A DNA stretch of 24,000 nucleotides from Staphylococcus sp. IVB6181. Lineage in GTDB: Bacteria; Bacillota; Bacilli; Staphylococcales; Staphylococcaceae. The DNA is taken from assembly GCF_025561445.1 (NCBI RefSeq), contig NZ_CP095096.1, positions 141,822 to 165,821 on the forward strand. Direction: 5' to 3'. Below the pieces are notes generated by a model, which saw nothing but the letters and a program-made list of their open reading frames with translations, was not told where the DNA came from and ran no database searches. The position numbers were made by a program, and so were the translations under genes. Below, piece after piece: positions 1-24,000 of the stretch. The first letter of the stretch is position 1. The number at the start of each line of letters is the position of its first letter.

Positions 1-1
1 T

Positions 2-1075
2 ATTCAAGCCATGGTGCTGCATAAATTAGTGCTGTTAGGTAATGTGAAATCAGTTCAAGCTGGACTTTGGGACTTTGAACGACGCTATGAATATATCAAG
101 GATAAACCAGAAAAAGTACAAAATGCATGGAATGTATTGCACCTTGTATATCCAGTTATCAGTACGACCTTTGCGAGTTTTAGAAATATGTATCGTGACA
201 TGCCTAAAGACTTTATAGACTATCTATATATTGATGAAGCAGGACAAGCGGTACCTCAAGCTGCGGTTGGCGCAATGCAACGTGCACGACAGGTTGTGGC
301 AGTGGGCGATCCGATTCAAATTGAGCCTGTAGTGACGCTTGATAACCATCTAATCGATTTAGTCCGTAAAGCGTATCAAGTGCCGGAACGATTAGTCAGT
401 GCAGAAGCGTCTGTACAAAGCATTGCTGATAATGCCAATGTTTTCGGCTATTGGAAAGGAACAGATTCGGGTAATCCAACATGGATAGGCATTCCATTGT
501 GGGTACATAGAAGATGTCTGAATCCTATGTTTGATATTAGTAATATCATTGCATATGAAGAAAAGATGGTACTTCCAGATTACATTAAGAAAAAGCCAGG
601 ACAAGCATCATGGCTTGATATCAAAGGTAAAGCAGGGCCAAAACAATTTGTTAAAGAACAAGGAGAAGCAGTGGTTAATTGTCTATTAAAAGACTGGAAA
701 AAAGCTCTGCAAAATGGTGAATCTGCACCAAGTACGTATGTAATTTCACCGTTTACCAAAGTGAAAGATGAAATTAGAAAATCTGTACGCAATGCATTAC
801 AAATAGAAATTAATTTAGATAGAAAAGCAGCTAGTGAATGGGCGAAAAAATCAATTGGAACAGTGCATACATTCCAAGGTAAAGAAGCGGATAAGGTTTA
901 TTTTGTGACAGGAACGGACGACACGCAAAATGGTGCCATTAAATGGTCATGTCAAAAACCTAATTTGATTAATGTTGCTGTCACACGTGCTAAAAAGGAA
1001 TTTGTGATTATCGGAGATAAGGAAAGAATAAGTAAACTAGAAAATTATGAAATTATTGCAGAACATGTAAATTAA
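2..1075 (+). CDS. SF1B (Upf1/Dna2-like, AAA_11/AAA_12-type) helicase, C-terminal ~357 aa; the N-terminus lies upstream of the window
   Basis: The frame is open from nt 2 to the stop at 1073-1075. The translation shows motif II-like YIDEAGQA, VAVGDPIQIEP, TVHTFQGKEADKVYF and motif VI NVAVTRAKKEFVIIGD. Confidence 0.8.
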   Translation: MQAMVLHKLVLLGNVKSVQAGLWDFERRYEYIKDKPEKVQNAWNVLHLVYPVISTTFASFRNMYRDMPKDFIDYLYIDEAGQAVPQAAVGAMQRARQVVAVGDPIQIEPVVTLDNHLIDLVRKAYQVPERLVSAEASVQSIADNANVFGYWKGTDSGNPTWIGIPLWVHRRCLNPMFDISNIIAYEEKMVLPDYIKKKPGQASWLDIKGKAGPKQFVKEQGEAVVNCLLKDWKKALQNGESAPSTYVISPFTKVKDEIRKSVRNALQIEINLDRKAASEWAKKSIGTVHTFQGKEADKVYFVTGTDDTQNGAIKWSCQKPNLINVAVTRAKKEFVIIGDKERISKLENYEIIAEHVN

Positions 1076-1097
1076 ACAATAGTGTATTAACGAAATT

Positions 1098-1135
1098 AAA
1101 AGCCAGACCCCAAATGTGAGGTCTGGCTTCATTTA
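1098..1135. terminator. Bidirectional intrinsic terminator between the convergent helicase and adh genes
   Basis: Perfect 10-bp stem AAGCCAGACC (1100-1109) / GGTCTGGCTT (1120-1129), with an A-run upstream and a T-rich tract downstream. Confidence 0.75.
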
Positions 1136-1144
1136 TAATGATGA

Positions 1145-2155
1145 TTAATGACGTAAATCAATGACCATACGACCGTTGATTTTACCTTCTTCCATTTCTT
1201 TAAAGATATCTTGAACATCTTCCATTGGACGTGTTTGTGTTTTAGGAACAACTAAGCCTTCAGCACCGAATTGGAAAGCTTCTTTTAAGTCTTCGCGTGT
1301 TCCGACTAAAGAACCTACGACATGGATACCGTCTAAGACTAAACGAGTAATAGATAAGTCCATAGATTCTGTAGGTAAACCTACAGCAACAACAGTACCG
1401 CCGGCACGAACAGATTCAACAGCTGAATTGAAAGCTTGTTTTGCTACGGCTGTAACTACAGCAGCATGTGCACCGCCAACATGTTCTTGGATATATTTTT
1501 CTACGTTCACTTCTTTAGGGTTTAATGTGATATCAGCATCATATTTTTTCGCAAATTCTAATTGACTTTCATTGATGTCTACTGCGATGACTTTCGCATT
1601 AAATACTTTTTTCGCATATTGCAATGCTAAGTTGCCAAGTCCGCCTAAGCCGAATAATACTAACCATTCTCCAGCTTTGACACCTGATTCTTTAATTGCT
1701 TTATAAGTTGTAACACCAGCACATGTGATACTGCTGGCAGCTTCGCTTGATAAACCATCAGGAACTTTTACTGAATAATCTGCAGTGACGATACATTCTT
1801 GTGCCATACCGCCATCAACAGTATAGCCGGCATTTTTAACTTCACGGCATAATGTTTCACGACCAGTTGTACAGTATTCACAATGACCGCATCCTTCAAA
1901 GAACCATGCGACACTTGCACGGTCGCCTACTTTTAAACTTGTGACGCCTTCGGCTACTTCTTTCACGATACCAATACCTTCATGACCTAAAATTGTACCT
2001 GTTACATCACCGAAGTCTGCATGTGCGACGTGTAAATCAGTGTGACATACACCGCAACATTCCATATCTAATAAGGCTTCTCCATATTTCAAAGGGCGTA
2101 ATGTTCTCTCAGTAACTTGGGGTTGATGATCTTTACCTACTACGATTGCTTTCAT
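1145..2155 (-). CDS. adh: Zinc-dependent medium-chain alcohol dehydrogenase
   Basis: 336 aa. Zn-ligand motifs [15 protein letters not shown] and [15 protein letters not shown], plus the Rossmann motif [16 protein letters not shown] Shine-Dalgarno sequence just upstream on the minus strand. Strong resemblance to staphylococcal Adh. Confidence 0.93.
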
Positions 2156-2395
2156 TTAGAAAACCTCCTTACTTAATCACTTTTATTATATATAGGTTGC
2201 AAGCAATGTAGTTGTAAGAAATAAGGCTAAATTAGCAACTTTCAATACAAGGTTAGAATAGATGTTTGGATGCAAAGGGAGTAAGTCAAAAGTAAATTTA
2301 AAGTGTGAAAAGGTACATGTATAAATTGAGGTGAAACGATGAATGGAATAAATTCATAGAATTGTAAAATTTGTTTGAATATTTATTTGTTAACG

Positions 2396-2424
2396 TTTTC
2401 ACAAAGGGTGTTCTATGTTATACT
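2396..2424 (+). promoter_or_regulatory. Possible sigma-A promoter for the reductase-MFS operon (extended -10)
   Basis: TTTTCA (2396-2401), 17-nt spacer, then TGtTATACT extended -10 (2416-2424), about 140 nt upstream of the ATG at 2564. Pattern match only. Confidence 0.3.
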
Positions 2425-2563
2425 CTCAGTGAAAGTAAAAGAAATGAAAAATTAAGAAAATAAAAAATGAATCACTTGATATTGGACAACTTTCTCATAT
2501 GCGATGTATGAGAAAAAAATTTTAGGCTATCATGTGAAATAATTCACAAAAGGAGAAGTTGGC

Positions 2564-5500
2564 ATGACAAAGTCTTTATTTGAGAAGGTTAAATTATCAT
2601 CGGGAGCTGAGTTGGATAATAGAATTTTAATGGCGCCCATGACGATACAATCTGCTTACTTTGATGGATCGGTAACGGCTGAGATGGTTGATTATTATCA
2701 ACATCGTTCCGGAAAAGTAGGGGCGATTATTGTTGAGAGTTGTTTCGTAATGGATAACGGACGCGGTTTCCCTGGCGCAATCGGTATTGATACAGATGAA
2801 AAGATTCCTGGGTTGAAACGTTTAGCAGATGCAATTCATGAGAAAGGTTCTAAAGCCATTTTGCAATTGTATCATGCAGGACGTATGGCAGATCCTAAAA
2901 TCAACGGCGGAGCAACTCCGATTTCTGCAAGTCCTGTTGCGGCACTTCGTCCGAATGCGGCTGTACCGCGTGAAATGACACCGCTGCAAGTAGAAGATAT
3001 GATTCATCAATTTGGAGAAGCGACAAGAAGAGCGATTGAAGCAGGTTATGATGGTGTTGAAATCCACGGTGCGAACACTTATCTCTTGCAGCAATTCTTC
3101 TCACCTCATAGTAACCGCAGAACAGATGAGTGGGGCGGAAGCAGAAAGAAACGTACACACTTCCCTATGGCGGTATTAAAAGAAGTTCAAAAAGCAGTGA
3201 AAGAAAATAATGCAGAAAACTTTATTATCGGTTATCGTTTCTCTCCTGAAGAATTAGAAGAACCTGGTATCCGTTTTGACGATACTATGTATCTGTTAAA
3301 TACATTGGCAGAAGCACATCCAGATTACTTCCACATTTCTGCGAATAGCTATAAACGTACATCTATTGTAGATACAGCAGATAAAGAACCGCTTATCACT
3401 AAATATTTAAAATTACGCAGTGAAACATTAGCTGAAATTCCAATCATGGGTGTCGGCAGTATCGGACAACGTGAAGATGCGGAAGATGCATTAGCACTCG
3501 GCTATGATTTATTAAGTGTAGGTAAAGCTTATTTAGTAGAACCGCACTGGGCTGAAAAAGTTGAGAAGAATGAAAAAATCGAAGACTTTGTGGATATTCA
3601 TGATCAGCGTACATTACACATTCCATCACCATTATGGAAAGTGATGGACTTCATGATTGTCGATAAAGAGGAAGAGCAACGTAAATATGAACGCTTAAAA
3701 GCACTTCAAAATAAAAAAGTTAAATATAAACCAGGTACGTATGAAGTCTTCGCAAAAGGTCATAATGCGAACTTGCCTATGAAAGTAGTCTTCTCTGAAG
3801 ATAAAATCTTATCAATCGATGTGGATGACAGTAATGAGTCTGAAGGTATCGCAAATCCGGCGTTCGAACGTTTGCCAGATGAAATCATTAACGGCCAAAC
3901 ATTAAACGTAGATGTGATTTCAGGTGCGACAGTGACATGCGAAGGTGTAATTGAAGGTGTTGCTGAAGCGATTAAACAAGCAGGTGAAAACCCTGATGTC
4001 TTACGTGCACGTCCAAAACCAGTTGTAGAATGGTCTGACGAAACAATTGAAGAAACAACAGATGTTGTAGTCATCGGTACCGGCGGTGCAGGTTTAAGTG
4101 CTGCGGCTTCAGTATTAGAACAAGGCAAAGAAGTAATTATGCTTGAGAAATTCGCAGCTATCGGCGGTAATACGATTCGTACCGGCGGACAAGTCAACGC
4201 ACCAGAACCATCATGGCAAAACCAATTCCCATCATTACATGGTGAACAAGAAACGTTAGAAGCGTTAATGAATCATGATGAAAATGATATTGAAGCAGAA
4301 TATCTAGAAGATTTCCGTACATTGAAACAACAAATCAAGGATTATCTTGAAACTCAAAAAGAAGGACAAGATTACTTGTTCGACTCTATTGAATTACACC
4401 GTATTCAAACTTATTTAGGCGGCCGTCGTGCAGATAGAAACGGCAAAGTGATTACAGGCCGATATGATTTAGTCAAAACACTAACAGACAATGTTCTTGA
4501 ATCAGTGAAATGGTTAACAGAAAAAGGTGTTCATTTCGATAGAACAATTGTAGATATGCCTGTCGGTGCTTTATGGCGACGCGGCCATAAACCGATGAAA
4601 GCTCAAGGCTTAGAATTCATTGAGTCATTAAGCGACTTTGTACGTAAGAATCATGGTCAAATTATGACTGAAACAACAGCAGATCGTCTGATTAAAGAAG
4701 ACGGCAAAATTGTGGGTGTAGAAGCAACAAAACATAATGGAGCAAAAGTGAAAATCCACACACGTTATGGTGTTGTTATCGCCGCAGGCGGTTTCGGAGC
4801 GAATACGCAAATGATTCAACAATACAATACGTATTGGGATAATATTCCTGACGATATTAAAACAACAAACTCTCCAGCCATTACAGGTGACGGTATTAAG
4901 CTAGGTGTACAAGTCGGCGCTGACTTAGTCGGTATGGGCTTCTCTCAAATGATGCCGATTTCTGACCCTAAAACAGGCGCATTATTCACTGGATTAATTG
5001 TGACACCTTCAAACTTCGTCTTCGTCAATAAAGACGGCGATCGCTTCGTCAACGAGTTTGAAAGCCGTGATGTCTTGTCTAAAGCAGCACTTGATCAAAA
5101 AGACGGACTGTTCTACATCATTGCGGATGAAAATATTAAAGAACTTGCGATGAACACATCTCAAGATAAAATTGATAAAGAAATCGAAGAGAAAGTCCTT
5201 TATAAAGCAGATACGCTAGAAGATTTAGCGAAACAATTGAATATGGACCCAGAACACTTTGTACAAACGATTGAACGTTATAACGCATTCGTAGATAAAG
5301 GACATGATGATGACTTCAGCAAGAATGCCTTTGACCTTAAAATCGAACGTGCACCGTTCTATGCAACACCGCGTAAACCTGCGGTTCACCATACAATGGG
5401 CGGCTTGAAAATCGATACGACAGCACAAGTCATTGATATCGATGACCAACCAATCAAAGGCTTATACGCAGCTGGTGAAGTGGCAGGCGGTATCCATGCC

Positions 5501-5584
5501 GGCAACCGTTTAGGCGGCAACGCACTTGCGGATATCTTCACTTACGGACGCATTGCAGGACAAAGTATTATTAAAAACCACTAG
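2564..5584 (+). CDS. Three-domain cytoplasmic flavoprotein reductase: OYE-like NADH:flavin oxidoreductase + FMN_bind + FAD_binding_2 (fumarate/urocanate-reductase-like) domains; predicted NADH:2-enoate reductase of unknown substrate
   Basis: 1006 aa.
- N-terminal OYE motifs HGANTYLLQQFFSP and RTDEWGGS.
- Central FMN_bind flavinylation motif DVISGAT (nt 3911-3931).
- C-terminal dinucleotide fold VVVIGTGGAGLSAAA, with active-site-type HHTMGGL and GNRLGGNAL.
- AAGGAG Shine-Dalgarno sequence upstream.
- No signal peptide. Confidence 0.88.
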   Translation: MTKSLFEKVKLSSGAELDNRILMAPMTIQSAYFDGSVTAEMVDYYQHRSGKVGAIIVESCFVMDNGRGFPGAIGIDTDEKIPGLKRLADAIHEKGSKAILQLYHAGRMADPKINGGATPISASPVAALRPNAAVPREMTPLQVEDMIHQFGEATRRAIEAGYDGVEIHGANTYLLQQFFSPHSNRRTDEWGGSRKKRTHFPMAVLKEVQKAVKENNAENFIIGYRFSPEELEEPGIRFDDTMYLLNTLAEAHPDYFHISANSYKRTSIVDTADKEPLITKYLKLRSETLAEIPIMGVGSIGQREDAEDALALGYDLLSVGKAYLVEPHWAEKVEKNEKIEDFVDIHDQRTLHIPSPLWKVMDFMIVDKEEEQRKYERLKALQNKKVKYKPGTYEVFAKGHNANLPMKVVFSEDKILSIDVDDSNESEGIANPAFERLPDEIINGQTLNVDVISGATVTCEGVIEGVAEAIKQAGENPDVLRARPKPVVEWSDETIEETTDVVVIGTGGAGLSAAASVLEQGKEVIMLEKFAAIGGNTIRTGGQVNAPEPSWQNQFPSLHGEQETLEALMNHDENDIEAEYLEDFRTLKQQIKDYLETQKEGQDYLFDSIELHRIQTYLGGRRADRNGKVITGRYDLVKTLTDNVLESVKWLTEKGVHFDRTIVDMPVGALWRRGHKPMKAQGLEFIESLSDFVRKNHGQIMTETTADRLIKEDGKIVGVEATKHNGAKVKIHTRYGVVIAAGGFGANTQMIQQYNTYWDNIPDDIKTTNSPAITGDGIKLGVQVGADLVGMGFSQMMPISDPKTGALFTGLIVTPSNFVFVNKDGDRFVNEFESRDVLSKAALDQKDGLFYIIADENIKELAMNTSQDKIDKEIEEKVLYKADTLEDLAKQLNMDPEHFVQTIERYNAFVDKGHDDDFSKNAFDLKIERAPFYATPRKPAVHHTMGGLKIDTTAQVIDIDDQPIKGLYAAGEVAGGIHAGNRLGGNALADIFTYGRIAGQSIIKNH

Positions 5585-5601
5585 GCGAGGAGGATACAAC
5601 A

Positions 5602-6990
5602 ATGGCATCAAAAAAGGAACAACAAGCATTTAAACCTGGAACTCAGCTGATCGTTGCGATTATATTATCCATCCTCACTTATTGGTTGTTCGCACAATCA
5701 TTTCTAAACATTGTGCCGCATGTGCAAAAAGATTATCACATAGATATGACCGTAGTGAATATTGCGGTAAGCTTAACTTCACTCTTTACAGGGATATTTA
5801 TTGTAGTTGCTGGCGGCTTAGCAGATAAGCTGGGCCGTGTAAAAATGACACGTATCGGGATTATCCTTAGTATCGTCGGATCCATCGCAGTAATCATTTC
5901 AAGTATCCCGGCACTCTTAATTATCGGTCGTGTTTTGCAAGGGTTGTCTGCGGCATGTTTAATGCCGGCAACCATTGCGATTATCAACCAGTTCTATCAT
6001 GATGAGGAACGCCAAAAAGCATTGAGTTTCTGGTCATTCGGTTCATATGGCGGAACTGGAATCGCATCATTCTTTGCTGGTTTAGTAGCGACATTCTTCG
6101 GATGGAAATGGATCTTCGTATTATCTATCATTCTATCTTTAGTCGCACTGTACTTATTTAGAGGTGTACCTGAATCAAAAGAACCCGGCGCTAAAAATAT
6201 CAAATTCGACGTTGTTGGAATTACCATCTTCTTGATTATGATGTTAAGTATCAACGTCGTAACAACACAAGGGACAAGAATGGGATGGTTAAACCCGATT
6301 ACATTAACACTAGACGCAATCTTTGTAATTTCAGTGATTGTCTTCTACTTCTTTGAGAAACAAAAGCATCAACCGTTTATCGACTTTAGTGTCTTCTCAA
6401 ATAAAACGTATATCGGGACAGTATCAGCGAACTTCTTATTAAACACAGTTATCGGATCACTTGCGCTGTTTAATATCTATGCACAAGCAGGGCTTGGCTT
6501 CTCAGGCTTAAAAGCAGGTTTCGTTACAATTACCTACTTAATCGGAAGTCTGTCTATGATTCGTATCGGAGAACGTTATTTACAACGTAAAGGACCAAGA
6601 TTCCCTATGATGGCAGGACCTATCTCGATTGCGATTGGTATCTTATTAATTTCAACTGTATTCCTACCGGATATTGTATATATCATCGTGTCAGTGATTG
6701 GTTTCTTATTCATAGGTTTAGGACTTGGCTTCTTCGCAACACCGGTTCTCGATACAGCTTTAACAAGTGTACCTGCAGAAAAAGTAGGTGTGGCATCTGG
6801 TATTATCAAAATGTCATCCACACTTGGCGCAGCATTTGGTATCGCAATACTCACAACAGTGTACTCATCACTAGAACCTAACCATACACCCGCCTTTGCG
6901 GCAGGCGTAGCCTTTGTGGTAGGTGCAGCAGTCATGTTAAGTGCATTTATCGCATCGTTTGTGACGATACCAAAAGGAAAAAACAGATAA
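5602..6990 (+). CDS. MFS transporter, 14-TMS DHA2 (EmrB/QacA-like) type
   Basis: 462 aa and highly hydrophobic with many predicted TM segments. MFS motif A-like GGLADKLGRVKM. GAGGAGG Shine-Dalgarno sequence. Starts 17 nt after the reductase stop, so it is probably co-transcribed. Confidence 0.88.
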   Translation: MASKKEQQAFKPGTQLIVAIILSILTYWLFAQSFLNIVPHVQKDYHIDMTVVNIAVSLTSLFTGIFIVVAGGLADKLGRVKMTRIGIILSIVGSIAVIISSIPALLIIGRVLQGLSAACLMPATIAIINQFYHDEERQKALSFWSFGSYGGTGIASFFAGLVATFFGWKWIFVLSIILSLVALYLFRGVPESKEPGAKNIKFDVVGITIFLIMMLSINVVTTQGTRMGWLNPITLTLDAIFVISVIVFYFFEKQKHQPFIDFSVFSNKTYIGTVSANFLLNTVIGSLALFNIYAQAGLGFSGLKAGFVTITYLIGSLSMIRIGERYLQRKGPRFPMMAGPISIAIGILLISTVFLPDIVYIIVSVIGFLFIGLGLGFFATPVLDTALTSVPAEKVGVASGIIKMSSTLGAAFGIAILTTVYSSLEPNHTPAFAAGVAFVVGAAVMLSAFIASFVTIPKGKNR

Positions 6991-7035
6991 GACGAGTAGT
7001 TAACTTTGAAAAATTAAATAAAGTCTGAACAAGAA

Positions 7036-7075
7036 AAGAATTGTTAATCTGGTATAGGTTAGCAGTTCTTTTTGC
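7036..7075 (+). terminator. Intrinsic terminator of the reductase-MFS operon
   Basis: 14-bp stem AAGAATTGTTAATC (7036-7049) / GGTTAGCAGTTCTT (7057-7070) including three G-U pairs, 7-nt loop, followed by TTTTG. Confidence 0.7.
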
Positions 7076-7155
7076 GTTATGATAGAAACAACTGATTATT
7101 TTGTTTGGAACTTAATGTTAATTCTATAAAAATAAATATTAAATGGAGTGAGTAG

Positions 7156-8517
7156 ATGGCAGAATTAACTTATGAAAATATTCATGATTTTTATCATAAA
7201 CATAAAGGACAAGATAATGTAGAAGTGCTTCAGAGCATGTCACGCTTAGATTTAATCGGCTTTCTTGCGACATTTTACCAATTGAAAAATCAAGTCAAAG
7301 CTTTAGAAGATGAATATGAAGCTTTATTGATTGAAAATGAAGAACAAAAATCAATAATGGCATCAGATATTGAGCAAAAGTATCAACAAAGTAAGCAAGT
7401 TATATATGATGATTATGTAGAACAAAAACAAAAGGGAAGTTTTCTTCAATCTCATTTGAATCAAAATGGACTTTTAAAATCCTATTTATGGATAGCACTC
7501 ATTAGTACAGTGATTACAACGATAGTAGGTTCTATCTTCATAAACTTTATCGTGGCGATGCTTGGAGGAAGACCTATATTGATGAAAGAAGCCTTTTTCC
7601 TTGTTGTGACAAGTTTAATTTATAGTTTTGTGATTAACTTGATACTCGTCATGACCCCATTAAAATCGAAACAGGATTGGCGTACCAAGCATCAAACAAC
7701 GCTTTTGAGAGGGAGTTCGATTGTTTTAGCAGCAGTGCTTGCTTTCCTTCCGATGGTCGTCATTACAATAATAGGCGGTGAAGCTTCGGACATGATTAAG
7801 TCCTTTACACAAATTTTATTCATGTTTGTAATTGTGCCGCTATTTATTTTAAGTTGGCTATGCCACTATATATTAAGTCATATTGTACCTAAGCATAATG
7901 AAGGAGTAACACAGCGTTATTATAAAGAGGCAGCTAAACGCTATCCTGATAATCAGCTTCGAGAACAACTCACTGTCAATCAAAGCTTAGCACAATTAGA
8001 TCAAGACTTTTATCAAACGCAACAAGATATTGAGACGAATCCTAAATTTAGTGAAAATCTACCTCAATTACAAGAAAAGCTAGACTTACTGTCTAACTTC
8101 ATCCCAATTAAATTTCAATCTGATGAATTATTAGCTGAGTTAGTGGCACATTTAAGTGAAGGGTATGCGGAAAACTGGAAAGAGGCCATTAAAGAAGCAA
8201 GAAATGAATCACACCATAGAGAAATCAGCAGTTACTTAGCCTCTTTGCATGATACGCTCAATCGTTTCTACCAAGACTCCGTGCGTTACTATCAAAATTC
8301 TATGCGAAATCAGCAACAAATCAATCAAACGCTTCAAGGCACACAAGTCTTATTGTCAGAAGTCAATCAACAAGCAGCTGAAACCACTGACGCCATAAAC
8401 CATTTACGTAACAAAATGGATAATAACCATCGTCAACAGCAAGCATTGATCCAGAACATTGACCAAGAAGTGATGCTTCTCACGTCAAATCGAAAAGTGC
8501 GTATATATTTAGTTTAA
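7156..8517 (+). CDS. Hypothetical polytopic membrane protein with N- and C-terminal coiled-coil/Q-rich regions
   Basis: 453 aa with a GGAGTGAG Shine-Dalgarno sequence. Hydrophobic core at about aa 105-235 (4-5 TM segments), flanked by heptad-like charged/Q-rich segments. Has its own terminator. No recognisable catalytic motif. Confidence 0.6.
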   Translation: MAELTYENIHDFYHKHKGQDNVEVLQSMSRLDLIGFLATFYQLKNQVKALEDEYEALLIENEEQKSIMASDIEQKYQQSKQVIYDDYVEQKQKGSFLQSHLNQNGLLKSYLWIALISTVITTIVGSIFINFIVAMLGGRPILMKEAFFLVVTSLIYSFVINLILVMTPLKSKQDWRTKHQTTLLRGSSIVLAAVLAFLPMVVITIIGGEASDMIKSFTQILFMFVIVPLFILSWLCHYILSHIVPKHNEGVTQRYYKEAAKRYPDNQLREQLTVNQSLAQLDQDFYQTQQDIETNPKFSENLPQLQEKLDLLSNFIPIKFQSDELLAELVAHLSEGYAENWKEAIKEARNESHHREISSYLASLHDTLNRFYQDSVRYYQNSMRNQQQINQTLQGTQVLLSEVNQQAAETTDAINHLRNKMDNNHRQQQALIQNIDQEVMLLTSNRKVRIYLV

Positions 8518-8557
8518 CCAGCAATGTATTGATTAAAGTGCATTGCTGGTATTTTTT
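8518..8557 (+). terminator. Intrinsic terminator
   Basis: Stem CCAGCAATG (8518-8526) / CATTGCTGG (8541-8549) followed by TATTTTTT. Confidence 0.8.
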
Positions 8558-8628
8558 GTGTTCAATCTATATACCATGCATAAGAATGGGTAGTATGAAA
8601 GTAAAATACATTCAATAGGAGGGGTTCA

Positions 8629-9702
8629 ATGTCTTGCACAACAGAGTTGTTGGAGGCTTTAGTAGAGTTTAATAGTGCGAATCAAGCTATGGCGAATAAG
8701 ACAATCGATTTTTGCGAACAATGGCTGAAAGACAAAGGATTAGAAGCTGAAGTGCTAATCAATGAAGGGTATAAGATGCTGGTTTGTACAGTAGGTAAAG
8801 GTGAACAGAAGATAATTTTCAATGGACATGTGGATGTGGTAAGCGGTGAACCATATCAATTTCAGCCTGAAGTAAAGGATGACAAAATGTATGGACGCGG
8901 AACTGCAGATATGAAAGGCGGACTTTCTGCCATGATGGCAGCCATCACTGAGTTGAGTACATTAGACTTAGGCAATACCTCAGTTCAGCTGCATATTGTG
9001 TCTGATGAAGAAACCGGAGGTAACTTCTGTACTTCTTATTTAGTCGATAACGGTTATTTAGGCGACTTTGCGATTTGCGGTGAACCTACGCAATTAGGTG
9101 TAGGCTATAAAGCAAAAGGTGTTTTGCAAATGGATATGTTCTTTGAAGGCAAACCTGCACACGGCAGCAGGCCGTGGGAAGGTGACAATGCGATCATAAA
9201 AGCTTTTAAGACATATGAAGCTATAAAAGAACTGCCGTTCGCAAAAGTTTCGAGTGATTTATATGATGCCCCTTCAATCAATCTTGCTAAAATACTCGGC
9301 GGTGATGCTTATAATAAAGTACCGCAAAAGTGTGAGATGAATGTTGATATACGCTATTTGCCAGAACAATCCAGTGCAGAGATACTTGAAGAAATAAAAG
9401 AGATTACAGATGCCAACGTCAAGATTCATTATGAAGCTGTGCCGGTTAATAATGATATTGAAAGCAAGCCTATGCAGCTAATGCTAAGTTGTATCGAAGC
9501 AGCAACCCATTCTTCACCAAAAGTCTTCGGTCAGCATGGTACTTCTGATGCGGCTTATTATTTAAAACATGATGTACCAGCAATAGAGTTCGGACCTTCT
9601 GGTTCAGATTGGCATGGGGAAGGGGAGTATGTTGAACTGAAATCTATAGAATCATACCAAACAATTCTCGTTAATTTCGTACAAAGCTTCAGCCGAAAAT
9701 AA
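8629..9702 (+). CDS. M20-family metallopeptidase/deacylase (ArgE/DapE-like)
   Basis: 357 aa. Metal-binding motifs NGHVDVV, GRGTADMKGG and VSDEETGG. Shine-Dalgarno sequence TAGGAGGGG. Confidence 0.88.
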   Translation: MSCTTELLEALVEFNSANQAMANKTIDFCEQWLKDKGLEAEVLINEGYKMLVCTVGKGEQKIIFNGHVDVVSGEPYQFQPEVKDDKMYGRGTADMKGGLSAMMAAITELSTLDLGNTSVQLHIVSDEETGGNFCTSYLVDNGYLGDFAICGEPTQLGVGYKAKGVLQMDMFFEGKPAHGSRPWEGDNAIIKAFKTYEAIKELPFAKVSSDLYDAPSINLAKILGGDAYNKVPQKCEMNVDIRYLPEQSSAEILEEIKEITDANVKIHYEAVPVNNDIESKPMQLMLSCIEAATHSSPKVFGQHGTSDAAYYLKHDVPAIEFGPSGSDWHGEGEYVELKSIESYQTILVNFVQSFSRK

Positions 9703-9832
9703 AAAAGAATGAAAAAATCTTAGGAAATTAAAAACAGTATAAGCCTTGTCAAATCAACACTTGTTACACGACCGTCACTCTTACTTCAGACAAACGGCAG
9801 TCTGACCTTTGGGTTTAAAATATTACTCTAAG

Positions 9833-9877
9833 CTAAAAAAGGAAGTATCGTTACCTAAATATAGGTATTGATACTTC
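9833..9877 (-). terminator. Intrinsic terminator downstream of the NERD gene
   Basis: Stem GAAGTATC (9842-9849) / GATACTTC (9870-9877) with inner TACCTA/TAGGTA pairing. On the minus strand the hairpin is followed by CTTTTTT. Confidence 0.6.
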
Positions 9878-9952
9878 AAGCTTTGTTTGTATTAAAAAGA
9901 AGAAAGAGGAAGGTAGTTATATTTATGTGATTATTATTGGTAGAGCATTGGG

Positions 9953-10684
9953 TTAGTGGATATTAATAATTGTTGCATCGTTATTAGCAAATTTATTCAA
10001 GGTCTCACAATGAGACATAATTGTGGCACTGTCCATATTTTTACGTGACTTGTTTCTTTGGATTTTCTTTCGGATTATCGTGCTCAATTCTTGTTCTGAT
10101 GAAGGTGTTTCAACATACTTATAAGCATTGCCGACGAATAGTTCACCTTCTCCCCTATGGTTAAAATAAATAATGTTTTCGATGAAGTCAGTTTTTAGTA
10201 CACTTTGGCAAAATGTTGTAGATTTCATTACTTGTTGGAAGGGATGTCCATATTTTTTGAATTGAAATTGATTGTTTTCATTACAAAGTATAAAGGTCAT
10301 ATAACTATCATCGTTGTCAGTGAATAAGTATTTTTTCAAACCATCAAGATTATAGTCTTTTAAATTATCTTTGTGGAAGTTAAAGTAAATATCGCCTTTC
10401 CAATGTTTGGTTTCTATTGCAAAGAAACCATGATCACAGATGACAAAGTGATCTACTTGATGAATTTCTTCTTCATTTTCAACAATAATATTATTATATA
10501 TTGCATAGTTTTTTATAAGCTTTTCTTCTTTTAAATTGAGAAATAACTTTTGCAGATGATTACTTGTTATTTGCTCTCCGATATTGAGTGATGACTGTAA
10601 CAAGTGTTCAAGTGTTTTCACCTTTTTATTTAGCTGTGTGTTTTGCTGCTGGAGTGATTCTAGTGAATTGTTGTGCATAGGCAT
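9953..10684 (-). CDS. NERD (nuclease-related domain) protein with N-terminal coiled coil
   Basis: 243 aa. NERD / PD-(D/E)xK-like core VDHFVICDHGFFAIETKHWKG. Shine-Dalgarno sequence GGAGGGA 5 nt upstream of the ATG. Divergent from the helicase operon. Confidence 0.75.
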   Translation of the reverse strand: MPMHNNSLESLQQQNTQLNKKVKTLEHLLQSSLNIGEQITSNHLQKLFLNLKEEKLIKNYAIYNNIIVENEEEIHQVDHFVICDHGFFAIETKHWKGDIYFNFHKDNLKDYNLDGLKKYLFTDNDDSYMTFILCNENNQFQFKKYGHPFQQVMKSTTFCQSVLKTDFIENIIYFNHRGEGELFVGNAYKYVETPSSEQELSTIIRKKIQRNKSRKNMDSATIMSHCETLNKFANNDATIINIH

Positions 10685-10830
10685 GTATTCCCTCCGTAGT
10701 TAATAGTATTATAGAAAAAGTTTTTTGCAATAGTGTTTAATTACAAAAGTACAATGATACAATAGGGGTTGCATACAATTATTTGACCATCTGATTTAGT
10801 TCAAAGCTATTATGAATGGGAGGAGTTAAA

Positions 10831-12360
10831 GTGTCAATACCAAAGCTGATTGGACATCAAACTGAAATTCTATATGTGCCAGATAATCAAAACATGGTAA
10901 TTACTGGTAGTGCTGGATGTGGTAAATCATTATTAGCTATTTATCGTATTTATTGGCTCTCTAAAAAGTATCCAACAGAAAGCATAGTATTGTTAACCTT
11001 TAATAGAGCAGTTAACGATGATATGAATCGTAAACTAAAATACTTAGCAGAGCAATGGGGAGATGGGTTACCTCAGAATTTGACAATAATGACCTATCAT
11101 AAATTTATGAGAGAAGTATTACAGAAATTAGTTGCAAATTACTCTGACAGATACTATGAATTGAACAAATACATAGGTTCAAAAAAATTGATACCTTACA
11201 ATAGTAATAGGAATGTACAAATTAAAGCAGCATTAGAAAAAGTTAAAGAAAAATATAGTGATGAAGATGAAAGTACGTTTAATCGCCCATTACAAACATT
11301 TATTGATGAAGTAATTTGGCTACAACAAATGTCAGTGGATTCATATGAGATGTATGAAGAAATGGAACGCATTGGCAGAAGAGGGACACGTGTAGAGCGG
11401 TCTAAACGCAAATATTTTTATGAAGTATATGAAGCGTATTTAGGGATAAGACAAGAGGAAAATCGTTATTTTGATTTTGAAGATATTGGATCGATAATTT
11501 GTAAAATTATTGAAAAGCTCAAAGATGAACCTAATATTGAAACACTTACGAGTTATAAGTATATATTAGTGGATGAGTTTCAAGATTTTACTTCGGATAT
11601 GTTGAAAACAGTTAATGTATTAAGTGATAGCACAGGAGCAATGGTTCTATTGGGAGATATTAATCAAGGTGTATTCGGAAAAAGGATCTCTTATAAGTCT
11701 TTAGGTATAGATATGAGGAGTTATAAAAAGTATCAGCTCAATCAAAATTATCGAAATAGTAAGCCAATTAGTGAGTTTGCATTGAAACTATCTCAATCTA
11801 AGTATTTTGATAAAAGTAATGAGTTCTATGCAGAGGCTAAACTAGGGGTTGGAGAAGGACCTAAACCTAAAATTATGAAGTACGATAACGAAAGCGACGA
11901 ACTAACAATGATGTATCAGTTTCTTTCAAGTAATACCATTCAGCAGACGGATAGAAGTGTTTGTGTCATTTTACCAACAATCAAAGCACAAGAATTTACA
12001 GGTTATATGAAACATCATGGGCTAAATGTAGTGAGTGTTAAAGATAAAAATAAATTTGAAATAAGTAAATTATTCTATGGAACATATCGAGAAATAAAAG
12101 GTCTGGAGTTTGATATTGTCATTATGCCATTTTTAAGCGAATCTATATTTATTGAAAGTATTATGAATGACAACAAAGAACTTGAAATTGATAAAGATGA
12201 TTGGGACTTAGAAGATATAGACGATGAAATTTTAGAGGCATATATTGCTCAATATTATGTCGGTGTAACGCGTGCTAAGGAAAAGTTAGTGATTATTCAT
12301 TCAGGAAATAGAACTCCACTTATGCCTGAAGATTTATTTGGTGAATATGTTGAAGAATAG
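10831..12360 (+). CDS. UvrD/PcrA/Rep-like SF1A helicase
   Basis: Motifs present: Walker A GSAGCGKS, Ia LLTFNRAV, II YILVDEFQDFT, III LLGDINQGVF, IV LNQNYRNS, V EIKGLEFDIVIM, VI YVGVTRAKEKLVII. The GTG at 10831 sits 5 nt after GGGAGGAG. The ORF-track ATG at 10816 lies inside that Shine-Dalgarno sequence, so it is less likely to be the start. Confidence 0.88.
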   Translation: MSIPKLIGHQTEILYVPDNQNMVITGSAGCGKSLLAIYRIYWLSKKYPTESIVLLTFNRAVNDDMNRKLKYLAEQWGDGLPQNLTIMTYHKFMREVLQKLVANYSDRYYELNKYIGSKKLIPYNSNRNVQIKAALEKVKEKYSDEDESTFNRPLQTFIDEVIWLQQMSVDSYEMYEEMERIGRRGTRVERSKRKYFYEVYEAYLGIRQEENRYFDFEDIGSIICKIIEKLKDEPNIETLTSYKYILVDEFQDFTSDMLKTVNVLSDSTGAMVLLGDINQGVFGKRISYKSLGIDMRSYKKYQLNQNYRNSKPISEFALKLSQSKYFDKSNEFYAEAKLGVGEGPKPKIMKYDNESDELTMMYQFLSSNTIQQTDRSVCVILPTIKAQEFTGYMKHHGLNVVSVKDKNKFEISKLFYGTYREIKGLEFDIVIMPFLSESIFIESIMNDNKELEIDKDDWDLEDIDDEILEAYIAQYYVGVTRAKEKLVIIHSGNRTPLMPEDLFGEYVEE

Positions 12361-12370
12361 GAGGTAAAAA

Positions 12371-13072
12371 ATGTTTGAATCAATTTTAAAAGAGCGTGAA
12401 ATTACGAGATTATGTCACTTCACTAAATCTAAAAACTTACCTTTTATTTTAGGTGAAGGCATAGATAGTGACGATGGTATTCTAGCGAACAATTTTATAT
12501 CTGATACTTCCTTTCTCGATAAAACAGATAAAGATAGATATGATAAGCATGAAGATTACATATGCACTTCTGTGCAGTATCCGAACTGCTATTATTTTTC
12601 ATCAGTATTAAAGAGAAGTATTAATCAGATTTTTAATGAATGGGTTATTTTATTAATAGATCCAAAAGTTATTGATCAAACTACTAAATTTTGTTCGGTT
12701 AATGCTGCTACGAAAGGGGGAACATTAATAGAAAAGGGTCCTGAAGCATTAGAAAAAATGTTTGATGAAGTAGTAGTAGGAAAAACCGACTTTTATAGAC
12801 CAGATAGTTATCCAGATAATACCCCGACTAATATACAAGGTGAAGTATTGGTATACAAAAAAGTAGCAAAAGAAGATATTATTGGACTTGTCTTTCCAAC
12901 TGATAAAATTGCTGAGAATGAATGTTTACGGTTAGAACTTTGTGGTGTGAATATCAAAGATTATGATATTGTTTCGTCCAGCGATTTATTTGAAAAGAAA
13001 GAAGTGGTGAAATTATTAAAAAAAGGTGAGTTGCCTTATGAAAAGGTGATGAAAATAAGTAATCATGGCTGA
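12371..13072 (+). CDS. DarT/DUF4433-like ADP-ribosyltransferase (putative toxin/effector)
   Basis: 233 aa. The motif order matches the DarT-type ART fold: ITRLCHFTKSKNLPFIL (His16), DYICTSVQYPNCYYF, KFCSVNAAT, and catalytic-type QGEVLVY (Glu158, nt 12842-12844). AGGAGG Shine-Dalgarno sequence. 10-nt gap after the helicase stop. Confidence 0.65.
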   Translation: MFESILKEREITRLCHFTKSKNLPFILGEGIDSDDGILANNFISDTSFLDKTDKDRYDKHEDYICTSVQYPNCYYFSSVLKRSINQIFNEWVILLIDPKVIDQTTKFCSVNAATKGGTLIEKGPEALEKMFDEVVVGKTDFYRPDSYPDNTPTNIQGEVLVYKKVAKEDIIGLVFPTDKIAENECLRLELCGVNIKDYDIVSSSDLFEKKEVVKLLKKGELPYEKVMKISNHG

Positions 13073-13727
13073 TAGATATGTATATTATATAGATAATCAA
13101 AGCTCGAAATTTATGAAAGAAAACATTACATTTCAATGGTATCCTGGATTTGCAAAAAAGCAAAAACAAAAGAGCGTGGTTAGTTTACACGAAGCATTTT
13201 TGTCATGTTTTCCTACCTCCAATGTACTTGAAGTATCGAGTAAATCTACAAATTCGGTGGGGGTTCAGGCAAGTGCATTCAATCTCAGTATTCAGACGGT
13301 AAAAGGACACACATTTACAGTTGAACAATTATTTCAATCTAGTAAAGTTTATAAAAAAGCAGGACGACACAACTATATGTTGAGAGACGGCTATACATCA
13401 CGAGAGATGAAATTAAAATTAAAGCAAATAGACTCAAATGATGTAATGATTAGTTACCACTGCTTCGGAAGAGATTTCAAGTTGGAGCCCAAAACACTTT
13501 TCTATAATTGGTTATATGTTAATGCGTTAACTCAAAATGAAAAACTCGCTAATGAAATTCTAAAATATGATGCGTTTACTGATATAGAATTCAACCCTAA
13601 ACGTTCCTATAATTGTCAGGCAGAAGCATGCTCTATTTATGTTTCACTTGTTAAAAGAGGTTTGTTAAATAAAGCATTAGAGAATTTGGAATCATTTGAA
13701 AGTGTTGTTTATGGTAAAGGTGAGTGA
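13065..13727 (+). CDS. Hypothetical protein translationally coupled to the ART gene (candidate antitoxin/partner); family not recognised
   Basis: 220 aa. Its ATG overlaps the ART stop codon (ATGGCTGA, 8-nt overlap). I could not see any macrodomain, NADAR, PARG or ARH signature. Codon usage is consistent with the neighbouring genes. Confidence 0.6.
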   Translation: MADRYVYYIDNQSSKFMKENITFQWYPGFAKKQKQKSVVSLHEAFLSCFPTSNVLEVSSKSTNSVGVQASAFNLSIQTVKGHTFTVEQLFQSSKVYKKAGRHNYMLRDGYTSREMKLKLKQIDSNDVMISYHCFGRDFKLEPKTLFYNWLYVNALTQNEKLANEILKYDAFTDIEFNPKRSYNCQAEACSIYVSLVKRGLLNKALENLESFESVVYGKGE

Positions 13728-13949
13728 AACTGAAATTTTATGATGAAAGATAATGAAATAGACAAGTAAGACTACGGATCCTTATACAAAATGAGTGGAA
13801 AACATCGTATAAATTTAATCGATATAACATTTCTTTACTTTAAAGGAATTATGATAATTTTAGTAATCTAATTCCAAATAACTTTAATAGAAAAACACAT
13901 TTGGATAACTTAAAAAGACATCCTGACATGGTCAAATAGTAGTTTGAAC

Positions 13950-13983
13950 TGCTCCCTGTCAAGTAGACAGGAAAAAAACAAAA
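13950..13983. repeat. IS terminal inverted repeat (orfB-distal end)
   Basis: TGCTCCCTGTCAAGTAGACAGGAAAAAAACAAAA matches the reverse complement of 15740-15773 at 28/34 positions. Confidence 0.8.
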
Positions 13984-14021
13984 AATAATTTATTGGGAAT
14001 CTGATAAACAAATTTTAAGTT

Positions 14022-14065
14022 ACTGTACAAATGAGTTGATAAATCTCGTTTGTACAGTTTTTTTA
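14022..14065 (+). terminator. Strong intrinsic terminator inside the IS 3' non-coding region, oriented against the transposase genes
   Basis: 14-bp stem ACTGTACAAATGAG (14022-14035) / CTCGTTTGTACAGT (14045-14058), 9-nt loop, then a run of seven T. Confidence 0.75.
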
Positions 14066-14092
14066 TTCTCCTAGCGCACTATCGTTTGCTTG

Positions 14093-14141
14093 ATCTGGTA
14101 AAAAAAGTGGTGCGCTACGCACACTACTTCTTTTACCAGAT
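14093..14141. repeat. Long imperfect hairpin/inverted repeat within the IS, downstream of orfB
   Basis: ATCTGGTAAAAAAAGTGGTGCG - CTA - CGCACACTACTTCTTTTACCAGAT. On the minus strand the inner stem is followed by TTTTTTT, so it may act as the orfB terminator. Confidence 0.5.
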
Positions 14142-14167
14142 TATTTAGGGTAGACATTAGTTAGAAG

Positions 14168-14956
14168 TTAAGCAATTAATCTTTCCATTTCCAAAGTAAT
14201 TCTCTCATTGTTGTAAAAATCAATGTATTCTTTAAACTGCGAGCGTGCAGTTTTTATATCCTTGAATTTATAATGTCTATTACCGCGATAAATTTCTGAT
14301 TTCATTATTCCCCAAAATGATTCCATTGGACTATTATCTATGCATCGTCCGACTCGTGACATGCTTTGAATAACACCTTGCTCATCGAGCAAGAATTTAA
14401 AATGTTTGCTTGTATATTGAAAACCTCTGTCGCTATGTAGTATTAAGCCGCTTATATTTTTCACTTTCTTTAACGCTTTATTGAAAGTATTAAAAACCAG
14501 CTGATTGTTATTTGAATAACTTATATCATAGCTTACAATTTTACCTGTTCCGAGATCTCTGATAGCGCTTAAATAAAATTTCCTTCCATTTTCTAAAATA
14601 AGTTCTGTCACATCTGTTACCCATTTTTTGTTAGCTTCCGTTTCACTAAATTCTCTATCTAATAAATTCTCTGCAGTAATAGTAGGTGTTGAGGGTCTAT
14701 ATCTTTTTCTTGCAGCACGTATGCAAGATTTTAGACCTAATTTTTTCATTAAACGATATACTCGTTTACGACTTACTTTTTTATCCAGTCTTAAACAGAT
14801 ATATATACGAATACGACGATAACCATATTTACCGTTGTATTTATTGAAAATCCACAAGATTTCTTTCATTAATATTTCATCTTCAATTTCACGCTGTGTT
14901 TTAAATTCTCTTCTCTTTCTCCACTTATAATAACTGGCTCTAGAAATTCCAACCAC
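14168..14956 (-). CDS. IS3-family transposase OrfB (rve/DDE catalytic domain), normally made as an OrfAB fusion
   Basis: DDE triad context WVTDVTE, LHSDRGFQYTS, DNSPMESFWGIMKSE. The frame stays open upstream of 14956 to the slippery site at 15064-15070 (..KKVEGERKRADQSPFRQIVEYLVIEDLKNEYPITLLCKVVG..). Confidence 0.9.
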   Translation of the reverse strand: MVGISRASYYKWRKRREFKTQREIEDEILMKEILWIFNKYNGKYGYRRIRIYICLRLDKKVSRKRVYRLMKKLGLKSCIRAARKRYRPSTPTITAENLLDREFSETEANKKWVTDVTELILENGRKFYLSAIRDLGTGKIVSYDISYSNNNQLVFNTFNKALKKVKNISGLILHSDRGFQYTSKHFKFLLDEQGVIQSMSRVGRCIDNSPMESFWGIMKSEIYRGNRHYKFKDIKTARSQFKEYIDFYNNERITLEMERLIA

Positions 14957-15015
14957 CTTACATAACAGAGTTATTGGATATTCATTTTTTAAGTCTTCTA
15001 TTACAAGGTACTCAA

Positions 15016-15720
15016 CTATTTGTCTAAACGGCGATTGATCAGCTCTCTTTCTTTCTCCTTCAACTTTTTTAAAATCTTGTTTTCCATTTCTAAGTATTTG
15101 ATTCTTTCTTCAAGAGCTTTTGTTTTAGCTAATGCTTGTTCTTCATCAGTCATTGTCTGAGTTGGCTTACCTTTACCTCTTCCGTCTACAAGACCGGCAC
15201 TTCCAAATTGTTCATATTTTTTAACCCAACTATATACTTGGCCATAATTAACATTATATTTTAAAGCTGTTTTCTTATAATCTTTTTCTGACTCAATACA
15301 TGCTTCTACTATTTCTACACGTTCTTCGAACGTTGTTTTTCTCGCTTTCATTGAATACACCCCTAGTAATGGAGAATATGAAACATTCTCTTTTCCTAAA
15401 GTATATCGTTTTATCCAATCCCTAACAGTAGAATATGCTGGAATATTATATTTTATTGCTAAATCAACAGCAGAAACACCTTCAGTTAAGTATTCCTGAA
15501 CAATTGTTTCTTTAAATGCTTTACTATAAGTATTATTGCTTTTCTTTGGTAATAGTACCTCAACGCCATGTACTTTATATTGGTGATATTTAAACATCAC
15601 CTGTTTACGATTTAATTCTATACCACTCTTTTCTATAGCTTCATTACAACTATAACCTTCATCTATTAAACTAAATGTTAAGAGAAATAATTTAATGTCA
15701 CTTTCGAGATATTTAGACAT
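15016..15720 (-). CDS. IS3-family transposase OrfA (multi-HTH DNA-binding protein with C-terminal leucine-zipper-like helix)
   Basis: 234 aa. HTH-like segments (SAVDLAIKYNIPAYSTVRDWIKRY; KKTALKYNVNYGQVYSWVKKY) and C-terminal heptads LEERIKYLEMENKILKKLKE. Shine-Dalgarno sequence GGGGGAG. Confidence 0.9.
   Translation of the reverse strand: MSKYLESDIKLFLLTFSLIDEGYSCNEAIEKSGIELNRKQVMFKYHQYKVHGVEVLLPKKSNNTYSKAFKETIVQEYLTEGVSAVDLAIKYNIPAYSTVRDWIKRYTLGKENVSYSPLLGVYSMKARKTTFEERVEIVEACIESEKDYKKTALKYNVNYGQVYSWVKKYEQFGSAGLVDGRGKGKPTQTMTDEEQALAKTKALEERIKYLEMENKILKKLKEKERELINRRLDK
15064..15070 (-). promoter_or_regulatory. Programmed -1 ribosomal frameshift heptamer A_AAA_AAG (orfA to orfB)
   Basis: The minus strand reads ttA AAA AAG in the orfA zero frame. 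A -1 shift here joins in frame to the open orfB frame. Confidence 0.8.
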
Positions 15721-15724
15721 AAGA

Positions 15725-15774
15725 ATGCTCCCCCTATAGTTTTGTTTTTTTAGTGTCTACTATAGGGGGAGCAT
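15725..15774 (-). promoter_or_regulatory. Hairpin pairing the outermost IS terminus with the orfA Shine-Dalgarno region
   Basis: 16-bp perfect stem ATGCTCCCCCTATAGT (15725-15740) / ACTATAGGGGGAGCAT (15759-15774). The arm next to orfA carries the GGGGGAG Shine-Dalgarno sequence on the minus strand. Confidence 0.6.
15740..15773. repeat. IS terminal inverted repeat (orfA-proximal end)
   Basis: Its reverse complement, TGCTCCCCCTATAGTAGACACTAAAAAAACAAAA, matches 13950-13983. Confidence 0.8.
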
Positions 15775-15963
15775 ATCATCATAGGAGTCGGGTGCTTTAT
15801 TTTATGGAATTACTACATGTTTAAGGAGAGAGATTTGTAAGGAAAAAAGAGATGATAATTATTCAGGTAATGGAAAATATTATATAATTATAAAGAGTAA
15901 AGATTTAATGGTGAGCAGGCTAAAATATCTAGGTCTATACGGGATTAGACTTTCAAAAATAAG

Positions 15964-15992
15964 TTGAAAAAACTATAAGGAAAGTGTATGTT
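15964..15992 (+). promoter_or_regulatory. Possible sigma-A promoter of the toxSAS-PanA module
   Basis: TTGAAA (15964-15969), 17-nt spacer, TATGTT (15987-15992), about 45 nt upstream of the ATG at 16036. Pattern match only. Confidence 0.3.
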
Positions 15993-16035
15993 TTTAACAA
16001 TGGTTAAGCTTAATTTACAGTTTGGATGAGGGCAA

Positions 16036-16703
16036 ATGTATACTGGGTATTTTAATGTTATTTGCAAATTAGTCTCTTTGTTACTGCGTTGTCAAAATGA
16101 ATATACCGAAAAGTTTTTAAATAATTATACTACTACTTACAATTTGAAAAAGTATTGTGTGTATAAAATTATTGATAAAAAGAGTGAAGAATATATTTTT
16201 GATTGGAATTTCCTAACTTATCTCAATGGATATTGTGATAAGTTAATAGAAGTACAAATTGAACTTGAAGAAGAAATTGGAAATCACTTCAAAATAAGTA
16301 TAGATAGTAGAGTTAAGCAACCAGAATCAAGGTTGTCTAAACTGTTAGTGTATAGGTTTGAAAAGATGAAAAAGGAAAGACACCATTACGTAAATGTTTA
16401 AATGACTTGTTTGGATGCAGGTTAATTTTAGATATTTCTAATTTGGAAGATTTTTTTGAACAACTAAACAAATATTTAGATAAAACATTAAATATTAAAA
16501 CAACCTATAATGATAAAAACGGGTACAAAGCTGTCCATATTTATTTACGTGGTGAAAATAACAAGTGTTTTCCATGGGAAATACAAATTTGGAATAGCAA
16601 AGATGAAGAAAGTAATAGAGAATCGCATAGTAAATATAAACAAGATTATTTAAAATGGCCCAAAATAGTAAAGGAAATAATTGTGACAAAGGAGGGAAAT
16701 TAA
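16036..16703 (+). pseudogene. RelA/SpoT-homologue small alarmone-synthetase-like toxin (toxSAS), split by a 1-nt frame change in an A5 run
   Basis: ORF 16036-16401 carries SRVKQPESRLSKLL. ORF 16407-16703 carries DLFGCRLILD (when the frame is extended upstream), GYKAVHIYLRG, WEIQIWN and SHSKYK. The two frames overlap at atgAAAAAGg (16366-16375). Adding one base, or a -1 ribosomal slip, gives one protein of about 222 aa. Confidence 0.75.
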
Positions 16704-17450
16704 ATGTTTAAACATTTTCTGTTGATAATACCTGATCATAAACATGGACGTAGGGTTGGATGGCATAAATTAATCACCGCTGCGGATGACTATAAATATA
16801 TAAAACACACTGTGCAAAAGATAACTTCTGAAGTAGGGGGAGCACAACTTGCGTCACATATAATCACTACAGATTCAGATGAAATTAGTTCTATAAAACA
16901 AAAAGACACGTTTTTTTCAGATATTGATTTTTTTGAAAATGAGGATGACTTTATAAATTATTATAAAAATGAAAAAGAACTTACTGCTAATGATGTGGCT
17001 AACTACATTTTAAGTTATGGGAAAAATATTACTCATTTGAAACTACAAAAGTTAACGTATTTGTGTTATGAGAATGTATTAAAAAAATTAAATTTCAAAC
17101 TTTTTGATGATAATATATATGCCTATAAACTTGGTCCTGTAATTGATAGCATATATTCAAGGTATAGAAATGGTGGTAAAGATATATTAGATATTGAAGA
17201 GGATGATAGTATTTACCTTTCTGAAAGTGATTTGTTAATAAAACCGTCCCTAAGCAGAGTATTGTTTTCAGAGAATGGAGTTAAGGTTTTGCAAGTTATT
17301 GATACTACATTAGAAGAATATATTGATTATTCAACGAGTGCATTGGTAAATATTACCCATGAAGAAGGAACTGCTTGGAATAACACATATATAGAAGGCG
17401 TAAAGAATAACATAATATCTGATGAACAGATATTAACAAGTAGTAAATAA
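16704..17450 (+). CDS. Panacea (DUF4065/SocA-like) domain antitoxin, PanA-like
   Basis: 248 aa. Panacea core ANDVANYILSYGKNITHLKLQKLTYLCYE...YAYKLGPVIDSIYSRY. The ATG directly abuts the toxSAS stop (TAAATG), and AAGGAGGG lies within the toxin's 3' end. Confidence 0.75.
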   Translation: MFKHFLLIIPDHKHGRRVGWHKLITAADDYKYIKHTVQKITSEVGGAQLASHIITTDSDEISSIKQKDTFFSDIDFFENEDDFINYYKNEKELTANDVANYILSYGKNITHLKLQKLTYLCYENVLKKLNFKLFDDNIYAYKLGPVIDSIYSRYRNGGKDILDIEEDDSIYLSESDLLIKPSLSRVLFSENGVKVLQVIDTTLEEYIDYSTSALVNITHEEGTAWNNTYIEGVKNNIISDEQILTSSK

Positions 17451-17472
17451 AGTGATTAAATTCATATTTGTA

Positions 17473-17517
17473 AAACCAGCTTCTTCTATATTGAGGAAGT
17501 ATGGTTTTATTTTTTTC
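17473..17517 (+). terminator. Intrinsic terminator after the PanA-like gene
   Basis: Imperfect stem CCAGCTTCTTC / GAGGAAGTATGG with loop TATATT, followed by TTTTATTTTTTT. Confidence 0.6.
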
Positions 17518-17529
17518 TAATTAGTCATT

Positions 17530-17853
17530 GTAGTACTTGGTATGGAAGACTACTTGGCGGTGAAAATTCGTTACAAGTTTGACAGTATGAGCTATTAGTG
17601 AATGACAAGGAAGTCAATCGTGAGGTAGAACCTAAAGGAAGCCGGACGCAAAGACTCGTACTGAGGAACAAAGACTTCATAGAGAAGCCTCATAAAAAGA
17701 AACATATTCCAAAAAATTGAAAAGGAATTTATAGAAGCGCCACAAGAGTTAAAGTATCTATTATATTTTAAGAAACTAAATCATAAAGAAACGCAAGAGT
17801 TGTATGAACTGATGAACAATATATTGTACAAATATAGTAAACATCCCATTTGA
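17530..17853 (+). pseudogene. Decayed MarR-like transcriptional regulator remnant (multiple frame breaks)
   Basis: Frame-hopping translation gives ..RTQRLVL / TEEQRLH.. / KIEKEFIEAPQELKYLLYFKKLNHKETQELYELMNNILYKYSKHPI*. This resembles a MarR wing plus C-terminal helix. No ORF of 60 aa or more is present. Confidence 0.3.
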
Positions 17854-18009
17854 AATGAAGCAGTGTATAAAAGGAATAAGAAGGTATTGTTAGGAAATAC
17901 GATATTTTGTCCGTACTTTAAAAAATTTGAGTTAATAAATAAGGCAGACGGCAAAAGATATGAAAAGAATGCTGCATCCTAAAACAATGTATTATACGCA
18001 CATAAAGTA

Positions 18010-18042
18010 CCCCCTAAAGCTGGATAATGCGACTTTAGGGGG
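18010..18042. terminator. Hairpin downstream of the DUF4870 gene (possibly bidirectional terminator)
   Basis: Perfect 10-bp stem CCCCCTAAAG (18010-18019) / CTTTAGGGGG (18033-18042). The flanking T-tracts are weak. Confidence 0.5.
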
Positions 18043-18071
18043 TAAATTCATTTTTAGGAAATTTTCGAATC

Positions 18072-18437
18072 CTATTTAATAAATCTGATTGATAGTGGTA
18101 CTTCATAGTCTTCGCCTTGATTCGTTTTAACAATAGCGATGATGGAATAAACTGTTGAAGCAATAACAAGAATCGGAAGGATGAGGAATCCAATCAATAT
18201 GAAACAAAGCAATGTGGCTGCGATTCCGTAAATAAAATAACTGATAACGTAATTCCAATAGTTTTTACCTTGTTGATTGATGAAAGGAGATTCATCCTTT
18301 TTGATAAGCCAGATGATGAGCGGGCCGATCAATCCAGTGAAAATGTTTAAAAGCCATAGTAGCATGGCCATTGTTCGTTCTTCTTGAGGAACAGGTTGAA
18401 ATGCATTTTTTTGTGTTGAACTGTTAATTAGATCCAT
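18072..18437 (-). CDS. DUF4870-family small membrane protein
   Basis: Typical DUF4870 pattern ERTMAMLLWLLNIFTGLIGPLIIWLIKKDESPFINQQGKNYWNYVISY with 3 TM segments. The ATG at 18437 has an AGGTGA Shine-Dalgarno sequence 5 nt upstream; the GTG at 18446 has none. Confidence 0.8.
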   Translation of the reverse strand: MDLINSSTQKNAFQPVPQEERTMAMLLWLLNIFTGLIGPLIIWLIKKDESPFINQQGKNYWNYVISYFIYGIAATLLCFILIGFLILPILVIASTVYSIIAIVKTNQGEDYEVPLSIRFIK

Positions 18438-18611
18438 ATTCTTCACCTATATTTTTGTATTTGAGATGTTGAAGTCAGGTTTCTATCTCAAAATAATAAT
18501 CTCACAGTAAAAATAGGTTGTACAGTTAAAATTAGATGGATTTAATGAAGTTTTCGTAAGTTTCGATTGGAAATTAAATTGGATAGATATAGATGAGCAT
18601 GATATAGAGAT

Positions 18612-18646
18612 ACAAAAACATCGACCTTTTTACAGGCCGATGTTTT
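18612..18646 (-). terminator. Intrinsic terminator of the tctCBA operon
   Basis: 12-bp stem with one mismatch, AAAACATCGACC (18615-18626) / GGCCGATGTTTT (18635-18646). T-runs follow on both strands. Confidence 0.7.
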
Positions 18647-18647
18647 A

Positions 18648-20144
18648 TTATGCCGTTTTCTTCTTGCGTTTCACGAACTTAAGTATCAATGGATAAGTGA
18701 GTGAAAGTATGGTCATGATTGTCAGTACGATACTAATCGGTGAACCAAAGAAGATATCGAATATGTTGTTGTTGCTGGTGATTAAACTTTTACGGAAATT
18801 TTGTTCCATATCTGATCCGACAATGGCAGCGAGTATTAATGGTGCCATCGGGAAGTCTAACAGTTTTAAGCCTAAGCCGAGTAAACCGAAGACTAATAAG
18901 ATATAGAAATCTACGACACTGTAGCCTAGTGTATAAGTTCCTAAGTATGCGAGTACTAAAATAATCGGATACAAGACTTTAGGCGGTGTACGCAAGATTT
19001 TAAGTAATAAACCGATTAAAGCAATGTTGATGATGACTAAGAAGATGTTGCCGATGAACATGCTGTTGATTAATGTCCAAATGGTTTCTGGTTCATTCTC
19101 AAAGAGAAGCGGTCCTGGCTGCAGACCTAACATAATGACTGCCCCTAAAATAACAGCGGTTGTACCTGAACCCGGCACGCCCATTGTCAGTAAGGGAATC
19201 AAAGCACCGACAGAAGCGGCGTTGTTGGATGCTTCTGGTGCGGCAACACCCTCAATAGCACCTTTACCGAAGTCTTTGCCGTTCTTGTTGACTTGGCGTT
19301 CTGTAGAGTAACTTAGCATAGATGCTATAGAACCTCCGGCACCAGGTAAGACACCGATCACAAAGCCTAATGGACTTTGTCTTAACATAGTCCACCATGT
19401 ACGTTTCCAATCTGTTTTAGTCAGTTTCATAGCGCCTAGTTTGGCATCAGGCGGCTTTAAAGCTTCTAGATGCATATAATTGTATAGAACTTCTGCGACT
19501 GCATAGACACCGATGATAACAACTAAGAAGTTGATGCCTTCGCTCAGGTGAGGAATGTCGAAGGTGAAGCGGTAAACACTTGTCTGTAAATCGACACCTA
19601 CAGTACTGACCATTAAGCCGATGGCAGTCGCAATAAAACCTTTAACCATCTTACCAATTGAAAGTGAAACAATGGTTGATAGTGTAAATAAGAATAAGAC
19701 GAAGTATTCTCTTGGTCCGAATTGAAGCGAGAAGTCGGACAGCGGTTTGGCGAGAACGATAAATCCGATAACTGTGACAATCCCGCCGATTAATGATGCT
19801 ACTGCAGAAATCGTTAATGCTTTACCCGCTTCTCCATTCTTCGTCATCGGATACCCATCAAATGTGGCTGCGATTGCGGAACCATCACCTGGTGTATTTA
19901 ACAAGATGGAACTGCGAGATCCCCCATACATCGCGCCATAATAAATCGCAATCATTAAAATCAAGGCACTTACCGGTTCCATACCAAACGTGACAGGAAT
20001 CAAGACCGCAACTGCAGTTGCAGGGCCCAACCCCGGCAGCATGCCTACTATTGTCCCTAAGAAACCGCCAATCAATACCCAAAGCAAATTCATGGGGTGA
20101 AAGGCAGTTGTGAGACCCTCTAAGAAAGTGTTGATATCTCCCAT
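18648..20144 (-). CDS. tctA: Tripartite tricarboxylate transporter, large permease subunit
   Basis: 498 aa polytopic membrane protein with TctA-type glycine-rich segments (MLPGLGPATAVAVLIPVTFG, GVLPGAGGSIASMLSY). Lies in the gene order tctC-tctB-tctA. Confidence 0.9.
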   Translation of the reverse strand: MGDINTFLEGLTTAFHPMNLLWVLIGGFLGTIVGMLPGLGPATAVAVLIPVTFGMEPVSALILMIAIYYGAMYGGSRSSILLNTPGDGSAIAATFDGYPMTKNGEAGKALTISAVASLIGGIVTVIGFIVLAKPLSDFSLQFGPREYFVLFLFTLSTIVSLSIGKMVKGFIATAIGLMVSTVGVDLQTSVYRFTFDIPHLSEGINFLVVIIGVYAVAEVLYNYMHLEALKPPDAKLGAMKLTKTDWKRTWWTMLRQSPLGFVIGVLPGAGGSIASMLSYSTERQVNKNGKDFGKGAIEGVAAPEASNNAASVGALIPLLTMGVPGSGTTAVILGAVIMLGLQPGPLLFENEPETIWTLINSMFIGNIFLVIINIALIGLLLKILRTPPKVLYPIILVLAYLGTYTLGYSVVDFYILLVFGLLGLGLKLLDFPMAPLILAAIVGSDMEQNFRKSLITSNNNIFDIFFGSPISIVLTIMTILSLTYPLILKFVKRKKKTA

Positions 20145-20160
20145 ATTGCTCCCCCTTGTC

Positions 20161-20604
20161 TTATGGTAAACTCACATCTAATAATTGCGAGAAGGTATAC
20201 CATGTAATTCCTGAAAATACGAGCGCAACAATAATATTTTGAAGCCAGTGTTTCACCCCATTAATTAAAAACAACACGCCTCCTAAGAAGAGGATAGTCG
20301 AAATTAAGAAACCTAAGCGTTCGAATATTAAAGCATAAATAATAATCATCACAATCGTTGCGCCTAAACGAATCAGTGTTTTCTTTTGAAGTAATAAATC
20401 GAGAATCTCAAAGTGCTCATGGCGACGTTTATATTCTTGGAAGAAATAAATCACACTCATCACAATGAGCAGCGTCGCAATGAGTAACGGAAAGTACATC
20501 GGACTGTTCGGGTCGCCGATACGAGACCGTTGTACATTAAGTGTCAGTACCAGATAAATAATCCCTAATAATGTAAGGAGAATCGGTGGTAAAAGTCGTG
20601 CCAT
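20161..20604 (-). CDS. tctB: Tripartite tricarboxylate transporter, small membrane subunit
   Basis: 147 aa protein with 4 TM segments, located between tctC and tctA. Shine-Dalgarno sequence AAGGGGGGG. Confidence 0.8.
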   Translation of the reverse strand: MARLLPPILLTLLGIIYLVLTLNVQRSRIGDPNSPMYFPLLIATLLIVMSVIYFFQEYKRRHEHFEILDLLLQKKTLIRLGATIVMIIIYALIFERLGFLISTILFLGGVLFLINGVKHWLQNIIVALVFSGITWYTFSQLLDVSLP

Positions 20605-20618
20605 ACAATGTCCCCCCC

Positions 20619-21599
20619 TTAAAATCCAGCATCTTTAATGAGCTGATCATATTTTTTACGTTGTTCTTTTAAGAACTTTTCAGATTCATAGCTGTCTTTA
20701 TAGAAATTGTCCCAATCATTGTTTTTGCGTAAATCTTGCCATCCTTTAGAACGGACAACTTTGCGCATAGTCTTATCCCAATAAGCACGTTCTTCTTTGG
20801 TCATATCTTTTGTGCCCATGACACCGCGCCAGTGCGGGAAGACCATATCGACGCTTTGTTCTTGCCAAGTAGGTACGTCTTTAATCCCTTTAATACGTTT
20901 CTCTGATGAAACTGCCAACATTTTGAGTTTATGTACTTGATGCTGCTCTTTTACTTCTGATACTGCAGTAGAAGCTACATCGACATGTCCTCCCAGCAAT
21001 GCTGTCTGTAAATCTCCGCCGCTTTTATAGACGAGGAAGTCTAATTGATCGACATCCACACCGTATTGTTTAGCAGCTTGTACAAAAGCAAGATGGTCAT
21101 TGTTGCCAAGACCTGGTGCGACACCGATAGTTAAGGATTTCGGATCCTTCTTCAGCTTGTCCATGACTTCTTTACCAGAATTCAAATTGGATTTGTTAGA
21201 AGCTGTTAAGCTGATCCATTCTGTTGCTAATATAGCAATCGGTGTGAAATCATCTTCACTTAAATCGCTGAGCCCCAGTTCTTTGTTTGAAAGCAATAAA
21301 CTAGAGTTGATTGCGATGGTATTCGGCGAGCGAGACTTTAAATATTGCCAACCGACTTCACCGCCTCCGCCAGGTTTATTAATCACGGTGATGTTTTGTT
21401 TTGTCAGATTTTCATCTAACATGACTTTTTGAATCGCACGAGCTGTTGTATCCCAACCGCCGCCAGGCGATGCTGGCGCAATAATCTCTACTGTTTGATT
21501 CGGAAAGTCTATAGAAGCAGACTGCTTTTCATCATCTTGCTTGCCGCAGCTTGCTAAAAGTACTGTCAAAATTAACACGAAGCACCCCAATCTTCGCAT
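20619..21599 (-). CDS. tctC: Tripartite tricarboxylate transporter substrate-binding lipoprotein (Bug/TctC family)
   Basis: Lipobox LLASCGK after a hydrophobic signal. Bug-family GGGWDTTAR and KPGGGGEVG motifs. The start at 21599 (MRRLG..) has an AAAGGGGGA Shine-Dalgarno sequence 5 nt upstream. The ORF-track start at 21629 lacks one. Confidence 0.88.
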   Translation of the reverse strand: MRRLGCFVLILTVLLASCGKQDDEKQSASIDFPNQTVEIIAPASPGGGWDTTARAIQKVMLDENLTKQNITVINKPGGGGEVGWQYLKSRSPNTIAINSSLLLSNKELGLSDLSEDDFTPIAILATEWISLTASNKSNLNSGKEVMDKLKKDPKSLTIGVAPGLGNNDHLAFVQAAKQYGVDVDQLDFLVYKSGGDLQTALLGGHVDVASTAVSEVKEQHQVHKLKMLAVSSEKRIKGIKDVPTWQEQSVDMVFPHWRGVMGTKDMTKEERAYWDKTMRKVVRSKGWQDLRKNNDWDNFYKDSYESEKFLKEQRKKYDQLIKDAGF

Positions 21600-21930
21600 A
21601 AAAATCCCCCTTTGTTTAAAAATATTCAATTTTCTAATAATTTATCACAATTTTCAAAAATCAACAATAAAGCATAGATGTTTTTAATATATAAATATTA
21701 AAGAGGATAATTATGGAAATAGATATAAACTGAGACGGGGAATAATAAGTGTTGCTACAATACTGATTAGTGTTAATAAGCAATGTGCTAATAATTCCTT
21801 TTAAACATTCATGTAATCAATTAAATAATAGTCAAAATATTTTTAATGACGAATTGTGATTATCTTCTGTTTGTGTTTTAATTAAACAAACGCTTGTTTG
21901 AGCAAGCGGGAAGGGGATTTATAATTCAAC

Positions 21931-23562
21931 ATGAAAACCAGGAAAGAAAAACATAGAAATATAGTTTATTTCACTTCGGTAGGTATTATCCTGCTAGCAA
22001 CATTGGTTGCGGGAATTTTCCCAAAACTCTTCGGTAAATATGCACAAAGTACGTATGACGTGATTGCAGGGACATTCGGCTGGCTCTTCTTAGTTATTAT
22101 CGTTGTACTGGATATCTTCTTAATTTCGTTAGCCGTATCACGTTTCGGACGTTTCAAACTTGGCGCAGATGATTCTGAACCGGAATTCTCATTCATGTCT
22201 TGGATCGGGATGTTATTCTCGGCAGGACTGGGTGTCGGTATTGTCTTTTGGGGTGTTGCAGAACCTTTAACACACTTCTTGCATTCGCCATTCCCAGGAA
22301 CAGTGAAAGATCAGTCAGAAGAATCCGCACGTTTAGCCATGGGCTATACATTCTTCCACTGGGGTATCTCTCAATGGTCGATTTTCGCTATGGCAGGTTT
22401 AGTAGTGGCTTACTTCCAATTCCGTAAAAAGCGTAACGGATTAATTTCAACAGCGATGGAACCGGTATTCGGTGAAGCGTATCCTAGACCTGTTCGTAAT
22501 CTGATTGATATTTTAGCGATTATCGCAACAGTAATGGGGATTGCGACATCAATCGGTTTAGGTATTATGCAAATCAGCGGCGGTTTGCATCATGTATTTA
22601 ATGTACCGAATACAAACGTAACCAAAGTTGCGATTACAGTATTAATGGTATGTATCTTCCTAGGTTCAGCTTTAACCGGTCTAAACCGCGGTGTGAAATG
22701 GTTAAGTAATATTAATATCGGCCTTGGTGCTATTTTATTAATCTTTATCTTAATCTTCGGAGACTTAAAATTCGTATTAGAGTCTTATACATTAGCTATA
22801 GGTGATTACTTACGTCACTTTATTGAATACAGTTTACGTGTGAATCCATATTCAGGAGAGAACGGATGGGTTCAAAAATGGACAGTCTTCTATTGGGCAT
22901 GGGTCATTGCGTGGTCGCCGTTTATCGGTGGTTTCGTTGCACGTGTATCAAGAGGACGTACTATTCGTGAATTCGTTATCGGCGTATTAATCATTCCGCC
23001 ATTAATTTCATTTACATGGATTGCAGGTTTCGGCGGTACTGCACTTAAGATCGCATTAACGCAAAATACTGGAATTGAAAAGATTGTAGATAAAGATTAC
23101 TCAGTCGCATTGTTCGAGTTGTTAAAACAATTCCCAATCTCAGACATTACAAGTATTTTAGCAATCGCACTTATCTTCATCTTTATCGTCACAAGTGCCG
23201 ACTCTACGACACATATTGTCGCAAGTATGGCTACGGGCGGTGTAGATAACCCGAATATAAAAGACAAAGTTATTTGGGGTCTGCTTATCGGTGCTATCTC
23301 AGTCACAATGACCATTGCGGGCGGACTGACAAGTCTGCAGACTGCATCACTTGTGACAGGCTTGCCATTCTCGATCATTCTGATACTCATGATTGTGTCT
23401 ATCATGCGTGCATTGCGCAGAGAACACACGAAACACTTCCAAATGTCTTATATCGATGACGATACAGACTACTCTATTCCATTAGAGAAACGTGAAAAAG
23501 AAATCGAGAAAGAAGAAGCAGAAGCAGCCAACGACACAAAAACCAATGATAAAGAACAATAA
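21931..23562 (+). CDS. BCCT-family (betaine/carnitine/choline) osmolyte transporter
   Basis: 543 aa with 12 TM segments. BCCT signature region WTVFYWAWVIAWSPFIGGFVARVSRGRTIREF. Hydrophilic acidic C-terminal tail. Confidence 0.9.
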   Translation: MKTRKEKHRNIVYFTSVGIILLATLVAGIFPKLFGKYAQSTYDVIAGTFGWLFLVIIVVLDIFLISLAVSRFGRFKLGADDSEPEFSFMSWIGMLFSAGLGVGIVFWGVAEPLTHFLHSPFPGTVKDQSEESARLAMGYTFFHWGISQWSIFAMAGLVVAYFQFRKKRNGLISTAMEPVFGEAYPRPVRNLIDILAIIATVMGIATSIGLGIMQISGGLHHVFNVPNTNVTKVAITVLMVCIFLGSALTGLNRGVKWLSNINIGLGAILLIFILIFGDLKFVLESYTLAIGDYLRHFIEYSLRVNPYSGENGWVQKWTVFYWAWVIAWSPFIGGFVARVSRGRTIREFVIGVLIIPPLISFTWIAGFGGTALKIALTQNTGIEKIVDKDYSVALFELLKQFPISDITSILAIALIFIFIVTSADSTTHIVASMATGGVDNPNIKDKVIWGLLIGAISVTMTIAGGLTSLQTASLVTGLPFSIILILMIVSIMRALRREHTKHFQMSYIDDDTDYSIPLEKREKEIEKEEAEAANDTKTNDKEQ

Positions 23563-23574
23563 ATGCATTAACAA

Positions 23575-23617
23575 AAAGACGCTGAAAGCCTTTGAGGTTG
23601 TCAGCGTCTTTCTTTCT
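23575..23617. terminator. Bidirectional intrinsic terminator between the convergent BCCT and decarboxylase genes
   Basis: 11-bp stem AAAGACGCTGA (23575-23585) / TCAGCGTCTTT (23601-23611), with T-rich flanks on both strands. Confidence 0.75.
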
Positions 23618-23654
23618 GGAGAGATATGGATAATCATTTCCTTCACCAATTAAG

Positions 23655-24000
23655 TTAAGTGAATGTTTGTTTATCATATACATAAGCAAATGCGGCAATA
23701 TGGTTGTGATGTTGTTCAAAGTAAACACCTTGGATTTCAGGTGCTAAACCTGGAAATCGGTTGATACATTCTTCTAAAGCCAGAAAATAAGATTGTGCAT
23801 GTTCGTTCCAAACTTCTCCTGGGACCACACAGAATATACCTGGCGGATACGGCAAGGCACCTTCAAGTGCAGTTTCACCTTTGATTTCGGAAACTTTGAC
23901 CAGTTTGCTGTGACCTTTTTTGAATGCAATATTCGCTGCTTTAGGAGACATGTTTTGGACTGGAAAGTGTGCTTTCAAAAATAAAAATTTCTGAAGCTCT
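23655..24000 (-). CDS. Orn/Lys/Arg decarboxylase family protein, C-terminal fragment; the start lies beyond the window
   Basis: The frame is open to nt 24000. The C-terminal-domain motif ALEGALPYPPGIFCVVPGEVW is typical of PLP-dependent OKR decarboxylases. Confidence 0.7.
   Translation of the reverse strand, partial: ELQKFLFLKAHFPVQNMSPKAANIAFKKGHSKLVKVSEIKGETALEGALPYPPGIFCVVPGEVWNEHAQSYFLALEECINRFPGLAPEIQGVYFEQHHNHIAAFAYVYDKQTFT

Follow-up and report, generated by a model that had tools for sequence, protein, structure and literature searches.

Does the cluster of four genes at positions 9,953 to 13,727 of a 24,000-nucleotide stretch of Staphylococcus sp. IVB6181 DNA (the window, as analyzed here) encode a new defense system or a variant of one already described? 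A first-pass annotation had argued for the former, reading the cluster as a UvrD-like helicase, a DarT-like ADP-ribosyltransferase (ART) and an orphan open reading frame (ORF), with a divergent NERD nuclease gene, that fitted no named system. We found all four ORFs present and intact, with the junctions and motifs that it described, and its AT-rich block was apparent as a GC content of 0.30-0.33 across positions ~9500-18500, a block that holds all four ORFs, compared to 0.36-0.44 in the flanks. The features are:

9953-10684, minus strand: NERD-domain protein, 243 aa (PF08378)
10685-10830, no strand: divergent intergenic region, presumed to hold the NERD and operon promoters and the helicase ribosome-binding site (sequence reading)
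10831-12360, plus strand: DarH-like compact UvrD/HelD-type SF1 helicase/ATPase, 509 aa (PF00580/PF13361)
12371-13072, plus strand: DarT toxin of the DarT1 type, 233 aa, a predicted ssDNA ADP-ribosyltransferase (PF14487)
13065-13727, plus strand: DarT1-associated NADAR antitoxin of the DarG1 type, 220 aa (PF22397)

Direct reading of the sequence placed the helicase stop codon TAG in overlap with an AGGAGG Shine-Dalgarno motif and the DarT ATG 10 nt beyond that stop, and the DarT stop and the ATG of the 220-aa ORF overlap by 8 nt (ATGGCTGA), both as annotated before. The NERD gene indeed diverges from the same intergenic region as the helicase, which spans 131-146 bp depending on the helicase start (10831 or 10816). 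Here, the annotated GTG at 10831 is the better choice over the longest-ORF ATG at 10816, as it is preceded by GGAGGAG at 10819-10825, homologues start there with MSIP or MSLP, and the product is annotated as 509 aa in other assemblies. Because promoter-like hexamers in the divergent region were no more common than in shuffled sequence (22 found versus 24.5 expected), we assigned no promoter within 10685-10830. Between the operon genes, no convincing terminator was found, and a weak 5-bp stem inside darT was not treated as functional. The operon's low-GC island also carries a toxSAS-Panacea pair and is adjoined by an IS3-family element, and the downstream flank of the operon differs from strain to strain.

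The ORF previously called an orphan proved to be a NADAR, a canonical DarT partner. It matched PF22397 (NADAR-DarT1) with an E-value of 2.6e-72 over profile positions 1-211 of 212 and the Geobacter lovleyi NADAR 8BAT with 1e-52. In 17 homologues, its residues E87, K94, K116, and D173 never vary, and they are spaced like the catalytic E88, K95, K115, and D171 of E. coli C7 NADAR. In a Pfam search, the third gene gave no PF03747 match, and a macrodomain was found in none of the four proteins. Judged by sequence, the product is a NADAR antitoxin of the DarT1-associated kind at full length, and the ART and the ORF are therefore a known toxin-antitoxin pair, DarT1-NADAR (DarTG1), which acts by guanine-specific, reversible ADP-ribosylation in E. 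coli C7 and Geobacter lovleyi (Schuller et al. 2023, PMC11543638) and which, as PMC11257639 states, gives phage defense. As in DarTG1, the antitoxin gene lies directly downstream of darT.

The DarT-like ART reading of 12371-13072 was likewise borne out. The protein matched PF14487 (5.4e-14), its sole significant match in the PDB was E. coli C7 DarT1 (8BAQ, 7e-17), with no DarT2 structure matched at E<=1, and in alignment its His16 and Glu158 take the positions of the C7 enzyme's catalytic His and Glu152. Across the active site, H17, F18, R52, D54, S63, F72, N104, and E152 of DarT1 correspond to H16, F17, R56, D58, S67, F76, N111, and E158 of the window DarT. Both the H-S-E arrangement of DarT1 and its Asn that contacts guanine are present. 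With the thymidine-specific DarTG2 (DarT2 plus the macrodomain protein DarG), the window operon shares the PF14487 superfamily and the logic of reversible DNA ADP-ribosylation, but it has no macrodomain protein, an Asn at the base contact (His119 in DarT2), and a Ser as the middle residue of the motif (Tyr in the H-Y-E of DarT2).

While the DarT1 catalytic and base-contact residues are otherwise conserved in all helicase-linked DarTs, the position of Met71, a residue essential in E. coli C7 DarT1 (PMC11543638), is Tyr75 in the window DarT and Tyr or Phe in the helicase-linked DarTs. Owing to the change of Met71 to Tyr, the chemistry or target of the window DarT could differ. The window DarT is 29-32% identical to canonical DarT1, 40-45% to the DarTs linked to ADP-ribosylglycohydrolase (ARH) proteins, and 23% (E 2e-7) to the E. 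coli helicase-linked DarT. Unlike DarTG1, which consists of two genes, the window operon starts with a conserved helicase, and its DarT falls outside the canonical clade, as 172 of 200 bootstraps (86%) set the helicase-linked DarTs apart from the DarT1 of canonical two-gene operons, with poor support for the nodes within the helicase-linked clade.

The helicase matched the Pfam profiles PF00580 (6.5e-25) and PF13361 (2.4e-11), and the full SF1A motif set attributed to it was confirmed, with Walker A, DExQD, GDxxQ, NYRN, KGLEF, and TRA invariant in 15 homologues. Its family profile aligned with PcrA residues 171-394 and 552-622 and left PcrA ~395-551, the 2B region, unmatched; the best PDB match in the profile search, HelD (6WVK, 1.3e-34), spans residues 526-770 without the gap seen against PcrA, HelD being, like the DarH family, without a counterpart of the PcrA 2B segment. 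By this profile alignment, the protein is a compact UvrD/HelD-type helicase without a 2B domain; a single-sequence AF2 model had a pLDDT of 32 and did not confirm this. The analogy to GajB of Gabija that had been drawn for it held as far as the shared SF1A UvrD-family ATPase core, with nothing closer: the profile scored ~1e-34 against HelD, PcrA, and UvrD versus ~1e-12 against GajB. Gabija itself was rejected, as the PADLOC GajB models match the helicase through general UvrD similarity, the PADLOC GajA model was unmatched by any of the four proteins, and the neighbors are NERD, DarT, and NADAR; the operon partner of the helicase is an ART toxin, whereas that of GajB is GajA, an OLD-family ATPase-TOPRIM nuclease.

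Comparison of loci identified the helicase as a conserved operon partner of DarT and no chance neighbor. Each of the close DarT homologues examined, across at least 12 genera, is immediately preceded by a UvrD-like gene encoding 454-524 aa, and the helicase and DarT ORFs often overlap by 4-14 nt, while the genes flanking the operon vary between loci. The contexts covered were those of S. gallinarum, Macrococcus, E. faecalis, Listeria, B. velezensis, Paenibacillus, and a B. cereus prophage; S. pettenkoferi, S. pragensis, Philodulcilactobacillus, and the Streptococcus sanguinis group; and Ralstonia, Streptomyces, Salmonella, and E. coli. The three-gene linkage implied by the annotation was conserved for the helicase and only in part of the loci for NADAR, since the third gene is either a NADAR or an ARH, the latter a PF03747 protein of 527-600 aa. 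Among the loci examined, the NADAR-type triad was found only in Bacilli (Staphylococcaceae, the Streptococcus sanguinis group, and Philodulcilactobacillus). Viewed from the antitoxin, 8 of 51 evaluable DarT-NADAR loci contain the helicase; S. oralis and S. hyointestinalis, close relatives, carry DarT-NADAR without it, and the window's DarT lineage thus does not need the helicase in every case.

A helicase-DarT-antitoxin triad has recently been named DarHTG (Liu-DS3; DarH, DarT, and DarG3; NAR 2026 gkag308; bioRxiv 10.64898/2025.12.08.692795). [quoted passage not shown] We found a helicase-DarT-ARH locus in 21 of 5426 E. coli genomes, which may not be the exact published Liu-DS3 locus. The window operon has the same gene order, with a 2B-less UvrD-like helicase directly upstream of DarT, and the helicases are homologous from end to end, at 28-34% identity (E 1e-66 to 1e-83) to those of helicase-DarT-ARH operons in Enterococcus, Listeria, Bacillus, Paenibacillus, and Ralstonia, and at 22% over 475 aa (E 8e-17 to 1e-15) to that of E. 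coli. The DarTs also lie on one side of the split from canonical DarT1, and the window's helicase and DarT are much closer to those of the ARH-type operons of Firmicutes, Ralstonia, and Streptomyces than to those of E. coli. The operon differs from DarHTG in its 220-aa NADAR antitoxin, DarG3 being an ARH, in the placement of NADAR-type helicases on a monophyletic branch of their own (158 of 200 bootstraps), and in the divergent NERD gene of staphylococci.

The claim that no named system fits thus did not survive: DarT with NADAR is DarTG1, and a helicase with DarT and an antitoxin is DarHTG, named in 2025-26. What remains new is the combination of helicase, DarT, and NADAR, with or without NERD, which was not found in the literature searched; NADAR is nowhere mentioned in the DarHTG paper (gkag308). 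Given its NADAR antitoxin and DarHTG-like gene order, the window holds a NADAR-type DarHTG-like variant that joins two described DarT phage-defense types and is not wholly new.

The inclusion of the NERD gene in the cassette stood in so far as all Staphylococcus loci examined, from seven species and with four kinds of flank, have the gene beside the operon. It adjoins helicase-DarT-NADAR divergently in S. gallinarum, S. pettenkoferi, S. pragensis, S. hominis, and S. petrasii. It was, however, absent beside the helicase-DarT operon in Macrococcus, Streptococcus, Philodulcilactobacillus, and every ARH-type locus examined, and since it occurs in all Staphylococcus loci and in no other genus, it is not a core component. 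The protein matched PF08378 (3.5e-11), and its N-terminal helix precedes a PD-(D/E)xK-like core. D78, E91, and K93 do not vary among 12 homologues, which all come from Staphylococcaceae, the family to which sequence-detectable homologues are restricted; the AF2 model of the protein (pLDDT 71) gave weak Foldseek matches to PD-(D/E)xK nucleases. The most distant homologue, in Mammaliicoccus sciuri, adjoins a different helicase-nuclease gene without DarT, and in one assembly the operon is present with the NERD gene disrupted. An intact D...ExK NERD beside a UvrD-like helicase recalls NERD-UvrD fusions and candidates (PADLOC C3a187) and the NERD N-termini of PglW/MAD6, but the window NERD is a separate, divergent 243-aa protein limited to Staphylococcus versions of the operon. 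The gene probably encodes a lineage-specific accessory, a nuclease or a sensor.

The sequence data establish what the domains are, that the active sites and the synteny are conserved, and how the operon is built, and from these we infer the target base, helicase role, trigger, and phage phenotype. We consider it probable (about 0.7) that the locus encodes a three-part anti-phage module, a DarT toxin-antitoxin system with DarHTG-like architecture, with NADAR (DarG1) instead of ARH (DarG3) as the antitoxin. The defense or abortive-infection role proposed by the first-pass annotation is still the best reading, by analogy with the dependence of the E. coli system on the DarT active site and helicase ATP site. 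DarT would use NAD+ to ADP-ribosylate ssDNA, with guanine N2 as the most likely acceptor in view of the toxin's DarT1-type residues and its pairing with a guanine-specific NADAR, and NADAR would strip the adduct, such that uninfected cells stay viable. DarH, presumably co-translated with DarT and, judging from its distant E. coli homologue, needed for the response, would most likely load on or translocate along phage DNA or replication intermediates and thereby expose ssDNA to DarT or license DarT on foreign DNA, although the helicase could act in repair or regulation rather than targeting. Phage DNA replication would be blocked, resulting in abortive infection or growth arrest, with the divergent NERD as a Staphylococcus-specific accessory outside the core. 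It is unlikely, though conceivable, that staphylococci have a four-component system in which NERD nicks or cuts invading DNA, DarH unwinds there, and DarT ADP-ribosylates guanines of the exposed strand, which, if true, would be a nuclease-primed, helicase-delivered DNA-modifying defense.

The cluster might instead comprise two independent neighbors, a canonical two-gene DarTG1 and a two-gene nuclease-helicase system that is a split form of NERD-UvrD fusions. The PADLOC candidate C3a187 'NERD+UvrD' does match the helicase (1.2e-16, the helicase part only), NERD and helicase have a divergent promoter region in common, the M. sciuri NERD homologue sits beside another helicase-nuclease gene, and 43 of the 51 evaluable DarT-NADAR loci are without a helicase. 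Yet the helicase-DarT operon is kept in every NERD-less genus, often with overlapping stop and start codons, as well as in the assembly with the disrupted NERD gene, and detectable NERD homologues are limited to Staphylococcaceae. The helicase-linked DarTs moreover form their own clade with a Met71 to Tyr/Phe signature, which indicates co-evolution with the helicase. Two separate systems are improbable.

We give similarly little credence to the helicase being a protective or repair factor for the tolerance or removal of ADP-ribosylated DNA, as an additional antitoxin-like layer, or for the HelD-like displacement of stalled complexes. In structural family it matches best with HelD, which recycles RNA polymerase, the added helicase of the related ietHAS system acts like an antitoxin helper, and PMC7003065 describes E. 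coli handling ADP-ribosylated DNA via nucleotide excision repair and RecF pathways; the opposite pattern is seen in E. coli DarHTG, where by analogy a protective role would be disfavored, as the ATP-site mutant is cloneable and loses defense while the antitoxin mutant is unobtainable. Quite improbable, finally, is an addiction, stabilization, or growth-control module of a mobile genomic island without a significant anti-phage role. The low-GC island with its adjacent IS3-family element, second TA-like pair, and strain-variable downstream flank would suit such a module, as would the control of replication and growth by M. tuberculosis DarTG described in PMC12170906, but homologues repeatedly lie amid restriction and defense genes (McrBC, type I R-M, Hachiman, Cap4, RT), with one in the B. 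cereus prophage, and both parent architectures, DarHTG and DarTG1, are experimentally anti-phage. Addiction and defense roles are mutually compatible.

For the family, the helicase partner of the E. coli DarT system appears to be ancient and widespread across a DarT lineage sister to canonical DarT1. Within this lineage the antitoxin has been swapped between ARH and NADAR, hydrolases whose folds are unrelated. As NADAR is guanine-specific, the NADAR-type operon provides a testable handle on the target base of helicase-linked DarTs and also informs which adduct the ARH-type antitoxin must reverse. Since the ARH-linked DarTs keep all DarT1 guanine-type residues at their 40-45% identity to the window DarT, a further prediction, unlikely though conceivable, is that guanine ADP-ribosylation would be reversed by yet a third, unrelated fold, the ARH-type DarG3 of DarHTG. 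The locus further extends the helicase-DarT defense type to staphylococci, where phage-therapy work needs defense inventories, with the Staphylococcus-specific NERD as a candidate additional component. Present PADLOC models barely detect the toxin (7e-6 in PADLOC v2) and miss the antitoxin.

We found an ADP-ribosyltransferase (ART), a NADAR hydrolase and an SF1 ATPase, all intact, in one translationally coupled operon. Our reading of the open reading frames (ORFs) and of the sequence bore out the four ORFs and the junctions of the first-pass annotation, and all four lie in a low-GC block (~9.5-18.5 kb, 0.30-0.33 by window composition):

9953-10684, minus strand, NERD gene
10816/10831-12360, plus strand, helicase gene with two possible starts
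12371-13072, plus strand, DarT gene
13065-13727, plus strand, 220-aa ORF (NADAR)

The divergent NERD and helicase genes are separated by a spacer of ~131-146 bp, and the helicase likely starts at the GTG at 10831, as this codon is preceded by GGAGGAG, homologues start there and the 509-aa product is called in other assemblies. TAGGAGG encloses the helicase stop, with the DarT ATG 10 nt downstream, and the DarT stop overlaps the NADAR ATG (ATGGCTGA). A scan found no convincing terminator among the three plus-strand genes, the sole match being a weak 5-bp stem inside darT. As promoter-like matches were no commoner than expected from shuffled sequence, no promoter was assigned.

The ART and the ORF that follows it form a known pair. 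The proposed DarT-like ART held up, with a Pfam DarT domain (E 5.4e-14) and a single match among solved structures, the E. coli C7 DarT1 8BAQ (E 7e-17); no DarT2 structure matched. The 220-aa ORF, previously described as an orphan, proved to be a full-length NADAR antitoxin, matching PF22397, "DarT1-associated NADAR antitoxin" (E 2.6e-72, 211/212 profile positions), and the Geobacter lovleyi NADAR structure 8BAT (E 1e-52). Together, these matches identify the two genes as a DarT1-NADAR pair, DarTG1, a toxin-antitoxin system that ADP-ribosylates DNA reversibly and is specific for guanine (PMC11543638). Residues H16, F17, R56, D58, S67, F76, N111 and E158 of the window DarT correspond to DarT1 H17, F18, R52, D54, S63, F72, N104 and E152, and among the mapped essential DarT1 residues M71 alone differs, being Y75 here. 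NADAR E87, K94, K116 and D173 are invariant across 17 homologues and are spaced like the catalytic E88, K95, K115 and D171. PADLOC v2 matched DarT weakly (7e-6) and did not detect NADAR, and a tblastn search of DarT against 50,697 phage genomes gave no match.

The helicase carries UvrD N- and C-terminal domains (Pfam, E 6.5e-25 and 2.4e-11), and all SF1 motifs are kept across its family. Upon alignment to PcrA, the family profile covered residues 171-394 and resumed at 552-622, leaving out the 2B domain, which suggests that this domain is absent; the best PDB match of the profile was HelD. A single-sequence AlphaFold2 model (pLDDT 32) was too low in confidence for use. We also considered a Gabija-like reading and rejected it: the GajB match reflected general UvrD similarity, and none of the four proteins matched a GajA model.

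Co-occurrence of helicase and ART, a check proposed earlier, was examined around DarT homologues sharing 36-70% identity with the window protein. In S. gallinarum, Macrococcus equi, Enterococcus faecalis, Listeria, Bacillus velezensis, Paenibacillus graminis and a B. cereus prophage alike, a UvrD-like gene of 454-524 aa lies immediately 5' of darT, often with a 4-14 nt overlap, and the outer flanks of the operon vary. The third gene is a NADAR in Staphylococcus and Macrococcus and a 527-580-aa ADP-ribosylglycohydrolase (ARH, PF03747) in the others. Further helicase-DarT-ARH triads were located on one plasmid each of Streptomyces and Salmonella and on a Ralstonia megaplasmid, and the Salmonella copy recurs at 100% identity in 21/5426 complete E. 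coli chromosomes; a blastn search of E. coli genomes with the Ralstonia triad as query returned nothing, and the E. coli locus was reached via the Salmonella plasmid.

Other genes adjoin some of these operons. McrBC genes lie directly 3' of NADAR in S. gallinarum (locus L001, 9620-12956) and Macrococcus equi (L004, 9385-12482), and in Philodulcilactobacillus (L019, 7675-11254) that position holds two large ORFs, of which one has a PD-(D/E)xK domain. The B. cereus helicase-DarT-ARH operon (L015/L016) sits within a prophage, adjoining genes for an AimR (arbitrium) regulator, a phage repressor and an anti-repressor.

A helicase-DarT-antitoxin system has been published as DarHTG, comprising DarH (a UvrD-like helicase without 2B), DarT and the ARH-like hydrolase DarG3 (NAR 2026, gkag308; preprint December 2025). 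It protects E. coli against T4, T5, T7 and SSL_2009a; defence was lost in DarT active-site and helicase ATP-site mutants, and an antitoxin mutant was not clonable (gkag308). The word NADAR is absent from that paper, and we found no description of a single system made up of DarT, NADAR and a helicase in the literature searched; hence, the window carries a NADAR-type relative of DarHTG, differing from it in having NADAR in place of the ARH-like DarG3. Equivalently, judged from sequence, it is apparently a DarTG1 pair whose toxin comes from the helicase-linked lineage. The first-pass view that no named system fits therefore falls, since DarT with NADAR is DarTG1 and helicase, DarT and antitoxin make up DarHTG; of its interpretation, the helicase coupling to DarT stands, but under a name already given, and the "orphan" ORF does not.

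The window DarT shares 40-45% identity with ARH-linked Firmicute DarTs and 29-32% with canonical DarT1, and the helicase 28-34% with its counterparts in the ARH-type operons of Firmicutes and Ralstonia (E 1e-66 to 1e-83). Against the E. coli ARH-linked proteins, whose locus may differ from the published DarHTG locus Liu-DS3, identity was 23% for DarT and 22% for the helicase (E 1e-15, collinear over the full length). The DarT1-type residues (Ser for DarT2 Tyr, Asn for DarT2 His) are retained by all helicase-linked DarTs, each of which has Tyr or Phe at the position of canonical Met71. In trees built by neighbor joining only (200 bootstrap replicates), canonical two-gene DarT1s, including E. 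coli C7, split from the helicase-linked DarTs and two helicase-less streptococcal relatives (172/200). In the helicase tree, NADAR-type helicases were monophyletic (158/200) and ARH-type helicases clustered (145-158/200). As nodes within the helicase-linked DarT clade were weak, with monophyly of NADAR-linked DarTs at 3/200, these trees do not settle the number of antitoxin exchanges.

We also sampled from the antitoxin side. In the best 80 species-representative genomes by similarity to the window NADAR, darT lies directly 5' of NADAR in 57, and 51 of these loci had enough upstream sequence to judge helicase presence: 43 were plain two-gene DarT-NADAR loci and 8 carried the helicase (3 Staphylococcus, Philodulcilactobacillus and 4 Streptococcus sanguinis-group genomes).

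The other 23 genomes have no recognisable DarT directly 5' of NADAR, most having no DarT at all; they comprise 2 weak DarT fragments, 1 downstream DarT and 1 DarT-NADAR fusion among others, and include loci L035, L037-L039, L050, L051, L059, L060, L065, L067, L070, L071, L075, L076, L079, L083, L090, L092 and L096. NADARs truly without DarT could be orphan antitoxins or partners of a different toxin. An ARH-like gene lies 5' of NADAR in L067, L088 is a single 472-aa DarT-NADAR fusion, and some NADAR-linked DarTs (L046, L047, L062, L068, L091 and L095) have 200-550-aa N-terminal extensions with no Pfam domain. In Streptococcus oralis (L025, 3302-8896), a helicase-less DarT is directly preceded by the two genes of a Hachiman system (HamA, E 1.7e-55, and a DEAD/Helicase_C protein), and the NADAR is a 631-aa fusion with a type I restriction-modification specificity (Methylase_S) domain.

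We read the NERD gene as a lineage-specific accessory. Its product matches Pfam NERD (E 3.5e-11), its 12 sequence-detectable homologues are all from Staphylococcaceae, and D78, E91 and K93 of the PD-(D/E)xK motif are invariant among them. Its proposed membership of the cassette holds in part: the divergent arrangement recurs in S. gallinarum, S. pettenkoferi, S. pragensis, S. hominis and S. petrasii, in differing chromosomal contexts, but NERD is absent beside the operon in Macrococcus, where a WYL protein takes its position, in Streptococcus, in Philodulcilactobacillus and in all ARH-type operons. The most distant homologue (Mammaliicoccus) adjoins a different helicase, PLD-SNF2-DUF3427, and in a metagenome assembly with an identical DarT (L110, 2804-3554) the NERD gene is broken into two ORFs of 190 and 69 aa, through either gene decay or misassembly. 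Foldseek of the AlphaFold2 model (pLDDT 71) against the PDB gave no match at E<=0.001; its weak top matches, the Can2, Card1, Bax1 and R2 nuclease domains, are at most suggestive.

The surrounding DNA holds further elements:

7156-8517, plus strand, 453-aa ORF, no Pfam match
13945-15778, IS3-family element, orfA/orfB at 15016-15720 and 14168-14956 (minus strand), 39-nt terminal inverted repeats 13945-13983 / 15740-15778
16036-17450, plus strand, toxin-antitoxin-like module, the second in the low-GC island
17614-17762, plus strand, group II intron D1-D4 fragment (Rfam RF02001, 39 bits, exceeding the gathering cutoff)

The IS3-family element begins 218 bp after the NADAR stop; of other assemblies of the operon locus, several end just past NADAR and one strain has different downstream genes. 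The first two ORFs of the module, of 121 aa (no Pfam match) and 98 aa (weak RelA_SpoT match, profile positions 38-111), occupy different frames and so resemble a small alarmone synthetase toxin (toxSAS) interrupted by a frameshift; the antitoxin encoded after them has 248 aa and a SocA/Panacea domain (E 6.5e-14). No intron-encoded protein ORF was evident near the intron fragment, and in the otherwise collinear strain L107 the 453-aa ORF does not occur between the genes for the MFS protein and the M20 peptidase.

The linkage of helicase, DarT and antitoxin genes is conserved, and it is improbable that two independent systems simply lie side by side. That the helicase serves as a protective or repair factor we consider just as unlikely, and a pure addiction module of the mobile island slightly less probable still. 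For a NADAR-type relative of DarHTG, we propose that DarT would ADP-ribosylate guanine in ssDNA and that NADAR would undo this modification in uninfected cells. By analogy with E. coli DarHTG, the helicase ATPase would be required for the response; most plausibly, the helicase may engage phage DNA, exposing or marking ssDNA for DarT. Overall, with the helicase-DarT coupling itself already described, what is new is the triad with a NADAR and, in staphylococci, its NERD companion.

Follow-up and report, generated by a model that had tools for sequence, protein, structure and literature searches.

Does the gene at 12371-13072 of the Staphylococcus sp. IVB6181 contig NZ_CP095096.1 encode a genuine DarT toxin, and if so, what holds that toxin in check and what is it aimed at? 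The gene lies in a stretch of 24,000 nt (hereafter the window), and an earlier note, made from the sequence alone, had described its product as a DarT-like ADP-ribosyltransferase (ART) with a helicase upstream and no macrodomain partner. The features on which the answer rests are these:

9953-10684, minus strand: NERD (nuclease-related domain) protein of 243 aa, matching PF08378 at E 3.5e-11, divergent from the helicase
10685-10815, no strand: divergent intergenic region between NERD and helicase, presumed promoter region
10816-12360, plus strand: DarH-like SF1 UvrD-family helicase without a 2B domain, PF00580 and PF13361, 514 aa counted from the ATG at 10816
12371-13072, plus strand: DarT-family ADP-ribosyltransferase toxin of 233 aa, from PF14487, the match to 8BAQ and AF2/Foldseek
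13065-13727, plus strand: DarT1-associated NADAR antitoxin of the ADP-ribose-guanine hydrolase type, 220 aa, from PF22397 and 8BAT

The product of 12371-13072 is a DarT

Judged by its sequence and its structural model, the product of 12371-13072 is a genuine DarT-family ADP-ribosyltransferase whose catalytic residues all appear intact. In Pfam it matches the DarT profile PF14487 over residues 15-184 with a score of 52.8 bits (cut-off 22.5, E 5.4e-14), and in a phmmer search of the PDB its sole significant match was DarT1 of E. coli C7 (8BAQ, E 7e-17). An AF2 model built from 45 homologues (pLDDT 90.3, pTM 0.89) also had 8BAQ as its best Foldseek match (E 3.9e-14, TM 0.72, 31% identity). The next matches were 7YK3 and 7OMY, and DarT2 structures stood at E values of ~1e-5 to 1e-6 with 14-16% identity. 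Both the profile search and the AlphaFold/Foldseek comparison with DarT structures, which the earlier note had proposed, placed the protein with DarT and not in a non-ART family.

The order of motifs from which the DarT-like assignment had been made was found in the gene just as described, with LCHFT at residues 14-18 (H16), SVQYPNCYYF at 67-76, FCSVNAAT at 107-114 and QGEVLVY at 156-162 (E158). E158 aligns with C7 E152, the residue mutated as E152A in the crystallised 8BAQ protein. H16, F17, T18, D53 and R56 correspond to C7 H17, F18, T19, D49 and R52, while D58, S67, N111, Q156 and E158 correspond to C7 D54, S63, N104, Q150 and E152, and all of these are invariant in both of the DarT clades described below. 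The catalytic His and Glu together with the Arg/Asp proton relay (H16, E158, R56 and D58) are kept throughout the 74 aligned sequences. The protein is predicted to ADP-ribosylate ssDNA at the expense of NAD+ and to be toxic.

A C-terminal tail that could not be placed earlier turned out to be real and confidently modelled, with pLDDT values of 90-95 over residues 181-230 that drop to 59 at the extreme C-terminus. The helicase-linked clade of DarT has 68-82 residues beyond the catalytic Glu, compared with 48-57 in nearly all canonical DarT1, so that the tail of the window DarT is about 20 aa longer than the canonical one, an extension peculiar to this clade. We infer from the model that the tail is a candidate interaction surface.

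An overlapping NADAR gene supplies the antitoxin

That DarT has no macrodomain partner is literally true, as neither the ORF list nor Pfam revealed a macrodomain gene near it, but a partner of another kind does exist. The first 8 nt of the NADAR gene at 13065-13727 are shared with the end of DarT, stop codon included (ATGGCTGA), and the NADAR product matches PF22397 at E 2.6e-72 in Pfam and the Geobacter lovleyi NADAR 8BAT at E 1e-52. Residues E87, K94, K116 and D173 are invariant in the alignment with relatives and correspond, matched by spacing, to E88, K95, K115 and D171 of C7 NADAR, which serve guanine de-ADP-ribosylation (Schuller et al. 2023, PMC11543638).

The position of this gene across the DarT stop means that an enzymatic antitoxin is present in addition to the helicase and not in its stead. 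Of the earlier idea that a helicase gates the toxin instead of an antitoxin, the link between helicase and DarT is supported by a conserved adjacency, but the lack of an antitoxin is not. Its strongest form, an orphan active ART with no antitoxin and the helicase as sole control, is scarcely credible: it could draw on a neighbourhood without a macrodomain gene, but a DarT1-type NADAR gene, its catalytic residues conserved, lies across the end of DarT, and every relative has NADAR or an ADP-ribosylglycohydrolase in that slot.

Nor is the target of the toxin, which the earlier note had given as unknown, wholly open. N111, the equivalent of C7 N104, and the conserved catalytic residues of NADAR suggest that guanine in ssDNA is the likely target.

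A UvrD-like helicase without a 2B domain precedes DarT

The upstream helicase recognised in the earlier note was located at 10816-12360, with matches to PF00580 (E 6.5e-25) and PF13361. Translation probably starts at a Val codon at 10831, after GGGAGGAG, which gives a protein of 509 aa, the length at which the gene is called in other assemblies. The helicase motifs are intact, with a Walker A motif GSAGCGKS (31-38), DEFQD (253-257), QNYR and VGVTRA. Motifs IV and V are separated by 83 residues, compared with 249 in PcrA, a difference of about 166 aa which indicates that the 2B domain is absent. The AF2 model (pLDDT 87.9) has UvrD 2IS4 as its top match (E 7e-20), and the predicted fold is closest to UvrD, PcrA and Rep, the structural match to GajB being much weaker. 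A 98%-identical helicase carries the name of S. simulans.

The top matches of the helicase in PADLOC are GajB models (E 7e-22). The window helicase resembles GajB of Gabija as an SF1 UvrD-like ATPase, which in that two-gene defence system is the accessory or sensor component. Gabija itself was rejected as an identification, there being no GajA OLD/TOPRIM nuclease gene in 9900-14000.

Between the helicase stop and the DarT ATG there is a gap of 10 nt, and a GGAGG Shine-Dalgarno sequence lies 7 nt 5' of that ATG. DarH, DarT and NADAR share one orientation and are tightly packed, and together they form a three-gene operon over 10816-13727. Promoter-like sites in 9600-14300 were not above expectation (22 found versus 26 expected from shuffled sequence), and a terminator scan of the same interval gave no convincing candidate between NADAR and the IS element.

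The linkage of helicase and DarT is conserved

An interesting question is whether the helicase belongs with DarT at all. Counted across Bacillota, Actinomycetota, Pseudomonadota and viral contigs, some 25 distinct loci have a gene for a 2B-less UvrD-like helicase directly 5' of DarT, and this adjacency holds in every locus of the helicase-linked clade that the analysis covered. The reference genomes yielded five relatives whose DarTs are 39-64% identical to that of the window, and all five (S. ureilyticus, Enterococcus, two Clostridia MAGs and Paraclostridium) carry a helicase homolog, at 28-56% identity, that abuts or overlaps the DarT start. The same order is found in S. gallinarum, Macrococcus equi, E. 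faecalis, Listeria, B. velezensis, Paenibacillus graminis and B. cereus, as well as on Ralstonia and Streptomyces plasmids and in three IMG/VR viral contigs. A reverse search from the helicase recovered homologues at 49% (Staphylococcus), 29% (a MAG) and 26% identity (Nocardia), each followed by DarT. In a metagenome scan seeded with NADAR, which yielded 80 loci, the helicase was absent from all 27 canonical DarT-NADAR pairs that came with 1.5 kb or more of upstream sequence. Helicase and DarT are functionally linked and not neighbors by chance.

These data bear on a different reading of the locus, in which an ordinary DarT1-NADAR pair would sit beside an independent module of NERD and UvrD-like helicase, the helicase having nothing to do with DarT. 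NERD and helicase do form a divergent pair that co-occurs in all staphylococcal copies, and the helicase matches the PADLOC candidate model "NERD+UvrD" at E 1.2e-16. However, in three phyla as well as viral contigs the close or overlapping helicase-DarT junction persists where NERD is missing, which contradicts an independent module, and helicase homologues down to 26% identity still precede DarT. The canonical DarT1-NADAR pairs that lack a helicase belong to the other clade, the NERD protein has no PADLOC match, and the helicase is essential in the related system DarHTG (PMC13069673). We regard an independent module as very unlikely.

As an identification in its own right, the PADLOC NERD+UvrD system (C3a187) was also rejected. 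With PDLC01087 the helicase reaches E 1.2e-16 and no better, a much weaker match than those to GajB, and the NERD protein matches no PADLOC model at E 0.01 or better.

Two DarT clades and an exchangeable third gene

In a neighbor-joining tree, built without support values, canonical DarT1 including that of E. coli C7 is set apart from a helicase-linked clade that holds the window DarT. On this sequence evidence the window DarT clade appears to be sister to canonical DarT1 and to contain all other helicase-linked DarTs. The helicase-linked clade has a signature of its own: C7 M71 is replaced by Y or F (Y75 in the window), the position of C7 Y73 is variable (S77), C7 S26 is replaced by an aromatic residue (F25) and C7 R35 by N (N40). 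As C7 M71, Y73 and R35 contact DNA or the oxocarbenium, these changes suggest that base or sequence preference may differ in the helicase-linked clade.

In the helicase-linked clade the third gene codes for a NADAR or else for a protein of 488-607 aa that has an ADP-ribosylglycohydrolase (ARH) domain (PF03747), and one or the other fills the slot after DarT in every relative of the window locus. NADAR occupies it in the window, other staphylococci, Macrococcus, Paraclostridium, L025 and L078. The PF03747 protein occupies it in Enterococcus, Listeria, Bacillus, Paenibacillus, Nocardia, Streptomyces, Ralstonia and viral contigs (these loci include L002, L004, L012, L014-L016, L018 and L101-L104). 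In the NADAR tree, likewise neighbor-joining without support values, the staphylococcal-type NADARs group in a clade by themselves, in agreement with the DarT tree, and those of L005 and L078 are placed among the canonical NADARs. The placement of the latter two suggests at least one independent exchange of the antitoxin. The sister group of the helicase clade (L023, HsdS fusions) also pairs with NADAR, from which it is plausible, as a tentative proposal, that NADAR was the ancestral partner and that ARH replaced it.

Both the clade signature and the exchange of hydrolases raise the possibility that DarT acts on something other than guanine in ssDNA, be it another base, a particular sequence context or RNA. 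The substitutions of C7 M71, Y73, S26 and R35 by Y75, S77, F25 and N40 lie near the substrate site, relatives have an ARH-type hydrolase in place of NADAR, and certain NADARs also reverse cytidine ADP-ribosylation (PMC12945103). We nevertheless consider a different target quite unlikely, since the base-coordinating N111 is invariant, as are Q156, R56 and D58, the NADAR belongs to the DarT1-associated family with the residues for guanine de-ADP-ribosylation present, and the nearest fold is that of DarT1 and not DarT2.

Comparison with known DarT systems

DarTG1 of E. coli C7 is a two-gene operon of DarT1 and NADAR (Schuller et al. 2023, PMC11543638; LeRoux et al. 2022). We take the chemistry of this pair from the literature: DarT1 ADP-ribosylates the N2 of guanine in ssDNA, and NADAR, including NADAR from non-cognate species, reverses the adduct (PMC11543638). 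The window locus shares with DarTG1 the order of toxin then NADAR, with overlapping genes, and keeps the catalytic residues of both enzymes, and its nearest solved structures are C7 DarT1 and the DarT1-associated Geobacter NADAR. It differs in that the canonical system has two genes and no helicase, whereas in the window a helicase abuts the toxin gene. The window DarT also falls outside the C7 clade, with Y in place of M71, a variable Y73 position, a longer tail and 31% identity.

A system with a helicase, DarHTG (Liu-DS3), was described in Nucleic Acids Research in April 2026 and consists of DarH, a UvrD-like helicase without 2B, DarT and the ARH-like DarG3 (PMC13069673). DarHTG protects E. 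coli against T4, T5, T7 and SSL_2009a, the defense requires the DarT active site, and DarH mutants in ATP binding lose it (PMC13069673). The requirement for the helicase is likewise taken from that work, in which NADAR is nowhere mentioned (PMC13069673).

The window locus resembles DarHTG in having a 2B-less UvrD-like helicase directly 5' of DarT and an ADP-ribose hydrolase gene directly 3', and its DarT and helicase group with their counterparts in helicase-DarT-ARH loci from Bacillota, Actinomycetota and Pseudomonadota. The likeness to DarHTG is thus one of architecture and of clustering with such loci. A blastn search of 5,426 E. coli genomes with two helicase-DarT-ARH loci gave no match, and in a protein search with the Ralstonia DarT none of the best 120 of 805 relatives was named E. 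coli. The two systems differ in their third gene, a NADAR (PF22397) in the window versus an ADP-ribosylglycohydrolase (PF03747) in DarHTG, and in the additional divergent NERD gene of the staphylococcal copies.

DarTG2, the DarT2-DarG system of Thermus and M. tuberculosis, has in common with the window locus the ART fold, the H...E framework and the pairing of an ssDNA-modifying toxin with an enzymatic antitoxin. In contrast to the window system, DarT2 is thymidine-specific with a His at the N111 position, and its antitoxin is a macrodomain protein, of which the window has none.

In terms of its sequences, the window system is thus best described as a hybrid, with the helicase and DarT core of DarHTG and the antitoxin of DarTG1. 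No paper combining DarT, UvrD and NADAR was found in the literature searched, and a search for DUF4433 with helicase returned nothing relevant.

A proposed mechanism

We propose that DarH-DarT-NADAR is a tripartite toxin-antitoxin module directed against phages, in which DarH supplies or delivers the substrate and guanine is likely the target, and we put the probability of this reading at roughly 70%. It builds on what was observed in this analysis, namely the gene identities, catalytic motifs, gene order, clades and antitoxin swapping. We infer from these the guanine target, the role in defense and the action of the helicase.

DarT would use NAD+ to ADP-ribosylate a base in ssDNA, most likely the N2 of guanine as DarT1 does, and so block replication. 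NADAR, expressed from its overlapping start, would continuously strip the adduct off host DNA and act as an enzymatic, type IV-like antitoxin. DarH would be an obligatory third component, most likely one that translocates on DNA or unwinds it at the expense of ATP, and would thereby make ssDNA substrate on invading or replicating phage DNA or bring DarT there.

The helicase could alternatively be a regulator or chaperone that keeps DarT inactive, or stabilizes the antitoxin, and sets the toxin free upon contact with phage DNA or a phage protein. There is a precedent in ietHAS, whose helicase acts like an antitoxin and causes toxicity when mutated (PMC13069673), and the conserved additional ~20 aa at the C-terminus of DarT could be a docking surface. 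In a single database fragment (P0054) the helicase C-terminus is fused in frame to the DarT N-terminus. The fusion is a hint that the two are physically coupled, and it is compatible with either role. However, the ATP-binding mutants of DarHTG lost defense and were not reported to be toxic (PMC13069673), the motor motifs of the helicase are conserved without exception, a point in favor of real translocation, and DarT enzymes need ssDNA, which is precisely what a helicase produces. We therefore consider a purely regulatory helicase unlikely, and supply or delivery of the substrate the more probable role.

If DarH-DarT-NADAR works as proposed, the range of helicase-dependent DarT systems would grow to include Gram-positive staphylococci and a second antitoxin chemistry unrelated to the first. 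One helicase and DarT core combined with either NADAR or ARH would be a natural experiment that limits the possible adducts of the toxin. The pair of NADAR and ARH systems would also be tractable for determining whether the helicase acts in substrate supply, phage sensing or toxin regulation.

The NERD gene and a possible four-component system

In every Staphylococcus-type locus (L010, L020, L021, L022 and L099) a NERD homolog lies upstream of helicase-DarT-NADAR in divergent orientation. These homologs were matched down to E 6e-42 and occur in three different chromosomal contexts, and NERD diverges in step with the other genes of the cassette. The non-staphylococcal loci have no NERD gene. 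NERD is a candidate accessory fourth gene specific to the staphylococcal copies.

A more ambitious reading takes the staphylococcal NERD/DarH-DarT-NADAR locus as a distinct four-component system and, at the same time, as an ancestral-type link between DarTG1 and DarHTG. We offer it tentatively, as it is doubtful that all of its points hold jointly. If they did, a constitutively active helicase without 2B would provide a guanine-specific DarT with ssDNA drawn from invading DNA, NERD would serve as a second effector or a sensor, and the ARH of DarHTG would have taken the place of NADAR at a later time. Under the four-component reading, the service of two unrelated hydrolases to one DarT clade would also allow the adduct of DarHTG to be deduced as ADP-ribosyl-guanine.

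Chromosomal setting and annotation

The cassette lies in a low-GC stretch (~30% versus ~40%), and a peptidase M20 gene precedes it. Relatives of the locus have as neighbors McrBC, type I R-M, a Cap4-type nuclease gene, an arbitrium-type prophage region and a reverse-transcriptase gene. The presence of defense genes beside the relatives is consistent with a role in defense. A tblastn search of the INPHARED phage genomes with DarT gave no match.

No model for DarT or NADAR was found in NCBIfam. In PADLOC-DB 2.0.0 the DarT model is matched weakly (E 7e-6) and the NADAR protein matches no model, which suggests that such systems may escape annotation by this database. Where the DarT gene is labeled "DUF4433" or "thymidine ADP-ribosyltransferase", the label is likely wrong as to the base. 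The databases also hold a lone, weakly matching DarT-like gene (P0055, 35% identity) that has neither helicase nor hydrolase. The protein identical to the window DarT is listed at NCBI under the label "MULTISPECIES ... [Staphylococcus]".

A NERD-domain gene beside the helicase

All staphylococcal-type loci carry a NERD-domain gene that lies divergent from the helicase and accompanies helicase-DarT-NADAR, an association that spans three distinct chromosomal contexts, and non-staphylococcal relatives lack the NERD gene. The NERD gene may be a fourth component of the cassette.

Window 9953-10684 (-): NERD-domain gene, divergent from the helicase
Comparison loci L010:2619-3326; L020:1928-2635; L021:1917-2633; L022:748-1521; L099:3131-3841: NERD-domain gene in relatives

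Other DarT and antitoxin architectures

L024:3936-5873; L027:2246-4201; L028:5001-6956; L030:2447-4384; L031:5001-6938: fusion of NADAR with the specificity subunit of a type I restriction-modification system
L103:4684-6486; L101:6103-7926: ARH-type antitoxin genes of helicase-DarT-ARH loci
L105, Nostoc sp. C052 plasmid pC052_C, NZ_CP040275.1 86817-95347: AAA protein / DarT / ARH locus
L112:1576-3982, viral contig: DarT-NADAR-DarT arrangement

The five fusion proteins (645-651 aa) combine PF22397 with PF01420 Methylase_S domains and belong to loci of the sister group to the helicase-linked DarTs. DarT directly adjoins each fusion gene upstream, and the helicase is absent from all five loci. 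ARH-type antitoxins in helicase-DarT-ARH loci are long (488-607 aa), and some bear a C-terminal glyoxalase/bleomycin-resistance-like domain (PF00903/PF12681). On the Nostoc plasmid, a large AAA-domain protein is followed by a 531-aa protein with DarT as its C-terminal part and then by an ADP-ribosylglycohydrolase, and this locus directly adjoins the BREX gene pglZ. The viral contig has DarT-like ORFs on either side of one NADAR gene.

In P0054, a 180-aa database fragment from a staphylococcal-type relative, the helicase C-terminus ..VEVTRARSGLIISYS continues in frame as the DarT N-terminus ERGITRLIHFTKTKNL... This joining is known from a single sequence and reflects either a fusion of helicase and DarT that exists in nature or an error of assembly.

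Other features of the window

13945-15778 (-): IS3-family insertion sequence
15016-15720 (-): its transposase orfA
14168-14956 (-): its orfB (rve)
13945-13983 and 15740-15778: its terminal inverted repeats, 39 nt, imperfect
16036-16703 and 16704-17450: split small RelA/SpoT-type alarmone synthetase toxin (toxSAS-like) and SocA/Panacea-domain antitoxin gene
17614-17762 (+): group II intron D1-D4 region (RF02001), Rfam match
7156-8517 (+): 453-aa ORF between MFS transporter and peptidase M20 genes

Several same-species assemblies end just past NADAR, which is consistent with the repeated nature of the IS3-family element downstream. In the toxSAS-like gene, a frameshift near 16365-16405 leaves two ORFs of 121 and 98 aa. 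Joined conceptually, the pieces pass the Pfam RelA_SpoT threshold (34.6 bits versus 27), and the second piece by itself scores 23.5 bits, below it. The antitoxin gene that follows is intact, and the pair is probably a decayed toxin with its antitoxin kept. The RF02001 match (39 bits versus a gathering threshold of 32) is probably an intron remnant, since there is no reverse-transcriptase ORF nearby. The 453-aa ORF, with Q-rich coiled regions and predicted membrane segments, had no Pfam match. It also occurs in comparison loci L007-L009 and is missing from the otherwise syntenic L006, and is therefore a strain-variable insertion.

Follow-up and report, generated by a model that had tools for sequence, protein, structure and literature searches.

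The locus examined here raises the question of which protein is encoded immediately behind the ADP-ribosyltransferase (ART) gene in a 24,000-nucleotide stretch of DNA from Staphylococcus sp. IVB6181, which is called the window hereafter. An earlier note, prepared from the sequence alone, had described this ORF as an orphan whose product could be an antitoxin or a reversal enzyme of an unrecognised type. Our analysis led us to conclude with high confidence that its product is the antitoxin, a member of the NADAR family, in a toxin-antitoxin and phage-defence module of the DarTG1 type, in which the ART (DarT) is the toxin. The ORF (13065..13727, + strand) starts with ATG and is translated into 220 aa. 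A TGA codon is present in the same frame at 13050-13052, and 13065 is therefore the earliest possible start; the alignment with the NADAR protein of Geobacter lovleyi begins at the first residue of the ORF (Met1-Ala2). The ART gene (12371..13072, + strand) terminates with a TGA at 13070-13072. The junction thus reads ATGgcTGA (13065..13072, + strand), which bears out the 8-nt start/stop overlap described in the earlier note. The accompanying statement that the ORF has no strong Shine-Dalgarno sequence of its own was also confirmed. None was detected at a working distance from the ATG, the sole SD-like element being AGGTGAT at 13044-13050, 14 nt 5′ of the ATG, in contrast to the ART gene, for which AGGAGG is located 7 nt 5′ of the start. 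The four peptide segments quoted for the ORF were all found in its translation.

A Pfam search assigned the ORF to PF22397 (NADAR-DarT1, "DarT1-associated NADAR antitoxin") with E=2.6e-72 and 243.2 bits, as compared with a cut-off of 27. This match covers the full length of the protein (residues 2-214, aligned with positions 1-211 of the 212 in the profile), and it overturns the earlier view that the ORF carries no NADAR signature. Among the PDB sequences searched with phmmer, the only real match was the G. lovleyi NADAR (8BAT; E=1e-52 over residues 1-217), with which the ORF shares 46% identity. An AlphaFold2 (AF2) model built on 33 homologues was obtained with a pLDDT of 95.4 and a pTM of 0.91. 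One significant match to this model was found among solved structures by using Foldseek, which was again 8BAT (TM 0.91/0.91, rmsd 1.9 Å, 219 columns). The profile search and the Foldseek comparison that had been proposed as checks hence both led to a known fold, that of NADAR. A large protein collection contained 1718 homologues, and all of those among the 120 matches listed carry PF22397, so that the ORF is not an orphan. The best homologue is 95% identical and already bears the RefSeq/NCBI name [quoted passage not shown]; for the ORF itself, the consequence is therefore little beyond a correct annotation. An exact-sequence look-up of the window NADAR protein returned no record. The family to which the ORF belongs, as an ordinary member that is already annotated, was characterised structurally and biochemically in 2023.

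No Macro match to the ORF was obtained in Pfam at E≤1, and macrodomain, ARH, PARG, and YbiA-type identities were ruled out by the PF22397 and 8BAT fold matches. Scans of the ORF with NCBIfam, PADLOC 2.0, and PHROGs gave nothing useful, PADLOC 2.0 having no model that recognises this protein. These blanks were judged to be a gap in the three libraries and not a sign of novelty, because Pfam and the PDB gave decisive matches. They are also the only observations that speak for a new type of antitoxin, which the earlier note had pictured as an ADP-ribosyl-nucleic-acid hydrolase of new fold, an inhibitor acting stoichiometrically, or a subunit serving as a sensor, and they reflect library content. 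Set against the Pfam and 8BAT E-values, the TM of 0.91, and the many homologues that are already named, such a new type retains scarcely any probability. The part of the proposal that stands is the antitoxin slot and the assignment to an ADP-ribose-removing enzyme family, while the word "unrecognised" does not survive the Pfam family, the solved structure, and the RefSeq name. As Pfam finds the antitoxin and the other three libraries miss it, defence-system callers that rely on these three libraries may miss or half-call staphylococcal DarTG1.

The model of the ORF contains an N-terminal β1-β2-α1 extension, which is composed of strands 2-9 and 16-23 and helix 31-48. Such a strand-strand-helix extension was described by Schuller et al. 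as typical of DarT-associated NADARs (PMC11543638), and orphan phage NADARs are without it (PMC11257639). In an alignment of 33 homologues sharing 45-95% identity with the window NADAR, E87, K94, K116, and D173 were invariant. Mutagenesis of the E. coli C7 NADAR demonstrated that E88, K95, and D171 are required to remove ADP-ribose from guanine, and that K115 is dispensable for catalysis yet required for rescue in vivo, for which the authors suggest a contact with DNA or DarT1 (PMC11543638). Judging from residue spacing (E-7-K; D-I-E, D-x-E) and invariance, the four window residues are probably equivalent to C7 E88, K95, K115, and D171, respectively. The catalytic acid is an Asp (D173), the type usual in DarT1-linked NADARs. 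Phage AdfN and T4 gp30.3 (PMC11257639) resemble the window protein in the NADAR fold, the E and K residues, and the presumed removal of ADP-ribose from DNA, whereas the window protein differs from them in its extension, its adjacent DarT, and D173.

The linkage of the two genes was examined in a set of 116 related loci, which were drawn from genomes and metagenomes as well as viral contigs and whose ORFs were searched with iterated profiles of the window proteins. DarT was located directly upstream of NADAR on the same strand in 97 of the 107 loci with enough upstream sequence, and in 75 of 85 after crude dereplication. The co-occurrence with DarT genes that the earlier note had wished to see counted is hence positive, and represents a known pairing. 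Of 102 loci, 28 have toxin and antitoxin genes that overlap by 11, 8, or 1 nt, and in nearly all the remaining ones the two genes are separated by 0-22 nt, indicating that tight coupling is a family trait and not peculiar to the window. The DarT-NADAR pair stands alone in Lactococcus lactis and most other loci. These results bear on the alternative that the ORF is a stand-alone NADAR lying beside the ART gene by chance, whether as a housekeeping N-glycosidase similar to YbiA or as an AdfN-like anti-defence protein derived from a prophage. Some homologues do have no DarT upstream, including three on viral contigs, and orphan phage NADARs are known (PMC11257639). However, the best match of the window protein is to the DarT1-specific model and not to a generic NADAR, the extension missing from phage NADARs is present, an Asp serves as the catalytic acid, as is typical of DarT1-linked members, and the gene overlaps DarT by 8 nt in a pairing that is kept throughout most of the related loci. 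A chance neighbour is extremely improbable on this evidence, and the cognate antitoxin is retained as the identity of the ORF. As a separate observation, NADAR-DarT1 homologues without a detectable DarT, for which at least 700 nt of upstream sequence was present, were found in L009, L010, L046, L072, L087, and L099 and on the viral contigs L104, L110, and L111; the three viral cases agree with the published proposal that phages carry orphan NADARs directed against DarT.

The ART gene encodes a DarT1-type DNA ADP-ribosyltransferase toxin of 233 aa (PF14487, E=5.4e-14), which matched the E. coli C7 DarT1 (8BAQ) with E=7e-17 over residues 3-183. Its H16-F17-T18, R56, D58, and S67 align with C7 H17-F18-T19, R52, D54, and S63, and its N111, Q156, and E158 align with C7 N104, Q150, and E152. 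N104 is the guanine-coordinating residue of DarT1, and DarT2 has a His (His119) at this place, which separates DarT1 from DarT2. The window protein possesses Y75 at the position of M71, a residue essential in C7, and S78 and V79 at the C7 guanine contacts K74 and Y75, in a loop for which the alignment is uncertain. Guanine is hence the putative target base of the window DarT, as suggested mainly by the conserved Asn; it is given as putative because M71 is replaced by a Tyr and the K74/Y75 contacts are not conserved. The DarTG2 systems (M. tuberculosis, Thermus, EPEC) are similar in that an ART toxin acting on single-stranded DNA bases is reversed by an adjacent glycohydrolase antitoxin. In contrast to the window, which has no macrodomain match and whose DarT has Asn for His119, DarG2 consists of a macrodomain and a DarT-binding domain, and thymidine is the target.

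The closest known system is DarTG1 of E. coli C7 and G. lovleyi (Schuller et al. 2023, PMC11543638; 8BAT, 8BAQ). It has the same toxin-then-antitoxin order with a tight junction, a single-domain NADAR with the β-β-α extension and the E/K/K/D residue set, and a DarT in which the guanine-coordinating Asn and the R-D pair are present, in addition to the identity and TM values given above for 8BAT. The window differs from it in a co-transcribed UvrD-like helicase upstream, next to which a NERD gene is found in staphylococci, in the Tyr that replaces M71, and in a NADAR without the QLxLF-type tail of approximately one-third of the homologues. For the window locus, the analysis established the family, the fold, the conservation of the catalytic residues, and the linkage of the genes, and we infer ADP-ribosyl-guanine hydrolysis and the antitoxin role from the homologues of E. 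coli C7 and G. lovleyi. By this analogy, DarT1 would move ADP-ribose from NAD+ to the guanine N2 in single-stranded DNA, leading to a block of replication. The NADAR would hydrolyse the ADP-ribosyl-guanine bond, and the cell's own DNA would be kept clean while both genes are expressed. It would therefore be a type IV antitoxin, acting on the product and not on the toxin. The 8-nt overlap may couple translation of the antitoxin to that of the toxin, so that the former would be made whenever the latter is made. The short UvrD-like helicase, which is the first gene in the operon, probably takes part in sensing or activation.

Both cognate and non-cognate NADARs were reported to rescue DarT1 toxicity and to remove guanine ADP-ribose in vitro (PMC11543638). 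No interaction was detected between DarG1 and DarT1 by two-hybrid assay (PMC11257639), and DarG1 therefore behaves as a type IV antitoxin. A different mode of action can be considered, in which the NADAR works mainly in a complex with the helicase and/or DarT that holds the toxin inactive until infection, with hydrolysis being secondary (type II/VII-like). The requirement of C7 K115 for rescue but not for catalysis (PMC11543638), its invariant counterpart K116 in the window, the essential ATP site of the DarHTG helicase (PMC13069673), and the tight packing of helicase, DarT, and NADAR in one operon are in favour of such a complex. However, catalytic-residue mutants of the C7 NADAR lose rescue and non-cognate NADARs provide it (PMC11543638), the two-hybrid result argues against contact (PMC11257639), and the catalytic residues are all invariant in the window NADAR. 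The complex is hence considered improbable, and removal of ADP-ribose from the modified DNA is the preferred action of the window NADAR.

The helicase gene (10816..12360, + strand) encodes a short UvrD-like SF1 helicase of 514 aa that is DarH-like (PF00580, E=6.5e-25); it ends 10 nt 5′ of DarT and is co-oriented with it. The motifs GSAGCGKS (Walker A), DEFQD, NYRNS, and VGVTRA were identified in the sequence. A model with a pLDDT of 86.6 gave UvrD, PcrA, and Rep as the best fold matches in Foldseek, and the window protein is approximately 110-140 residues shorter than the 622-658-residue chains of these helicases. The segment between motif IV (N311-N314) and the strand 419-423 comprises only about 105 residues, in which strand and helix are mixed. 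The whole-chain Foldseek alignments span approximately 680-700 columns for 514 query residues; the shorter helicase model agrees with the absence of a 2B domain, without being proof of it. Of 69 loci, 17 (7 of 50 after dereplication) have the helicase gene immediately 5′ of DarT, in a sample that is biased to close relatives of the query.

A NERD-domain protein is encoded divergently from the helicase (9953..10684, − strand; PF08378, E=3.5e-11). The NERD/helicase/DarT/NADAR block was found in S. simulans, S. pettenkoferi, and the S. warneri/pasteuri group, and the NERD gene, divergent from the helicase in every staphylococcal locus, occupies the same position in L001, L011-L016, and L020-L023. 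Macrococcus armenti and Streptococcus sanguinis have helicase-DarT-NADAR without NERD, and the NERD gene was not detected in the Streptococcus, Macrococcus, or ARH-type loci examined. Membership of the NERD gene in the system is uncertain. Separately, a candidate model of PADLOC termed "NERD+UvrD" was matched by the window helicase at 1.2e-16.

The helicase connects this locus to DarHTG, an E. coli system consisting of a DarH helicase without a 2B domain, DarT, and the ARH-like DarG3, in which the ATP site of the helicase is essential for phage defence (NAR 2026, PMC13069673). In both, a short UvrD-family helicase gene opens a row of three genes on one strand, and DarT comes second. Distant homologues of the window helicase share 28-30% identity with it and are about 464 aa long, and the three that were looked up are all encoded in helicase-DarT-ADP_ribosyl_GH operons, exactly the DarHTG layout. 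ARH antitoxins accompanied by homologous helicases were observed in L117-L119 and L121. The window differs from DarHTG in its antitoxin, which is a NADAR of the DarG1 type and not the ARH-like DarG3 (ADP_ribosyl_GH). The relation to DarHTG was drawn from operon architecture.

A further shared character was found in the toxins. The M71 column is occupied by Tyr or Phe in 15 of 15 helicase-linked DarTs, irrespective of whether the partner is a NADAR or an ARH, as compared with Met in 54 of 65 others; Tyr occurs there in only 2 of the 65 DarTs without helicase. The active-site set H/F/T, R, D, N, Q, and E is kept in all 15 helicase-linked proteins. Tyr75 of the window DarT is encoded at 12593-12595, and the same column was noted in L001, L003-L005, L011, L012, L020, L021, L026, L028, L078, and L118-L121. 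The helicase-linked DarTs formed one clade in a BLOSUM62 neighbour-joining tree, but the exact split was absent when Kimura-corrected identity distances were used and appeared in 15 of 60 bootstraps. Monophyly of these DarTs is hence only suggested by the sequences, and a firmer character is the Y/F that they have in common at the M71 column.

These features place the staphylococcal, macrococcal, and some streptococcal DarTG1 loci with a co-transcribed DarH-like helicase in connection with DarHTG, and suggest that NADAR and ARH antitoxins are swapped on a common helicase-toxin chassis. The window could accordingly be read as a helicase-dependent DarTG1 in which a DarH-like helicase is combined with a NADAR and with a DarT1 that has an aromatic residue for M71. 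It would belong to one helicase-linked lineage with NADAR/ARH antitoxin exchange, in which the helicase, and perhaps the nuclease-like NERD protein of staphylococci, is needed to trigger or direct the toxin. We hold this reading tentatively, as a possibility that falls slightly short of being probable. No description of a helicase-DarT pair with a NADAR antitoxin was found in the literature searched, and the helicase context is a modest lead and the only mildly new aspect of the locus.

The genomic setting is that of a variable defence island. From 8650 to 13947, the window shares 96.7% identity with an S. simulans contig (L011), and synteny ends at the latter position, approximately 220 nt after the NADAR stop. 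The metagenome contig L020, which stops at 13999, has DNA of 99.85% identity with the window from 8065 up to that point. From these two end points, the IS3-family element that follows (14168..15720, − strand) was taken as the variable edge of the island; it consists of orfA with an HTH (15016..15720) and orfB with an rve integrase core (14168..14956), which are in different frames. Beyond it lie two ORFs on the + strand (16036..16401 and 16407..16703), apparently a split RelA/SpoT-type (toxSAS-like) pyrophosphokinase, of which the second half only matched PF04607 (E=6.9e-5), followed with no gap by a SocA/Panacea-domain antitoxin (16704..17450, + strand; E=6.5e-14). An interruption or a wrongly assigned start is possible for the RelA/SpoT-type toxin. 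In the S. simulans relative, a type I restriction system and SIR2-HerA are located downstream, in place of the IS3 element and the RelA/SpoT-Panacea pair of the window. The four-gene block (9953..13727) has a G+C content of 31.2% as compared with 38.6% and 39.5% in flanking chromosomal genes, which suggests horizontal acquisition. A promoter scan around the operon gave 22 hits, against 24.5 expected in shuffled sequence. By eye, an inverted repeat (ACTGTACAAA / TTTGTACAGT) with a 17-nt loop and a following run of seven T was noticed at 14022..14065 (+ strand), just outside the block common with S. simulans. It was missed by a G+C-based scan and looks like a terminator.

Several variant forms were observed among the related proteins. 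A C-terminal tail of the form Q[LVIM]x[LIFM][FLWM] ends approximately one-third of the DarT1-associated NADARs (EQLSIFD, VQLSLF, EQLTLF, and similar); it was counted in 42 of 116 top homologues and 27 of 93 locus ORFs, as compared with 0.6% of shuffled tails. Examples are L002, L003, L017, L036, L040, L101, and P-series proteins, and the tail is absent from the window NADAR and all staphylococcal members. It resembles the bacterial β-clamp-binding motif, QL[SD]LF. The two papers on DarG1 that were consulted make no mention of this tail. Long DarT ORFs of about 570-590 aa are present in L081 (2953-4662), L106 (3232-4998), L107, and L115, with the DarT domain located C-terminally and no Pfam match to the first ~370 residues. 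Furthermore, NADAR ORFs of 631-651 aa were found in L027, L029, L031, L032, L034, and L035, in which NADAR-DarT1 domains are fused in-frame to type I restriction components. In L032, the NADAR is fused to HsdS (Methylase_S), with a DEAD/ResIII helicase upstream of DarT and HsdM downstream, and a 996-aa ORF of L100 (5001-7991) joins NADAR to HsdM (N6_Mtase). These fusions to HsdS and HsdM thus indicate that DarT-NADAR is embedded inside type I restriction-modification operons.
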